A DNA stretch of 64,000 nucleotides from Alphaproteobacteria bacterium (GCA_965229605.1 OZ245892.1:446-64445); one strand, 5' to 3'; shown: positions 1 to 64,000, counted from the stretch's first letter. The notes: generated by a model not told the origin, from the sequence alone. Made by a program: numbers and translations.

Positions 1-1595
1 TGGCGACGTTGAGCCAGTCCGAGGGCCAGGCGCAAGTCCTGCCCCCGGCCCATGAGGTTTCTTTCGCGCAACTGTAATTGGGCCAGTGCTCCGTCCGAGG
101 AGGAATAGCCCGCCCCGACTGACAATTCACCGGTTGATTGTTCTTCAACCTCGACATTGACGACTGTTTTGTCATCTCCGCTGCCGGGGACATTGCTGAC
201 GTTGACCTTGCTGAAATAGCCGAGGTTCTGGATATTGCGCCGTGATCTGGAAAATTGGTCGCTGTTAAAGACATCGCCTTCGACCAGTTCAATTTCCCGG
301 CGGATCACTTCATCAAGGGTGCGGACATTGCCCTGAATATCCACCCGTTCGACAAAAACCCGGGGAGCTTCCAGAATTTCAAAGGTGATATCAATCGTTT
401 GTTCAACGGGATTGCGCTGGGGAACCGTGCGGACATTGACAAAGGCATAGCCTTCATTCCCGGCGGCGGTTGATACAAGGCTGACGGTATCGCTGACACT
501 GTCCGCATCATACCAGTCGCCTGTTTCAAGTTCGATGAGCGGTTTCAAGGGCTCTGCCGGTAGATCCGGAATCCGGGAGACCAGATCAAACGTGCCAAAG
601 CGATAGCGCGGGCCTTCTTCCAGCGTAAAGGTAATGAAGAAATCTTTCTGGTCTTCGGTGAGTTCGGCAACCGCCGAGGTCACACGAAAATCGGCAAAAC
701 CGTTGGCCAGATAATAGCGGCGCAATAATTCCTTGTCGAAATTCAGCTTGTCCGGATCGTAGGTGTCGCCAGAGCCAAAGAAGCGATACCAGCGGCTTTC
801 CTTGGTATTGATAACATCGGCCAAGGCCCCGTCGCTGAAATAACGGTTTCCGACAAAACTCACGCCGCGAATGCCGGTTTTCTCGCCTTCCTTGACTTCA
901 AAAACCAGGTCAATCCGGTTTTGCTCAAGCTCGATAATTTTAGGCGCAACCGTGGCCGCAAAGCGACCACTGCGCCGATACAGGTCCAGAAGCCGCTGCA
1001 CATCCGACTGAACGCGGGTGCGGGTATAAACAACGCGTGGGCGAAGCTGGACTTCAGCTTCAAGCACCTCGTCATCAATCTTGTCATTGCCTTCAAACAC
1101 AATGCGGTTGATGATCGGATTCTCGACCACCCGCACAACCAGAATATCGCCGCGCTGTTCAATATCGACATCCGCAAATAATCCGGTGGCAAAAATACGC
1201 TTGAGCGCGCCATTCAATACTTCCTGATTGACCCGCTCTCCAATCGTCAGGCCCAGATGGGCAATGACAGAAAAATCTTCAATCCGCTGTTCCCCTTCAA
1301 CCACAATATCGCGCAAGATAACGCCGTCTATTGGACCAATATCCAGCCCGGGACTGGTTGTCTGCTCGTCTGGATCAAGAGTGCCGCCAGCCGGGGCCGG
1401 AACAACAATAGCCGGATTCTGACCCGCTTGCGAATTTGCAGATTGGGCCTTGGCCGATTCAATAAAAGCAGATTCAACAAAAGCGGCCTGAGAAAGACCG
1501 ATCAAAGAAAGGGCCAAAAAGGAAAATATGCCTGTGCGTGCCGATAAACTGCCAGAGGATATCGACTTGCCAAGATTATTTTTTAGACCGATCAT
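1..1595 (-). CDS. bamA: Outer membrane protein assembly factor BamA, N-terminal part (POTRA region); runs off the left edge
   Basis: Absent from the ORF track because there is no stop in the window. My translation of the minus strand from the ATG at 1595-1593 gives MIGLKNNLGK..., a signal-like segment, then POTRA-like blocks (ILRDIVVEGEQRI, IINRIVFEGNDKI, IRGVSFVGNRYF, VFVERVDIQGNVRTLDEVIRREI). It ends with ERNLMGRGQDL at the window edge, typical of the POTRA5/barrel junction. Confidence 0.8.
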   Translation of the reverse strand, partial: MIGLKNNLGKSISSGSLSARTGIFSFLALSLIGLSQAAFVESAFIESAKAQSANSQAGQNPAIVVPAPAGGTLDPDEQTTSPGLDIGPIDGVILRDIVVEGEQRIEDFSVIAHLGLTIGERVNQEVLNGALKRIFATGLFADVDIEQRGDILVVRVVENPIINRIVFEGNDKIDDEVLEAEVQLRPRVVYTRTRVQSDVQRLLDLYRRSGRFAATVAPKIIELEQNRIDLVFEVKEGEKTGIRGVSFVGNRYFSDGALADVINTKESRWYRFFGSGDTYDPDKLNFDKELLRRYYLANGFADFRVTSAVAELTEDQKDFFITFTLEEGPRYRFGTFDLVSRIPDLPAEPLKPLIELETGDWYDADSVSDTVSLVSTAAGNEGYAFVNVRTVPQRNPVEQTIDITFEILEAPRVFVERVDIQGNVRTLDEVIRREIELVEGDVFNSDQFSRSRRNIQNLGYFSKVNVSNVPGSGDDKTVVNVEVEEQSTGELSVGAGYSSSDGALAQLQLRERNLMGRGQDLRLALGLAQRR

Positions 1596-1795
1596 TCAAA
1601 ATCCATATTTGAATTAGCTTGTTATCATAAATTAGATGGGCCCAAATTGGCCGGGCACAAATTAGATGGACACAAACCAAACACGCGCAGTTTGTTGCTT
1701 TTGCTACAACAATCACCTGCCCCTGTAAAGGATTCCCGGCTTGATTGCCGATGATTCCTGACGATTTCTATGCGACGACTTGCACTATTGTTGCA

Positions 1796-2230
1796 CTATT
1801 GATGCCAATCGGGCTTCTTTTTCGCCAAATCTTCTGGAAGAGCCGTGATAATCACCATAGCAGCGGCGATTCCGTTTTCATCGGTCAGCGAAATATCAAT
1901 CGTCGGGCAGAGTTCATCTGGTGTAAGGCTGTTCAGTTTTTTTGCGGCTCCGCCCGCAAGGCGCAGCATCGGTTTGCCGGATGGCAGCGACCAGCATTCG
2001 ATATCGCGCCAGAAAACCCCTTGCCGAAAGCCGGTTCCAAGGGCCTTGGCGCAGGCTTCCTTGGCGGCAAAAAACTGGGCATAGCGGGCGGCCCGTTTGA
2101 AGGGTCGCCGTTCAGCCCGGTATTGTTCGGATTCCGTAAACAGGCGGTGGGTAAAGCGGGTTTGATAGCGTTCCAGTGTCTGCGCAATCCGCTTTATATC
2201 GCAATGATCAATACCTGTTCCCAAAATCAT
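1796..2230 (-). CDS. acpS: Holo-[acyl-carrier-protein] synthase (4'-phosphopantetheinyl transferase)
   Basis: 144-aa ORF. MILGTGIDHCDIKRI..., FTESE..., FAAKEACAKALGTG match the AcpS family pattern. Confidence 0.85.
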   Translation of the reverse strand: MILGTGIDHCDIKRIAQTLERYQTRFTHRLFTESEQYRAERRPFKRAARYAQFFAAKEACAKALGTGFRQGVFWRDIECWSLPSGKPMLRLAGGAAKKLNSLTPDELCPTIDISLTDENGIAAAMVIITALPEDLAKKKPDWHQ

Positions 2231-2242
2231 TGTCGCAAGTTT

Positions 2243-3322
2243 TCAGGAAAAAGAGACGGCAGGACGATCTGTTTTTTGTGCCGCCGGTTGAATGGTGCCG
2301 AGTACTTCCGGGTCTTCCCCCAAGGCAGAAAGGCGGCTTAGAACATCCGCTTGTTGATCGGGCGCAACCATCAAAAGCAGGCCAAATCCGCAGTTAAAGG
2401 TGCGCCGGAAGTCAGAAAGCGGGACTTGCCCTTTTTGCTGCAACCAGGAAAAAACCGGCGGCAGAGGCGGCATTTGTATTTGCGCCATCAGGCCTTCTGG
2501 CAGGATTCGGGGCAAATTTTCTTCAATCCCGCCGCCCGTTATATGGCAAATACCATGAATGGCGGCTGGAAAGGCAGAGAGTAGCTCCAGCACCGGTTTG
2601 ACATAGATACGGGTCGGGGTCAGCAAAACCTCCCCCAAAGAATAGGTGCTGTTCCAGCTTGCCGGGGCCGGGGCGGTGACATCAACCCCTGTTTGTTCAA
2701 TGATTTTATGGATCAGCGAAAATCCGTTGGCATGCGGCCCGCTGGATTCCAGCCCGATGATCACATCGCCCGGCTGCACGCGCTCCGGGGTCAGTATTTG
2801 ATCGCGCTCTACGGCCCCCAGGATAAATCCGGCCAGATCATAATCATCGGCCTGGTAATGGCCCGGCATTTCTGCGGTTTCCCCGCCCCCCAGCGCGCAA
2901 CCTGCCAGCATACAGCCTTCAACAATGCCTTTTAAAACATTCTGGGCAATATCCGGCTGCAATTTCCCGCAGGCGTAATAATCAAGGAATAAAAGCGGCG
3001 TCGCCCCTTGCACGATCAAATCATTGGCACACATGGCGACCAGATCAATCCCTATCGTCTGGTGCTGGCGCAGTTTCAGGGCCAACCGCAATTTTGTACC
3101 CACCCCGTCGGTGGAGGTCAAAATAAGCGGGTCGGTAAATCCGGCAGCTTTGGGGTCGAATAACGCGCCAAATCCGCCAATGGCTGCCCCGGCTCCGGGA
3201 CGTCTGGTGCGAGCAGCAAGCGGGCGGATATAATCCACCAGCCGATTTCCGGCCGCAATATCAACCCCGGCCTGTTTATAGGTCAGGCCTTTTTGCGCAG
3301 GTGGGGGCGAAGGGTCTGTCAT
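2243..3322 (-). CDS. purM: Phosphoribosylformylglycinamidine cyclo-ligase (AIR synthetase)
   Basis: 359-aa ORF. LTYKQAGVDIAAGN, GGFGALF, DGVGTKL and HITGGG are PurM hallmarks. Confidence 0.95.
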   Translation of the reverse strand: MTDPSPPPAQKGLTYKQAGVDIAAGNRLVDYIRPLAARTRRPGAGAAIGGFGALFDPKAAGFTDPLILTSTDGVGTKLRLALKLRQHQTIGIDLVAMCANDLIVQGATPLLFLDYYACGKLQPDIAQNVLKGIVEGCMLAGCALGGGETAEMPGHYQADDYDLAGFILGAVERDQILTPERVQPGDVIIGLESSGPHANGFSLIHKIIEQTGVDVTAPAPASWNSTYSLGEVLLTPTRIYVKPVLELLSAFPAAIHGICHITGGGIEENLPRILPEGLMAQIQMPPLPPVFSWLQQKGQVPLSDFRRTFNCGFGLLLMVAPDQQADVLSRLSALGEDPEVLGTIQPAAQKTDRPAVSFS

Positions 3323-3486
3323 AAATATGTCCTGAATTTTACTGTAGGCCCTTTATGCCCGTTTATAAAGAACAAAAGCTGCCAAATGCAAAAAACATCG
3401 TCTCAAAAGCGGTTTTTCAAAAAATACCCTGGTCCGTTTCTGTTGATCCCATAAGGATTTTATCAAAAATACAAAAGGAGACACCA

Positions 3487-3918
3487 ATGAAATTCAGCCC
3501 TCTTTCCCCGAAAGCAACCCGCACCCCGATGATGGGGGTTCTGCTTGGTTTAGGCCTCGGCTTAGGCGTTATTCTGGCTGATAGCAGCACTGCCAAAGCT
3601 GACTCGCTTGATAACCTGATGCGCGCCCGGGCTTTGATGCTGTCGGACATGCTCAACCCGTCCTTGACCGCGCATGAACGGTCAGAGAAAATGCAAGGCG
3701 CCAAGCGGCGGATTGTTGACTATGAACGCCTTGCCCTGCGCGATGATGAGCTGAAAGGCAAAAACACCCCGACAATCCGCTGGGCTTTTTCAAACTATGA
3801 TCTGGCTTTTCTGGGCCATGCCTCGTTAGAGAAAAACCGGCTGCTGAGCGATCACTGGCTGGAGCAACTGGGCATCACCACCCATGCGATCATGAATGCA
3901 GACAGCGGGTGGAAGTAA
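3487..3918 (+). CDS. Hypothetical exported or anchored protein (first gene of the five-gene envelope operon)
   Basis: An internal ATG at 3487 is preceded by AGGAG (3476-3480). The N-terminus MKFSPLSPKATRTPMMGVLLGLGLGLGVILADSSTAKA looks like a signal peptide or anchor. I recognise no family. Confidence 0.5.
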   Translation: MKFSPLSPKATRTPMMGVLLGLGLGLGVILADSSTAKADSLDNLMRARALMLSDMLNPSLTAHERSEKMQGAKRRIVDYERLALRDDELKGKNTPTIRWAFSNYDLAFLGHASLEKNRLLSDHWLEQLGITTHAIMNADSGWK

Positions 3919-3919
3919 A

Positions 3920-4483
3920 ATGTCTCAAACATTTGAAGGCTTTGAGACTTCCCCGTCCTTGGCAGGGTCACCTATGACGACCTCTATTACGACTTCATGG
4001 GTCCAGCATTTTCTGGTTCTCTCCAGAGCAACCAGCTATCTGATGGGCGGGCTGATTCTGGTCCTGACCATCACCGTCATCGTCACCTCTCGCTCAATCG
4101 GCGATATCGCTCTATGGGGAGAACGGGTGCTTGGCGGCGCCTTCATCGGGCTGATGGCTGCCTTGACCCTGCTGTCCATCTATAGCTGGGTGCGCATGGA
4201 ACAGACTTGTGGCACTGCAGCGGCTAAAAGCTGGCTCGAAGCCGGACTGCAAGCCGCAGGCGGGATCACCACCGTGGCCCTGACCTATACGCTGCTTGGG
4301 ATAAGCCTCGGCATCGGGTCGCTATCCGATCAGGTGCTTACTCCCGACACTGTCCAGGATATCATCAAAGCCCTGACTGCTCAGTTCTCGCTGGCCTTTA
4401 TGACCACCGTCATCGGCTTGCCCCTTTCAACCGTCTTGCGGGCCTTGCTGATGATCGCTGCTGCCCGCCAAAACAACAAGTAA
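3920..4483 (+). CDS. Small polytopic membrane protein, MotA/TolQ/ExbB-like C-terminal half (divergent)
   Basis: The ATG at 3920 lies 1 nt after the upstream stop. There are four hydrophobic segments. The last two (TYTLLGISLGIG, then about 25 aa, then FSLAFMTTVIGLPLSTVL) resemble the ExbB/TolQ pair GLLGTVWGIM ... EALIATAIGLVAAIP, recalled from memory. Confidence 0.5.
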   Translation: MSQTFEGFETSPSLAGSPMTTSITTSWVQHFLVLSRATSYLMGGLILVLTITVIVTSRSIGDIALWGERVLGGAFIGLMAALTLLSIYSWVRMEQTCGTAAAKSWLEAGLQAAGGITTVALTYTLLGISLGIGSLSDQVLTPDTVQDIIKALTAQFSLAFMTTVIGLPLSTVLRALLMIAAARQNNK

Positions 4484-4511
4484 ATTAAAACAAAAAATAC
4501 AGGAGGCTAAA

Positions 4512-5171
4512 ATGAGCAAATATATGCCGGTCCGTGACCTTGCCTTTACCCTTACAGTTGCTGCCGCCTTGTCCTATTTGATTTATGATCAGGTTGGACC
4601 GGGAACAGTTGATCCCGTAGCAACCATGCCTGCTGTTCAGCCTGAAATAGAGCAACCCCCAGCAGAGAAGATAGAAGCAGAGAAGCCCGTTCCAGCAGAG
4701 AAGATAGAAAAAGAGGAGATAAAAAAAGAGGAGGTGGCTGCTGAACCCGCTATCGTGCAGCCCCCCCCAAAGGCACCCCCAAAGCAGGAGGAACCTCAAC
4801 AGGTTGCTGCTTTGCCAACGCCAACGCCAGTCGAACCAACGCCAGCGCAAACAGAACCTTCTGTTGCACAGGTCACCGTGGAAAAGCCTGAGCCCGTTCA
4901 ACCTGAACCAGTTATCTTGGAGCCGGTTATCTCGGAACCCGTGGCAGCAGATGCCTCGCCAGCAGATATACCGGAAACCGATATTATTGACGTTGCCCCC
5001 GTCAAGACTCATACTGTCGAAACGCATAGTGTCGAGACTCATAGCGTGCCGGATGCCCCGGCTGTTGTCCTTGCCGAGAACAGCACGCTGATGAGCGCGT
5101 CTGAACGCTATCAGGCATTGCAGAATCTGGCGGATGATATGGAAATGCTCTATCTTGAGCTGAGCCACTAA
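4512..5171 (+). CDS. Membrane-anchored Pro/Glu-rich repeat protein with an ExbD/TolR-like P-x-x-D transmembrane start
   Basis: A strong SD (AGGAGG) lies 8 nt upstream. The N-terminus MSKYMPVRDLAFTLTVAAALSYLIY is followed by EKIEAEKPVPAEKIEKEE and P/E/V-rich repeats, THTVETHSVETHSV, and a short helical tail. The antisense ORF 4485-5195 is W/C/F-rich and not protein-like. Confidence 0.6.
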   Translation: MSKYMPVRDLAFTLTVAAALSYLIYDQVGPGTVDPVATMPAVQPEIEQPPAEKIEAEKPVPAEKIEKEEIKKEEVAAEPAIVQPPPKAPPKQEEPQQVAALPTPTPVEPTPAQTEPSVAQVTVEKPEPVQPEPVILEPVISEPVAADASPADIPETDIIDVAPVKTHTVETHSVETHSVPDAPAVVLAENSTLMSASERYQALQNLADDMEMLYLELSH

Positions 5172-5182
5172 GGCAGAATGTG

Positions 5183-6427
5183 ATGCGTTCAGCAACCATA
5201 AAACATGTACCCATAGAACGTTTACAGGGACTCGTTATTCTTTTGATGGCGGTGGTGCTGGCGGCGGTTATTTTATATCGCGAGTGGCCGCAAGCAGCAA
5301 AGGACTTGCGGCAAGAAGCCTTGCTCCCGCACATAGAAGAGGTAGCTGAAATAGAGAAAGAGCCGGTTATTGAGCAACCACCAGCCGATTCCGGGGATTT
5401 TCAGGAAGCGGTCCGCATTATTTTGCCTCCGCCACCGGTGAGCCCTGTCGATCAGGATATCCCGCCCAGTTTATCAAAAGAGGTGCCAAAAGACGCTCCA
5501 AAAGAAGCTCCAGAAGAAACCTCTAAAGTGCAAGAGCCGCCTCAACCAAAAGCACCCCCTCAACCAAAAGCACCCCCTCAACCAAAGGAACCGACACAGC
5601 AAGCAGCAAAGCCCACCTCTTCGCCAAAGCCTGTTTCAATCACCCCTTTAACGCCGCTTCCTTCTCCAGAGCCAGCCTCAATAGAGCCAAGCCCGGCAGA
5701 ACCAGTTCAGGCTACACAAGTCAGCCAGCCTGTGCATGAAATTAAACCTTTAACTGCTCCAAAGCCTCAAGTGCAAAAAGAACAGCCGCAAGAAGAAATA
5801 GCAGAGCCGGTTGAAATCAAACCCGCCGCCCCCCCTTCGCCTCAACCTGCGCCGCCTCAAGAGATATATGAAGAAGCTGAACCTGCCCAAAAAATAAAGG
5901 CAAAAGAAATCCCGATAAAAGAAATACCGGTAAAAGAGATTCAGGCGAAAGGTCGTCCTCTATTGCGGCTGATGGAATATGGGCAAGGATCGGCCGTGAA
6001 TATCGCCTGGCCTGCCAATTCAAGCGCCATGACTCGCTTATATGATGAGCTTAACCGGTGCTACGGCATGGAATCGCTGGTCATCCATCAAGGACGCTTA
6101 TATAATAGGGCCGGTTTATTTGAGCCAAATCAGGATCGCTACAGCAGCTTTATGCGGGAAGTTCAGGGCCAGATTCCGCCGCGTGAGTCAGAGTTTTTGC
6201 GGAAAATTCCGGTCTCCGGTGCGCCTGTCCGCCTTTTCCCGCGCCGGGTTGATGCGATGCTACTTGGCGGCTTGCATCATTTGCTTGGGCAAGAGGCTAT
6301 GGAGGGTCATCACATTTCTGGCACCTATTCACTGTCGCAAAACCGCTTGCTGGTGACCGATTTGCGCCTTGACGGGGTGCAGGTCGAAGGCTCCGTTGAT
6401 CTCACCGCCATCCGCCGTTGCACCTAA
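5183..6427 (+). CDS. Membrane-anchored proline-rich protein with an unknown ~170-aa C-terminal domain (TonB/TolA-like architecture)
   Basis: The anchor is LQGLVILLMAVVLAAVILY. About 200 aa of P/E/K-rich spacer follows, including PPQPKAPPQPKAPPQPKEP and KEIPIKEIPVKEIQAK. The C-terminal part is non-repetitive. Start is ATG 5183, with GTG 5180 also possible. Confidence 0.6.
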   Translation: MRSATIKHVPIERLQGLVILLMAVVLAAVILYREWPQAAKDLRQEALLPHIEEVAEIEKEPVIEQPPADSGDFQEAVRIILPPPPVSPVDQDIPPSLSKEVPKDAPKEAPEETSKVQEPPQPKAPPQPKAPPQPKEPTQQAAKPTSSPKPVSITPLTPLPSPEPASIEPSPAEPVQATQVSQPVHEIKPLTAPKPQVQKEQPQEEIAEPVEIKPAAPPSPQPAPPQEIYEEAEPAQKIKAKEIPIKEIPVKEIQAKGRPLLRLMEYGQGSAVNIAWPANSSAMTRLYDELNRCYGMESLVIHQGRLYNRAGLFEPNQDRYSSFMREVQGQIPPRESEFLRKIPVSGAPVRLFPRRVDAMLLGGLHHLLGQEAMEGHHISGTYSLSQNRLLVTDLRLDGVQVEGSVDLTAIRRCT

Positions 6428-6441
6428 ACCCTGCATTAAAG

Positions 6442-7137
6442 ATGAAAATATTGCCGGACAGGATAAAACCTCTATGGGTGGTTTTTGCTCTATGTGTGAT
6501 GGTCCCTATGATCGGGGCCTGCCAGACAACCCGCCCCGTTTCCTATCAATCGCTGGATATACTAGAAGCATCGCCCGAAAAACCGGCAGACTCACGCACC
6601 GTCTATTATGAAACAATGGACCGCTATTATTTTCTGGCCCCGACCTGTGTATTTGTAAAAACCGTTGCAAGTGCCGATGATGTGCAGGCTCACCCCGCCC
6701 TGGTTGATGCGCTTGATCGCTATTTACGCAGCCGGTTTTCACGCGTCATTGCCCGCGATGAAGTGCAACAGCAGCTTCAGGACTATGCCTTGACAATGGA
6801 TGAACCCGACCAGCTTAAAACCTTTGCCAGATATGAATCCTGCCCGGCAGTCATGCAGGTTGAACCCTGGCTGGATCAGGATGTCGAACTCGGCATCTGG
6901 TATCAAAAGAAACTGGGCGTGGCTTTATCTCTTCAAGAGGTCGAAACTGGCGAGATTCTATGGCAGGCCCGCCATACCACCGGGCGTTCAGATGGCAGTA
7001 TCCCGACCAGCCCGCTTGGCCTGCTGGTTGGCGTTGTCCAGGCAGCCAATTTGCGCAGCGATGAAGAAGCGATTTATTCGCTTGCCGATGACATCATGCG
7101 CCGCATCATCAAAACGCTGCCAGATTTGCGGTATTAG
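6442..7137 (+). CDS. Lipoprotein, possibly DUF799/GNA1162-like (weak recollection-based call)
   Basis: MKILPDRIKPLWVVFALCVMVPMIGAC carries a lipobox (IGAC). The C-terminal ILWQARHTTGRSDGSIPTSPLGLLVGVVQAANL...IIKTLP is reminiscent of DUF799 lipoproteins. This is the last gene of the operon. Confidence 0.55.
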   Translation: MKILPDRIKPLWVVFALCVMVPMIGACQTTRPVSYQSLDILEASPEKPADSRTVYYETMDRYYFLAPTCVFVKTVASADDVQAHPALVDALDRYLRSRFSRVIARDEVQQQLQDYALTMDEPDQLKTFARYESCPAVMQVEPWLDQDVELGIWYQKKLGVALSLQEVETGEILWQARHTTGRSDGSIPTSPLGLLVGVVQAANLRSDEEAIYSLADDIMRRIIKTLPDLRY

Positions 7138-7140
7138 CAT

Positions 7141-7185
7141 GAAAGCAGAATATCTTGACATTTAACGGTGTCTGCTTTCTTTTCC
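7141..7185 (+). terminator. Hairpin plus T-run downstream of the five-gene operon
   Basis: GAAAGCAGA (7141-7149) pairs perfectly with TCTGCTTTC (7171-7179), followed by TTTTCC. The 21-nt loop is long for an intrinsic terminator. Confidence 0.45.
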
Positions 7186-7189
7186 TTAT

Positions 7190-7206
7190 TAGGGTCCTGA
7201 CCCTAG
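7190..7206. repeat. Short palindromic repeat TAGGGTCCTGACCCTAG (family shared with the ends of the 61979-62254 element)
   Basis: A 7+2+7 palindrome read directly from the sequence, located in an intergenic region. Confidence 0.8.
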
Positions 7207-7242
7207 CCTACATCAAATAAAACCGGAAAAGGAACATCGGGC

Positions 7243-8166
7243 ATGAGCAAACCTGTGATTGGATTTATTGGCATTGGTTATATGGGTGGCGGGATGGCTA
7301 AAAATATCGTCACCAAAGGCTATTCTTTGTATTTTATGGCCAATAAAAAGCGGGAAGTCGCTGAACGGCTGCTGGGGCTTGGCGCAAAAGAAGTCAAAAG
7401 CCCGCGCGCACTGGCTGAAGCCTGCGATATTGTTCATCTGTGCCTCAATAGCTCCCCGGCGGTGGAGGAGACCGTGATGGGCGAAAACGGCCTTTTGTCT
7501 GCCGGGCGCAAGGGGCTGATTATTATTGACACCTCGACCTCTGATCCGGTGTCAACGCTGCGTTTGGCTGCGCATTGCGCCAAGGTGGAGACGCATTTTG
7601 TTGATGCACCGCTAAGCCGCACCCCCAAAGAGGCCGAAGCTGGCACGCTGGATTGTATGATCGGGGCTGAGCCTGAAATTCTGGAAAAAATCTATCCGGT
7701 GATTGAAACCTGGTCCACCAATATCATTCCGATGGGGGCGGTTGGCAATGGCCACAAGATGAAGCTGGTCAATAATTTTGTCGGGATGAGCTATGCCATT
7801 TTATATTCAGAAGCCCTGGCTCTGGCCCGAAAAGCCGGGCTGAGCATTGAACAGTTTCACAGCGTGATCGGGTCAGGCCGGATGCGCAGTGGCTTTTATG
7901 ATACTTTCATGCAATATGTCCATGATGGCGACAAGAATGCCCATAAATTCACCCTTGAGAATGCGCTAAAGGATATGAGTTATGTGACAGCCCTTGCCAA
8001 TGATCTGGGGCTGAATAACCCGGTGCAAGCTTCGGTGCGCAATAGTTTTGCGCTGGCGGTCGCTGCCGGTCATGGCGGAGATTTCATCCCGCAAGTTTCT
8101 GATTTTATTGCCCGTATCAACGGGGTGCAGGGCGATAAGAACTCTACAGGAGGAGCCGATCAATGA
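7243..8166 (+). CDS. NAD(P)-dependent oxidoreductase, 3-hydroxyisobutyrate/6-phosphogluconate dehydrogenase-like family
   Basis: 307 aa. The N-terminal Rossmann motif is IGFIGIGYMGGGMAKN, with a GNGHKMKLVNN central motif. Confidence 0.85.
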   Translation: MSKPVIGFIGIGYMGGGMAKNIVTKGYSLYFMANKKREVAERLLGLGAKEVKSPRALAEACDIVHLCLNSSPAVEETVMGENGLLSAGRKGLIIIDTSTSDPVSTLRLAAHCAKVETHFVDAPLSRTPKEAEAGTLDCMIGAEPEILEKIYPVIETWSTNIIPMGAVGNGHKMKLVNNFVGMSYAILYSEALALARKAGLSIEQFHSVIGSGRMRSGFYDTFMQYVHDGDKNAHKFTLENALKDMSYVTALANDLGLNNPVQASVRNSFALAVAAGHGGDFIPQVSDFIARINGVQGDKNSTGGADQ

Positions 8167-8927
8167 GTGAAACCCATAAAAAAATCGGGCTGGTAACCGG
8201 GGCTGGAAGCGGAATTGGCCGGGCCTGCGCCCTTGGCCTGCATCAGGCCGGATTCCGGCTTTATCTGGTGGGGCGGCAAAAAGAGACCTTGCAGAAAACC
8301 TGCGATCTTGCGCCAGATGGCTCTGCGGATGATCTGATTATCCATCCGTGTGATTTAACCATTGATTCCGATGTTGACCGTTTGTTTGCCCGAATTGCCG
8401 ATGAATCCGGACGGCTCGATCTGGTGTTTAATAATGCCGGAACCAGCGCCCCGGCGATTTCCCCGGATGAACTCTCCATGGACAGTTGGCGCAAGGTGAT
8501 GGATATCAATGTCACGGCCCTTTTTAATTGTGCGCGCCAGGCCTTTGGCTTGATGAAAAAGCAGAACCCGCGTGGGGGAAGGATTATCAATAATGGATCG
8601 ATTTCAGCCCAGACCCCGCGCCCGTTTTCTGCACCCTATACGGCCAGCAAACATGCGGTCACGGGTTTGACCAAGGCCCTTTCGCTGGATGGCAGAGAAT
8701 TTGATATCTGTTGCGGGCAAATTGATATTGGCAATGCGGCCACCGATATGACGCAGCGGATGAATGACGGGGTCTTGCAAGCCGATGGAGAATTGCGCCC
8801 GGAACCCTGCATCAATGTCAAGGATGTGGCAGATGCGGTTTGTGCGATGGCGGCAATGCCTTTGACGACAAATGTTCTTTATTTCAATGTGATGGCAAAC
8901 CGGATGCCGTTTGTTGGTCGCGGTTAG
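8163..8927 (+). CDS. Short-chain dehydrogenase/reductase (SDR)
   Basis: 254 aa with TGAGSGIGRA, NNAG and YTASKHAV motifs. Its start overlaps the upstream stop (ATGA). Confidence 0.85.
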   Translation: MSETHKKIGLVTGAGSGIGRACALGLHQAGFRLYLVGRQKETLQKTCDLAPDGSADDLIIHPCDLTIDSDVDRLFARIADESGRLDLVFNNAGTSAPAISPDELSMDSWRKVMDINVTALFNCARQAFGLMKKQNPRGGRIINNGSISAQTPRPFSAPYTASKHAVTGLTKALSLDGREFDICCGQIDIGNAATDMTQRMNDGVLQADGELRPEPCINVKDVADAVCAMAAMPLTTNVLYFNVMANRMPFVGRG

Positions 8928-9846
8928 CATTCAGGGGGGTAGTAGATGACCCGGTAAGGATGCGGCAGAGGATTTTGATAATCACATGATCACTTAGATC
9001 AGGGGTGCAATAGAGGAAATTATCGACTGTTGCCAGGTCCGCCAGATCGTCATAGGCGGTGCAGTCAATTCTCTCCAGCCCGTCAATTTCTGGAGAATCT
9101 GTGGCGAGCAAGAAGCCGATTCCCTGATTGGCGGCGATCATGCGGATAAAGGCTTCGCGGCTGGACACTTCTGCCAGAATATTGGTGTCGAGGCCAAGAC
9201 GATGATGGATTTGATCTTGTAGAATACGGGTCAACGAGCCTTTGGTGCGCGATACAACTGGATATTGGGCGAGCATTTCCTTTAGCCCGTTTAGATCAAG
9301 TCTGTTCCGGGGTGTTTTCTTATCCGGCGACTTCAGGAGGAAGAGTTTGCTTTTTCCAAGCCAGATTCGGCTAAGCTGGTTGTTATCATTCAGATAGGCA
9401 TCATCATCAGAGCGATGGGCGATGAGGATATCAATTTTACCGGCCGCCAGCATTTCAACGAGATGCGCATGATTGCTGTCGAAGAAGCGCACGAGATATT
9501 TATCTGACACTTTATTGAGCGAATCGATGACGGGCAGCACCTGCGAGATGCCTTCAACGCCGAGGTTAAAGGTTTTGGTGCGTCTATTTTTTGCTTTTTT
9601 CAGCAGTTTGGTGATATTTTTCTCGGCTGAAAAGAGCGGGTCAGTTTTCTTTTTTAAGGAGCGGCCGATAGGGGTGAGTTCAATCGCATTGGCTTTGCGG
9701 CTGAATAACTGGATATTGTAATAGGCCTCCAGTTCCTTGATTTGTGTAGATATTGTGCTGGGGACGATATTGAGATACTGGGAGGCCGCAAAGACGCTGC
9801 CGTAATGGGCTGTCCAGTGGAAGCTTCTGATCCATTTATATTGCAT
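8884..9846 (-). CDS. LysR-family transcriptional regulator
   Basis: 320 aa. The N-terminal HTH is GSVFAASQYLNIVPSTISTQIKELE. Its 3' end overlaps the convergent SDR gene by 44 nt. Confidence 0.85.
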   Translation of the reverse strand: MQYKWIRSFHWTAHYGSVFAASQYLNIVPSTISTQIKELEAYYNIQLFSRKANAIELTPIGRSLKKKTDPLFSAEKNITKLLKKAKNRRTKTFNLGVEGISQVLPVIDSLNKVSDKYLVRFFDSNHAHLVEMLAAGKIDILIAHRSDDDAYLNDNNQLSRIWLGKSKLFLLKSPDKKTPRNRLDLNGLKEMLAQYPVVSRTKGSLTRILQDQIHHRLGLDTNILAEVSSREAFIRMIAANQGIGFLLATDSPEIDGLERIDCTAYDDLADLATVDNFLYCTPDLSDHVIIKILCRILTGSSTTPLNANRDQQTASGLPSH

Positions 9847-9900
9847 GGTTGTCTCTCCTTGATTGGGAGGACAAAAAGCATCTCATTTATAGATTGTAAA

Positions 9901-9920
9901 GCCCGTATCTCTTTACGGGC
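9901..9920 (-). terminator. Small hairpin enclosing the stop codon of the SPOR-domain gene
   Basis: GCCCGTA (9901-9907) pairs with TACGGGC (9914-9920). On the minus strand it is followed only by TTTACAAT, a weak U-tract. Confidence 0.35.
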
Positions 9921-11268
9921 GAATCAGAAAACAGTCCTGGCCACGGGCACGGATATTTGCACAGAGATTGATCGCCGCCCCTTCATCGGGAAGCGGACCA
10001 ACCCGCACCCGAAAATAGGGCTTGCCGTTGACCTGCACGGGCTCGATGCCCAGGGTGAGGCGTTGAAGCAGGTCCGGGTGCAAGGCCTGTTGCGCCCGCC
10101 AGAAGGATTCGGCTTCTTGCTGAGATTTCAGGGCCGCCAGCTGGATTCGCCAGGGGTTTGGCCCGCCTGCCGGGTTTTGGAGGGCCGGGTTTTGGAGAGT
10201 TGTATTTTGTGGAACTGGATTTTGGGAAACTGGCGATAAACTGGCTTGTTGTTGAGCGGCTTGTTGTTGCGCTACCTGCTGTTGCGATTCAGCTTGAGGG
10301 GCAACACGCGGGGCGGGCAAACTGTCATCGGGTTGCGGCACCGCCCCATTTTGAGAAACGGCGGCGTTATCTGGCGCCGCAGGTTGCGGGTCTGTAATCG
10401 CTTCTGGCTCCAGCTGAGAACCAAAGGCCGCAGGCAGCCTTGTTTGATCAATACGTTCGGCCTCGACAGCGATGTCCTCGGGGGACAAGGGCGGCGGATT
10501 GACAATACTGGGCAAGTCCGGGCTGGATAATTCTCCGGTATCTCCTGAAGGCGCCCGCTCGCCTTGCCGCTCCAGCGTGCCAAGAAGCGGACGCATCGGG
10601 TCTTCCGGGGCTGGCAGCAAGGCTTCAATCTGGTCCGGGTCTTCTTGCCCGTCAAGCTGGCCATCCAGCTGGCTGTAAATTTGTGGCACCGGATCAGGGA
10701 TCGGCAACCCGCCCGGGGCGTCCGGCGCACTTTTAATCGGCCCGGTGGCCTGCAAGGTGGGGGCGGCAGCTTCTGACCCTTTCAGCACCCCCTGATTATA
10801 GGCATACCAGACTCCGGCCCCGATCAACAATGTGCCAAGCAGCATAATTAGCAACAGGAAATAATTGATCCCGCCAGCCGATGCGGCAAGCAGCGGGGCC
10901 TGCAAAGAGCTTTTCAAAACTGAAGACTGGCCTTTTTCGGTTGTTTGGGATTTTGACGTTTGGGCTCTTTGTTTTTGGGGTCTTGCCGGTTGAGAGGCAT
11001 CGGACGCCCGGTCGTTTCTCTCTTGAGAACTGGCCTGATAATTGTCTTGGTAATCGTCTTGATAACTGGCATCCTGGCTGGAACCTATACGCTTGCCAGG
11101 CCTCAGCAAATCATCAGACTGTCCGCCATCATCCAGATCATGCGGGAGATTACGTTGGGCCATATCATGTCGAGTTGGGGCACCCGGTCTTTTGTTTTGA
11201 ACCGATGTCAGGCTGCGTTCTAATTCTTGTAAATCATCCATAAGAGGTCGCTTTAGAAAATTCGTCAA
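9913..11268 (-). CDS. SPOR domain-containing protein (septal peptidoglycan binding), with a low-complexity linker
   Basis: The C-terminus WRIQLAALKSQQEAESFW...YFRVRVGPLPDEGAAINLCANIRARGQDCFLI is SPOR-like. There is a central TM segment and Q/P-rich repeats. The start is uncertain (TTG 11268 or ATG 11241). Confidence 0.75.
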   Translation of the reverse strand: MTNFLKRPLMDDLQELERSLTSVQNKRPGAPTRHDMAQRNLPHDLDDGGQSDDLLRPGKRIGSSQDASYQDDYQDNYQASSQERNDRASDASQPARPQKQRAQTSKSQTTEKGQSSVLKSSLQAPLLAASAGGINYFLLLIMLLGTLLIGAGVWYAYNQGVLKGSEAAAPTLQATGPIKSAPDAPGGLPIPDPVPQIYSQLDGQLDGQEDPDQIEALLPAPEDPMRPLLGTLERQGERAPSGDTGELSSPDLPSIVNPPPLSPEDIAVEAERIDQTRLPAAFGSQLEPEAITDPQPAAPDNAAVSQNGAVPQPDDSLPAPRVAPQAESQQQVAQQQAAQQQASLSPVSQNPVPQNTTLQNPALQNPAGGPNPWRIQLAALKSQQEAESFWRAQQALHPDLLQRLTLGIEPVQVNGKPYFRVRVGPLPDEGAAINLCANIRARGQDCFLIRP

Positions 11269-11357
11269 TCAGGGCCTTGCCCTGCACCCATGATTCCTTT
11301 CCTCGCAATTATAATACCATCGCGCCAATCAGCCCCGATAATCATATAAAACGGGTG

Positions 11358-12056
11358 CTAATATTTGCGCAATAACCCCACCAGACGCCCTTGTATCCGC
11401 ACATCGCCCGGCGGATAAAAATGCGTTGCATAATGCCGGTTTGCAGGCTCAAGCGCGATTTGATTATTTTGAACGTTAAACCGCTTCAACGTGGCTTCGG
11501 ATTCCTCAATCAGGGCGACAACAATATCCCCAATCTCGGCCCGTTCGCGCCGTTCAATCACAACCGTGTCGCCGTCAAAGATACCGGCCTCAACCATCGA
11601 ATCCCCTTCAATTTCAAGGGCATAATGATCACCCTTCCCCAGCATGGTCCCCGGCACTTCAACCATCATGCTTTCATCGCGCAAGGCTTCAATCGGGGTG
11701 CCCGCCGCAATCCGTCCATAAAGCGGAATCTGTATAATCGGCCCGGAGGTCGGACGGAGCATCGCTGGACGGCTGCCAAAAGTCTCCCGGCGTGCCTTGT
11801 CAGCCCGGCGAGTGCGAATCGGCAAGGCTTCCCGGTCTATATTTTCAGGCAGGCGCAAAACCTCCAGCGCGCGGGCGCGATTAGGCAAGCGACGCAAAAA
11901 TCCACGCTCCACCAGCCCTTCCAGCAGCCGATGAACGCCTGATTTCGATTTTAAACGCAATCCATCGCGCATTTCATCAAAAGACGGCGAAACCCCGTAT
12001 TTTGCCAGATGAGTATGGACCAGAATCAACAGGTCATATTGTTTGCGGGTCAGCAT
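11358..12056 (-). CDS. lexA: LexA repressor
   Basis: 232 aa. [13 protein letters not shown]...[29 protein letters not shown] is the winged helix. The C-terminal S24 peptidase motifs are GDSM and the later KR. Confidence 0.9.
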
Positions 12057-12110
12057 TTTTGTCTCGCATAGAAATAGAAGCAGGATAGCTTTAGGCTAAT
12101 ATTATGTTAT

Positions 12111-12125
12111 GATCTATATTTGTTC
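12111..12125 (-). promoter_or_regulatory. Possible degenerate alphaproteobacterial SOS box upstream of lexA
   Basis: The minus strand reads GAACAAATATAGATC, i.e. GAAC-N7-GATC against the GAAC-N7-GAAC consensus. A TTGACA hexamer lies just upstream (12139-12134, minus strand). Confidence 0.2.
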
Positions 12126-12158
12126 TTTTTCAATGTCAATAAAAAATTACAGGAGTCA

Positions 12159-13397
12159 TTAACTTCCAATACCCTCCAGCCGCTCCTGACGTTCAAAATA
12201 GAGGTCAAGGGCCTGAATAACCCCCTCCATCACCTTCTTTCGGTAGGCATCGGATTTCAGATTCTTTGTATCCTCCCTGTTCGATAAATAGCCAAGTTCA
12301 ATAAGAACAGAAGGGACTTTCGGAGATTTCAGCACAGCAAATCCGGCAAAACGGTGCGGAGAGGACAGCATCCGCACTTTTGGAGACAAGCGATCAACCA
12401 GCATTTCTGCCAGATGCCAGGAGCTTTGATTGACGCTTTGCTGGGCAAGGTCGATCAGAATAGACGAGACTTCCGGGGTAAATTCATCGAGATTTGTTCC
12501 GGCGATAATATCTGATTTATTTTCCTTGCGGGCAAGGGCGGCGGCTTCGGCATCACTGGCGCGGTCCGACAGGGTATAGATAGACAGCCCGCGCAGGCTG
12601 GCCTTGGCATGACTGTCTGCATGGAGGGAGAGGAACAGATCGCCATTGACTTTATGCGCGGCTTCATAGCGTTTGCGCAAGGGGATAAACAGATCACGGC
12701 TGCGGGTCAGATGGGCATCATAGCGTCCGGTATTTTGCAAGGCCTTGGCCAGGGCCCGCGACACAGGCAGCACAATATCTTTTTCATAGGTGCCGTCCTG
12801 ACCAATCGCGCCGGGATCAACGCCGCCATGGCCCGGATCAATCACGATCATTGGCCGGTCCTTTCGTTGTTGCAGGGTGACCGGGGCGATCCGGGCTTGC
12901 TGCCGATCATTATCTGCCTGATATTCGGACCAGTCGTTCGAGGCCAGGGTGACGATTTTTTGCGCCCCCTGGTCTTCAACAAGATCAATCACCAGCCGGG
13001 GGCCGACCTCACTGGTGCGTTCAATACGAAAATGCTGCGACACTTTTGCGGCTTTCGACAGGTCAATCACCAGCCGCATGACCCCTGGTTTAAACAGGCC
13101 AATCCGGTAGCCCTGCATCACGCCAAGCCGGTGATCAGGCCGGGCGCGCACCCCTTGCCAGTCCACTTCGGGAATATCAACCACAACCCGGTTGGGGTCG
13201 GCCAGGGTAAAAATATGATAGGGCAGCGGGCGTTGGGCTTCGATCACAAAACGGGTGACCCCGTTGCTGGTGCCACTGCGCACATCCTTGATGGTGGTGT
13301 AAATTGATTCTTCCTGCGCCTGGCTGATGGCCGGATAAAAGCCGATGATCAGAACCAGAAGCAAATGCCAGACAAGAATCCTTAACTGGACCATCAT
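12159..13397 (-). CDS. N-acetylmuramoyl-L-alanine amidase (AMIN domain plus Amidase_3)
   Basis: 412 aa with a signal peptide. VIDPGHGGVDPGAIG and LSLHADS are Amidase_3 motifs. Confidence 0.85.
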   Translation of the reverse strand: MMVQLRILVWHLLLVLIIGFYPAISQAQEESIYTTIKDVRSGTSNGVTRFVIEAQRPLPYHIFTLADPNRVVVDIPEVDWQGVRARPDHRLGVMQGYRIGLFKPGVMRLVIDLSKAAKVSQHFRIERTSEVGPRLVIDLVEDQGAQKIVTLASNDWSEYQADNDRQQARIAPVTLQQRKDRPMIVIDPGHGGVDPGAIGQDGTYEKDIVLPVSRALAKALQNTGRYDAHLTRSRDLFIPLRKRYEAAHKVNGDLFLSLHADSHAKASLRGLSIYTLSDRASDAEAAALARKENKSDIIAGTNLDEFTPEVSSILIDLAQQSVNQSSWHLAEMLVDRLSPKVRMLSSPHRFAGFAVLKSPKVPSVLIELGYLSNREDTKNLKSDAYRKKVMEGVIQALDLYFERQERLEGIGS

Positions 13398-14419
13398 TGG
13401 GCCATCCGCTTTAAAAGAAAAGGGGCCAGTTCTCTGGCGGCTTGCGGCGGGGAAAGGTCCCCTGCATTTATCCGCTTTTCGATTGTCTGGCGTTTATCGC
13501 TAAAATCATCGGTGTCCGTTGCTTTTGCCATTTCCTGCAAGACCTCTGTTTTCAATTCATGGCTGAGCCAGTGGCGCATCTGCGCAGCCCGCCGTGCCGA
13601 TAAATGCCCATTGGCGAAAAGCTGGTGGCCGCTTTCTTCAATCGCGCCATAGGCTTCAGGCAGACCGGCACCGGTTTGTGATGAAACCGTCTGGACATGC
13701 GGGGCAGCAGATCGGCTGTCAACTGAGGTCCCCCTGAACATATGAAGTGCCGATTCATATTGGCTGGCGGCGGTTTGTGCCACGCTTTCCAGAATGCCAT
13801 CGGCTTTGGTGACAAAGATAAAATCAGCCAGTTCCATGGTGCCGCGCTTTAAGCCTTGCAACTCATCACCGCCTGCCGGAGCCAGCAGCAGAATATAGAG
13901 ATCGGACAAATAACGCGCCCGGGTTTCGGCCTGTCCGACTCCAACCGTTTCAAGGATAATCCGTGAAAAGCCAGCAGCATCCAGCAGGGATAGAACGGTG
14001 GCTGTCTGGGGACTCAATCCCTGTTCGGCCCCGCCAGACGCCGCCGGGCGAATGAAACAGTTTTTTTGGGCCGCCAGGTCGGGCATCCGGGTTTTATCGC
14101 CAAGAATAGACCCGCCGCTGACCGGGGAAGAGGGATCAATCGCCAGCACCGCCAGTTTTTCCCCCTTGCCAAGCATCTGTTTCCCCAGGGCTTCAATAAA
14201 GGTTGATTTGCCTGCGCCCGGCGGTCCGGTAATCGCCAGCCGCAAGCTGTTTGTCGTCTGTTTCTCGGAAGACGGTGTGCGGAGGGCAGAAATCAGGGCT
14301 TCGGCTGTGCGCCGGTCCTCTGGCCTGGTTGATTCGGCCAGCGTAATGGCTTTGGCAAGCAAACGGCGGTCATTTTGCTTGATTGCTGCCGCCCAGTCCT
14401 GAACCGCGCCGGCTTCCAT
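13394..14419 (-). CDS. meaB: MeaB/ArgK-type G3E GTPase (methylmalonyl-CoA mutase accessory)
   Basis: ITGPPGAGKSTFIEALG is the P-loop, followed by LAIDPSSPVSGGSILGDKTRM. Confidence 0.8.
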   Translation of the reverse strand: MEAGAVQDWAAAIKQNDRRLLAKAITLAESTRPEDRRTAEALISALRTPSSEKQTTNSLRLAITGPPGAGKSTFIEALGKQMLGKGEKLAVLAIDPSSPVSGGSILGDKTRMPDLAAQKNCFIRPAASGGAEQGLSPQTATVLSLLDAAGFSRIILETVGVGQAETRARYLSDLYILLLAPAGGDELQGLKRGTMELADFIFVTKADGILESVAQTAASQYESALHMFRGTSVDSRSAAPHVQTVSSQTGAGLPEAYGAIEESGHQLFANGHLSARRAAQMRHWLSHELKTEVLQEMAKATDTDDFSDKRQTIEKRINAGDLSPPQAARELAPFLLKRMAQ

Positions 14420-14429
14420 GTTCGGGACC

Positions 14430-15704
14430 CTAAACGGTTGTAAAGATTAAACTGGCGTTTGTTCCGCCGAACCCGAACGAGTTTGACAGAACAGTTTGTA
14501 TAGAATGATCCTGTGCTGTTAGCGGCACCAGATTCATATCGCATCCGGGGCTGGGGTCTGCCAGATTCAAGGTTGGCGGGGCCACCCCGGTTTGCAGACT
14601 TTTGAGGGCAAAGATGGCTTCAACGGCACCGGCGGCCCCCAACAGATGGCCGATAGAGGATTTGGTTGAGGACATGACGGCTTTCCCGGCATGATCGCCC
14701 AGCAGCCGTTTGACGGCCCCATGTTCGATTTCATCGCCAAGCGGGGTCGAGGTGCCATGGGCATTGATATAATCAATCGCTTCGGCTTCAAGCCCGGCAC
14801 TGCGCAAGGCCCCCTGCATGGCCCGGTAAGCCCCGTCGCCAGAGCTTGCCGGGGCGGTGATATGATGGGCGTCGCCGGAGAGACCATAGCCCGCAACCCG
14901 GCCATAAATCTTGGCTCCCCGGGCTTTGGCGCGGGTTTCTTCTTCCAGAACCAGCACCCCGGCGCCTTCGCCCATGACAAAACCATCGCGGCCCTGATCC
15001 CAGGGGCGGGAGGCTTCTTGCGGGCGGTCATTAAAGCCGGTTGAAAGGGCGCGGGCAGCACAAAATCCGGCAATCCCGATGTCGCAGACCGCAGCTTCGG
15101 TCCCGCCAGCCAGCATGACATCAGCATCGCCCAGCATAATCAGGCGCGCGGCATCACCAATCGCATGGGTGCCGGTTGCACAGGCGGTGACAACAGAATG
15201 ATTGGGGCCGCGACAATCATAGCGGATCGACACAAAGCCCGATGCCAGATTGATCAGATTGGCCGGGATAAAAAACGGCGATAACCGCCTTGGGCCGCGA
15301 TCTCTCAGGGTATAGCCGCCTTGCGTAATGCCATCCAGCCCGCCAATGCCAGAGCCGATAAGAACGCCGGTTCTGTTGGAATCCTCATCCGATTGCGGCC
15401 GCCAGCCACAATCCTCAATCGCCATATCAGCCGCCGCCAGCGCATAGGCGATGAAAGGCTCCATCTTGCGCTGCTCTTTGACATCAACCCACTCGTCAAT
15501 GCTATAGCCACCAGAAGCACGCTGCCCGGCTGGCAACTCCCCGGCAATCCGTGCCGGAAGATGAGACGAATCAAAACGCGTAATCGGGCCAATCCCCGAC
15601 TCCCCGGCAATCAACCGCTTCCAGGAATACTCAACCCCGACTCCCAAAGGAGACACAAGACCCATCCCCGTGACGACAACATGACGAAGCTGCATGATCA
15701 ACAA
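14430..15704 (-). CDS. fabF: 3-oxoacyl-[ACP] synthase II
   Basis: VVVTGMGLVSPLG, the active-site context ACATG, and HGTSTPLGD...FGFGGTN. The start is TTG 15704 or ATG 15695. Confidence 0.9.
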   Translation of the reverse strand: MLIMQLRHVVVTGMGLVSPLGVGVEYSWKRLIAGESGIGPITRFDSSHLPARIAGELPAGQRASGGYSIDEWVDVKEQRKMEPFIAYALAAADMAIEDCGWRPQSDEDSNRTGVLIGSGIGGLDGITQGGYTLRDRGPRRLSPFFIPANLINLASGFVSIRYDCRGPNHSVVTACATGTHAIGDAARLIMLGDADVMLAGGTEAAVCDIGIAGFCAARALSTGFNDRPQEASRPWDQGRDGFVMGEGAGVLVLEEETRAKARGAKIYGRVAGYGLSGDAHHITAPASSGDGAYRAMQGALRSAGLEAEAIDYINAHGTSTPLGDEIEHGAVKRLLGDHAGKAVMSSTKSSIGHLLGAAGAVEAIFALKSLQTGVAPPTLNLADPSPGCDMNLVPLTAQDHSIQTVLSNSFGFGGTNASLIFTTV

Positions 15705-15737
15705 GCAATATAGAAAATATACCGTCGCTACAGCGAA

Positions 15738-15986
15738 TTACTTGCTATTATCCGCAATAAAATCAATCGCATCCTTGATCGTCACGATCTTCTCGGCCGC
15801 ATCGTCAGGAATCTCGCAGTCAAATTCCTCTTCAAAAGCCATGACCAGCTCAACAGTATCAAGGCTATCCGCCCCAAGATCATCAATAAAATGTGCACCT
15901 TCAACCACCTTGTCATCTTCAACACCCAAATGCTCGACAACAATTTTCTTGATCTTCGATGCAATATCATCACGATTTGCGCTCAT
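15738..15986 (-). CDS. acpP: Acyl carrier protein
   Basis: 82 aa. The phosphopantetheine attachment motif is [20 protein letters not shown]. Confidence 0.95.
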
Positions 15987-16362
15987 TCTATCATCCTTTT
16001 CTGCAACAAGTGAGTTATCCGCTTATAACAGAGCCCTACAAGCAGGACCACTATAAGATATGTATGTAAATACACTTGCCGTGATCCTCCTGTTTCGTCA
16101 AGGTTTCCGTACTATGAATTATAAAGAGAATGCAGCCAGCGATTCTTTCGAGAGCCTGTTGATCCCCAGAGTGATGAAGAATCAGACTCTTGCTTTATTT
16201 TCAATCACTATTGATTAAATTTTAATCATATTGGTGGGCTATTTTGAATCAATTATTTTTAATTCCCTGATTTATATAAAAATATTGGACTCGCACCAGC
16301 AGCAGAATATGGCACAACCTGTGAATAGTAACAGGCGCACTCTGTGAATAGCGGAATTATGT

Positions 16363-16379
16363 TAGGGTCAGGACCCTAG
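16363..16379. repeat. Short palindromic repeat TAGGGTCAGGACCCTAG
   Basis: Same palindrome family, 27 nt upstream of the amtB start codon. Confidence 0.8.
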
Positions 16380-16405
16380 AGGAATTGACATAAAGGAGAT
16401 TAAAA

Positions 16406-17749
16406 ATGGTGCAAGCCATACAAAAAAACATTTTGCGCTTAAATATTTTGCGCTTGGCAGGCTTTTCCCCCGTTCTATTGTTTGGCCTGGTTTTTTGGGG
16501 ACTGGGCGCAGAAACCGCCTTTGCTCAAGATACAGCGATTGATAAAGCAGATACCGCCTGGATGATTGTCGCCAGCGCACTCGTCTTGATGATGACTCTG
16601 CCAGGCCTTGCGCTGTTTTACGGCGGCATGGTGCGAAAGAAAAATGTCTTGGCAATCACAACACAGATTTTTGCCTCGGCCTGTATGTCGGCCTTGCTGT
16701 GGATGGTGCTTGGCTACTCGCTGGCCTTCGGCGACGGCGGCTCCCTCAACTGGCTGGTTGGCGGCTTTGACTATGTCTTCTTGAACGGGATCGGACTCGA
16801 AGATGCTGGCGGAACAATCCCCGACAGCCTTTTCGTCATGTTCCAGATGACTTTCGCCATCATCACCCCCGCCCTGATCACCGGGGCTTTTGCAGATCGC
16901 ATGAAATTTTCAGCCTCCCTGATCTTTCTCGGCAGCTGGATGCTGATCGTCTATGCCCCGGTTTGCCACTGGGTCTGGGGCGGCGGATTCCTTGGCGATG
17001 AAGGCGTGCTTGATTTCGCAGGCGGCACCGTCGTCCATATCAACGCCGGGATCGCCGGGCTGGTCGCTGCGCTGGTCCTTGGCCCCCGCCATAACTATCG
17101 TAAAGAAAATATGGCTCCGCATAACCTCGTCCTCAGCATGATCGGGGCCTCCTTCCTCTGGGTGGGCTGGTTTGGCTTTAATGCCGGGTCCGCCGTCGCC
17201 GCAGACGGGCTGGCCTCCATGGCGATGCTGTCAACCCAGATCGCCGCCGCCGCTGCTGCCATGGCCTGGATGGTCTTTGAATGGATGACCTATAAAAAAG
17301 CCAGCCTGCTTGGCATTATCTCCGGCGCAATCGGCGGGCTGGTCGCCATCACCCCGGCTGCCGGTTTTGTCGATCCACAAGGGGCACTGGTAATTGGCTT
17401 GCTGGCCGGTATGCTCTGTTTCTATGGCTCAACAAAGCTGAAAGCCATGCTGCGCTATGATGACAGCCTGGATGTCTTTGGCGTCCACGGCATTGGCGGC
17501 ATTGTCGGGGCTATCCTGACCGGTGTCTTTGCCCGCGAAGCGATTGGCGGCACCCCCGGGGCAATCGAAGGCAATGTCGGGCTGGTCTGGACCCAGATCA
17601 TCGGCCTGGTTTCCACCATTGTCTGGAGTGCCGTTGGCAGCTGGGTCCTTTTGAAGATCACTGGTGCACTGGTCGGCGGTCTGCGGGTTGAGCGCGATGT
17701 CGAGGTCGAAGGCCTGGACGTCAATCTGCATGGAGAAACTGTGCAGTAA
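16406..17749 (+). CDS. amtB: Ammonium transporter
   Basis: 447 aa and polytopic. Amt family signatures are DFAGGTVVHINAG and VHGIGGIVGAILTGVFA. An AAGGAG SD lies 8 nt upstream. Confidence 0.9.
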   Translation: MVQAIQKNILRLNILRLAGFSPVLLFGLVFWGLGAETAFAQDTAIDKADTAWMIVASALVLMMTLPGLALFYGGMVRKKNVLAITTQIFASACMSALLWMVLGYSLAFGDGGSLNWLVGGFDYVFLNGIGLEDAGGTIPDSLFVMFQMTFAIITPALITGAFADRMKFSASLIFLGSWMLIVYAPVCHWVWGGGFLGDEGVLDFAGGTVVHINAGIAGLVAALVLGPRHNYRKENMAPHNLVLSMIGASFLWVGWFGFNAGSAVAADGLASMAMLSTQIAAAAAAMAWMVFEWMTYKKASLLGIISGAIGGLVAITPAAGFVDPQGALVIGLLAGMLCFYGSTKLKAMLRYDDSLDVFGVHGIGGIVGAILTGVFAREAIGGTPGAIEGNVGLVWTQIIGLVSTIVWSAVGSWVLLKITGALVGGLRVERDVEVEGLDVNLHGETVQ

Positions 17750-17788
17750 ACTTGCCCCTTCTTGTATAGAATGGTTAAAGGGGTAAAA

Positions 17789-17824
17789 AACCTCCTGTCC
17801 CGTTGCTGACCGGGGCAGGAGGTT
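17789..17824. terminator. Strong 14-bp hairpin between amtB and the next gene, flanked by an A-run and a T-run
   Basis: AACCTCCTGTCCCG (17789-17802) pairs with CGGGGCAGGAGGTT (17811-17824) with one G-U pair. AAAAAA lies upstream but only TTT downstream, so the better U-tract is on the minus strand. Confidence 0.5.
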
Positions 17825-17850
17825 TCCCACTCCAGCTTTAGGAGAATATA

Positions 17851-18921
17851 ATGAGCCCATTCTATGCCACACTTATTCATCGTGTTTCCCATTCGCTTTA
17901 TCCTGATTTTATAAAAGGAAGCTGCGCCGTTCTGGCTTTGAGTCTTCTGGTGGCCTGTGCAGGCACTGCACCGCCAGCCCTGGCCCAGAGCCAGGACAAT
18001 ATCCGCGTCATCGTCATGGGCGAAGATGAGGACCCTAATTCGGTCTCAAGGCGCAGCGATATCTACACAAGAGTCATCGCCGAACTGCAAGAAAGCATGT
18101 TTCGTTCCGGCTTCCAGCTTGTCGATGAAGATATGCTGGCGGCTGACCTTGGCTGGCGGGTGCGCGAACGACTCAGCAAAGTCGAACTCATCGAACAGGT
18201 CAATCTGGCCAACGGCGAAGGACGCGGCAACCTATACTCGCGCGCGCTCTTCCTGTTCCGGATTCATGCCACCAAAGAGGATTTATCCTATGCCACCCGC
18301 ATCCGGGTCCGTATCAGTGGCGAACTCTATGATATCGAATCCAACAGCTTCCTTGGCACATTTGAATTGCCACGCGTGGTGGCCTCGGCCCCGGCAGATT
18401 GCAGCACAGTCTGCCTCAACGAAACCGTTGGCGACAAAGCCCGCGAAATTGCTGCCGGACTTGGCGATGTGATGGCCCGCAAGCTGGCCTATCTTACCCC
18501 CGCAGACGGCTATGGCTCTGATCTGGCTTTCAATGATGCCGCGCTTGATTCACGCTGCGAAAATTTGCCGATCACCTATACCATGGAATTCAAACGTTTC
18601 TCGCCGCTTGAAATCGATTCGGTCATGCGAATCCTCACCAATGACCTTTCCGATCTCAGCCCCAATGAAGCCCTGCCCTGCTATCGTGACCATGAACTGC
18701 TGGTCGGCGGCAATAGTGCCATTCGCCGCTATAGCTATCGCTCTCACGCCGCCCGGCATCGGCTGTTCGGCTGGCTGGAACTGATCCTGCGCGATAGCGG
18801 TATGGGCTATGATGAAGGACGGGTCACCCTCTATACCGATGGCAGTGCCTTTATCATGGACAAAGTCATCGGCGGGCGCGAAATCCCGGCTGCTAACCAA
18901 TCCGGCCAAAAATTTAATTGA
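17851..18921 (+). CDS. Hypothetical lipoprotein
   Basis: AGGAG SD upstream. SCAVLALSLLVACAGT is a lipobox. I recognise no family. Confidence 0.55.
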   Translation: MSPFYATLIHRVSHSLYPDFIKGSCAVLALSLLVACAGTAPPALAQSQDNIRVIVMGEDEDPNSVSRRSDIYTRVIAELQESMFRSGFQLVDEDMLAADLGWRVRERLSKVELIEQVNLANGEGRGNLYSRALFLFRIHATKEDLSYATRIRVRISGELYDIESNSFLGTFELPRVVASAPADCSTVCLNETVGDKAREIAAGLGDVMARKLAYLTPADGYGSDLAFNDAALDSRCENLPITYTMEFKRFSPLEIDSVMRILTNDLSDLSPNEALPCYRDHELLVGGNSAIRRYSYRSHAARHRLFGWLELILRDSGMGYDEGRVTLYTDGSAFIMDKVIGGREIPAANQSGQKFN

Positions 18922-18926
18922 GGGGG

Positions 18927-19760
18927 TTAATTGGGCGGGAGATCCCAGGTCGGCAGGGTCTGGCTCAACCGCCCGCCTATTCTAAGCGGCGCAATCCTTT
19001 TAGCCAGGCCAGTCATTGGATCGCTCTCCACCATCACCCCGCAGACCGTTGCCGGACCCGTCGCAGGCTCCAGGCGCGGGCGGGGGATTTGCCCCAAAGC
19101 CCGGGCAAGCGCAGGCTGCTTTTGCATCCCGATAGATGAATCATAATCGCCGCACATCCCGGCATCAGTCTGATAGCCGGTGCCGCCTTCCAGAATCTGG
19201 GTGTCAGCCGTCGGGACATGGGTATGACTGCCCACCACCAAAGTCGCCTGCCCGTCGCAAAAATGACCAATGCAATATTTCTCGGAACTCGCCTCGCCAT
19301 GGACATCAACAATAACCGCATCCAGCCCGTAATCTCCGGGAACACCTTCAGGCAAAAGACGCTTTAAAGCACTATAGGGGCTGCCGCAGAACTCCATAAA
19401 CAGCCGGGTCAGGATATTGATGATCAAAACCCGCCGTCCCTCGGCATCCTGAAAGACATAGCTGCCCTTGCCAGGCGGAGTCCCGTCCAGATTGGCCGGG
19501 CGCAAAAGACGCGGGCATTTCTCCATATAGCCGATAATTTCTCCGCGATCCCAGGAATGATTGCCCCCGGTGATCACATCAACCCCGACCTCAAAAAGCG
19601 AATCAGCTATGGACGGACTGATCCCATAACCGTGGGAAGCATTCTCGCCATTCACAATCACCAGATCAAATTGATAGTGCGACCGCAACTGCGGCACCTG
19701 CTCCAGAACAGCTGTGCGACCTGTTTTCCCGACAATATCCCCCAGATAAAGAATGCGCAT
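18927..19760 (-). CDS. YmdB-family metallophosphoesterase (2',3'-cyclic-nucleotide phosphodiesterase-like)
   Basis: MRILYLGDIVGKTGR...VIVNGENASHGYGI...GGNHSWD matches the TIGR00282-type pattern from memory. Confidence 0.8.
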   Translation of the reverse strand: MRILYLGDIVGKTGRTAVLEQVPQLRSHYQFDLVIVNGENASHGYGISPSIADSLFEVGVDVITGGNHSWDRGEIIGYMEKCPRLLRPANLDGTPPGKGSYVFQDAEGRRVLIINILTRLFMEFCGSPYSALKRLLPEGVPGDYGLDAVIVDVHGEASSEKYCIGHFCDGQATLVVGSHTHVPTADTQILEGGTGYQTDAGMCGDYDSSIGMQKQPALARALGQIPRPRLEPATGPATVCGVMVESDPMTGLAKRIAPLRIGGRLSQTLPTWDLPPN

Positions 19761-19768
19761 GAAGGAAG

Positions 19769-21550
19769 CTAGATCCGCTCAACCTGAAACTGGCTCAATC
19801 CATCCGCTCCGATCATCGCTTTTAAAGCCGCAACCTGCACCAGCTCGGTCTCAGCATAAATCCGGGCAATGCGCAGCTTGTCCTGTGCCGCTTCGCTCAA
19901 TTTCTCAACCTTGAAGCCGGTTTTCTCAAGCAGCCGGACAGAGACATTGGCAAGCGAAACTCCGCCAGAAACCAGCGACAACAGCTTTAAAAAATAAACC
20001 GCCGTCAGCCCGTTGGCAACCAGACCATCGGCTCCGTCTTTCAGCAAATGATCAATGCCATCGCCCAATATCTTGCTGGCTGTGGCCAGATGGTGCTTCA
20101 AAACAGCGATGTCTTCGCCTTCAATCCCGTCAAGCTTTGCAACAAGCACTTTGATCTCTGCAAGATACTCTCGCGCTGCCGCACCGTTGTCTTTCAAAAT
20201 TTTGCGCCCGACCAGATCCATCGCCTGAATGCCATTGGTGCCTTCATAAATCGGCAGAATACGCGCATCCCGGTAAAGCTGGGCAATGCCCGTGCCTTCA
20301 ACAAATCCGGCCCCGCCATGCACCTGCACCGCGCTGGAAGCAATCTCGACCCCCTCATCCGTAAACCAGGCTTTGACCACCGGCACCATCAAATCAACCC
20401 GCCGACCAGCATAGGCCGATAATTCAGGATTTTTATCGCGCTTCAACGTATCAAAAGCCAGCATCACATCCAGAAGCAAGGCCCGCATCGCTTCAATCTT
20501 CGCGCGCATGGTCAAAAGCATCCGCCGCACATCACCATGTTTGGCTATCGGGACATTCTTTTCATCTCCATGACGGCCCTGATGACGCTCCCAGGCATAG
20601 GTCCGCGCCTGTTGAAATGCCCGCTCGGCAATCGACAAGCCCTGAATACCCACAAATAACCGCGCCATATTCATCATGGTAAACATATGGGCCAGGCCGT
20701 GATTTTCCTTGCCAACCAGAAAGCCGATGGCCCCTTGATTGCCGCCATATTCCATCACGCAGGTCGGGGAACCATGAATGCCCAATTTATCCTCCAGCGC
20801 AAGACAGCGCAGATCATTATGTTCCTGCAAACTGCCATCGGCTCCAACCATATATTTAGGCACCAGAAACAGTGAAATTCCGGCAGTGCCAGCCGGTGCG
20901 CCCTCAATCCGGGCCAGCACCAGATGGATAATATTTTTATGCGCATCATGATCGCCAAAGGTAATATAGATTTTTTGACCATGCAGCCGGTAATGATCGC
21001 CATCCGGCACCGCACGGGTGGCAACTTTCGATAGATCACTGCCCGCCTGCGGTTCGGTCAAATTCATGGTGCCCGACCATTCCGATGAAACCAGCTTTGG
21101 CAAATAGCGAGTCTTTTGCTCTTCATTGCCATGTTCGATCAGGGCTTCAATCACGCCTTGAGTCAACAGCGGATTAAGCGCCCAGGCCATGCCCGCCGAC
21201 TGGATCATCTCCTGCACCGCCGCCGCCAAAGTCCAGGGCAGACCATGCCCGCCGTAATCCGGCTCAACCGCCAACCCGGCCCAGCCACCTTCCTGATAGG
21301 CCTGATAGGCCGGATAGAAATTCTCAGGCAGCCGGACCTTGCCATTCTCAAGCCGGGCTTTCTCCAGATCACCAGAACGGCTGGTCGGCGCAATCACCTC
21401 GGCAGCCAGCTTCCCGGCTTCCTCAAGAATGGTGATCAAATCATCAGGCTGATGATCCTCCATCCCCGGAAGACTGCACAGGGTCTCGCCCAAGCCTCCA
21501 TCTTGAAAAAGCAGGTTGAGATCAGAAACAGGCGGGGTGTAATGAGTCAT
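19769..21550 (-). CDS. Acyl-CoA dehydrogenase (long form with C-terminal extension)
   Basis: 593 aa. GTMNLTEPQAGSDL, IYITFGDHD, VHGGAGFVEGTGIAQLYRDARILPIYEGTNGIQ. Confidence 0.85.
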   Translation of the reverse strand: MTHYTPPVSDLNLLFQDGGLGETLCSLPGMEDHQPDDLITILEEAGKLAAEVIAPTSRSGDLEKARLENGKVRLPENFYPAYQAYQEGGWAGLAVEPDYGGHGLPWTLAAAVQEMIQSAGMAWALNPLLTQGVIEALIEHGNEEQKTRYLPKLVSSEWSGTMNLTEPQAGSDLSKVATRAVPDGDHYRLHGQKIYITFGDHDAHKNIIHLVLARIEGAPAGTAGISLFLVPKYMVGADGSLQEHNDLRCLALEDKLGIHGSPTCVMEYGGNQGAIGFLVGKENHGLAHMFTMMNMARLFVGIQGLSIAERAFQQARTYAWERHQGRHGDEKNVPIAKHGDVRRMLLTMRAKIEAMRALLLDVMLAFDTLKRDKNPELSAYAGRRVDLMVPVVKAWFTDEGVEIASSAVQVHGGAGFVEGTGIAQLYRDARILPIYEGTNGIQAMDLVGRKILKDNGAAAREYLAEIKVLVAKLDGIEGEDIAVLKHHLATASKILGDGIDHLLKDGADGLVANGLTAVYFLKLLSLVSGGVSLANVSVRLLEKTGFKVEKLSEAAQDKLRIARIYAETELVQVAALKAMIGADGLSQFQVERI

Positions 21551-21729
21551 TCTCTATCTCCTTTTTCCACATTTTTCACAGCTTTCCAACAGCTTTTCCC
21601 CATAAAAAGGGGGCATCTCCACAGGGCTGCAGATAAAGACGCAGACATGCCGGGCGCGGGCGTAAAAAGCAATTTCTCTGTCATTTGCCCCAAAATGACT
21701 TTGTCAAAATGAGCTGTTTACGAAGGCTA

Positions 21730-23130
21730 TTAACCGAGTGCCTTTACAATCTGTTCGCACATGGCTTTGGCATCACCAAACAGCATCATCGTATTGTCAC
21801 GGAAGAAAAGTTCATTCTCAACTCCCGCATAGCCGGACGCCATCGACCGTTTGATAAACAGTACCTGGCGGGCATTTTCGACATCAAGGATCGGCATTCC
21901 GTAAATAGCAGAGGTTTTGTCGGATTTTGCGGCCGGGTTGGTGACGTCATTTGCGCCGATCACAAAGGCGACATCTGCGTCCGAGAACGAGCGGTTGATA
22001 TCTTCCATTTCAAAAACTTCATCATAGGGGACATTGGCTTCGGCCAGCAGGACATTCATATGGCCCGGCATGCGCCCGGCAACCGGGTGAATGGCGTAAG
22101 AGACCTCGATCCCCTGGCTTTTCAAAAGATCAGCCATTTCGCGCAAGGCATGTTGAGCCTGGGCGACGGCCATGCCATAGCCGGGGACGATGATGATTTT
22201 TTCGCTATTGCCCATCAGGAAGGCGGCATCTTCTGCGGCACCGGAGCGAACTGGACGGTCTTCACCATCGCCGCCTGCACCTGCGGCACTGGTTTCACCA
22301 CCAAAGCCACCGAGGATGACGTTGAAGATTGAGCGGTTCATGCCTTTGCACATAATATAGGAGAGAATGGCCCCGGAGGAGCCAACCAGCGCCCCGGTGA
22401 TGATCAGGGCGGTATTTGCGAGTGTGAAGCCAATTCCGCAAGCGGCCCAGCCGGAGTAGGAATTGAGCATGGAGACAACAACTGGCATATCGGCCCCGCC
22501 AATCGGGACGATGAGCAAGACGCCGAGTAAAAAGCTGACGGCGACGATTGCCCAGAAGACGGTTGGCGTTTGTTCGAAGCATAAAAGAGCCAGCAGTCCG
22601 ACCAGTCCGATCCCGAGGGCGGCATTGAGCATATGCTGCATGGGGAAGACCAGCGGTTTGGAGGGCAGGATGGCTTGCAGTTTTCCGAATGCGATGATGG
22701 AGCCGGTAAAGGTGATGGCACCGATGGCTGTTCCCAGTCCCATTTCGATGAGGGATGGGACGGAGATTGCGCCTGTTGTTCCGATTCCGTAGGATTCTGG
22801 GGAATAGAAGGCGGCGGCAGCGACGAACACGGCGGCGAGTCCGACCAGAGAGTGGAAGGCTGCGACCAGCTGCGGCAGCGCGGTCATGACGATTTTGCGT
22901 GCGATGATTGTTCCGATGGCGCCGCCGATGACCAGCCCGAGCAGGATCAGTTCATAGGACAGCACGTTTGGCCCGAGCAGCGTGGTACCGATTGCGATAG
23001 CCATGCCGATGATTCCGAAGAGGTTTCCTTTGCGGGCGGTTTCTGGATGGCTAAGTCCGCGCAATGCAAGGATAAAGAGGCATGCAGAGATTAAATAGGC
23101 ATATCCAGCCCAATCTACAGCTGCATTCAT
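21730..23130 (-). CDS. pntB: NAD(P) transhydrogenase subunit beta
   Basis: 466 aa. A polytopic N-terminal half is followed by the dIII domain (PGYGMAVAQAQH, GRMPGHMNVLLAEA, VIGANDVTNPAA). Confidence 0.95.
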   Translation of the reverse strand: MNAAVDWAGYAYLISACLFILALRGLSHPETARKGNLFGIIGMAIAIGTTLLGPNVLSYELILLGLVIGGAIGTIIARKIVMTALPQLVAAFHSLVGLAAVFVAAAAFYSPESYGIGTTGAISVPSLIEMGLGTAIGAITFTGSIIAFGKLQAILPSKPLVFPMQHMLNAALGIGLVGLLALLCFEQTPTVFWAIVAVSFLLGVLLIVPIGGADMPVVVSMLNSYSGWAACGIGFTLANTALIITGALVGSSGAILSYIMCKGMNRSIFNVILGGFGGETSAAGAGGDGEDRPVRSGAAEDAAFLMGNSEKIIIVPGYGMAVAQAQHALREMADLLKSQGIEVSYAIHPVAGRMPGHMNVLLAEANVPYDEVFEMEDINRSFSDADVAFVIGANDVTNPAAKSDKTSAIYGMPILDVENARQVLFIKRSMASGYAGVENELFFRDNTMMLFGDAKAMCEQIVKALG

Positions 23131-23161
23131 AGGTTTGCTCCTTAACTAAATCGGCAGTTGG

Positions 23162-23551
23162 TTATCGCTGCTTTCGCTTGAACATTGATAGCATGCGCTG
23201 CGTGACGATGAATCCGCCGAAGATATTGACGCTTGCGAGCGTTACGGCGATGAATCCGAAGATTTTGGACAGGTTAAGGTCGGTTGGTCCGGCGGCGATG
23301 AGGGCACCGACGATAATGACGGAGGAGATGGCGTTGGTGACTCCCATCAGCGGGGAGTGCAGGGCGGGTGTGACGGCCCAGACGACGTAATAGCCGACAA
23401 CACAGGCGAGGACAAAGGCGGTAAACAGATAGAGGAAAGGTGTTGTTTCGCCCCCTGCGACAGAGGTGCCCAGAGAGGCTTGCAGGTCTGCCGCGAGCAT
23501 AGCGGCATCGGCGGCCAGAGCTTCGGCTTGCCGGAGTAAGGAATCAGCCAT
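23162..23551 (-). CDS. pntAB: NAD(P) transhydrogenase alpha subunit part 2 (membrane part)
   Basis: 129 aa with 3-4 TM segments ([21 protein letters not shown]). Its start overlaps the pntAA stop. Confidence 0.85.
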
Positions 23552-25106
23552 TTTTATTCTCTTGCGGTTGAGCGTTTTGCGTTTCGGGCGTATCAGGTGC
23601 CGTTGCTACTGCTTGAGGTGTAGTGGTCACAGGGTCGTTTGATGGGGCCGTTTGTGTCACTTCCGTTACGCTCGTTTCAACAGGATTTTGTTCTACTGGA
23701 TTCTTTCTGGGCCGACCACGCTTGCGCGGGGGCCCATCAGATTTTACAGCATCACTTGCAGCAGCCTCGACCGGATTCTTACGGGGTCTGCCACGTTTGC
23801 GCGGCGTATCACTTGCAACAGCTTCAACCGGGTTCTTTTTGGGCCGACCGCGTTTGCGCGGGGCCTCGGACTTGACAGCTTCGCTTGCAACAGCTTCAAC
23901 CGGGTTCTTTTTGGGTCGCCCGCGCTTGCGCGGGGCAGCCGGGTCACTGCCGCTTCCAGAACCCGGCATCTGATATTGGTTGAGAACCGTTTCATGAATA
24001 ATCTTGCCGCCATCGGTGACCATTGTGCCGCGCACAATCTCGTCTTCCATGTCAGGCGCAAGCTGTTTGCTTTCCTTGTCGGTCATCGGGGCAAGGAAAT
24101 TCAAAAGATTGCGGGCAAAAAGCTGGCTGGTGGTCTGGGCCACCCGGGCCGGGAAATTGGCATGGCCAACCAATGTCACGCCATGTTTTGTGACCACTTT
24201 TCCATATTCTGATAAAGGACAATTCCCCCCGGCTTCAACCGCCAGATCAACAATCACCGACCCCGGGCGCATGGATTTGACATGATCGGCACTGACCAGA
24301 ACCGGCGCAGGCCGTCCGGGAATAAGGGCGGTGGTGATCACAATATCCATCTCCTGGATGGTTTCAGCCACCAGCGCGGCTTGTGCCCGTTTATAGGATT
24401 CAGACATTTCCTTGGCATAGCCGCCAGCGGTTTGGGCCGCAGCAAATTCATCATTTTCAACCGCAACAAATTTTCCACCCAGACTCTGCACCTGTTCTTT
24501 GGTGGCCGGGCGGACATCGGTGGCATAGACAACGGCCCCCAGACGTTTTGCCGTCGCAATCGCCTGCAACCCGGCAACGCCAACCCCCATCACAAAGACA
24601 TTTGCCGGGGTTACCCGCCCGGCAGCCGTTGACATCATCGGCACGGCCCGGGCAAAATGTTCAAGCGCATCCAGCACCGCCTTATAACCCGCCATATTGG
24701 CTTGCGAAGATAAAATATCCATCGACTGGGCACGGGTAATCCGGGGCAATAACTCAAGGGCAAAAAGCCGCACACCCGCCTTGGCCAACCCGTTCACAAC
24801 GGCTTTATCGCTCAAGGCCGCAGCATGACAAACCAGACTTTGCCCGGGCTTGAACAAAGAAACTTCACTTGCCAACGGACGCTGGACCTTAAAAATAACC
24901 GCAGCCCCCTTGACGGCCTGGGCTGCTGTTGCTGCTATTTTAGCACCGGCCTGACGAAATTCCTCATCGGAAAAAGCCGCTCCCGCCCCGGCTCCTGCTT
25001 CAATAACCACGTCATGGCCCTGAGCCACCAGCTTTTCAATCGTATCAGGGGCAGCCGCAACACGGGTCTCATGCGGGCGACGCTCCTTTAAAATGGCAAT
25101 CTGCAT
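23544..25106 (-). CDS. pntAA: NAD(P) transhydrogenase alpha subunit part 1 (dI) with a ~140-aa C-terminal AT-hook repeat extension
   Basis: Residues 1 to about 378 are a typical dI / alanine-dehydrogenase-like domain ([20 protein letters not shown]). Residues 392-472 hold four copies of PRKRGRP(K/R)KNPVE. Confidence 0.9.
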
Positions 25107-25209
25107 AAAATACCTTTCTTCTTGCCCATATAGCCAAAGCCCTTTTACCGACCTTGCAAGCCGAAAGCAAGATCATGAACAGGCTGAAAGCATAATAATT
25201 ATTCAGGCT

Positions 25210-26286
25210 CTAAGCACTCCGCTCCAGCTGCCATGAAATCTCCTCTCCAGCACGAAAAGGAATGATGGTCTCCCCGTTCTCGACCTCAATTTTTTCAGGT
25301 ACAGAAAAAGAGGTTTTAACCAGAGTCACCTGATCCCTATTCACCGGTAATCCATAAAACCGCGCGCCGTTGAGACTGGCAAAACTCTCCAGATGATGAA
25401 GCGCGCCCATACTTTCAAAAATTTCAGCATACAGGCCCAAGCCTTCCAGACTGTTGAAAATACCCGCACAACCGCAAGCACTTTCCTTGGCGCCAACCGT
25501 ATGCGGGGCAGAATCGGTGCCAAGAAAAAAGCAGGAAGCACCGCTGGTTGCCGCCTTTAGCACGGCCTCTCGGTGGCGTTCGCGCTTTAAAATCGGCAGG
25601 CAGTAATGATGCGGGCGCAAGCCTCCGGCAAAAAGCGCATTGCGGTTGAGCAATAAATGATGCGGGGTGATGGTGGCCCCAAGAAGCTGTTTTTCAGAGC
25701 CGGAGGATATATTCTCCTGAACATAGGCGGCAGCTTCTGCGGTTGTGATATGTTCAAGCACAATTCGCAAGGTTGGAAAGGCCGCACGCAAAGGCACCAG
25801 CACATCATCGATAAAGCGGGCTTCCCGATCAAAGATATCGCTTTCCGGGGAGGTGATTTCGCCATGGATTAAAAGCGGCATCCCGATTTTTTCCATGGCC
25901 GCCAGGGTATTTTTGACTTTGTGCCAATGGGTGACACCGTGTGCAGAATGAGTTGTAGCATTGGCCGGATAGAGTTTAACCGCAGCCGCATCACCGCCTT
26001 GATAGGCTCTGGTGATATCTTCCGGGTTGCTGTCATCGGTCAGATAGAGGGTCATCAAGGGAGTAAAGTCGGTTTGTGGAGGAAAGGCCGCCATGATGCG
26101 GGCGCGATAGGCCAGCAGGTCGGCATATGTGCAAACGGGGGGGGAGAGGTTGGGCATGATGATCGCCCGGCGAAAGTTGCGGGCTGTGATTGGAGCCACG
26201 GCTTTTAAAAGGGCCCCGTCGCGCAAGTGGCAGTGAAAGTCATCTGGCGCGGTCAAGGTCAGTTTTTGAGTCATTTTTTGGGCCAT
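25210..26286 (-). CDS. pyrC: Dihydroorotase (homodimeric class II type)
   Basis: 358 aa with PDDFHCHLRDG, KLYPANATT and FLGTDSAPH motifs. Confidence 0.9.
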   Translation of the reverse strand: MAQKMTQKLTLTAPDDFHCHLRDGALLKAVAPITARNFRRAIIMPNLSPPVCTYADLLAYRARIMAAFPPQTDFTPLMTLYLTDDSNPEDITRAYQGGDAAAVKLYPANATTHSAHGVTHWHKVKNTLAAMEKIGMPLLIHGEITSPESDIFDREARFIDDVLVPLRAAFPTLRIVLEHITTAEAAAYVQENISSGSEKQLLGATITPHHLLLNRNALFAGGLRPHHYCLPILKRERHREAVLKAATSGASCFFLGTDSAPHTVGAKESACGCAGIFNSLEGLGLYAEIFESMGALHHLESFASLNGARFYGLPVNRDQVTLVKTSFSVPEKIEVENGETIIPFRAGEEISWQLERSA

Positions 26287-27236
26287 TTTGGGGTCCTTTT
26301 TAATAGCCTGCAGGCTTCATTATGAACATGCTCGACCGATAAATCCAGCATATAGCTTTGGCCGCTTTGATGGTAAAAGTCTTTATCCTTTATGATATCT
26401 TTAAAGCTGCGTGGGCCGCGCACGCTGGCTCCGCAAGGGCCCAAAGGCCCATAGCGCGTTTCGTCAGAAGGTCCGAAAAGCCCAAGGGTCGGGCAGCCAG
26501 CGGCGGTTGCAAGATGCATGGCCCCGCTGTCGTTGCTGATGCAAAGCCGGGCCTGTCTTAAAAAGGCCCCGGCGGAAAGCAAATCATGATTGGACAGGTC
26601 AATAATGGTCTGATCTTTAATATTTTTCTTAAATTCATTGGTCAAATGCTGGTCATTCGCATCGCCAAGCAAAGCAATCTGCGCATCAGCAAGCTCGGGC
26701 AATCTGCAAAGGTCTTTGGTCAGTTTAATGAATCGTTCCAGTGGCCAGATTTTGCCGCGCCAGTTGGCCCCGATACCCAGGGCCAGGATCGGCGGTCTTG
26801 CCGGTTCTTGCGTTTTTGTCTGACGTGACGCATCCAGAAACAGGCAAGGTGGCGGCAAGTCGGTTTGTCCGATCATACGGGCCAGCGTGGTCAGCTGATG
26901 GTCGCCGGGTCTATGGCGCGGAGGCTTCAAGCGGGTCTGTGCGGACAGGAAAGAGGCCAAAAGGCTACCGCGCAAGTCAATGACCTGGTCCCATTTTGTT
27001 CCGACGGTTTTCTTCCAGAGTTGGAACCAATGGAGGTGCCAGGGTTGTTTTTGCACAATAATCAGACGAGACAGCCCGGGCATATGTTGAAACAGGGGGG
27101 CAGGTGCGGGTCCTGTAGCGACGGTTATCTGGATATCCGGGGTCTTTTGCAGAATATCTGCGAGCAGCGCGGTTGACAGGAGTGCATCGCCGATTCGGTT
27201 TGATGTGATAAAGAGGAGTTGAGGCACTGTTTTCAT
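26271..27236 (-). CDS. Glycosyltransferase family 9 (LPS heptosyltransferase-like)
   Basis: 321 aa. NRIGDALLSTALL at the N-terminus and NDSGAMHLATAAGCPTLGLFGPS near the C-terminus. Overlaps the pyrC start by 16 nt. Confidence 0.75.
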   Translation of the reverse strand: MKTVPQLLFITSNRIGDALLSTALLADILQKTPDIQITVATGPAPAPLFQHMPGLSRLIIVQKQPWHLHWFQLWKKTVGTKWDQVIDLRGSLLASFLSAQTRLKPPRHRPGDHQLTTLARMIGQTDLPPPCLFLDASRQTKTQEPARPPILALGIGANWRGKIWPLERFIKLTKDLCRLPELADAQIALLGDANDQHLTNEFKKNIKDQTIIDLSNHDLLSAGAFLRQARLCISNDSGAMHLATAAGCPTLGLFGPSDETRYGPLGPCGASVRGPRSFKDIIKDKDFYHQSGQSYMLDLSVEHVHNEACRLLKRTPKWPKK

Positions 27237-27342
27237 CGTAACTGTTTTTTGACAAGGGCGAGAACTGTGTTTAAACCATGCCGATGCGGAGCGAAGAGAT
27301 CAAGATATAATCATCAAGAGCTTTTAATTTCGGGAGAAAAGA

Positions 27343-28071
27343 ATGACTTATCCGGCGACTTCTGCGGATTTCAACCAGGATGCTTATGCGCGGAGTTTTA
27401 GGGCTTCGGTTCTTGATGTGGTTGAGGATATGGTTCTTCTGGATCGGACTTTATTTTATCCTGAAGGCGGCGGGCAGCCTGGAGATCAGGGGCAGCTTCG
27501 GCTTGAGGACGGGCAGACATTGACGATCACGGACACCCGGCAGGATCGGGAGACTCGTCGTTTTATCTGGCATCAGTTTAGTCAAGACCCGGCTTTGCTT
27601 TTGAAGGGGAGTATGGTTTCGGCGGAAATAGACTGGGCGCGGCGTTATCGACATATGCGGATGCATACGGCGCTTCATCTTTTATGCAGGGTGGTGGAGG
27701 CCCCGGTCACGGGCTGTGCGATCACGGCAGAGAAGGGGCGCATAGACTTTGACATCCCGGAGCAAGTGCTGGCTAAAGAGGACATCACCGAACGGCTTGC
27801 CGGTTTGATTGCAAGGAAGGCTGCGGTTACGGCAGATATCTATCCGGCGGAGGAGGTGCTTTCAAAGCCCGGGCTGGTGCGGCCGGATTTAATGCCGCCG
27901 GTCAAGGAAGGCAAAATCCGGCTGGTTAATATTGAGGGCATTGACCTGCAGCCTTGCGGCGGGACTCATGTGCGGAATATTGAGGAAATCGGCGCGGTAA
28001 CTTGCACAAAGATTGAAAAGAAGGGTCGCAATAACCGGCGAGTCACCCTGCGCTTTACGGATGATTTATAA
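27343..28071 (+). CDS. alaX: Alanyl-tRNA editing protein (AlaX-type, tRNA_SAD)
   Basis: 242 aa. FYPEGGGQPGDQG, HTALHLL and CGGTHV are zinc/editing motifs. Confidence 0.75.
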   Translation: MTYPATSADFNQDAYARSFRASVLDVVEDMVLLDRTLFYPEGGGQPGDQGQLRLEDGQTLTITDTRQDRETRRFIWHQFSQDPALLLKGSMVSAEIDWARRYRHMRMHTALHLLCRVVEAPVTGCAITAEKGRIDFDIPEQVLAKEDITERLAGLIARKAAVTADIYPAEEVLSKPGLVRPDLMPPVKEGKIRLVNIEGIDLQPCGGTHVRNIEEIGAVTCTKIEKKGRNNRRVTLRFTDDL

Positions 28072-28090
28072 GTCGTAGCAGAGTTTAACG

Positions 28091-28981
28091 ATGCCTGAAC
28101 TTGACCGTCTTTCCATGCATCTTGTCTCCGATTCGACTGGAGAGACCGTTCAAAGCCTTGCCCATGCGGCGGCTGCCCAGTTTGATGATGTTGAAATCAA
28201 TGATCATGTCTGGCCGATGATCCGCACCAGCAACGAGCTTGGCACGGTTCTGGACAAAATTGCCGAGGATCCGGGCGTGGTCCTTTACACCCTGGTCAAT
28301 CCGGAGTTCCGCCAGAAAGTGGTGACATTTTGCCGTGAGCGCCAGATTCCGGCGATGTCGGTTCTTGATCCATTGATTGATCTCTTGTCGCGGACTTTGG
28401 GAAGGCCTCCGCGCCGTCAGCCAGGGTTGCAGCATCTGATGGACGGTGATTATTTTGGCCGGATAGATGCCATGCATTATGCGCTGGCCCACGATGACGG
28501 ACAAGGCGAACAGACGCTTTTTCAGGCTGATGTTGTGGTGATCGGGGTATCGCGGACCTCCAAAACGCCGACCTGTATGTATCTGGCCAACCGGGGCATT
28601 AAAGTCGCCAATGTGCCTTTTGTTGCTGGTATCGGGCTGCCTGCAACTGTTGTTGAAACCTGTGTTGAGCGTTCATCCGGGCCGCAGCCTTTGTTGACTG
28701 TCGGGCTGATCAAAGACCCGGACCGGCTGGTGCAGGTGCGCTTGCAACGGTTGAAAATGCTGTCCGCAGACGACGGGGGCGATTATGTTGATCTGGAGCG
28801 GGTTGAGGAAGAAATGCAGGATTTCCGCCGACTTTGTGCGCGTCACCGCTGGCCGGTTATTGATGTGACCAGGCGGTCGATTGAAGAAACCGCAGCCACG
28901 ATCTTGAAAATGGTTGAACGAAACCGGCCTAATCTTTCAGGTGATGTTCCAGCTCCTGATGTTTCGGATCAAACAGCGTAA
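28091..28981 (+). CDS. Pyruvate, phosphate dikinase / PEP synthase regulatory kinase-phosphorylase (DUF299 family)
   Basis: HLVSDSTGETV and VVIGVSRTSKTPTCMYLANRGIKVANVP. Confidence 0.85.
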   Translation: MPELDRLSMHLVSDSTGETVQSLAHAAAAQFDDVEINDHVWPMIRTSNELGTVLDKIAEDPGVVLYTLVNPEFRQKVVTFCRERQIPAMSVLDPLIDLLSRTLGRPPRRQPGLQHLMDGDYFGRIDAMHYALAHDDGQGEQTLFQADVVVIGVSRTSKTPTCMYLANRGIKVANVPFVAGIGLPATVVETCVERSSGPQPLLTVGLIKDPDRLVQVRLQRLKMLSADDGGDYVDLERVEEEMQDFRRLCARHRWPVIDVTRRSIEETAATILKMVERNRPNLSGDVPAPDVSDQTA

Positions 28982-28991
28982 AGACAAAGCG

Positions 28992-29600
28992 ATGCGTGAA
29001 AATGAGTCCCCTTTTTTAATACTGGCATCGGGCAGTGCCACCCGGGCCAAACTGCTAAATGCTGCCGGGGTGGAATTTCAGATTGATATTTCCAATCTCG
29101 ATGAGGATGTGATCAAAAGGGAAGGGGCTGACCTTGCCCCAGAGGACCTGGCCATTTTGCTGGCCCGGCGCAAAGCCCAGCATGTCGCCCGCCGCCATCC
29201 GGGGAAGTTTGTGCTGGGGGCCGACCAGATTCTGGTTTGTGACGGGCAACGGTTTGACAAGCCGCCGGATATTGAAACCCTGCGTCAGCAGCTTCTTTCC
29301 TTGCGCGGGCGGGCGCATGTTCTGATCAGTGCTCTATCGATAGAGCGCGAAGGGGCGCAAGTCTGGTCCTGTTGTGAAAAGGCCCATCTTCAAGTCCGTT
29401 CGTTCAGCGATGATTTTCTGGAGTCCTATCTTGAGCAAGAGGACAAGGACGGGGCCTTTCGGGCGGTTGGCGGCTATCGGCTGGAAGGCATGGGCGCACA
29501 GTTGTTTGACAGGATTTCAGGTGATTTTTTCACGGTTTTGGGCTTGCCGCTTTTGCCCTTGCTGTCTTTCTTGCGTGATCAGGAGATTTTAAAAGAATGA
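28992..29600 (+). CDS. maf: Maf-like nucleoside triphosphate pyrophosphatase
   Basis: The internal ATG at 28992 gives MRENESPFLILASGSATRAKLL..., with GADQ and AGGYRLEG. The longer ORF start (28914) would overlap the upstream gene. Confidence 0.85.
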   Translation: MRENESPFLILASGSATRAKLLNAAGVEFQIDISNLDEDVIKREGADLAPEDLAILLARRKAQHVARRHPGKFVLGADQILVCDGQRFDKPPDIETLRQQLLSLRGRAHVLISALSIEREGAQVWSCCEKAHLQVRSFSDDFLESYLEQEDKDGAFRAVGGYRLEGMGAQLFDRISGDFFTVLGLPLLPLLSFLRDQEILKE

Positions 29601-30595
29601 GTAAATCCGAACCATTAGAAGTTATTGGCATTGGCAATGCCCTGGTTGATATTCTGGCCGAGGTTGAAGATAGCTTCCTTGCACAGGCCGGGCTGGCAAA
29701 AGGGGCCATGACCCTGATTGATGGTGATCAGTCCGATGCGTTGCGCAAGCAATTATCTGAAAAAGCGGCCTTAACCAGTGGCGGTTCGGCAGGCAATACA
29801 ATGGCTGGCTTTGCCGCAATGGGGGGGCATGGCGGCTATCTTGGCAAGCTCGGGGCGGATAAATATGGCGATGCCTTTCTGGATGATCTGAACAAGCTCG
29901 GCCTTGCCTGCGGACAAGCCCCGCGCCACGAAAGCCTTGGCACCGGAAGCTGTCTGGTCATGACCACGCCCGATGCCCAGCGTACCATGGCAACTTGTCT
30001 GGGGGCCGCAACCGAATTTTCCCCGGCCGATCTTGATATCGAGATGATCAAGGCGTCAAAAATTGCCTATCTTGAAGGCTATCTTTTTGACCAGCCCCCG
30101 GCCAAACAGGCGTTCCGTGCGGCGGCTGACCTGTCCAAAGCTGCTGGAAACCTTGTCGCCCTGACGCTTTCTGACCGTTTTTGTGTGGATCGCCATCAAC
30201 AGGATTTCCACGCTCTTATCAAAGGCCCGGTCGATATTCTCTTTGCCAACGAGGATGAAGCCAGCGCGCTCTTTGCGACCTCTGATTTGCAGGAAATCAC
30301 TGATTCTCTGCGGTCCCTTTGCAGCATCAGCCTGATCACACGGGCCGAAAAAGGGTCGGTCATTATAACAGAGTCGCAGGTGATCGAGGTCGAAGCCATC
30401 CCGCCCGTGCAGCTGCTGGACAGCAACGGTGCCGGGGATGCCTTTGCTGCCGGGTTTCTTTTTGGCTATACCCGCAAAGCCCCATTGGCTGCGGCAGCCC
30501 GTCTGGGCTCGGCAGTTGCCAGCGAGGTGATCAGCCATTTCGGAGGACGCGCCCAAACGGACCTGAAAACCCTGGTCACCCGCTATCTTTCTTGA
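29597..30595 (+). CDS. PfkB-family carbohydrate/adenosine kinase
   Basis: 332 aa. IGIGNALVDIL, GGSAGNT and DSNGAGDAFAAGF are PfkB signatures. Confidence 0.75.
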   Translation: MSKSEPLEVIGIGNALVDILAEVEDSFLAQAGLAKGAMTLIDGDQSDALRKQLSEKAALTSGGSAGNTMAGFAAMGGHGGYLGKLGADKYGDAFLDDLNKLGLACGQAPRHESLGTGSCLVMTTPDAQRTMATCLGAATEFSPADLDIEMIKASKIAYLEGYLFDQPPAKQAFRAAADLSKAAGNLVALTLSDRFCVDRHQQDFHALIKGPVDILFANEDEASALFATSDLQEITDSLRSLCSISLITRAEKGSVIITESQVIEVEAIPPVQLLDSNGAGDAFAAGFLFGYTRKAPLAAAARLGSAVASEVISHFGGRAQTDLKTLVTRYLS

Positions 30596-30901
30596 TTATC
30601 CTGTATTTAAGGCTTGACGGGCTGGGGCCACGTCTATAACAGGGGCCAGTCGATTGGCGGCGGCTGTAGGCTGTCGGGTTTTGCGTGTTTGATCAAAAAC
30701 CCTGCAAAACTTGGCTTGAAAGGGCCTAAACGCGCTGGCAACGGTGAAATATAAAGATACCCTCCCCCTTATTATAATCGGGCGAGATTATAAACAGGCG
30801 GGATTAAAGACAGATTTTATAAACGGGTCTGTCGTTGTGAACAGCGCATCTTATGCGTCGCAGAAGACATTTTGTGTGTTTATTTGTGATTGGAGTCCAG
30901 T

Positions 30902-31270
30902 ATGATACAAATGCAATCGACACTAGATGTTGCGGATAATTCCGGCGCACGAAAGGTCATGTGCATCAAGGTGCTGGGCGGTTCCAAGCGCAAATATGCG
31001 TCTGTCGGGGATGTGATTGTGGTTTCTGTCAAGGAAGCCATTCCGCGTGGCAAGGTTAAGAAGGGCAGTGTCCAGCGTGCGGTTGTTGTTCGCACGGCGA
31101 AGGATATTCAGCGTCCGGATGGTTCGACGATTCGCTTTGATTCGAATGCGGCGGTTTTGATCACCAAGCAGAACGAGCCGATAGGCACCCGTATTTTTGG
31201 CCCGATTGTTCGGGAGTTACGGGCGAAGCGTTTTATGAAGATTATTTCTTTGGCGCCTGAAGTTTTATAA
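30902..31270 (+). CDS. rplN: 50S ribosomal protein L14
   Basis: [27 protein letters not shown] from the ATG at 30902. Confidence 0.95.
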
Positions 31271-31284
31271 AAGGACGATTCGCG

Positions 31285-31602
31285 ATGGCACAAAAAATTA
31301 AAAAAGGGGACCGGGTTGAAGTCCTTGCTGGTCGCAATCGCGGGCAGCGTGGAGACATTTTGCGGATACTCCCGGATACGGGCAAGGCGATTGTTCAGGG
31401 GGTTAATCTTGCGTTGCGTCACACGCGCCAGAGTCAGACGTCACAAGGCGGGATTATTTCCAAGGAGATGCCGTTAAATCTGTCCAATCTTGCTTTGATA
31501 GACCCGGCGGATGACAAGCCGGTTCGTGTCGGGTTCAAGACGGACGAGGACGGACGCAAGCGGCGTTATGCCAAGCGTTCTGGCCAATTTATTGATTCGT
31601 AA
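31285..31602 (+). CDS. rplX: 50S ribosomal protein L24
   Basis: [22 protein letters not shown] is the KOW motif. The position in the spc operon fits. Confidence 0.9.
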
Positions 31603-31621
31603 ATGAGGGATCGTGACCGTT

Positions 31622-32170
31622 ATGTCTTATAAGCCACGTTTACAAGCGATGTATGAAGACAAGGTGCGCAAGGCCTTGAACGAGGAGTTTTCCTATCGGA
31701 ACCCGATGCAGATTCCGCGTCTGGAGAAGATTGTGGTGAATATGGGGGTTGGGAGTGCGACGGCGGACCGCAAGAAGCTGACGAATGCGATGGATAGTTT
31801 GCGGGTGATAGCGGGTCAGCAGCCTGTTCCGACGCGGGCGAAGAAGTCGGTTGCGTCTTTTAAGCTGCGCGAGGGCATGAGCATTGGCTGCAAGGTGACG
31901 TTGCGAGGTCAACGGATGTATGAGTTTCTGGATCGGCTGATTACGGTTGCGATGCCGCGTATTCGGGATTTTCGGGGGATCAGCGGCAAGAGTTTTGACG
32001 GTCACGGCAATTTTGCGATGGGGTTGAAGGAGCAGATTGTCTTTCCTGAAATTGACTATGACAAGGTGGAAGACGTGATCGGGATGGATGTTGTGATTTG
32101 CACGAGTGCTGCGAATGATACCGAGGCAAAAGCGATGCTCAAGCATTTTAACATGCCTTTTTACAGCTGA
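31622..32170 (+). CDS. rplE: 50S ribosomal protein L5
   Basis: [14 protein letters not shown]...[18 protein letters not shown]. The ATG at 31622 has better SD spacing than the GTG at 31613. Confidence 0.93.
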
Positions 32171-32201
32171 AGTTAAAGGCTTTGATGATCAGGAGACGTG
32201 A

Positions 32202-32507
32202 ATGGCAAAGCAAAGTTTAATCAACCGCGACAAGAAACGCGCCCGGATGCAGGCACAATGTGCTGCGCGTCGTTTGGCTTTAAAGAAGCAGATTCATGAC
32301 CGCTCCTTATCGCCGGAAGCGCGTTTTGCTGCGCAGCTCAGCCTGGATAAATTGCCAAAGAATGCGTCTCCGGTTCGGCTTCATAACCGCTGCGAGATCA
32401 CAGGCCGCTCGAAAGGCTTCTATCGCAAATTCCGGATTTCGCGGATTATGCTCCGTGACATGGCTGCGCGTGGGCTGCTCCCCGGGGTGGTCAAGGCCAG
32501 CTGGTAG
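32202..32507 (+). CDS. rpsN: 30S ribosomal protein S14
   Basis: 101 aa. [13 protein letters not shown]...[22 protein letters not shown]...LPGVVKASW. Confidence 0.95.
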
Positions 32508-32580
32508 AACCGGCCTATAATATAGAAAGCGGGACACAATGAATATACACTCAACCAAGGTCAGGCAGGGGATAATCTAA

Positions 32581-32979
32581 ATGTCGATGAGCGATCCTTT
32601 ATCGGATATGCTAAGCCGTATTCGCAATGGTCAGATGGCTGGCAAGTCCACGGTTGCGGTTCCGGCTTCGCAGATTAAAGCCAAGGTTCTGGATGTCTTG
32701 ATCCGGGAGGGTTTTATCCGTGGCTATAGCGAGACGATTGTGCGCACGGGCATCCGCGAGTTCACGGTGGAGTTGAAATATGACGAGGGGCAACCGGTTA
32801 TTCGGGAGCTCTCGCGGGTTTCCAGGCCCGGGCAGCGGGTTTACTCTGCGATTAAGGATCTTCCGCGCGTTTACAATGGCTTAGGTGTTTCGATAGTCTC
32901 GACCTCCAAGGGCGTGATGAGTGATCATGAGGCCAGGCAAGCCAATGTTGGCGGCGAGATTTTGTGCAAGGTTTTCTAG
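32581..32979 (+). CDS. rpsH: 30S ribosomal protein S8
   Basis: [18 protein letters not shown]...GGEILCKVF. The TAG stop lies inside the palindromic repeat copy. Confidence 0.95.
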
Positions 32980-32994
32980 GGTCAGGACCCCTTA
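32977..32994. repeat. Palindromic repeat copy TAGGGTCAGGACCCCTTA, overlapping the rpsH stop codon
   Basis: Read directly from the sequence. One extra C relative to the other copies. Confidence 0.7.
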
Positions 32995-33033
32995 ACTTTA
33001 ATAGAAGAAACCAGATAGAGCGGGTAAAATATT

Positions 33034-33591
33034 ATGTCACGGGTTGGAAAATATCCAGTCGCGCTCCCTGACGGGGTTGAGGCTAAAATCACAGATGGCG
33101 TCTTTGAGGCCAAAGGCAAGTTTGGCACCCAGTCGGTCAAGATGCTGGATTATGTGGATGTCACGCTTGGCGAAGGAGCCGATGGCCGCAATGTCACGGT
33201 GACCCCGCGCGTTTTGACCAAGCGGGCGCGGCAGAACTGGGGCACCATGCGGGCCCTGATCAATAATGCTGTGATCGGCGCAGATCGTGGCTTTACCCGG
33301 CGGCTTGGCCTTTCCGGGGTGGGCTATCGTGTGACAAGTGCCGGGTCCAACCTCAAACTGTCGCTTGGGCTTAGCCATGAAGTTGTCCATCCGATTCCCT
33401 CTGATATCAAGGCGACCATCGAAGGTGACCGTAGCCCGGTGATCGTGTTGACCGGTGCCTCCAAACAGCGGGTTGGGCAGGTGGCCAGTGACATCAAAAG
33501 CTATCGCCGTCCTGAACCTTATGGCGGCAAGGGTATTCGCTATGAAGGCGAATTTATCCTGCGCAAAGAAGGCAAGAAGAAGAAAAAATAG
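33034..33591 (+). CDS. rplF: 50S ribosomal protein L6
   Basis: MSRVGKYPVALPDGVE...PEPYGGKGIRYEGEFI. Confidence 0.95.
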   Translation: MSRVGKYPVALPDGVEAKITDGVFEAKGKFGTQSVKMLDYVDVTLGEGADGRNVTVTPRVLTKRARQNWGTMRALINNAVIGADRGFTRRLGLSGVGYRVTSAGSNLKLSLGLSHEVVHPIPSDIKATIEGDRSPVIVLTGASKQRVGQVASDIKSYRRPEPYGGKGIRYEGEFILRKEGKKKKK

Positions 33592-33600
33592 GTATAGGTC

Positions 33601-33960
33601 ATGGACAAGAAATCGCTTTTTATACGCCGCCAACAGCGCACACGCTATCAAATTCGCCAGAAGTCTTCTGGACGCCCCCGGGTTTCAGTCTTTCGCTCGG
33701 CCCGCCATATTTATGCGCAGATCATTGATGATGCACAAGGCCGCACCCTGGCCCAGGCGTCCAGTCTTGACAAGGACTTGCGCAAAACTCTGGCGCAAGG
33801 CGGCAATAAGGAAGCAGCCGGAGCGGTCGGCAAACTTTTGGCTGAACGGGCCGTAAAAGCTGGACTGGCGCAGGTGGCCTTTGATCGTGGAGGCTATAAA
33901 TACCATGGCCGGATCAAGGAACTGGCCGATGCGCTACGCGCTGGCGGATTAGACTTTTAA
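33601..33960 (+). CDS. rplR: 50S ribosomal protein L18
   Basis: [20 protein letters not shown]...[26 protein letters not shown]. Confidence 0.95.
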
Positions 33961-34025
33961 TTGAGCTTTTTAGTCAAGATAACCCAAACGAAACAGAAGA
34001 TATAATCAGAAATAGGGGATAACGC

Positions 34026-34682
34026 ATGGCGCGTGCAGGCAGGGATGATGGTGGTCGCGAAGCTCGTGATCGCAGTGAAGAGCCCGAACTTATTGAAAAA
34101 CTTGTTGCGATTAACCGTGTTGCCAAGGTGGTCAAAGGCGGGCGTCGCTTTGGCTTTGCCGCGCTGGTTGTGGTTGGCGATGGCAAGGGCCGGGTTGGTT
34201 TTGGCACCGGGAAAGCCCGGGAGGTGCCGGAAGCCATTCGCAAAGCGACCGAGGCCGCAAAGCGCGGGATGATTCGCGTCCCCTTGCGCAGCGGGCGCAC
34301 TCTGCATCATGATATTATTGGTCGCTATGGAGCCGGACGGGTCTATATTCGTCAGGCTCCGGGCGGAACCGGCGTGATTGCCGGGGGTCCGACTCGTGCG
34401 GTTTTTGAAGCCCTTGGCGTGCAGGATGTTGTGGCGAAATCTGTGGGGTCGTCCAATCCCTATAATATGATCAAGGCGGCCTTTAACGGGTTGCAACGCA
34501 GTCAGTCTCCGCGTCATGTTGCGGCGCGGCGCGGCTTGAAATTGTCTGATATTGCCAGTCGGAGGGGTAATGAGGAACGGGGGAGGCGCGATGAAAGTGC
34601 CTCCCCTGACACCTCTGTTGGCGATACCCCTGTTGGCGACACCTCTGTTGGCGATACTCTTGTTGAAGGAGCGCAGGCATGA
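34026..34682 (+). CDS. rpsE: 30S ribosomal protein S5 with a repeat-containing C-terminal tail
   Basis: [53 protein letters not shown]. The tail is ...[32 protein letters not shown]. Confidence 0.93.
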
Positions 34683-35170
34683 GTGACGAAGACGCACCCA
34701 AAAAGGCTAAAAAGCCAGCAGCCAAAAAACCCGCCGCTAAAAAAGCGGCCCCGAAAGCCACCAAAAATGTTGCGGATACTAAAAACGTAACGGATACAGC
34801 GGCGAAACCGGTGGCCAAAAAAGCGGCGGCCCCTAAAGCATCAGAAGCGAAAGCAGCAGCCCCTAAAGCATCAGAAGCGAAAGCAGCCGCCCCTAAGGCA
34901 GAAGATAAGCCTAAAAAAGCAGATACAAAAGCCGCCAAGCCAAAATCCAAACCGGCTAAACCGGCGAAGCCAGCCCCAACCGGGCCCTTTCTATTTGTCG
35001 AGCAAATTGGCAGCCCGATTGGTCGTCAGAAAAATCAGAAGCAAACCCTGGTGGGTTTGGGCCTTAACCGGGTTGGACGCTCCCGGCGGCTTGTCGATAC
35101 GCCCGCCGTGCGCGGAATGATTCGAACAGTCGGACATCTTGTCCGCTGGCGGGAAGAAGGTGGATCATGA
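34679..35170 (+). CDS. rpmD: 50S ribosomal protein L30 with a ~100-aa Ala/Lys/Pro-rich N-terminal extension
   Basis: The C-terminal 60 aa ([50 protein letters not shown]) form an L30 domain. The ATG overlaps the rpsE stop (ATGA). I find no in-frame start codon near the domain boundary. Confidence 0.8.
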
Positions 35171-35724
35171 AACTGAATGAACTTCGCGATAATGCCGGGG
35201 CGACCAAAACGCGGGTGCGGGTTGGACGCGGCATCGGGTCTGGAAAAGGCAAGACCGCCGGGCGTGGGGTCAAAGGCCAGAAATCACGCAGCGGTGTCGC
35301 CATCAAAGGCTTTGAAGGCGGGCAAATGCCGCTTTATCGCCGTTTGCCGAAATTCGGCTTTAAAAATGTCGGGGCAAAGCAATTTGTTGTGGTCAATACG
35401 GGCCGACTTCAAAAAGCGATTGATGAAAAAAAACTTGATGCTTCAAGCGTGATCGGAACCGATCAGTTGAAAGCCGCCGGACTGGTGTCAAATGCGCTGG
35501 ACGGGGTGCGGATTCTGGGCCAGGGCGAACTCAAAGCAAAGCTCTCGCTTCAGGTTGCTGGCATATCGGCAACGGCCCGCCAGGCGATTGAAGCCGCAGG
35601 CGGCAGCGTTGAACTGATCGTGCCGCAAAAACGGGTCACACAGAAAAATGCCGATAAAATTGGCAAACGTCAGCAACGGCGACTTGATGCCGCTGCCCGC
35701 CGCGAGGCTGCAAAAGCCCAATAG
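35167..35724 (+). CDS. rplO: 50S ribosomal protein L15
   Basis: [43 protein letters not shown]. Confidence 0.95.
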
Positions 35725-35726
35725 TC

Positions 35727-35785
35727 ATAAAAAAACCAGTAAGTCACAAAACCCAGTACATAACAAAAACCAGTAAATCATAACA
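35727..35785. repeat. Three imperfect tandem ~17-20-nt repeats (AAAACCAGTAAnTCAnAAC) in the rplO-secY spacer
   Basis: The units read aaaaaaaccagtaagtcac / aaaacccagtacataac / aaaaaccagtaaatcataac. Confidence 0.7.
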
Positions 35786-35802
35786 GGAAACAGGATGCGC
35801 TG

Positions 35803-37155
35803 ATGGCATCGGTCGCCGAACAATTTGCCTCTAACTTCAACTTTGGGGCCCTGGCCAAAGCCGAAGAATTAAAGAAGCGTATCTGGTTTACGCTGGGGGC
35901 GCTTATTGTTTACCGCCTGGGGACCTATATTCCCCTGCCCGGCATTGATCCGGTCGTGCTTGAAGATTTATTCAATCAGCAGCGCGGCGGCATCCTTGAT
36001 ATTTTTGACACATTCGCGGGCGGGGCCCTGTCGCGGATGACGATTTTTGCCCTCAATATCATGCCCTATATTTCGGCCTCCATCATCATGCAGCTGATGA
36101 CCGCGATTGTCCCCTCCCTGGAACAGCTGAAAAAAGACGGCGAATCAGGACGCAAGAAAATCAACCAATATACCCGCTATGGCACCGTCTTCCTGGCCGC
36201 CGTGCAGGGATACGGAATCGCTGCCGGGCTCGAAGGGCTGGTGACCTCGCAAGGGGCGGGTGCCGTCATCGACCCCGGGGCCTTTTTCCGCGTTTCAACC
36301 ATGGTGACGCTGGTCGGCGGGACCATGTTCCTGCTCTGGCTGGGCGAACAAATAACCCAGCGCGGCGTCGGGAATGGAGTCTCGCTGATTATTTTCTCAG
36401 GCATTGTCGCAGGCTTGCCAACGGCGCTTGCCAGCACGCTGGAGCTTGGGCGCCAGGGCCGTCTTTCAACCCTGCTGATTCTGGCCCTGTTTGTTGTCGC
36501 GATTGTGGTTATTCTCGCCATCGTCTTTTTTGAACGCGCCCAGCGGCGTATCCAGGTCCAATATCCCAAACGGCAAGTCGGCAACCGCATGTATGACGGA
36601 CAATCCAGCCACCTGCCCTTAAAACTGAATACGGCCGGGGTTATCCCGCCGATTTTTGCCAGTTCACTTTTGCTGCTGCCGCTGACCATTGCCAATTTTT
36701 CCGGCGCACAGGGGGCTGGCGGGCTGGCTGCAACCCTGAGCAGCTATCTCGGCCACGGCCAACCACTCTATCTGGTCTTTTATGTGATACTGATCAGCTT
36801 TTTCGCCTTTTTCTATACCTCGGTGGTCTTTAATCCCAAAGATACCGCCGATAACCTCAAACGAAACGGCGGCTTTATTCCCGGAATCCGCCCCGGGGCC
36901 CAGACCGCAGATTTCCTTGATTATGTGCTGACCCGCCTGACCGTTGTCGGCGCAATCTATCTGTCTATCGTCTGCGTGATCCCGGAACTCCTGATCGCAC
37001 AGCTTGCCGTCCCCTTCTATCTGGGCGGCACCAGCCTGCTGATCGTGGTGTCGGTCACCATGGATACTGTCACCCAGATTCAAAGTCATCTATTTGCGCA
37101 TCAATATGAAGGGTTGATCAAGAAATCAAAACTTATGCGGGGGGGGCGACGATGA
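35803..37155 (+). CDS. secY: Preprotein translocase subunit SecY
   Basis: 450 aa with 10 TM segments. LGALIVYRLGTYIPLPGID and LNIMPYISASIIMQL. Confidence 0.95.
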   Translation: MASVAEQFASNFNFGALAKAEELKKRIWFTLGALIVYRLGTYIPLPGIDPVVLEDLFNQQRGGILDIFDTFAGGALSRMTIFALNIMPYISASIIMQLMTAIVPSLEQLKKDGESGRKKINQYTRYGTVFLAAVQGYGIAAGLEGLVTSQGAGAVIDPGAFFRVSTMVTLVGGTMFLLWLGEQITQRGVGNGVSLIIFSGIVAGLPTALASTLELGRQGRLSTLLILALFVVAIVVILAIVFFERAQRRIQVQYPKRQVGNRMYDGQSSHLPLKLNTAGVIPPIFASSLLLLPLTIANFSGAQGAGGLAATLSSYLGHGQPLYLVFYVILISFFAFFYTSVVFNPKDTADNLKRNGGFIPGIRPGAQTADFLDYVLTRLTVVGAIYLSIVCVIPELLIAQLAVPFYLGGTSLLIVVSVTMDTVTQIQSHLFAHQYEGLIKKSKLMRGGRR

Positions 37156-37802
37156 ATATTATTCTACTGGGACCGCCGGGGGCCGGAAAAGGCACGCAGG
37201 CAAAAATGATTGTTGATAAACGCGGCATCGTGCAACTGTCTACAGGCGATATGTTGCGTGATGCCGTCAAATCCGGCAGTGCGCTTGGACAAAAGGCCAA
37301 AGCCCTTATGGAAGCCGGGGAACTGGTGCCTGATGACCTGGTGATCGGTATTATCGACAGCCGTCTTGATGAACCGGATTGCGCAAAAGGCTTTATTCTT
37401 GATGGCTTTCCGCGCACGATTGCTCAGGCCGAGGCTCTGGACGATCTTCTGGACAAAAAGAACCTGGCCCTCCATGCCGTGATCAAAATGGATGTCGATG
37501 AAGAAGCCTTGACCCGCCGGATTTCAGGCCGTTTCTCTTGCGCCTCTTGCGGACAGGGCTACCACGACGATTTCCAAAAACCGGCCAAGGACGGAATCTG
37601 CGATAAATGCGGCAGCACCGACTTTATTCGCCGTAAAGATGACAATGCAGAAACCGTCCGCTCCCGGCTGGCGGTCTATCATAATCAGACCGCGCCGATC
37701 CTCCCCTATTACGAGGCACGCGGCACCTTGAAAAGCGTCGATGGCATGGCAGCGATTGATCAGGTCTCTGCTGCGATTGACCAGATTTTAGATTCAATTT
37801 GA
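37152..37802 (+). CDS. adk: Adenylate kinase (zinc-lid type)
   Basis: MNIILLGPPGAGKGTQA, with the LID motifs CASCG...CDKCG. Confidence 0.95.
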   Translation: MNIILLGPPGAGKGTQAKMIVDKRGIVQLSTGDMLRDAVKSGSALGQKAKALMEAGELVPDDLVIGIIDSRLDEPDCAKGFILDGFPRTIAQAEALDDLLDKKNLALHAVIKMDVDEEALTRRISGRFSCASCGQGYHDDFQKPAKDGICDKCGSTDFIRRKDDNAETVRSRLAVYHNQTAPILPYYEARGTLKSVDGMAAIDQVSAAIDQILDSI

Positions 37803-37811
37803 AATGATGAT

Positions 37812-37828
37812 CTGAGTCCTGACTCTAG
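37812..37828. repeat. Degenerate copy of the palindromic repeat (TGAGTCCTGACTCTAGG)
   Basis: GAGTC-CT-GACTC has the same architecture as GGGTC-CT-GACCC, with compensating changes in both arms. Confidence 0.45.
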
Positions 37829-37890
37829 GTCTTGACAAGCCGATTATTTTCATTGATTGAACGCCTACTGAATTTTAAAGGAGCAAGACA

Positions 37891-38271
37891 TTGGCACGTA
37901 TTGCTGGGGTGAATATTCCAACCAACAAGCGGGTTTTGACCGCTTTGACCTATATTAACGGCATTGGTCGGACGTCATCGTCCAAGATTCTGGCGGAAAC
38001 CGGGGTTGATCCGACCACCCGCGTCAATGCCCTGAGCGAAGACGAGTTGGCCCGTATTCGTGAATCGATTGATCGCGGCTTTATGGTTGAAGGCGATTTG
38101 CGGCGTGATGTTGCAATGAATATCAAGCGTTTGATGGACCTTGGGTGTTTTCGGGGCTTGCGCCATCGCCGCAATTTGCCGGTTCGCGGGCAGCGCACGC
38201 ATACCAATGCCCGCACCCGTAAAGGCAAGGCGGTTGCGATTGCCGGGAAGAAACAGGCTCCGCGTAAGTAA
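37891..38271 (+). CDS. rpsM: 30S ribosomal protein S13 (TTG start)
   Basis: (M)[14 protein letters not shown]...[32 protein letters not shown] lies 8 nt upstream of the TTG. Confidence 0.93.
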
Positions 38272-38308
38272 GCTATTGGGTAAGTAAGCTATCGGGCAAG
38301 TAAATTAT
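38264..38308. repeat. 16-nt tandem duplication spanning the rpsM stop codon (GTAAGTAAGCTATyGG x2 plus a degenerate third unit)
   Basis: Read directly: 38264-38279, 38280-38295 and 38296-38308. Confidence 0.75.
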
Positions 38309-38391
38309 AGAGTAACGATCATACATATCAAAGCGCGTGAGCAGGCCCGTCCCGGATTTTGAGCGCGCATTTGGAAAGGAACAACAGGAAG

Positions 38392-38778
38392 ATGGCACGC
38401 GCCCCGACACGCAAACGCAAGGAACGCAAGAATATTGCCACTGGCATTGCGCATGTTAATGCCAGTTTTAACAATACGATGATCACGATCACGGATGTGC
38501 AGGGCAATGCTGTTGCCTGGTCTTCTGCCGGGGCTCAGGGCTTTAAGGGCAGCCGCAAGTCGACGCCTTTTGCGGCGCAGGTTGCGGCAGAGGACGTGGC
38601 GCGCAAAGCCATGGAGCATGGGCTTAAAAGTCTTGATGTCAATGTCAGCGGGCCTGGATCGGGGCGCGAATCGGCTTTGCGGACTTTTCAGACGGCGGGT
38701 CTGGTTGTGACCTCTATCCGGGATGTGACACCGGTGCCGCATAATGGCTGCCGCCCGCGCAAGCGTCGCCGCGTTTAG
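38392..38778 (+). CDS. rpsK: 30S ribosomal protein S11
   Basis: [35 protein letters not shown] from the ATG at 38392. The longer ORF start at 38359 is unlikely. Confidence 0.93.
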
Positions 38779-38850
38779 GTGGTCGCCGCGTTTAGCTGGA
38801 CGAATTGATTTTATACTGACCGTGGGTATCAAATACCCGTTTGAAACGAA

Positions 38851-39903
38851 ATGGATGTGACTATGACGGCTCAACAGCTTCCGAATCTTGAACAAAATTG
38901 GCATAATCTGATCAAACCGCGCAAGCCAGCCGTTGCGCTGGGATTGGACCCGGCCCGTCAGGCGCAGATTTCCGTTGAACCGCTGGAGCGTGGTTTTGGC
39001 GTCACCCTTGGCAACAGTCTGCGGCGGATTCTGATGGGATCGCTGCACGGCGCGGCTGTCACGGCCATTCAGATTGATGGTGTCCTGCATGAATTTTCAT
39101 CGGTGCCGGGTGTGCGTGAAGATGTGACAGAAATTGTTATGAATATCAAATCCATGGCTTTGCGGATGCACAGCCAGGGACAGAAAAGAATTCGTCTATC
39201 AGCGCAAGGCCCGTGCGAAGTCACTGCCGGGATGATTGAAACCGGTCATGATATCGAAGTCATGAATCCTGATCTGGCCCTTTGCACCCTGGACAAGGGG
39301 GCCTCCATCAAGATTGAATTTACCGTTTCCAGCGGCAAGGGCTATGTCTCGGCTGCTGACAATCGCCCGGAAGAAGCCCCGATTGGCCTGATTCCGATTG
39401 ATGCGATTTTCACCCCGGTGCGCAAGGTTGCCTATCATGTTGATAATACCCGGGTTGGGCAAAATACCGATTATGACAAGCTGACCATGGAAATTGTCAC
39501 CAATGGCGCGATTGGGCCTGAAGATGCGCTGGCTTTGGCAGCACGGATTCTTCAGGATCAGGCACAGGTCTTTGTCAATTTTGAAGAGCCTGAAATTCGC
39601 CCGGCGCAGGAAGAAACCGATGTTGATCTGCCGTTCAACAAGAATCTGCTGCGCAAAGTTGATGAGCTGGAGCTTTCAGTCCGTTCAGCGAATTGCCTGA
39701 AAAATGACAGTATTGTCTATATCGGTGATCTTGTGCAGCGCAGTGAGTCCGATATGCTGCGCACCCCGAATTTTGGCCGCAAGTCCTTGAATGAAATCAA
39801 GGAAGTGCTGGCAACCATGGGGCTGTCGCTGGGGATGGATATTCCCGAATGGCCGCCCGAAAATATTGAAGAACTGGCCCGCAAACTTGACGAGCCCTAT
39901 TGA
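38851..39903 (+). CDS. rpoA: DNA-directed RNA polymerase subunit alpha
   Basis: [10 protein letters not shown]..., [19 protein letters not shown], and the C-terminal domain [14 protein letters not shown]. The start is 38851 or 38863. Confidence 0.93.
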
Positions 39904-39929
39904 ACCCGGATTTGATGTGAGGAAATCTT

Positions 39930-40361
39930 ATGCGTCACCGTAATACTGGACGTCGCTTTAACCGGACGGCATCGCACCGCCGGGCCATGTTTGCCAATAT
40001 GGCGGCGGCCCTGATCAAGCACGAGCAAATTCAAACCACCCTGCCGAAAGCCAAGGACCTGCGGCGCGTTATTGATCGGCTGATCACGCTTGGCAAGAAA
40101 GGCGGTTTGCATCGCCGCCGCATGGCGATTGGCTATTTGCGTGATCCGGTGATGGCGGCGAAATTGTTTGATGTTTTGGCAGAACGTTATCAGACCCGTC
40201 AGGGCGGTTATTGCCGGGTTGTCCGCTCAGGCTTTCGCTATGGCGACAATGCCCCGCTTGCGGTGATCGAGCTGGTTGACCGCGATGTGACAGCCAAGGG
40301 CAAGGATTCCGGCCCGCGCTATGATGCCGATGACGAGGGTGAAGCAGCCGAAGCGGCCTGA
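39930..40361 (+). CDS. rplQ: 50S ribosomal protein L17
   Basis: [45 protein letters not shown]. Confidence 0.95.
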
Positions 40362-40376
40362 TCCCGCTTATTTTAC

Positions 40377-41162
40377 ATGAGTTTACCGGCAACCCCCCGC
40401 CTGCTGGTTGAACAGGATCTGGCGGCGGGCCAGACCATCCCTTTTTCTTGCACCCAGGCCCATTATCTCCAGCGTGTTCTGCGCCGCCGTCATGGCGATT
40501 CAGTCCGGCTTTTTAACGGGCGGGACGGCGAGTGGCTGGCCCATATAGACACGAAAGCCAGCGAGGTGGCGGGTCATCTTCAAAGCCAGTTGCGCGAACA
40601 GCCCCCGCCTCCGGCTCCCCTGACCCTGTTCTTTGCGCCAATCAAACGCACCCGCCAGGAAATTCTGATAGAAAAAGCGGTCGAGATGGGGGCAACTATC
40701 CTGCAACCGGTGAAAACCCGCTATACAGACGGGCGGTTGATCAAGCCAGACCGGGCCAGAGCAATTATCCGGGAAGCCGTTGAACAATCCGAAGGGCTGC
40801 ATCTGCCAGAATTGTTGCCTGAAATCCCTTTGCAAAAGGCGGTTTCTGCCCTGCCAGACGACTTACCGCTTTATTTTTGTGCTGAAAGCGGCGCCGCCAT
40901 TCCGCTTGCTTCTGCGCTTAATGGGCGGACTCCTCTTGCGGGCGCAGCCTTTCTGGTCGGGCCAGAAGGCGGCTTTAGCGAGGCTGAAATTGAAGGCTTG
41001 AAAACCCGCCCTGAAACGCTGGTGGTTGGTCTGGGTCCGCGCATCTTGCGTGCCGAAACCGCCGTCACTGCCGCCCTTGCCCTTTGGCAAGCCCTCTGCG
41101 GAGATGGAGAAAACCGCCCGGACTTGCGGCTATCAAAGAAGGAAGCTGGCCCTGCCAGTTAG
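40377..41162 (+). CDS. rsmE: 16S rRNA (uracil1498-N3)-methyltransferase RsmE
   Basis: 261 aa. RVLRRRHGDSVRLFNGRDGEW, IEKAVEMGA and LVGPEGGFSEAE. Confidence 0.8.
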   Translation: MSLPATPRLLVEQDLAAGQTIPFSCTQAHYLQRVLRRRHGDSVRLFNGRDGEWLAHIDTKASEVAGHLQSQLREQPPPPAPLTLFFAPIKRTRQEILIEKAVEMGATILQPVKTRYTDGRLIKPDRARAIIREAVEQSEGLHLPELLPEIPLQKAVSALPDDLPLYFCAESGAAIPLASALNGRTPLAGAAFLVGPEGGFSEAEIEGLKTRPETLVVGLGPRILRAETAVTAALALWQALCGDGENRPDLRLSKKEAGPAS

Positions 41163-41175
41163 CTTTTCTTTGTCG

Positions 41176-41460
41176 TTAGGTTTTTGGAGGGGGCGGCGGC
41201 GATTCGCCAACCTTGTAGCTGGTTTCAAACTGATCGCTGACCGTATCGCGCACCGCATTAAACCAGCGTCGGCAGCCAAGCGCATGCATCCAGCGTTCAT
41301 GGTGCCGCCCTTTGGTATTGCTGCGGAAAAAGATATAATTGCCCCATTCTTCATCACTGAGGTCGGCGGGTTTTTCCGGGCGCGTGATATGAGCTTCGCC
41401 GCCATAATGAAATTCAGTCAAATCGCGCTTTCCGCACCATGGGCAAGGAATCTGGATCAT
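41176..41460 (-). CDS. soxD: Sarcosine oxidase subunit delta
   Basis: 94 aa. MIQIPCPWCGKRDLTEFHYGGEAH...ERWMHALGCRRWFN. Confidence 0.85.
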   Translation of the reverse strand: MIQIPCPWCGKRDLTEFHYGGEAHITRPEKPADLSDEEWGNYIFFRSNTKGRHHERWMHALGCRRWFNAVRDTVSDQFETSYKVGESPPPPPKT

Positions 41461-41478
41461 TAAGGCCTCTTTTCTTTC

Positions 41479-42723
41479 CTAATGGGCGACCGCTGCAGCC
41501 GCCCCTTCGTCAACCAGTGCGCCGGAATGGAAACGGTCAATGGAAAAAGGGGCCGCATAAGGATGCATTTCGCCTTTGGCAAGCGACCAGGCAAAGGCAT
41601 GGCCCGACCCCGGTGTGGCCTTGAAGCCGCCGGTCCCCCAGCCACAATTAAAGTAAAGCCCTTCAACATCTGTTTTTGACAGGATGGGGGAGCGATCAAC
41701 GGTTACATCGGTAATCCCGCCCCATTGGCGCAGCATACGCAAGCGCGAGACAATCGGATAGAGTTCAATGATCGGGGCGACAACATGTTCGATCTGGTCA
41801 AAGCCGCCACGTTGAGAATAGGACACGTAAGGATCACCTGACCCGCCGATGACCAGTTCCCCTTTATCGGACTGGCTGATATAGGCATGGATGGTATTTG
41901 ACATGACAACGCAGTCAATCAGCGGTTTAACCGGTTCCGACACAAAAGCCTGAAGCGGAAAACTTTCCAGCGGCAAGCGCAGCCCGGCCATATTGGCCAG
42001 CACTGACGAATGACCCGCCGCCACCACCCCGGCGCGGGATGTGGCAATCGACCCGCGATTGGTCTCGACTCCGGCAAGTTTGCCATTGACAATCTTGAAA
42101 CCGGTGACTTCGGTTTTTTGAAGAATATCAACGCCCAGCGCATCGGCTGCCCGGGCATAGCCCCAGGCGACGGCATCATGGCGGGCGGTGCCGCCGCGTT
42201 CTTGAATCATCGCGCCAAGCACCGGATAGCGGCAGTTTAAATTGATAATCGGGACTCGCTGTTTGACTTCTTGCGGAGTCATAAAACGGTTATCAATGTT
42301 ATTTAGATGGATGGCGCGACCCCGGCGAGCAATTTCCTGTTCGTCATGGACGGTATGGGCCAGATGAATCAAACCGCGCTGCGAAAACATGATGTTATAA
42401 TTTAATTCTTGCGACAGCCCTTCCCAGAGTTTCATCGCATGATCGTATAAAGCTGCCGATTGGTCCCACAGATAGTTTGAGCGGATGATGGTGGTATTGC
42501 GCCCGGTATTGCCGCCGCCAATCCAGCCTTTTTCAATGACCGCAATATTGCGCATCCCGTGTTCTTTGGCCAGATAATAGGCCGTGGCCAGCCCATGCCC
42601 GCCGCCTCCAATAATAACGCAGTCATAAGAAGATTTGGGGGTTGGCTCTCGCCAGGCCGGTTTCCAGCCTTCGTGGTTATTTAAAGCCTGACGCAGCAGG
42701 GAAAAGATTGAATAGCGTTGCAC
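41479..42723 (-). CDS. soxB: Sarcosine oxidase subunit beta
   Basis: 414 aa. YDCVIIGGGGHGLATAYYLAKEHG...GGGNTGRNTTIIRSNY. Confidence 0.85.
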   Translation of the reverse strand: MQRYSIFSLLRQALNNHEGWKPAWREPTPKSSYDCVIIGGGGHGLATAYYLAKEHGMRNIAVIEKGWIGGGNTGRNTTIIRSNYLWDQSAALYDHAMKLWEGLSQELNYNIMFSQRGLIHLAHTVHDEQEIARRGRAIHLNNIDNRFMTPQEVKQRVPIINLNCRYPVLGAMIQERGGTARHDAVAWGYARAADALGVDILQKTEVTGFKIVNGKLAGVETNRGSIATSRAGVVAAGHSSVLANMAGLRLPLESFPLQAFVSEPVKPLIDCVVMSNTIHAYISQSDKGELVIGGSGDPYVSYSQRGGFDQIEHVVAPIIELYPIVSRLRMLRQWGGITDVTVDRSPILSKTDVEGLYFNCGWGTGGFKATPGSGHAFAWSLAKGEMHPYAAPFSIDRFHSGALVDEGAAAAVAH

Positions 42724-42760
42724 TCTCTTTTTCCTGTGTCTTTACATTAACGCGCCCTAT

Positions 42761-43162
42761 TTAACGCGTTCTGCGAGAACCCTTCATGCCGCGCCCGGTT
42801 GTGCGTTCCGGAATACGCGCCGACTTACCCGACAGATTGCGCAAATAGTAAAGCTTGGCCCGGCGCACTTTCCCGTGACGAACCAGATCAATGCCTTCAA
42901 TGCGCGGGGAATACAAAGGGAAAACCCGCTCTACCCCCTCCCCATACGAAATCTTGCGCACCGTAAAAGAAGAATTGATCCCCGCGTTCTTGCGCCCGAT
43001 GCAAACCCCTTCATAGGCCTGTATCCGCTCAGTCGTGCCTTCAACCACACGCACCCGAACCCGAACCGTGTCTCCGGGAGAAAAATCAGGAATCCCGCCT
43101 TCAGGCATCCGGGCAGCTATTTCTTTCTCTTCACGGGCTTTTAACAAAATGCTCATCACCAA
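42761..43162 (-). CDS. rplS: 50S ribosomal protein L19
   Basis: [32 protein letters not shown]...RRAKLYYLR. Confidence 0.93.
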
Positions 43163-43213
43163 ACTCCATTGATCAGTTGATTATGTTCTTTAAACAAACA
43201 TCAATTTATCTTC

Positions 43214-43912
43214 TTAATCCCTCTTATAGTCCTGCCAGAGATCAGGGCGGCGGTCCTTGGTCAGCTTTTCAGCCTGCTCAAGCCTCCACCTTGCAATATC
43301 GGCATGATGACCACTTTGCAAGACCGCAGGAACAGCACGGCCTTCCCACAAAGCCGGGCGGGTATAATGAGGATACTCTAACAAACCATTGGCAAAGCTC
43401 TCATCCAGCAGCGAGTGATGATCACCAATAATCCCTGGCAGCAAGCGCACAATCGAATCGAGTATGGTCATCGCTGCCAGTTCTCCGCCTGTAAGGACGA
43501 AGTCGCCGAGGCTTAATTCTTTTACCTGCCACTTGTCAAGGACGCGTTGATCGATTCCTTCGAATCGTCCACAAATTAAGCGGATTCCGGGTCCGCTGGC
43601 GAGTTTTGTGGCAAGGGAGTGGGTAAAAGCCTCTCCACGCGGGCTGAGCACATAGAGCGGACAGGCAGAAGCGGGCGATTGCTCAGAGGCTTGCAGGGCT
43701 GCATCGAGGATATCCGGGCGCATGACCATGCCGGGTCCGCCGCCAAAGGGGGTATCATCGACGGTGCGATGTTTGTCGGTGGCATAGGCGCGGATATTGA
43801 TGGTATCGAGCTGCCACAGGCCTTTTTCAAGCCCGCGCCCGATCAGAGAGGCCGCAAGTGGGCCGGGGAAGAGATCGGGGAAAAGGGTGAGAACGGTGGC
43901 CTGAAAGGTCAT
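43214..43912 (-). CDS. trmD: tRNA (guanine37-N1)-methyltransferase
   Basis: FQATVLTLFPDLFPG..., DDTPFGGGPGMVMRPD and LICGRFEGIDQRV. Confidence 0.93.
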   Translation of the reverse strand: MTFQATVLTLFPDLFPGPLAASLIGRGLEKGLWQLDTINIRAYATDKHRTVDDTPFGGGPGMVMRPDILDAALQASEQSPASACPLYVLSPRGEAFTHSLATKLASGPGIRLICGRFEGIDQRVLDKWQVKELSLGDFVLTGGELAAMTILDSIVRLLPGIIGDHHSLLDESFANGLLEYPHYTRPALWEGRAVPAVLQSGHHADIARWRLEQAEKLTKDRRPDLWQDYKRD

Positions 43913-43946
43913 ATCTGCGCTTTTGGTATTATAAAAGTTCTAATCT

Positions 43947-44447
43947 CTATGAAATTTCTAATCCGGCAGCTTGGGGATCGATGCGGATTTTCTGTTCTGC
44001 ATGTTCAATCTCTGGCACGGCAGCGCGGGTAAACGGGCAATAGGTTTTTTGCCCGGAAAGAAGTTTGATCTCCAGCAGGGAGCCTGCTCCAAAATCAGCA
44101 ATCGAGACCAGGGTTCCCAGCGGCTGCCCGTCCAGGGTCTCAACCGAAAGCCCGACAAGATCGGTGTGATAGAAGGTATCCTCATCTTCTGGCGGCGGCA
44201 GTTGATCGCGGGCAATGAAAAGCATAAGGCCGCACAGTTTTTCAGCATCGTTGCGCCGGGTGATGCCATCTATCCGGCAGACGAACTGGCCTTTATGAAA
44301 ACGGATGGCTTCAAGCTGGTGCGGGTCGCCATTTTGGTCATAAAGCGGCTGATAGTTGAAAAGATTATCCATCGGATCGGCGAAGCTGGCGACCTTGACC
44401 AGCCCTTTGATGCCATAGGCTCTTTTGATCTGACCAATCTTTATCAT
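43947..44447 (-). CDS. rimM: 16S rRNA processing protein RimM
   Basis: 166 aa. IKIGQIKRAYGIKGLVKV..., a PRC-barrel C-terminus, and its position upstream of trmD. Confidence 0.85.
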   Translation of the reverse strand: MIKIGQIKRAYGIKGLVKVASFADPMDNLFNYQPLYDQNGDPHQLEAIRFHKGQFVCRIDGITRRNDAEKLCGLMLFIARDQLPPPEDEDTFYHTDLVGLSVETLDGQPLGTLVSIADFGAGSLLEIKLLSGQKTYCPFTRAAVPEIEHAEQKIRIDPQAAGLEIS

Positions 44448-44476
44448 TTGCCAGCAAACGGCGCGATCTGGCCGGT

Positions 44477-46474
44477 TCAGGAGGCCACAAAAGTCAAAAT
44501 AGGCTGGTCGGCTGCCAAGGTATCGCCGGGGCTGGCGTTGAGGCTTTCAATCTGTCCGGCCTGGGTTGCCCGCAGGGTATTTTCCATCTTCATGGCCTCA
44601 ATCACGGCAAGCGGCTGATCGGGGCTGACGCTATCGCCTTCGCTGACCAGCAGGGTGCGCAAAAGCCCGGGCATGGGGGAAAGAAGATAGCGCGACAGGT
44701 CCGGCACCGCTTTTTCCGGCATTTTATCATAATAGGAGGCCAGGCGATTGGCCATGACCTTGATAGAGGCCTGGGCACCGTGATGAGACAGGCAGAAGCA
44801 CCCTTCGCGCAAGGTCACCTGAAAAACATAAAGAGTCTTTTCGGCCCCGACCGTCAAGCGGCAAAGCGGATCGCCGGGCTGCCAGTGCAAGGAGAGATGA
44901 TCATAGTCTTTCACTTCTCCTTCAAGTGTGACATGGGCAATGACCCCGTCACAGGATACGGTGGCTTGCAGGTTTTCTTCAAAAAAAGCACAAAATTCCT
45001 GATCGGGCAGAGTTCCGCCGCCATAAGCCCGGGTCTCCACCTGATGATGACACAGCACCGCCACCAGCGCGAAAAGGGCCGGGTCTTCCGGCTTCAAATG
45101 CGCAGGAGTCAATCCATCGGGATAAATATCGCCAATCGTCGCGGTGGACATATCGCCCGTGCGAAAAGCCGGCTGATTGATAAGATGCGACAGGAACAAC
45201 CGGTTATGCGCCGGGCCTTCCAGACAATATTCATCCAGCGCATGAGCCAGCCGCTCAATCGCTTGCGCCCGGGTATCGCCACAGGCAATCAGCTTGGCAA
45301 CCATCGGATCATAATACATGCTGATCTCGCCGCCTTCCAGACAGCCCGAATCAACCCGAATGCCTTCGCCTTCTGGCTCCTGATAGCGGGTAATCCGGCC
45401 TATTGCGGGCAAAAAACCACGCGTCGGGTCCTCGGCATAAAAACGGGCCTCAACCGCCCATCCTTTACTATTCGCTTGAATATCAGCTTCCGTGAACGAC
45501 ATGGCCTCGCCAGCCCCGATGCGAATCATCCACTCAACCAAATCCAGCCCCGTCACATACTCCGTCACCGGATGCTCAACCTGCAAGCGCGTGTTCATCT
45601 CCAGAAAATAAAAATTTTGCCCAGAATCAACAATAAACTCAACCGTGCCAGCCGATTGATAATTAACACGCCTCGCCAACTCCACCGCTTGGTACCCCAT
45701 CGCTTTACGGGTCTCCGCGCTGATAAAAGGAGACGGGGCCTCCTCTATCACTTTTTGATGACGACGCTGCAGCGAACACTCCCGCTCCCCCAAAGAAACA
45801 ACATTGCCATGACTATCCGCCAAAATTTGAATTTCAATATGGCGCGGCTGCTCAATAAATTTCTCAATAAAAACCCGCTCATCGCCAAAACTGGCCTTGC
45901 CCTCGTTCATCGCCGCAACAAGACCCTCGCGGCATTCCTCGTCACTATAGGCCAGCCGCATCCCCTTGCCTCCACCCCCGGCCGAGGCCTTGAGCATCAC
46001 CGGATAGCCAATCTCCCGCGCTATCTTCACCGCCTCCGCCGGGTCCGCAACCGCCTGATCATGGCCCGGCACAATGCTCACCCCGGCCTCTGCAGCAAGA
46101 ATCTTGGAGCGAATCTTGTCCCCCATCGCCTCAATCGCGCTTTCAGGCGGGCCAAGAAAGGTGATCTTTTCATCCGCCAAAGCCTTGGCAAAGGCCCGGT
46201 TCTCAGACAAAAATCCATAGCCAGGATGCACGGCCTCGGCCCCGGTTTGACGACAAGCCGCAAGGATCGCATCAATCGACAGATAGCTTTCGGCCGATGG
46301 TGCCGGGCCTATACGGACAGTTTCCCCCCCCGATTCCGCAATAAAACGGACATGTTTGGCTTCCCGGTCAGCATCAGAATAAACGGCGATTGGCCGAATA
46401 CCCATTTTAAGGGCGGTTCTTGCCACCCGGCAGGCAATTTCACCGCGATTGGCAATCAGAAGTGTTTGGAACAT
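44477..46474 (-). CDS. Biotin-dependent acyl-CoA carboxylase alpha subunit (biotin carboxylase plus BCCP; propionyl- or methylcrotonyl-CoA type)
   Basis: 665 aa. LLIANRGEIACRV, the ATP-grasp motif GGGGKGMR, and the C-terminal biotinylation motif EAMKMEN. Substrate specificity cannot be decided by eye. Confidence 0.9.
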   Translation of the reverse strand: MFQTLLIANRGEIACRVARTALKMGIRPIAVYSDADREAKHVRFIAESGGETVRIGPAPSAESYLSIDAILAACRQTGAEAVHPGYGFLSENRAFAKALADEKITFLGPPESAIEAMGDKIRSKILAAEAGVSIVPGHDQAVADPAEAVKIAREIGYPVMLKASAGGGGKGMRLAYSDEECREGLVAAMNEGKASFGDERVFIEKFIEQPRHIEIQILADSHGNVVSLGERECSLQRRHQKVIEEAPSPFISAETRKAMGYQAVELARRVNYQSAGTVEFIVDSGQNFYFLEMNTRLQVEHPVTEYVTGLDLVEWMIRIGAGEAMSFTEADIQANSKGWAVEARFYAEDPTRGFLPAIGRITRYQEPEGEGIRVDSGCLEGGEISMYYDPMVAKLIACGDTRAQAIERLAHALDEYCLEGPAHNRLFLSHLINQPAFRTGDMSTATIGDIYPDGLTPAHLKPEDPALFALVAVLCHHQVETRAYGGGTLPDQEFCAFFEENLQATVSCDGVIAHVTLEGEVKDYDHLSLHWQPGDPLCRLTVGAEKTLYVFQVTLREGCFCLSHHGAQASIKVMANRLASYYDKMPEKAVPDLSRYLLSPMPGLLRTLLVSEGDSVSPDQPLAVIEAMKMENTLRATQAGQIESLNASPGDTLAADQPILTFVAS

Positions 46475-46553
46475 GGCGGTCTGTTTTTCAGTCTATTTGG
46501 TGAACAGACTGATTTCATACTGTTTGCAGACTTAAAAATCAAAAGATATTCAG

Positions 46554-48734
46554 CTATGCCGACATATAGGTTGGAAGCCAGCCTTCAAAGGCCTGACGGA
46601 GCTTATCGAGTGTAATTTTTTCATTGCCAAGCGTGATAGTGCTGCCACCCATGGTGCCAATCGCTTGAACAGGAATTCCCTGTTTGGAGGTCCCGGCCAA
46701 CAGAGCATCATATTGTGTGCTTGTCACCAGATAGCGACTTTGATCTTCGCCAAACCAGAAGGCAATATCGGTGATATTTTCAAGCTGTGCGCCGCAGTTT
46801 CCAGAAAGCACCATTTCCATCACGGCAAGCAGCAACCCGCCATCGCTGATATCCTGACAGGCAGAGAGAAGATTTTCTCTGGCAGCCCAAAGGATAAAAT
46901 CCCCGGTCTTTTTTTCGATCTCAAGATCAACAGGCGGTGGTGGCCCGTCCTTCTGATTTAAAATACGATGCGCATAAAGGCTTTGCGACAGATGCGATCC
47001 CTTTGTCCCGACCAGAATCAGGGTTTGATCCGGCCCCGGATGATCAGGGATTACTTTTGAATCCGGGCCAATCACTCCGACCCCGCCAATCACCGGGGTT
47101 GGCGGGATCGCCTGACCATCGGTTTCGTTGTAAAGCGAGACATTGCCGGAGACGACCGGGAAGGAAAGTTCTGTTGCAGCTTCGCGCATGCCGTTGATGG
47201 CTCCGACCATCTGGCCCATGATCAAGGGGCGTTCCGGGTTGCCAAAATTGAGGTTATTGGTCAGGCCAAGCGGTTTTGCCCCCATGGCAACCAGATTGCG
47301 CCAGCATTCGGCGACCGCCTGTTTGCCGCCGGTTTCCGGGTCAGCCAGGCAATAGCGCGGCGTGCAATCGACCGATAGAGCCAAAGATAGAGGCTGGTCT
47401 GGCACCTGGATCACGGCGGCCCCAAGCCCGGGGCCAACCGTGGTGCCGCCGCCAATGGTGCTGTCATATTGTTCATAAATCCACCGGCGTGAGCCTACAT
47501 CTGGCCCGTCCAGCAAGCTGATCATATCATGAAGTGGCGTAAATTCGGCTTTTAAGGAAATATTGGCCAAGGAGTCGGGAGTGGAAAACTGATAGGGGCG
47601 ATCATATTCCGGGGCTTCATCAACCAGCGCAGAAACTGGCAGATCGGCTATTTTCTCGCCATGCCAATAGCAGGTGATCGAGGCCCCGTTTGCCGGGTCT
47701 TTGGGGCAAAGCACGCCGACTCTGGCAAAAGCCAGGTCCCATTTTTCAAAAATAGCGGCGGCTTCTTCAACCTTGTCCGGGTCAAGCACCATCAACATGC
47801 GTTCCTGACTTTCTGACAGCATCAATTCATAAGGAGTCATGGCGGTTTCACGGGTTGGCACCTGATCAAGGTCGAGCCGGATTCCGACCCCGCCCTTGGA
47901 GGCCATTTCAACCGATGAAGAGGTCAAACCTGCGGCCCCCATATCCTGAATGGCAATGACGGACTCCCCGGCCATCAGTTCCAGACAGGCCTCCATCAAA
48001 AGCTTTTCAGTGAAAGGATCGCCGACTTGCACGGTCGGGCGGCGGGATTCGGCTTCGGCATTAAATTCGTCCGATGCCATGGTTGCGCCGTGAATACCAT
48101 CGCGCCCGGTTCTGGCCCCGACATAAATCACGGGATTGCCGATTCCTTGGGCTTTGGCGGTAAAGAGCCGGTCAGCCGGGGCAATCCCGACCGTCATGGC
48201 ATTGACCAGAATATTGCCGTTATAGCCCGCATCAAAATTGACTTCGCCGCCAACGGTTGGAATACCGATGGAATTGCCATAGCCGCCAATCCCGGCAACA
48301 ACCCCGTCCAGCAAATGGCGGGTGCGTGGATGCTCGGGCGCACCAAAGCGCAGAGCATTGAGGTTAGCAATCGGGCGCGCCCCCATGGTAAAGACATCGC
48401 GCAAAATCCCGCCAACCCCGGTTGCAGCGCCTTGATAGGGTTCAATAAAGCTGGGGTGATTATGGCTTTCAATCTTGAAAACGGCGGCAAGTCCGTTGCC
48501 TATTGCGACGGCTCCGGCGTTTTCGCCGGGCCCCTGGACAACCTGCGGGCCTTCTGTTGGCAGGGTTTTCAGCCAGCGGCGCGAGGATTTATACGAACAA
48601 TGTTCAGACCACATGACCGAGAACAGGCCAAGTTCAAGCAGATTGGGAGAACGTCCGATCAGGGCGCAGATATGTTTATATTCTTCCTCGGACAGGCCAT
48701 GTTCGGCTATAGTTTCTTTGCTGATTGTGTCCAT
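46554..48734 (-). CDS. purL: Phosphoribosylformylglycinamidine synthase subunit PurL
   Basis: 726 aa. [16 protein letters not shown] and GGVGIGLL-type motifs. Follows purQ and purS. Confidence 0.95.
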
Positions 48735-48748
48735 AAAATTGATCTCGC

Positions 48749-49441
48749 TCAGGCAAAAGCCGCAAAAAGCGGAAAACCATCACCTGTTGTCCCGCTTGCA
48801 GACGGATCGACAGCATTTTCAGGATGCGGCATCAGCCCCATCACATTTCCGGTTTTGTTCAAAATCCCGGCGATATTGGCGGCAGAGCCATTGGGGTTGC
48901 CTCTTGTTGATTCTTTTGACGATATATCAATATAGCGCAAGGCAATGCGTCCATCTGCTTCCAACGCGTGAAGCGTGTCGGGGTCAGCGGTGTAATTTCC
49001 ATCATGATGGGCCACCGGAAAAGTAACCTGCTGGCCCGCCTGATAATGATGCAGAAAGGGGCGGATATTTTGTTCAACAATCATATCCACCGGCCGTGAG
49101 ACAAATTTCAAGGCCCGGTTACGCAGCAAGGCTCCGGGCAATAAACCGACTTCGGTCAGGATTTGAAAACCGTTGCAAATCCCCAGAATATAAACGCCCT
49201 GATCGGCGGCTTTTTTAACCGCCTCCATGATCGGGGATTGCGCGGCAATCGCGCCCGGGCGCAGATAATCCCCATAAGAAAAGCCGCCAGGCAATAAAAT
49301 CAAATCGTATTTTTGTGAAAAAACCGTGTCTTTATGCCAGATGATATCCGGCTTTTTCCCTGTTGCACGCATAAAGGCTGCTGCCAGATCGCGCTCCCGG
49401 TTCGTGCCGGGGAAACAGATAAGTGCCGCCTTCATGCTCAA
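48749..49441 (-). CDS. purQ: Phosphoribosylformylglycinamidine synthase subunit PurQ (glutaminase)
   Basis: 230 aa. [23 protein letters not shown] and MPHPE. Confidence 0.95.
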
Positions 49442-49681
49442 TCAGGACAGGTTGATTTCGTATGTTTCCACAACTGAATTGACCAAAAGGGCTTCGCACA
49501 TGCGCTCCAGCATCTCACGGGCCCGGGCCGGATCGGTTTCATCAAGCTCAACCGTGATCTCCCGGCCTATACGCACCGACCCCACGCCAGAAAAGCCCAG
49601 CCTCCCCAAGGCCTGCGCCGCAGCTTCCCCTTGCGGGTCAAGCACCCCCTCTTTCAACCGGACAAGAATTTTCGCCTGCAT
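49442..49681 (-). CDS. purS: Phosphoribosylformylglycinamidine synthase subunit PurS
   Basis: The internal ATG at 49681 gives an 80-aa product, MQAKILVRLKEGVLDPQGEAAAQALGRLGF..., which is the typical PurS size. The upstream 45 codons of the ORF are not PurS-like. Confidence 0.85.
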   Translation of the reverse strand: MQAKILVRLKEGVLDPQGEAAAQALGRLGFSGVGSVRIGREITVELDETDPARAREMLERMCEALLVNSVVETYEINLS

Positions 49682-49923
49682 GGCTGCTTGATAAACACAG
49701 ATTCTGGATGATGCAACGCTCAATTCATCCAATCCCGGCTTATCCGCTTTTAAACATATATTGTTTGTTGCTGTAGCCTTTAAAAACCCCTTGCCTGTGC
49801 CTGTTTGCAATGCTAGCAAATATCCAGAACAAAGGGGCCAGGATATATGTATAGAAATATATTTATATTCGGGATCATATAAAGAGTAAGTAAATATTAT
49901 TTGTCAGAAAAAGGAGAGACTTC

Positions 49924-51117
49924 ATGAATAAACTGACGACAACAACAACAGCGGTTGCACTGGCAGCAACAACAATGCTGTCTTCTGCCGCTTTTGCTGA
50001 AGATATTAAACTTGGCGTGTTTCTGGGATTTACCGGACCGCTTGAATCCATCGTTGCTGAAATGGGCCCGGCAGCTGAAATGGCCATCAAAGAAGTGTCC
50101 GATAGCGGGGCCCTGCTTGGTGGCTCCAAAGTGATGGGTGTGCGCGGCGATACAACCTGTATCGATTCAGCCGCAGCAACCGCCGCAGCCGAACGGCTGG
50201 TCACCACCGATAAAGTCCACGCCATTGTCGGCGGTGATTGTTCCGGGGTCACCGGGGCTGCGCTGCAAAATGTCGCCCGGCCAAACGGCGTTGTCATGAT
50301 TTCTCCCTCGGCAACATCGCCAGCCCTCAGCACGGCTGAAGATGACGGGCTGTTCTTCCGCACCGCGCCGTCCGATGCGCGTCAGGGCGAAATTGTCCGC
50401 GATATTTTGAACGACAAAGGCGTCAAAACCATTGCCATGACCTATACCAACAACGATTATGGCAAAGGCTTGGCCGATTCCATTCAACGCAATTTTGAAG
50501 AAGCTGGCGGCACCGTCACCATTTCGGCCTCGCACGAAGATGGCAAAGCCGATTATTCCGCAGAAGTCGCAGCCCTTGCCCAGGCCGGGGGTGATATTCT
50601 GGTGGTTGCTGGTTATCTTGACCAGGGCGGCAAAGGCGTTATTCAAGGCGCGCTTGACACCGGGGCTTTTGATACCTTCTATATTCCTGATGGCATGGTC
50701 GGTGATGCCCTGCCAAAAGCGATTGGTCCGGACCTTGATGGCACCTATGGGGCCGCACCGGGGACTGACAGCCCGGGGGCTGCCACCTTTGCTTCAATGG
50801 CGAAAGGGTTTGATGCCTCCACCCCGTTCACGGCTGAATCCTATGATGCGGCAGCCCTGATCATGCTGGCCATGCAGGCCGCTGGCTCCTCCGACAGCAA
50901 GGTCTTTAAAGACAAGGTCATGGATGTCGCCAATGCGCCGGGCGAACAAATTTTCCCGGGTGAACTGGCAAAAGGGCTGAAAATTCTCGCCGATGGTGGG
51001 GAAATCGACTACGTTGGGGCCTCTGCGGTGGAACTGATCGGCCCGGGCGAAAGCGCAGGGAATTATCGCGAAATCGAAGTCAAGGGCGGTGAAATCGTCA
51101 CGGTTCGCTATCGCTAA
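49924..51117 (+). CDS. ABC transporter substrate-binding protein, branched-chain amino acid (LivK/Peripla_BP_6) family
   Basis: 397 aa with a signal peptide. IKLGVFLGFTGPLESI..., AIVGGDCSGVT. Followed by Liv-type ATPases and permeases. Confidence 0.85.
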   Translation: MNKLTTTTTAVALAATTMLSSAAFAEDIKLGVFLGFTGPLESIVAEMGPAAEMAIKEVSDSGALLGGSKVMGVRGDTTCIDSAAATAAAERLVTTDKVHAIVGGDCSGVTGAALQNVARPNGVVMISPSATSPALSTAEDDGLFFRTAPSDARQGEIVRDILNDKGVKTIAMTYTNNDYGKGLADSIQRNFEEAGGTVTISASHEDGKADYSAEVAALAQAGGDILVVAGYLDQGGKGVIQGALDTGAFDTFYIPDGMVGDALPKAIGPDLDGTYGAAPGTDSPGAATFASMAKGFDASTPFTAESYDAAALIMLAMQAAGSSDSKVFKDKVMDVANAPGEQIFPGELAKGLKILADGGEIDYVGASAVELIGPGESAGNYREIEVKGGEIVTVRYR

Positions 51118-51149
51118 TCTGATCAGCGACTTTCGCAAACTGGATAAAG

Positions 51150-51182
51150 AAAACGGCCTGGGCTAAAACCAGGCCGTTTTTG
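51150..51182 (+). terminator. Rho-independent terminator/attenuator after the binding-protein gene
   Basis: AAAACGGCCTGG (51150-51161) pairs with CCAGGCCGTTTT (51169-51180) and is followed by T. Confidence 0.8.
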
Positions 51183-51205
51183 TATCTATTCTTTAAGAGG
51201 ACAGC

Positions 51206-52018
51206 ATGATTGTTGTTGAGGATGTCCATAAGCATTTTGGCGGCCTTCATGCGGTTGACGGCGCTTCGCTGACCATTGAAACCGGCTCGATCACCGGGCT
51301 GATTGGTCCCAACGGGGCGGGCAAGACAACGCTTTTCAATGTGATTGCCGGGCTGCATAAACCGACCTCTGGCCGGGTGCTGCTGGATGGCAAGGATATC
51401 ACCGGGCTGGCCCCGCATGAACTTTTTGAAAAAGGCCTGTTGCGGACGTTTCAAATCGCGCATGAATTTTCCACGCTCACGGTGCGCGAAAACCTGATGA
51501 TGGTGCCGGGCAGCCAGTCGGGGGAAAGCCTGCTGCAAACCTGGCTTAACCGCAAAAAGGTGCAGGCGCAGGAAGAAGACATCCGCAAAAAAGCTGATGA
51601 GGTCATTGAATTTCTTGAAATCTCGCAAGTTGCGGATGAGTTGGCGGGGAATTTATCGGGCGGGCAGAAGAAACTGCTGGAATTGGGGCGGACAATGATG
51701 GTGGATGCCAAAATCGTCTTTCTGGATGAAGTCGGGGCCGGGGTAAACCGCACCTTGCTCAATACGATTGGCGATGCGATTTTGCGTTTGAATAAAGAGC
51801 GTGGCTATACTTTCTGCCTGATCGAACATGATATGGATTTTATCGCCCGGCTCTGCGATCCGGTTATTTGCATGGCCGAAGGAAAAGTCCTGACCCAGGG
51901 CACTATTGCCGAGGTCAAAAATAACGAGGATGTGATAGAGGCCTATCTGGGGGCAGGGCTGAAAAATAAAGCCGCGCAATCATCCACACAACAAGTGCCT
52001 GAACTGGAAAAAGCCTGA
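51206..52018 (+). CDS. ABC transporter ATP-binding protein (LivG-like)
   Basis: GLIGPNGAGKTTLFN, LSGGQKKLLELGR and FLDEVGAG. Confidence 0.9.
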   Translation: MIVVEDVHKHFGGLHAVDGASLTIETGSITGLIGPNGAGKTTLFNVIAGLHKPTSGRVLLDGKDITGLAPHELFEKGLLRTFQIAHEFSTLTVRENLMMVPGSQSGESLLQTWLNRKKVQAQEEDIRKKADEVIEFLEISQVADELAGNLSGGQKKLLELGRTMMVDAKIVFLDEVGAGVNRTLLNTIGDAILRLNKERGYTFCLIEHDMDFIARLCDPVICMAEGKVLTQGTIAEVKNNEDVIEAYLGAGLKNKAAQSSTQQVPELEKA

Positions 52019-52722
52019 TGGCTTTTCTGCTTGGCGAAAATATGACCGGGGGCTATGGCGGGGCGGATATCCTGCATGACTGCACCATCGGGGTTGAAAA
52101 AGGCGAAATCGCGGTGGTTGTCGGGCCCAATGGGGCGGGCAAATCAACGGCGATGAAAGCGGTTTTTGGCATGTTGGGCTTGCGCCAGGGAAAGGTGTCG
52201 ATGGCCGGGGAGGATATATCAGCCCTGACTCCGCAAGCGCGGGTCAAAAAGGGAATGGGCTTTGTCCCGCAGACCAATAATGTTTTCACCAGCCTGACGG
52301 TTGAAGAAAATCTGGAGATGGGGGCCTTTATCCGCGAGGATGACAGCACCGGGACTATGGAGCAGGTCTTTGATCTGTTCCCGATCCTCAAGCAGAAACG
52401 CCGCCAGCCTGCGGGTGAGCTTTCGGGCGGGCAACGCCAGCAAGTCGCGGTCGGGCGGGCCTTGATGACCAAGCCGATGGTGCTGATGCTGGATGAGCCA
52501 ACAGCCGGAGTCTCGCCGATTGTGATGGATGAATTATTTGACCGGATTATTGAAATCGCCCGCACCGGCATTGCTATTTTGATGGTCGAGCAAAATGCCA
52601 AACAGGCCCTGAATATTGCCGATAAAGGCTATGTGCTGGCGCAGGGGTCCAACCGCTATACCGATACGGGAGAAGCCTTGCTGGCCAACCCCGATGTCCG
52701 CAAGGCCTTTCTGGGGGGCTAG
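52018..52722 (+). CDS. ABC transporter ATP-binding protein (LivF-like)
   Basis: VVGPNGAGKSTAMK, LSGGQRQQVAVGRAL and MLDEPTAG. Confidence 0.9.
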   Translation: MAFLLGENMTGGYGGADILHDCTIGVEKGEIAVVVGPNGAGKSTAMKAVFGMLGLRQGKVSMAGEDISALTPQARVKKGMGFVPQTNNVFTSLTVEENLEMGAFIREDDSTGTMEQVFDLFPILKQKRRQPAGELSGGQRQQVAVGRALMTKPMVLMLDEPTAGVSPIVMDELFDRIIEIARTGIAILMVEQNAKQALNIADKGYVLAQGSNRYTDTGEALLANPDVRKAFLGG

Positions 52723-52724
52723 AT

Positions 52725-53738
52725 ATGCAGGACTTCTTCAATGCAATAACGCTTTTGACCAATTTTGTTATCACGCCAGGGCTGACCTATGGCTGCCAAC
52801 TGGCTCTGGGGGCTTTGGGCGCAACCTTGATTTACGGAGTCCTGCGCTTTTCAAATTTTGCCCACGGCGAAACCATGTCCTTTGGCACCATGAGTGTTAT
52901 TCTGTTTACCTGGATGCTTCAGGCGCAAGGCGTGTCGCTGGGGCCTTTCCCGACCGCCCTGCTGGCTCTGCCTATCGGAATTATCGCCGCCATCGCCCTT
53001 TTGCTTGGAACCGACCGGCTGGTTTATAAATTCTACCGCCGCCAGCGATCTAGCCCGGTGATCTTCCTGATTGCCTCGCTGGGGGTGATGTTTGTCTATA
53101 ACGGGCTTATCCGCTTTATTATCGGGCCCAATGATCAGGTCTTTCTTGACGGATCACGCTTTATTTTCACCGCCCGCGAATTTAAAGCCGCAACCGGCCT
53201 TGAACAGGGCATGGCCTTGAAAATGACCCAAGGACTCACGGTTGTCGTGACCGTGATCTGTGTCGCCGCCCTGTTCTGGTTCCTGACCCGCACCCGCACC
53301 GGAAAATCCATGCGCGCCTATTCGGATAATGAAGATTTGGCGCTCTTGTCCGGAATCAACCCCGACCGCGTGGTGATGATCGCCTGGATTCTCACCGCAA
53401 CCCTGGCCACTGTTGCCGGGACCCTCTATGGGCTGGATAAAAGCTATAAACCCTTTATCTTTTTGCAAATCCTGCTGCCGATCTTTGCTGCCGCCATTGT
53501 CGGCGGGCTTGGCAGCCCAATCGGGGCGATTGCCGGAGGCTTTATCATCGCCTTTTCCGAAGTGTTCCTGACCTTTGCCTATAAACGGTTTTTGGCCTAT
53601 CTTCTGCCCGACTCCATGGCCCCGGAAGGGCTGGTGCAATTCCTGTCTACCGATTATAAATTCGCCATCTCCTTTGCCATTCTGGTGATCGTCTTGCTGG
53701 TCCGACCGACTGGCATTTTTAAAGGTCAAACTTTATGA
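52725..53738 (+). CDS. Branched-chain amino acid ABC transporter permease (LivH-like)
   Basis: 337 aa and polytopic. LTYGVLRFSNFAHGE and SMRAYSDNEDLALLSGIN. Confidence 0.85.
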   Translation: MQDFFNAITLLTNFVITPGLTYGCQLALGALGATLIYGVLRFSNFAHGETMSFGTMSVILFTWMLQAQGVSLGPFPTALLALPIGIIAAIALLLGTDRLVYKFYRRQRSSPVIFLIASLGVMFVYNGLIRFIIGPNDQVFLDGSRFIFTAREFKAATGLEQGMALKMTQGLTVVVTVICVAALFWFLTRTRTGKSMRAYSDNEDLALLSGINPDRVVMIAWILTATLATVAGTLYGLDKSYKPFIFLQILLPIFAAAIVGGLGSPIGAIAGGFIIAFSEVFLTFAYKRFLAYLLPDSMAPEGLVQFLSTDYKFAISFAILVIVLLVRPTGIFKGQTL

Positions 53739-55036
53739 TGATCAATAAACGCAATATCACACTCTTTGCGCTTATGGGGGGGCTGTTTGTGCTGGTCGGG
53801 ACGATTCAAAGCTGGACTCTGTCGCTGACCATTTTAAACCTCTGCCTGATCTCGGCGATCATGGCACTGGGAGTCAATATTCAATGGGGCTATGCCGGGC
53901 TTTTGAATGTCGGCGTCATGGGATTTACCGCGCTTGGCGGGCTGGCTGCCGTGCTGGTGTCAGCCCCGCCGGTTCAGGAAGCCTGGGCTGCCGGAGGGGT
54001 GCAGATTTTTGCCTCTGCCATTCCAATCCTGATTGCCGTTGGCGTGATTCTGGCGGTCTATCCCCGCTTGCGCGGAACCCGGCGGATTGTTGTTATTTCC
54101 TTGATTGGAGCCATCGGCTATTTCTGTGCGCGGGCCTTCTATACCCCGGCAGCAAGCGCAATCGAGGCCGTCAACCCCGCCTCTTTCGGCTTTCTCGGCG
54201 GGCTGGGACAACCGATCATCTTCTCATGGATGCTGGGCGGGATTTTTGCCGCCGCCGCTGCCTGGCTGGTTGGCAAGACCGCGCTTGGGTTGCGCTCCGA
54301 CTATCTGGCGATTGCCACGCTCGGCATTTCCGAAATCATTGTCGCCATCATCAAATTTGAAGAATGGATGACTCGCGGAGTCAAAAATGTCTCTGGCCTG
54401 CCGCGCCCGGTCCCCTATGAAGTCGATATCAAGGAATCGCTCTATTGGCAGGATATCGCCACCAGCTGGAATATCTCGATTGTCGAACTCTCCTCGGTGA
54501 TTGTTAAACTTTGCTATGCCGGGCTATTTGCGGTTGTCCTATTCATCCTGCTCTATCTGGCCGAAAAAGCCTTGAACTCCCCGTGGGGTCGGATGATGCG
54601 GGCGATCCGCGACAACGAAACAGCCGCAGAAGCCATGGGAAAAGACGTCAAAGGCCGCCATCTTCAAGTCTTTGTGCTTGGGGCAGCCGTGATCGGGGTT
54701 GCCGGGGCCATGCTGACCACGCTGGACGGGCAGTTCACGCCAGGCTCCTACCAGCCGTTGCGCTTTACCTTTTTGATCTGGGTCATGGTGATTGTCGGCG
54801 GGTCCGGCAATAACTGGGGCGCGGTGCTGGGCGGATTTGTGATCTGGTTCTTCTGGGTCGAGGCTGAACCGCTAGGCCTGTGGCTGATGGATTTGATCAC
54901 CGCCGGAATGGCTGAGGAAAACGCACTGAAACAGCATCTGCTGGCCTCGGCCTCCCATATGCGGCTGATGACAATGGGGATTATCCTTTTGCTGGTGCTG
55001 CGCTTTTCACCGCGTGGGCTTATTCCTGAACGATAG
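53735..55036 (+). CDS. Branched-chain amino acid ABC transporter permease (LivM-like)
   Basis: 433 aa and polytopic. GYAGLLNVGVMGF and MRAIRDNETAAEAMGKD. Confidence 0.85.
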   Translation: MMINKRNITLFALMGGLFVLVGTIQSWTLSLTILNLCLISAIMALGVNIQWGYAGLLNVGVMGFTALGGLAAVLVSAPPVQEAWAAGGVQIFASAIPILIAVGVILAVYPRLRGTRRIVVISLIGAIGYFCARAFYTPAASAIEAVNPASFGFLGGLGQPIIFSWMLGGIFAAAAAWLVGKTALGLRSDYLAIATLGISEIIVAIIKFEEWMTRGVKNVSGLPRPVPYEVDIKESLYWQDIATSWNISIVELSSVIVKLCYAGLFAVVLFILLYLAEKALNSPWGRMMRAIRDNETAAEAMGKDVKGRHLQVFVLGAAVIGVAGAMLTTLDGQFTPGSYQPLRFTFLIWVMVIVGGSGNNWGAVLGGFVIWFFWVEAEPLGLWLMDLITAGMAEENALKQHLLASASHMRLMTMGIILLLVLRFSPRGLIPER

Positions 55037-55052
55037 GGGTTTGGGGGGATAA

Positions 55053-56288
55053 ATGGCGACATCAATTCAGCGCATACCTGACAAGACAAGCTATGATGTG
55101 GTGATTATCGGCGGGGCGATTATGGGCTCCTCAACCGCATGGTTCCTGAGCGAAAATAAAGATTTTAATGGCTCGGTTCTGGTTGTTGAGCGGGATATGA
55201 GCTATGAATTCTGTTCAACCATGCATACAAATTCCTGTATGCGCCAGCAGTTTTCGACGGAACTCAATATACGGATCAGCCAGTTTGCGGCTAATTTTGT
55301 GAAAAACCTGCGTGACTATATGGGCGGCGATGAGCGGGTCCCTGACTTGTCGATTCGCAGCTTTGGCTATATGTATCTGGCGGATAACCCGGCTTTTGCA
55401 GACGTTTTGCGGGATAACCAGAAAATTCAGCGCGCAGCCGGGGCCGCCACCCAGCTGATGACCCCGGACGAGATCAAAGCGGCCTATCCTTTTTATAATA
55501 TAGACGATATTTTACTGGGCTCCATCAATCTGGTGGATGAAGGCTTTTGGGATGGAACGGCGGTTTTTGACCATTTGCGGCGGTCAGCGATTGAACGCGG
55601 CGTGACCTATATTGAAAATGAGATCGTGGCCATCAATCGTGCCAAAACTGGGAAAAGAGGGGCCGGAAACAGAGTTGAAAGCGTGACGCTGCAATCGGGT
55701 GAAACAGTCTCTTGCGGGCAGCTTGTCAATGCCTCTGGCCCGCGGGCAGCCCGCACCGCCCGTATGGCCGGGGTGGAGGTGCCGATTGAACCACGAAAAC
55801 GCTATTCCTGGGTTTTTTCTGCCAGCAAGCCGCTTGATCGTGATCTGCCGCTGACCATTGATCCGTCCGGCATTCATGTCCGTGAAAATGGTGGTGGCAC
55901 CTATCAATGCGGCGGGCATGGCGATCACGACCCGGCGGCGGATTATGATGATTTCACCATGGATTTTTCGCTCTGGGAAAACAAGGTCTGGCCTGTGCTT
56001 GCCCACCGGATTCCGCAATTTGACGCCATAAAAGTCCAGGCCGAATGGACTGGCCATTATGCCTATAATACATTGGATCATAATGCGGTTATGGGGCCGC
56101 CGCCGGGTCTGGATAATTTTATCTTTCTGAACGGATTTTCCGGGCATGGGTTGCAGCAATCGCCAGCAATGGGGCGGGCAACTTCTGAATTTCTGACCTA
56201 TGGCGAATACCGCACGCTGGATATGTCGCCTTTCGGCTACGAGCGGATTATCCACAACCAGCCGCTTGTTGAAAAAGCCGTGATCTGA
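55053..56288 (+). CDS. FAD-dependent oxidoreductase (DAO family)
   Basis: 411 aa. The N-terminal dinucleotide-binding motif is YDVVIIGGAIMGSSTAWFL. Confidence 0.8.
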   Translation: MATSIQRIPDKTSYDVVIIGGAIMGSSTAWFLSENKDFNGSVLVVERDMSYEFCSTMHTNSCMRQQFSTELNIRISQFAANFVKNLRDYMGGDERVPDLSIRSFGYMYLADNPAFADVLRDNQKIQRAAGAATQLMTPDEIKAAYPFYNIDDILLGSINLVDEGFWDGTAVFDHLRRSAIERGVTYIENEIVAINRAKTGKRGAGNRVESVTLQSGETVSCGQLVNASGPRAARTARMAGVEVPIEPRKRYSWVFSASKPLDRDLPLTIDPSGIHVRENGGGTYQCGGHGDHDPAADYDDFTMDFSLWENKVWPVLAHRIPQFDAIKVQAEWTGHYAYNTLDHNAVMGPPPGLDNFIFLNGFSGHGLQQSPAMGRATSEFLTYGEYRTLDMSPFGYERIIHNQPLVEKAVI

Positions 56289-56388
56289 AAATCATCTTTT
56301 GACGAAAGGGGATTTTACGAGTTACAGTGCAACGGTGAGCATGATCACATCATATGATCATTCATTTAAAAATTAAGGGAGATTCATC

Positions 56389-57411
56389 ATGACAAAATTA
56401 TTTGGCCCAAAATTATTTGATCGCGGCTGGATGCGCACAACGCTTGGCACTGTCGCGGTGTCCGGGCTTTTGGGGTTGGCCGCAAGCGGGGCTGCGTTGG
56501 CTGAAAAATGGGATATGCCGATGGCCTATTCGGCAAGCAATTTCCATTCTGCAACCGGGGCTGAATTTGCCCGCTGTGTCACAACCGGCACCAATGGCGG
56601 CATTGAAATTGTGACTCATCCTTCGGGGTCCCTGTTCAAGGGCGCCGATATCAAGCGGGCCATTCAGACCAATCAGGTGCCGATTGGCGAGCGGCTCTTG
56701 TCCGGTCACCAGAATGAAAGCCCGATCTTCGGGATTGATTCCATTCCTTTCCTGGCCACGTCCTTTGATGATGCGGCGAAATTATGGGAAGTCTCGCGCC
56801 CGGCCCTGGAAGAGGTACTGGATGAGCAAAATCTTGTGCTGCTTTATTCTGTGCCCTGGCCACCGCAGGGGCTTTATTTCAAGAAAGAAGTCAATTCGGT
56901 TGCCGATATGGAAGGGATCAAGTTCCGGTCCTATAATAATGCCACCGCCCGGCTGGCCGAATTGACCGGCATGTTGCCCGTGACGATTGAAGCGGCTGAA
57001 ATCAGCCAGGCTTTTGCCACCGGGGTTGCTGAATCCATGATTTCTTCTGGCTCAACTGGCTATGACCGGAAAGTCTGGGAAAGTCTCACGCATTTTTATG
57101 AAGTCGATGCCTGGCTGCCGCGCAATTATGTGATGGTCAATAAAGAGGCCTGGGGCGATACCGATCCGGCCCATCAGGCGGTGATCCGGGGCTGTGCCGA
57201 ATTTGCCGAATATGCCGGAACATGGCGGGCCAAGGAATATACCGGCTTTACGCTGAATGGGCTACGGGCTGGCGGCATGACGGTTCAAAGAGCCGGCGAT
57301 AAACTGACCAGCGACCTGCGCGCGATTGGCGAAACCATGACCGCAGAATGGCTGGAAAGTGCCGGGGCCGAAGGCCAGGCGATTGTTGATGCCTTCAAGG
57401 CGGCGCAATAA
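56389..57411 (+). CDS. TRAP transporter substrate-binding protein (DctP family)
   Basis: 340 aa with a signal peptide. Followed by the small and large TRAP permease genes. Confidence 0.8.
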   Translation: MTKLFGPKLFDRGWMRTTLGTVAVSGLLGLAASGAALAEKWDMPMAYSASNFHSATGAEFARCVTTGTNGGIEIVTHPSGSLFKGADIKRAIQTNQVPIGERLLSGHQNESPIFGIDSIPFLATSFDDAAKLWEVSRPALEEVLDEQNLVLLYSVPWPPQGLYFKKEVNSVADMEGIKFRSYNNATARLAELTGMLPVTIEAAEISQAFATGVAESMISSGSTGYDRKVWESLTHFYEVDAWLPRNYVMVNKEAWGDTDPAHQAVIRGCAEFAEYAGTWRAKEYTGFTLNGLRAGGMTVQRAGDKLTSDLRAIGETMTAEWLESAGAEGQAIVDAFKAAQ

Positions 57412-57472
57412 AGGGAACAAAGCGTAAAATGCGCAAAACGGGGCTGTTGGCGGTCTGTCTTATTAGGGTCAG

Positions 57473-58075
57473 ATGGTGAACTGTCTGATGATGGACCGTC
57501 AATATCCCCATCCCTTGCTTGCTTCATTCGCGCATTCCTTAAGAAAAGGACTTGATCTGCTTTATCTGGCCTCTGGCGTGCTGGGGGCCATCGGATTGAT
57601 CGCCATCCTGATTTTAATCGTCTTGCAAATGATGGCCCGCTGGTTCGGCCAGCTGTTCCTTGGCGCGCCCGACTATGCTGGCTATGCCATGGCCGCCGCC
57701 AGCTTCTTTGCCTTTGCCTATGCACTCAATCACGGTGCGCATATCCGGGTCTCCATCCTGCTCAATATGGTGTCCGAACGAACGCGCTATGTCCTTGACC
57801 TCTGGTGCTTCGCCATTGGCTCAATTGTCAGTATCTATGTCACCTGGTTTGCCTTTCGTGCCGCCTATTGGTCGTGGAAATTCCACGATGTCAGCCAGGG
57901 CCAGGACGCAACCCCGCTCTGGATTCCCCAAAGCGTCATGGTCATCGGCAGCTTTGTACTCTCGGTCGCTCTGCTCGATAATCTGATCAGCATGATCCTG
58001 ACCGGACGCTACCGCATGACCTCGCCAGCCAAACCCAATGACCCCGCACCCGAAAATGATTCAGAAAAATCCTGA
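57473..58075 (+). CDS. TRAP transporter small permease (DctQ family)
   Basis: About 190 aa with 4 TM segments, positioned between the DctP-like and DctM-like genes. The start is uncertain (GTG 57473 or ATG 57488). Confidence 0.75.
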   Translation: MVNCLMMDRQYPHPLLASFAHSLRKGLDLLYLASGVLGAIGLIAILILIVLQMMARWFGQLFLGAPDYAGYAMAAASFFAFAYALNHGAHIRVSILLNMVSERTRYVLDLWCFAIGSIVSIYVTWFAFRAAYWSWKFHDVSQGQDATPLWIPQSVMVIGSFVLSVALLDNLISMILTGRYRMTSPAKPNDPAPENDSEKS

Positions 58076-58102
58076 CGGTATCCCAATCTAACTGACGATT
58101 AA

Positions 58103-59410
58103 ATGGAAAACTTTGAAATTATCGGCCTGTTCCTGTTTGTCCTCTTCCTGATGCTGGGCTCCGGGGTGTGGATCGGCCTCGCCCTCACCGGGGTGGCATG
58201 GGTCGGAATCCAGCTCTTCACAGAACGACCCGTCGGAGACGTCATGATCACAACCATGTGGTCAACCGCTTCCTCCTGGACCCTGACCGCCTTGCCGCTC
58301 TTCGTCTGGATGGGCGAAATCCTCTACCGAACCCGCCTGTCCGAGGATATGTTCAAAGGACTGGCCCCCTGGATGGCCCGACTGCCCGGCGGACTCATGC
58401 ACACAAATATCGTCGGATGCACCATCTTCGCCGCCGTCTCCGGCTCCTCCGCCGCAACGCTCACAACCATCGGGAAAATGTCAATCCCCGAACTCCGCCG
58501 CAGAAAATACCCCGAACCCATGACCATCGGAACTCTGGCCGGTGCCGCAACCCTCGGACTGATGATCCCGCCCTCCCTCACCCTGATCGTCTATGGAGTC
58601 ACCATCAACGAATCCATCACAAAACTATTCTTCGCAGGGGTGCTGCCCGGCCTGCTGCTCGCCCTGCTGTTTATGGGATATGTCGCTGTCGCCTCCAAAC
58701 TGTCGCGAAACTGGAACCCGATGCCCGAAGAACCCCTCGACCTCATCACAAAAATCCGTAACTCACGATTCCTCCTGCCCGTGATCGGACTCATCCTGCT
58801 CGTCATCGGGTCAATGTATCTCGGATACGCAACCGCAACCGAAGCCGCAGCCTTCGGCGTGATTGGTGCCCTCGGACTGGCCGCCCTGCAAGGCTCCCTC
58901 AACTGGCAAAGCTTCCGCGAAAGCCTCATGGGCGCAACCCGGACCTCCGCAATGATCGCATTCATCCTGGTCGGAGCCGCCTTCCTGTCGCTGTCCATGG
59001 GATTTACAGGCCTGCCCCGCGCCCTCGCCAACGGAATCGCAGCCTGGGAACTCAGCCAGTTCGAACTGCTCATGGCCCTGCTGGTGTTCTATATTGTCCT
59101 CGGAATGTATCTCGATGGAATCTCGTCAGTTGTCCTCACCATGGCCGTCGTCGAGCCTATGCTCCGCCAGGCCGGAATCGACCTCATCTGGTTCGGAATC
59201 TTTATCGTCGTCGTCGTCGAAATGGCGCAAATCACCCCGCCCATTGGCTTTAACCTTTTCGTCCTGCAAGGAATGACCCATCACGAAATGGGATTTATCG
59301 CACGCGCCGCCTTGCCTATGTTTGCAATTATGGTGGTCATGGTCTTTATTCTGATCGCCTTCCCCGACCTGGCCACCTGGCTGCCGGAGAATATTCGCAG
59401 CACACCTTGA
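58103..59410 (+). CDS. TRAP transporter large permease (DctM family)
   Basis: 435 aa and polytopic. The size and hydrophobic pattern are typical of DctM. Confidence 0.85.
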   Translation: MENFEIIGLFLFVLFLMLGSGVWIGLALTGVAWVGIQLFTERPVGDVMITTMWSTASSWTLTALPLFVWMGEILYRTRLSEDMFKGLAPWMARLPGGLMHTNIVGCTIFAAVSGSSAATLTTIGKMSIPELRRRKYPEPMTIGTLAGAATLGLMIPPSLTLIVYGVTINESITKLFFAGVLPGLLLALLFMGYVAVASKLSRNWNPMPEEPLDLITKIRNSRFLLPVIGLILLVIGSMYLGYATATEAAAFGVIGALGLAALQGSLNWQSFRESLMGATRTSAMIAFILVGAAFLSLSMGFTGLPRALANGIAAWELSQFELLMALLVFYIVLGMYLDGISSVVLTMAVVEPMLRQAGIDLIWFGIFIVVVVEMAQITPPIGFNLFVLQGMTHHEMGFIARAALPMFAIMVVMVFILIAFPDLATWLPENIRSTP

Positions 59411-59431
59411 TGGAAGCTTTAAACGGCTCAT

Positions 59432-60733
59432 ATGATGCAGGTTGATGAAACCCATGACCCGGATCGCAAAAGCTGGATTGATTCAGCCAATGGGCCAGAA
59501 CAGGATTTTCCCATCCAAAACCTGCCCTATGGGGTTTTTTCAACAGCACAACAGCTAAAACCACGGGTGGGCGTTGCGATAGGGGATTTTATCCTTTGCC
59601 TTTCCACCATTGCCAGGGCCGGGCTGTTAGAGGTTTCGGGCGATATATTTGATCAGCCCGGGCTTAATCAATTTATGGCATTGGGGCCAGAACACTGGGC
59701 GCGCACAAGAAAAACCCTGTCCAGCCTGCTTGAAAAAGACAATCAAAGTCTGCGTGATCAGGGGGAGTTACGCGCCCACTCCTTGATTCCGCAACAAGAG
59801 GCCATACTGCATCTGCCGTTCAAGGTGGAAGGCTATACGGATTTCTATGCCTCCCGCGAACATGCAACCAATGTTGGCAGCATGTTCCGGGGGCCGGACA
59901 ATGCCCTGATGCCAAACTGGCTTCATCTGCCAGTTGGCTATAATGGGCGGGCCAGCACAGTTGTCGCAAGCGGCACCGACATTCACCGCCCATGGGGCCA
60001 GATCAAGCCACCGGATTCGGAAGCTCCTGTCTTTGCCCCCAGCCGAAAACTTGACTTTGAGCTGGAAATGGGGGCGGTTGTTGGCACCTCTAGCGATCTT
60101 GGAGCGCAAATTTCAGTCGCCGAAGCTGACAAGATGATTTTCGGCTTTGTTTTATTGAATGACTGGAGTGCGCGCGATATTCAGGTCTGGGAATATCAGC
60201 CTCTGGGTCCTTTTCAGGCAAAAGCCTTTGCCACCACGATATCGCCCTGGGTTGTAACGCAAGCCGCGCTGGCGCCTTTTCGCCTGCAAGGACCGAAACA
60301 GGACCCATCGCCCCTTAGCTATTTGCAGCAGGGAACAGGCTACAATTATGATATTCATCTTGCGGTGACCATGCAGACACAAGACAATCCCACCGAAACC
60401 TGTGTCAGCCGGACAAATTTCAAAACAATGTATTGGTCAAGCGCACAGCAACTGGCCCATCATGCCAGCAGTGGCTGCAAGATGTGCACTGGTGATCTTC
60501 TGGGCTCTGGCACGATAAGCGGCCCCACAAAAGAATCATATGGCAGCCTTCTGGAGTTGACCTGGAATGGCCGGGACCCTTTGACATTGGCAGGGGAGGA
60601 GACTCGCTGCTTTATTGAAGACGGCGATCAGGTGACGCTGCATGGCTGGTGCCAGGGAGAAAGCCATCGAATTGGCTTTGGTCAGGCAAGCGGGCGTATT
60701 CTTCCTGCACTCAAGCACGAAAAGCTGGCTTGA
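59432..60733 (+). CDS. fahA: Fumarylacetoacetase
   Basis: 433 aa. SWIDSANGPEQDFPIQNLPYGVFS, DFYASREHATNVG, FELEMG and LNDWSARDIQ. Confidence 0.85.
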   Translation: MMQVDETHDPDRKSWIDSANGPEQDFPIQNLPYGVFSTAQQLKPRVGVAIGDFILCLSTIARAGLLEVSGDIFDQPGLNQFMALGPEHWARTRKTLSSLLEKDNQSLRDQGELRAHSLIPQQEAILHLPFKVEGYTDFYASREHATNVGSMFRGPDNALMPNWLHLPVGYNGRASTVVASGTDIHRPWGQIKPPDSEAPVFAPSRKLDFELEMGAVVGTSSDLGAQISVAEADKMIFGFVLLNDWSARDIQVWEYQPLGPFQAKAFATTISPWVVTQAALAPFRLQGPKQDPSPLSYLQQGTGYNYDIHLAVTMQTQDNPTETCVSRTNFKTMYWSSAQQLAHHASSGCKMCTGDLLGSGTISGPTKESYGSLLELTWNGRDPLTLAGEETRCFIEDGDQVTLHGWCQGESHRIGFGQASGRILPALKHEKLA

Positions 60734-60820
60734 CCAACCTGCCAAACCTTGTCACATATCCGATAAATTTTCACGCAACGCCCTCTGATCTCTTTTACGT
60801 CAGAAGCAGGAGAAAAACGC

Positions 60821-61981
60821 ATGAGCAATCGCTATTTATTTACCAGTGAATCGGTTTCGGAAGGGCATCCGGACAAATTATGCGACCGGGTAAGTGATGA
60901 AATTGTTGATCTTTTGCTGGATCGCGATCCTTTTGCCAGAGTTGCGGTTGAGACCTTGTCAACGACCAACCGGCTGATTTTGGCTGGAGAAATCCGCTGT
61001 GCCGAGGAGGTATCGACCGACCTTATTCTGGAGCGCGCACGCGATGCGGTAAAGGATATAGGCTATGAGCAGGATGGTTTCCACTGGAAAGAATTGACGG
61101 CAGATTGTTATATCCACGGCCAGTCAGAGGAAATTGCGATGGGGGTTGATGCTTCCCATAATAAAGATGAAGGGGCTGGCGATCAGGGGTTGATGTTTGG
61201 CTATGCCTGCAAGGAGACCGATGCGCTGATGCCAGCCCCGATTTATTATGCGCATTTGATTTTGCGGCGGTTGTCGGAGTTTCGCCGCAGTGACAAGACC
61301 AGCGGGCTTGGGCCGGATGCCAAGAGCCAGGTCACGTTATTGTATGAGGATGGAAAGCCGGTCAAGGCGACATCGATTGTGGTTTCCACGCAGCATGATC
61401 CGGGGCTTGGTCAAAAGCAGGTGCGCGCCTTGGTTGAGCCGATTGTTGTTGATGCCTTGCCCAAAGGCTGGATGTGCGAGGACGAACATTTCTATACCAA
61501 TCCAACGGGCCGCTTTGTCAAAGGTGGGCCGGATGGCGATTGTGGATTAACGGGGCGCAAGATTATTGTCGACACCTATGGCGGCGCAGCCCCGCACGGA
61601 GGCGGCGCTTTTTCAGGAAAAGACCCGACCAAGGTGGATCGGTCTGCAGCCTATGCGGCGCGTTATCTGGCTAAAAATATTGTCCATGCCGGACTGGCGG
61701 ATCGCTGTACGATCCAGCTGGCCTATGCGATTGGCGTGTCAAAGCCGCTGGCGATTTATGTGAATACCTATGGGACTGGCAAAAAGTCTGATGAGCAGCT
61801 GATCAAGGCGATTGAGGCCACAACGGATCTCAGCCCGCGGGGCATTCGCGAGATGTTGAACCTTAATCGTCCGATTTATGCCCGCACGGCGGCTTATGGC
61901 CATTTTGGACGTGAGCCTACGCCAGAGGGCCATTTTTCGTGGGAGCAGCTTGATCTTGGTGAAAAGCTGCGGGCGGCCTAG
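60821..61981 (+). CDS. metK: S-adenosylmethionine synthetase
   Basis: [30 protein letters not shown] and [16 protein letters not shown]. The TAG stop is supplied by the first bases of the adjacent repeat element. Confidence 0.95.
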
Positions 61982-62254
61982 GGTCAGGACCCATAAAATT
62001 CATCCATTCTGTTGGTCAAGAAAGGTAAAGATACAATGAAAACAAGCGAAAGCATAGTCTTAGCTACGGTGAGCTTGTTTGAAGCCGTAGATTTGCCTTT
62101 ATTGACCAACCTTGTAAAGGCGCGGCAAATTTTTGTATCTGAACTTTCAAACCGCTTGCAATTAGCGATGGCTAGTCGCTGCGCGCTTTTCAAGCCCATC
62201 TATCAAAAATTTGACACGCGCAGAATGAATGAATCTTATGGGTCCTGACCCTAA
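61979..62254. mobile_element. 276-bp MITE-like non-autonomous element with ~33-bp terminal inverted repeats, flanked by TA
   Basis: The left end is TAGGGTCAGGACCCATAAAATTCATCCATTCTG (61979-62011). The reverse complement of the right end (62221-62254) is TTAGGGTCAGGACCCATAAGATTCATTCATTCTG. An internal second inverted repeat pairs 62012-62025 with 62094-62107. I see no credible coding capacity. Confidence 0.65.
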
Positions 62255-62299
62255 CATCTGTTGATATGATGGCAATCTGATCAGGGAGGAGTTAAGCTG

Positions 62300-63064
62300 A
62301 TGCGTCCAAATCCAATTCGTGACCTATGGGGTCAGGGCAAGGTGATTTTGAACAGCTGGCTGGCGATTCCCAATGGGTTTTCGGCTGAATTGATGGCGCG
62401 GCAGGGCTGGGACACGATCACGATTGATATGCAGCACGGGATGGTTGATTATCAGTCGGTGCTGCCGATGCTGATTTCGATTTCCACCACGGATGTTGCA
62501 CCGATGGTTCGGGTTCCGTGGAATGAGCCGAGTATTATTATGAAGGTCCTTGATTCCGGGGCCTATGGGATCATTGCGCCAATGGTGAATACGGTTGAGG
62601 AGGCCGAGGCTCTGGCGAGTGCAGCGCATTATCCCCCTAAAGGGCGGCGGTCGTTTGGGCCCACCCGTGCGGTGCATTATGCGGGGGCGGACTATGCCAG
62701 CAAGGCCAATGATGTCATTGTTGTTTTTGCCATGATTGAAACCCGTGAAGGCCTGGATAATCTGGAGGAGATATTAAAGGTTCCGGGCATTGATGCGATT
62801 TATGTCGGGCCATCGGATTTATCGCTGTCTTTGGGGTGCCAGGCCAAACTTGATGGTCTGGACAAGGAGGCCGCCGAAGCGGTTGAACATATTCGCGTTA
62901 AAACGCAGGAGAGCGGGAAATTTATTGGCATTCACACGGGTAGCACGCAAGGGGCTCTGGTGCGGGTTGAAGAGGGATTTAATCTTGTGACGGTTGGCTC
63001 GGACGTTCGTTTTATTCTGGCTGGCGCGCAAGAGGCTGTGAAAACCATGCGCCAGGTTTTATGA
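62300..63064 (+). CDS. HpcH/HpaI-family aldolase
   Basis: 254 aa. GWDTITIDMQHG, MVRVPWNEP, MIETREGL and IYVGPSDLS. Confidence 0.8.
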   Translation: MRPNPIRDLWGQGKVILNSWLAIPNGFSAELMARQGWDTITIDMQHGMVDYQSVLPMLISISTTDVAPMVRVPWNEPSIIMKVLDSGAYGIIAPMVNTVEEAEALASAAHYPPKGRRSFGPTRAVHYAGADYASKANDVIVVFAMIETREGLDNLEEILKVPGIDAIYVGPSDLSLSLGCQAKLDGLDKEAAEAVEHIRVKTQESGKFIGIHTGSTQGALVRVEEGFNLVTVGSDVRFILAGAQEAVKTMRQVL

Positions 63065-63085
63065 TGATCTTTATGCCGTCTTTTC

Positions 63086-63116
63086 TTGACATTTCACAGC
63101 CTGTGATGAAGATATG
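63086..63116 (+). promoter_or_regulatory. Candidate promoter (TTGACA) with an overlapping 13-bp palindrome TCACAGcCTGTGA, upstream of the betaine-binding protein gene
   Basis: TTGACA lies at 63086-63091 and the perfect inverted repeat at 63094-63106. A GATATG-like -10 lies near 63111. Confidence 0.3.
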
Positions 63117-63162
63117 GGAATGAAAATAATTTCATCCACGATCTATTATTGAGGAGGATATA

Positions 63163-64000
63163 ATGATCAGAAATAAATTCACGATAAGCCATATTCTTGC
63201 TGCCAGTGCTTTTGCAGGAGCCGTTTTTTTCAGCACAGCCGGGACATATTCGGCGCAGGCTGGCAGTCATTGCACAGAAATCAGCTTTTCGGATGTTGGC
63301 TGGACCGATATTACCGCCACCACCGCCACAACAACGGTTATTCTGGATGCGCTGGGCTATGAAACCGATATCAAGGTGCTGTCGGTTCCGGTGACCTATA
63401 CGTCCATGGCCAATGGCGATATTGATGTTTTCCTTGGCAACTGGATGCCGACCATGGAAGGCGATATTGCGCCTTATCGTGAAGCTGGCACGGTGGACAC
63501 GGTGCGTGAAAATCTTGAAGGCGCAAAATATACGCTGGCGGTCAATCAGGCTGCTGCCGATCTCGGCATTGCCGATTTTGCTGATATTGCCAGCCAGCAG
63601 GATGCGCTTGATGGCAAAATCTATGGCATCGAGGCCGGAAATGACGGCAATCGTCTGATCCTTGATATGATCAAGGATAATGCTTTCGGGCTAAAAGACT
63701 TTGAACTGGTTGAAAGCTCGGAACAAGGCATGCTGGCGCAAGTCGCCCGCGCCAATAAACGCGATATGCCGGTTGTCTTTCTGGGCTGGGAACCCCATCC
63801 GATGAATGCCAATTTCTCAATGCATTATCTGACAGGCGGCGATGACTGGTTTGGTCCTGATCTTGGCGGGGCCACTGTCTATACCAACACCCGTGCGGGC
63901 TTTTCAGCCGACTGCCCGAATGTCGGGAAGCTCTTGTCCAACCTCAAATTCTCGCTGGCGATGGAAAATGAAATCATGGCCGCAATCCTGGACGATGGCG
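63163..64000 (+). CDS. Glycine betaine/choline ABC transporter substrate-binding protein (ProX/OpuAC family); runs off the right edge
   Basis: Absent from the ORF track because there is no stop. GAGGAGG lies 5 nt upstream of the ATG at 63163. My translation gives MIRNKFTISHILAASAFAGAVFFSTAGTYSAQAG...SFSDVGWTDITATTA...GDIDVFLGNWMPT...IYGIEAGNDGN. Confidence 0.75.
   Translation, partial: MIRNKFTISHILAASAFAGAVFFSTAGTYSAQAGSHCTEISFSDVGWTDITATTATTTVILDALGYETDIKVLSVPVTYTSMANGDIDVFLGNWMPTMEGDIAPYREAGTVDTVRENLEGAKYTLAVNQAAADLGIADFADIASQQDALDGKIYGIEAGNDGNRLILDMIKDNAFGLKDFELVESSEQGMLAQVARANKRDMPVVFLGWEPHPMNANFSMHYLTGGDDWFGPDLGGATVYTNTRAGFSADCPNVGKLLSNLKFSLAMENEIMAAILDDG

Follow-up and report, generated by a model that had tools for sequence, protein, structure and literature searches.

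A candidate five-gene envelope-spanning module with a Ton/Tol-like layout in an alphaproteobacterial genome

To our knowledge, stator-type motors (MotAB, ExbBD, TolQR, GldLM, ZorAB and AglRQS) are the only route by which inner-membrane energy is delivered to the wall or outer membrane in Gram-negative bacteria. Each new motor family has exposed new biology, be it motility, uptake, division, secretion or phage defence. The B subunits of these motors (MotB, ExbD, TolR) are defined by an aspartate in the transmembrane (TM) helix which binds the proton. The force transducers TonB and TolA possess in their TM segment the motor-binding motif SHLS (Ser...His), Tol-Pal is near-universal in Proteobacteria, and further undiscovered systems driven by 5:2 motors have been explicitly predicted (PMC12204202).

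The window, i.e. the whole 64-kb stretch of DNA analyzed here, contains five co-directional ORFs which were named G1 to G5 (Table 1). The initial annotation described them as an operon of five genes diverging from purM, and this structure was confirmed together with the coordinates; the gaps are 1, 28, 11 and 14 nt, purM lies on the - strand, and the divergence of purM and G1 is kept in two relatives (L087 and L088). The region had been taken to begin at 3355, but this position merely marks an in-frame ATG farther upstream, and G1 probably starts at 3487, after AAGGAG. The good Shine-Dalgarno sequences noticed earlier were recovered as this AAGGAG, situated 7 nt before the G1 ATG, and as AGGAGG for G3. 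The start of G2 is ambiguous between 3920 and 3974, the latter being the call in a near-identical relative. No convincing sigma-70 match was found in the purM/G1 intergenic region (3323-3486). At the other end, the hairpin proposed to close the set was found as a stem-loop at 7141-7179 (dG -16.9 kcal/mol, z = -3.0 against shuffles, 3/200 shuffled sequences folding equally well) followed by UUUUCCUU. It was overlooked by a simple terminator scan because its loop is long, and it is a probable intrinsic terminator of the G1-G5 operon. The dN/dS values of all five genes against two relatives range from 0.07 to 0.37, indicating purifying selection, and along with the synteny in dozens of genomes this shows that they are real genes and not chance ORFs.

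Table 1. Position of the five genes and of the neighbouring features in the window
Feature	Position	Strand	Remark
purM	2243-3322	-	divergent from G1
purM/G1 divergent intergenic region	3323-3486	+	presumed site of operon promoter
G1	3487-3918	+	143 aa
G2	3920-4483	+	187 aa; alternative start 3974
G3	4512-5171	+	219 aa
G4	5183-6427	+	414 aa
G5	6442-7137	+	231 aa
stem-loop 7141-7179, then UUUUCCUU	7141-7187	+	probable intrinsic terminator

The topology predicted in the initial annotation was also recovered: the N-terminal segment of G1 is signal-like, G2 contains four membrane helices, G3 and G4 each cross the membrane once, and G5 contains the lipobox IGAC. None of the five proteins matched Pfam, NCBIfam or PDB sequences, and a combined scan with Pfam, NCBIfam and PADLOC returned nothing beyond a ZorA match of G2. 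Profile searches of PDB sequences with the G1, G2, G4C, G5, U1, U4 and U6 families gave no matches either (for U1 and U6 see below).

G2 is a member of a compact family whose proteins are about 170 aa long. Its AF2 model (pLDDT 87) is all-helical with four TM segments and two long terminal helices, and possesses no large cytoplasmic domain. The last two TM helices were earlier said to resemble MotA/TolQ/ExbB, and three lines of evidence bear this out. First, the PADLOC model ZorA2 (PDLC00636) matches residues 87-186 of G2 (E = 3.8e-4) and is matched by 31/40 members of the family, with a best E of 1.5e-5. Six further ZorA models are matched in the family, each other PADLOC family is matched by at most one member, and the ZorA models are the sole significant HMM matches. 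Second, the C-terminal TM hairpin of the family carries the G...G / A..T..G(L/I) residues of the superfamily (in short form LxGxxxGI...AFxTTxxGL). The signature [LIVF]xGxxxG[IVLM]-x(18-32)-A[LFMI]xxTxxG[LI], defined post hoc from both sequence sets, is present in 8/11 true ExbB/TolQ sequences, 38/40 G2 members and 0/6,106 background ORFs, and occurs nowhere in the window besides G2. Third, the top 25 Foldseek chains for the G2 model are almost all TolQ, ZorA, MotA, PomA and ExbB, none of them significant at E <= 1e-3 (best E 0.078, probability 0.75; TM-scores 0.2-0.4), and the highest TM-score within these 25 is that of the ZorA chain 8vvn_C (0.40). In TM3 and TM4 the family further shows a pattern of invariant Thr, Gly and Pro residues, and Glu107 is near-invariant; the conserved polar residues are E107, T122/T124 and T162/T163 in G2 and Asn7 in G3.

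The comparison with the ExbB/TolQ branch itself was negative. PF01618 (MotA_ExbB), the profile suggested for checking G2, gave no match above threshold with the window protein and only faint ones in 7/40 homologues (best E = 0.057). Among ten divergent representatives scanned for a bridging PF01618 match none was found, one reaching E = 0.13 over profile positions 22-112. Alignment of the family by hhalign with E. coli TolQ, with TolQ plus ExbB and with an 11-sequence ExbB/TolQ set built from plasmid sequences was non-significant in all cases; the probability with the 11-sequence alignment was <1%, and only TM2 of G2 aligned locally, with TM1 of TolQ. The family profile retrieved 185 cluster representatives from 1.84 billion proteins and did not reach ExbB, TolQ or MotA, nor did it retrieve any solved stator from PDB sequences. 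Taken together, G2 is a distant relative of MotA, ExbB, TolQ and ZorA, with a remote similarity of the ZorA/ExbB type. Compared with Zorya, G2 is without the long cytoplasmic tail of ZorA, it is accompanied neither by a ZorB-like partner that binds peptidoglycan nor by ZorC or ZorD, and its context is conserved chromosomal housekeeping and not a defence island.

G3 follows G2 by 28 nt, and in other genomes its start often overlaps the G2 stop, the two genes being translationally coupled there. It resembles a B subunit in having a single N-terminal TM helix (RDLAFTLTVAAALSYLIY) and in adjoining an A-subunit-like gene. The TM, with the consensus M(R/K)FLxFNxxV in relatives, is the most conserved segment of the protein. 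It is followed by a Pro/Glu/Val-rich periplasmic linker with 20% Pro and short in-frame repeats, and by a conserved amphipathic helix at the C-terminus (LMSASERYQALQNLADDMEMLYL). The assignment of G3 as an anchored partner of the MotB/ExbD/TolR type was not supported. Within the membrane its TM contains neither Asp nor Glu; the site in question is Asn in 69/69 relatives and Thr13 in the window, therefore G3 is without the proton-binding residue that defines B subunits. Asp9 of the window protein was ruled out as the axle residue, being clade-specific, located at the membrane boundary and aligned with Phe in relatives. An ExbD-type or OmpA-type periplasmic domain was not found by Pfam, NCBIfam or PADLOC in G3, which is composed of the Pro/Glu linker and the short helix.

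G4 shows the layout of the TonB/TolA transducers, i.e. a TM, a proline-rich domain II and a globular C-domain. In its AF2 model a TM (11-33) is followed by a disordered stretch (34-249) and a C-domain (250-412, pLDDT about 90). The linker is about 215 aa long with 24% Pro, G4 has a conserved LPPPP motif (LPxPP in 62/65 relatives), and the conserved C-domain is an alpha/beta domain of about 165 aa with two invariant Cys. The SHLS motif is absent from the TM, which in the window protein contains neither His nor Ser (LQGLVILLMAVVLAAVILY), while SxxxS is present in 47/65 relatives. TonB_C and TolA-III were not matched by Pfam or by PDB sequences, and the C-domain model found no fold match in PDB or BFVD by Foldseek (best E = 1.2). 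The homologue search with the full-length protein was dominated by proline-rich candidates, and the search with the C-domain alone returned no matches. G4 shares with Ton (ExbB-ExbD-TonB) the order of TM, proline-rich linker and C-terminal domain, and G2 shares the Gly/Thr hairpin of ExbB, but the G4 C-domain lacks any sequence or fold match to TonB_C, no TonB-dependent receptor is linked, and the axle Asp is absent from G3.

The two remaining products are predicted to leave the cytoplasm. G1 has about 100 residues after its signal-like N-terminus and is a predicted exported protein. It is highly conserved (ENLERERA...RL.DLERMVLRD...NYDLTFLVHA...DHWL; dN/dS = 0.07) and shows no known family in Pfam, NCBIfam or PDB-sequence profile searches. 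G5 has the lipobox IGA-C26 with Gln at the +2 position, two more invariant Cys and the motifs R.DGGLPLSP and S..DD..RR...LPD. The invariant Cys pairs of G5 and of the G4 C-domain would fit a periplasmic location. DUF799 had been guessed for G5, and a faint trace of it was found: in size G5 is comparable to the GNA1162-like lipoproteins, and PF05643 is matched weakly by 12/40 family members (best E = 3.2e-3), all below threshold. The window protein itself did not match PF05643 and the family profile did not match PDB sequences; G5 is a lipoprotein which is possibly GNA1162/DUF799-like at the family level.

As a whole, the operon resembles Tol-Pal in its layout of a multi-pass hairpin protein, a single-pass partner, a long spanner with a globular C-domain and a putative outer-membrane lipoprotein, and in the ExbB/TolQ hairpin signature of G2. 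In contrast to Tol-Pal, G2 has an extra N-terminal TM and lacks the PF01618 match and the cytoplasmic domain, G3 lacks the Asp and the TolR periplasmic domain, and neither the SHLS motif nor the TolA-III fold is present in G4. No TolB beta-propeller and no OmpA-like lipoprotein of the Pal type is present among the five products, and an exported protein, G1, leads the operon. The absence of recognizable TolR/ExbD, TonB_C, TolA-III, TolB and Pal domains, first judged by eye, was upheld by Pfam, NCBIfam, PDB sequence search and Foldseek, and the products do not map cleanly to a characterized Tol-Pal or Ton system. The likeness to the Myxococcus Agl-Glt gliding and Nfs machinery and to the vWA force transducers (PMC12204202) is one of concept, a TolQ-like motor working in a large envelope complex of many genes together with lipoproteins and with proline-rich transducers that are TonB-like but non-canonical; those systems rely on genuine homologues of TolQ and TolR, the Asp included, and on TonB_C or vWA domains, all of which G1-G5 lack.

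The G2 family was found in at least 264 species genomes in a collection of about 185,000. The hosts are marine Alphaproteobacteria, Magnetococcales and some Gammaproteobacteria, including Glaciecola and Colwellia, lineages which carry canonical Tol-Pal. The genes co-occur widely in other genomes: G1 adjoins G2 on the upstream side in 83/83 related loci, and the order G1-G2-G3-G4-G5, with G5 after G4, was observed in at least 54 of the 83, the others being mostly truncated contigs. In 78/81 related loci further conserved genes are situated directly before G1, so G1-G5 represent the distal part of a larger cluster, and in most genomes they form the 3' end of 15-16 genes. The wider cluster encodes an SLT lytic transglycosylase, peptidoglycan-binding proteins (PG_binding_1), OmpA and glycine-zipper lipoproteins; this content suggests a large wall-crossing apparatus. 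The 10-11 upstream genes seen elsewhere are absent from the 64-kb window, and relatives as well as one complete chromosome carry G1-G5 alone at the matching locus. U6 of the larger cluster (about 147 aa) has a very conserved N-terminal TM with an invariant Glu12 (AMTEIALALAMGFFSIMVLT); as an ExbD it found no backing in Pfam or PDB, and it stays a lead spotted by eye only. U1 was ruled out as a second MotA, being a signal-anchored coiled-coil protein. In the literature on DUF4384, GNA1162, stators and force transducers no paper describing the 15-16-gene cluster was found.

The best reading, to which we give about an even chance, is that G1-G5 form a divergent envelope-spanning module of an uncharacterized family, laid out like Ton/Tol, possibly ion-driven, and distinct from both Tol-Pal and Ton. 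The initial annotation had proposed a divergent Ton/Tol-like machine driven by the proton-motive force. The operon, the domains of no known family, the resemblance of G2 and the co-occurrence speak for it, while the missing G3 Asp, the missing G4 Ser...His and the missing ExbB/TolQ profile match speak against it. No outer-membrane partner protein or substrate was identified for G1-G5, which counts against the best reading, as does the absence of the 10-11 upstream genes from the window. Of the three observations named beforehand as contradicting the proposal, i.e. a G2 with no MotA_ExbB-family hit, genes not co-occurring and a clean mapping to a characterized system, none was made outright, with PF01618 itself staying below threshold for G2. 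Since the G3 Asp and the G4 Ser...His are missing and the profile comparison with ExbB/TolQ is negative, drive by the proton-motive force is an inference.

We infer the oligomeric state, ion coupling, binding partners and cellular function of the module as follows. G2 would be a stripped-down and very divergent channel-forming subunit which kept the helical hairpin and lost the large cytoplasmic domain, and by analogy it may form oligomers in the inner membrane that surround or flank the TM helix of G3. G4 would be anchored in the inner membrane, with its proline-rich linker crossing the periplasm and its family-specific, probably disulfide-bonded C-domain presented to outer-membrane or periplasmic partners, the likely ones being the lipoprotein G5 and the exported G1. 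Ions passing through G2/G3 would displace G4 or put it under tension, and the energy of the inner membrane would thereby be coupled to a process located at the outer membrane or the peptidoglycan. A bolder proposal, which we make tentatively and with the balance tilted against it, is that G2/G3 represent an unrecognized branch of 5:2-type motors, with a four-helix wheel and an Asn/Thr axle, perhaps assisted by Glu107 of G2, energizing a wholly uncharacterized envelope apparatus of about 15 genes through a TonB-like spanner whose C-terminal fold would be new.

The same features could describe a passive structural tether or scaffold with no ion flow, where G3 and G4, held by the inner membrane, span the periplasm as spacers, G5 and G1 are located at the outer membrane or peptidoglycan, and G2 is a membrane organizer whose stator likeness is remote or convergent. 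The lack of an acidic residue in the G3 TM and of a large cytoplasmic domain in G2, the weak or sub-threshold nature of all links between G2 and stators, and the two long Pro/Glu-rich spacers, which suit the role of a ruler or tether, agree with such a scaffold. We nevertheless consider it unlikely, since G2 proteins repeatedly and specifically match seven different ZorA models and no other membrane family turns up consistently, the common hairpin signature has zero background, and the invariant Thr/Gly/Pro in TM3 and TM4 along with the near-invariant Glu107 exceed the needs of an anchor. Still more doubtful is that G2 is a true stator-type channel whose axle is U6 and not G3, leaving G3 and G4 as peripheral force transducers, with U6 and the other upstream genes encoded elsewhere in the genome of the window. 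The conservation of U6 in the larger cluster, its invariant Glu12 in the TM, its size close to ExbD/TolR and the position of the upstream cluster genes directly before G1 in 78/81 related loci favor it. On the other side, U6 matches neither ExbD nor any other Pfam or PDB entry, it is located at a distance of seven genes from G2, to which G3 is directly adjacent, it is not encoded within the 64-kb window, and relatives including one complete chromosome have G1-G5 alone at the matching locus. That G1-G5 are simply the divergent Tol-Pal or Ton system of this genome, as the loose parallel with tolQ-tolR-tolA-(tolB)-pal might hint, was already disfavored and is highly improbable, given the lack of any TolQ, TolR, TolA, TolB, Pal, ExbD or TonB_C signal in Pfam, NCBIfam, PDB sequences and Foldseek and the occurrence of the family in at least 264 of about 185,000 species genomes as against the near-universal Tol-Pal of Proteobacteria (PMC12204202).

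If the preferred reading of an energized envelope-spanning module is true, it would add a motor family whose wheel is minimal and whose axle is devoid of the supposedly universal Asp, along with a transducer domain and partners of no known fold or family. Such a family would test which parts of the 5:2 mechanism are indispensable. A 15-gene 'dark' envelope cluster found in hundreds of species, most of them marine, would also become accessible to study, and two of its hosts, Terasakiella pusilla DSM 6293 and Curvivirga aplysinae, are in culture and available for genetic work.

All five open reading frames called in the initial annotation (G1-G5) were reproduced exactly on the plus strand. They are separated by gaps of 1, 28, 11 and 14 nt, and purM lies divergently upstream. 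The region had been taken to begin at 3355, which proved to be only an in-frame ATG 5' of G1; the start at 3487 is favoured because of the AAGGAG box before it and the gene calls in relatives. The start of G2 is ambiguous (3920 or 3974). The closing hairpin was recovered as a stem-loop (dG -16.9 kcal/mol; z = -3.0) with UUUUCCUU directly after it. The topology predicted earlier was borne out by hydropathy, composition and AlphaFold models: the N-terminus of G1 is signal-like, G2 has four membrane segments, all helical, G5 has a lipobox, and G3 and G4 are single-pass proteins whose linkers contain 20% and 24% Pro, respectively. Short in-frame tandem repeats occur in these linkers at periods of 6, 12, 15, 18 and 21 nt (for example PPQPKA x3, THSVE x2-3 and KEIP(I/V) x3), and linker length varies among close relatives. 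An antisense ORF over G3 is spurious. The neighbouring genes are of ordinary housekeeping type: holo-ACP synthase, NAD-binding dehydrogenase, SDR, SPOR-domain protein and LexA, identified from synteny with the annotated relatives L087 and L088, and one which we take from its sequence to be a probable LysR-type regulator.

Coordinates of the five-gene block, its neighbours and related loci
Feature	Sequence	Position	Strand	Description
G1	window	3487-3918	+	ORF, 143 aa
G2	window	3920-4483	+	ORF, 187 aa
G3	window	4512-5171	+	ORF, 219 aa
G4	window	5183-6427	+	ORF, 414 aa
G5	window	6442-7137	+	ORF, 231 aa
Stem-loop	window	7141-7179		closes the block
Deviant G3 segment	window	4533-4550		G3 residues 8-13
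G4 TM	window	5222-5278		membrane helix
G4 C-domain	window	5933-6424		C-terminal domain, search query
Linker repeats	window	4661-4858, 5010-5044, 5475-5586, 5902-5937		in G3 and G4
Antisense ORF	window	4485-5195	-	236 aa, spurious
Neighbour	window	1796-2230	-	
Neighbour	window	7243-8927	+	
Neighbour	window	8884-9846	-	
Neighbour	window	9913-11268	-	
Neighbour	window	11358-12056	-	
Larger cluster	L030	702-9561		Terasakiella pusilla DSM 6293
Larger cluster	L090	1013-12749		15 genes
Larger cluster	L089	1-12637		16 genes
U6	L030	702-1148		cluster gene 4
U6	L052	678-1139		cluster gene 4
G4-G5 insert	L033	9116-10069		secreted protein
G4-G5 insert	L036	9274-10236		secreted protein
G4-G5 insert	L042	9144-10088		secreted protein
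G4-G5 insert	L048	9176-10111		secreted protein
Stand-alone G1-G5	L002	1-5975		chromosome OZ245897

The order purM, G1-G5, dehydrogenase is kept in two relatives from ENA metagenome assemblies. Amino acid identity to these is 80-91% and 90-100%, and dN/dS is 0.07-0.37 in each of the five; G1-G5 are real genes. None of the five proteins matched Pfam or NCBIfam, and the family profiles of G1, G2, the G4 C-domain and G5 matched no solved structure by sequence. The 974 close homologues of G2 are all about 165-200 aa long, unnamed and free of Pfam domains. Only 185 clusters were found when 1.84 billion representatives were searched exhaustively with the profile, and the G2 family is therefore compact and isolated. 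Among GTDB genomes (one per species), 264 stretches encode a G2 relative. The majority of carriers are marine Rhodospirillales-like MAGs; others are Terasakiella pusilla DSM 6293, Terasakiella spp., Curvivirga aplysinae, Magnetovibrio and, among the gammaproteobacteria, Glaciecola siphonariae and Colwellia. Outside this set, the gene was also seen in Magnetococcus sp. PR-3. When the fetched loci were searched with iterated HMMs, at least 54 of 83 had G1-G2-G3-G4-G5 in this order and on a single strand; the remainder are mostly cut contigs. Pairwise BLASTP upheld the homology of the neighbours (e.g. G1 4e-37, G4 5e-46, G5 2e-38). Some lineages lack G5, or have it displaced by one additional secreted protein. 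In a subset of genomes the extra protein stands between G4 and G5; it is about 250-320 aa long, carries a signal peptide and falls into no obvious family. The G1-G5 module is real and conserved, and has no annotation. Some MAGs apparently hold two copies of the cluster on separate contigs (L004 with L068 in SI074_bin97, L013 with L061 in SRP200020_co5_401, and L010 with L011), which points to paralogous systems or perhaps to mixed bins.

A single model matched G2 significantly, PADLOC ZorA2, annotated MotA/ExbB/TolQ (E = 3.8e-4, residues 87-186). The same model was matched by 31 of 40 G2-family members (best 1.5e-5) and six more ZorA models were matched within the family, while every other PADLOC family was matched by at most one member. 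PF01618, the family which the earlier reading of G2 implied, gave no match above threshold in G2 itself and was faint in 7/40 members; in one divergent representative it covers the right region. Alignment of the last two helices showed invariant Gly, Thr and Pro in ALTYTLLGISLGIG ... AFMTTV(V/I)GLP, which corresponds residue for residue, at nearly equal spacing, to LFGTVWGIM ... ALLATAIGL of ExbB/TolQ. A regular expression for this hairpin recognised 38 of 40 G2 members and 8 of 11 true ExbB/TolQ proteins, and not one of 6,106 background ORFs; in the 64-kb window it found G2 and no other TolQ/ExbB-type motif; this pattern is supportive and not independent, because it was written after both sets had been seen. 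The AF2 model of G2 (pLDDT 87) is all-helical with two long terminal helices. Its top 25 Foldseek matches were almost all TolQ, ZorA, MotA, PomA and ExbB chains, at low TM-scores (best E 0.078). Comparison by hhalign with E. coli TolQ, with TolQ plus ExbB and with an 11-sequence ExbB/TolQ alignment gave nothing significant; the best local piece paired TolQ TM1 with G2 TM2, which is at least topologically sensible. Taken together, the G2 hairpin is probably homologous to the stator A-subunit superfamily (MotA/ExbB/TolQ/ZorA), from which G2 differs by the lack of the large cytoplasmic domain and by an additional N-terminal helix.

G3 adjoins the 3' end of G2 and overlaps it in many other genomes. 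Its most conserved segment is the N-terminal helix, M(R/K)FLxFNxxVxxALxYLF; the remainder is an acidic Pro-rich linker, which is variable, and a conserved helix at the other end. The polar position of the N-terminal helix is Asn in 69/69 relatives and Thr in the clade of the window, and none of the relatives carries an acidic residue within the membrane at this point; therefore the defining Asp of the axle subunits MotB/ExbD/TolR/ZorB is absent. Asp9 of the window G3 is peculiar to this clade and sits at the edge of the membrane. Neither an ExbD nor an OmpA domain was found in G3. The window clade has RDLAFT in place of the (R/K)FLxFN consensus. Ion coupling of the module is inferred, and the missing Asp weighs seriously against it; a passive tether or scaffold is a rival explanation of G1-G5. 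An alternative coupling site is possible, in which G2 Glu107, near-invariant and located where TM3 ends on the cytoplasmic side, would act together with G3 Arg/Lys2 and Asn7. In the GldLM structure a GldL Glu is paired with a GldM Arg, which such a site would recall.

G4 possesses a TM helix, an LPxPP motif conserved in 62 of 65 relatives, about 215 residues of disordered linker and an alpha/beta C-domain of about 165 residues (pLDDT ~90) with two invariant Cys. This domain had no Pfam or PDB match by sequence and no Foldseek match in PDB or BFVD (best E = 1.2). A homologue search with the domain alone gave zero matches, whereas the full-length query gave 24 homologues, all sharing the domain; homologues were probably missed at the word-index step, which made the G4 alignment less deep. 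The TolA/TonB motor-binding motif in the TM is SHLS (PMC12204202), and it is absent from the window G4 because its TM has no Ser or His. The SxxxS found in 47/65 relatives is also missing from this TM. The clade with the deviant G3 and G4 TM positions is the one whose module stands alone beside purM. G5, a lipoprotein, has two more invariant Cys; the DUF799 idea held only faintly and at family level, as PF05643 (GNA1162-like, formerly DUF799) was weak in 12/40 G5-family members. G1 is exported and strongly conserved over about 100 residues, and no relatives of known kind were found for it.

Further conserved same-strand genes precede G1 in 78 of 81 related loci. On two long contigs with the complete cluster, G1-G5 form the 3' end of a co-directional set of 15 (L090) or 16 genes (L089), the sixteenth being an additional small unknown protein. 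From the 5' end these encode a glycine-zipper/17-kDa-antigen-type lipoprotein, an unknown protein, a PG_binding_1 protein, the single-pass U6 (~147 aa), an SLT lytic transglycosylase, the unknown proteins U4 (~546 aa) and U3 (~184 aa), a DUF4384 protein with an OmpA domain in some, the lipoprotein U2s (~190 aa) and the coiled-coil exported protein U1 (~300 aa), with G1-G5 from gene 11 onward. Most upstream proteins had no match in Pfam, NCBIfam or PDB. G1-G5 also occur without the upstream genes in the window, in its relatives and in one complete alphaproteobacterial chromosome, and therefore form a separable module. In the alphaproteobacterial chromosome OZ245897 they stand alone, just downstream of a gene whose called product has 22,634 residues and no Pfam match. 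The N-terminal TM helix of U6, AMTEIALALAMGFFSIMVLT, is very conserved and resembles the ExbD/TolR axle helix with Glu replacing Asp; this invariant Glu makes U6 a candidate ExbD-like axle by eye. A second rival is a motor with a U6-like protein, encoded elsewhere, as its true axle; however, neither Pfam nor PDB supports U6 as ExbD-like, and no upstream family is present in the 64-kb window.

In layout G1-G5 resemble Tol-Pal, Ton and Agl-Glt, but fall outside all three, lacking a PF01618 match above threshold and the axle Asp. A divergent Tol-Pal is unlikely, as TolR/ExbD, TonB_C, TolA-III, TolB and Pal domains are all missing, just as the initial annotation had judged by eye. ZorA of Zorya is the nearest sequence link of G2, yet the block has no ZorA tail, ZorB or ZorC/D and its context is not one of defence. 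A survey on periplasmic force transducers, published in 2025, reported new vWA-type transducers beside bona fide tolQ genes and held that more 5:2-driven systems are still to be found (PMC12204202); the G1-G5 family is not described in it, and the further literature search found no paper on the family.

The best-supported interpretation of G1-G5 is an envelope module of Ton/Tol-like type that includes a remote stator-type subunit. G2 would be a minimal stator-type channel closely coupled to the single-pass G3 helix, G4 would act as a TonB-like spanner, and G5 and G1 may be the outer partners. In most genomes, the module would belong to a wall-crossing apparatus requiring a lytic transglycosylase.
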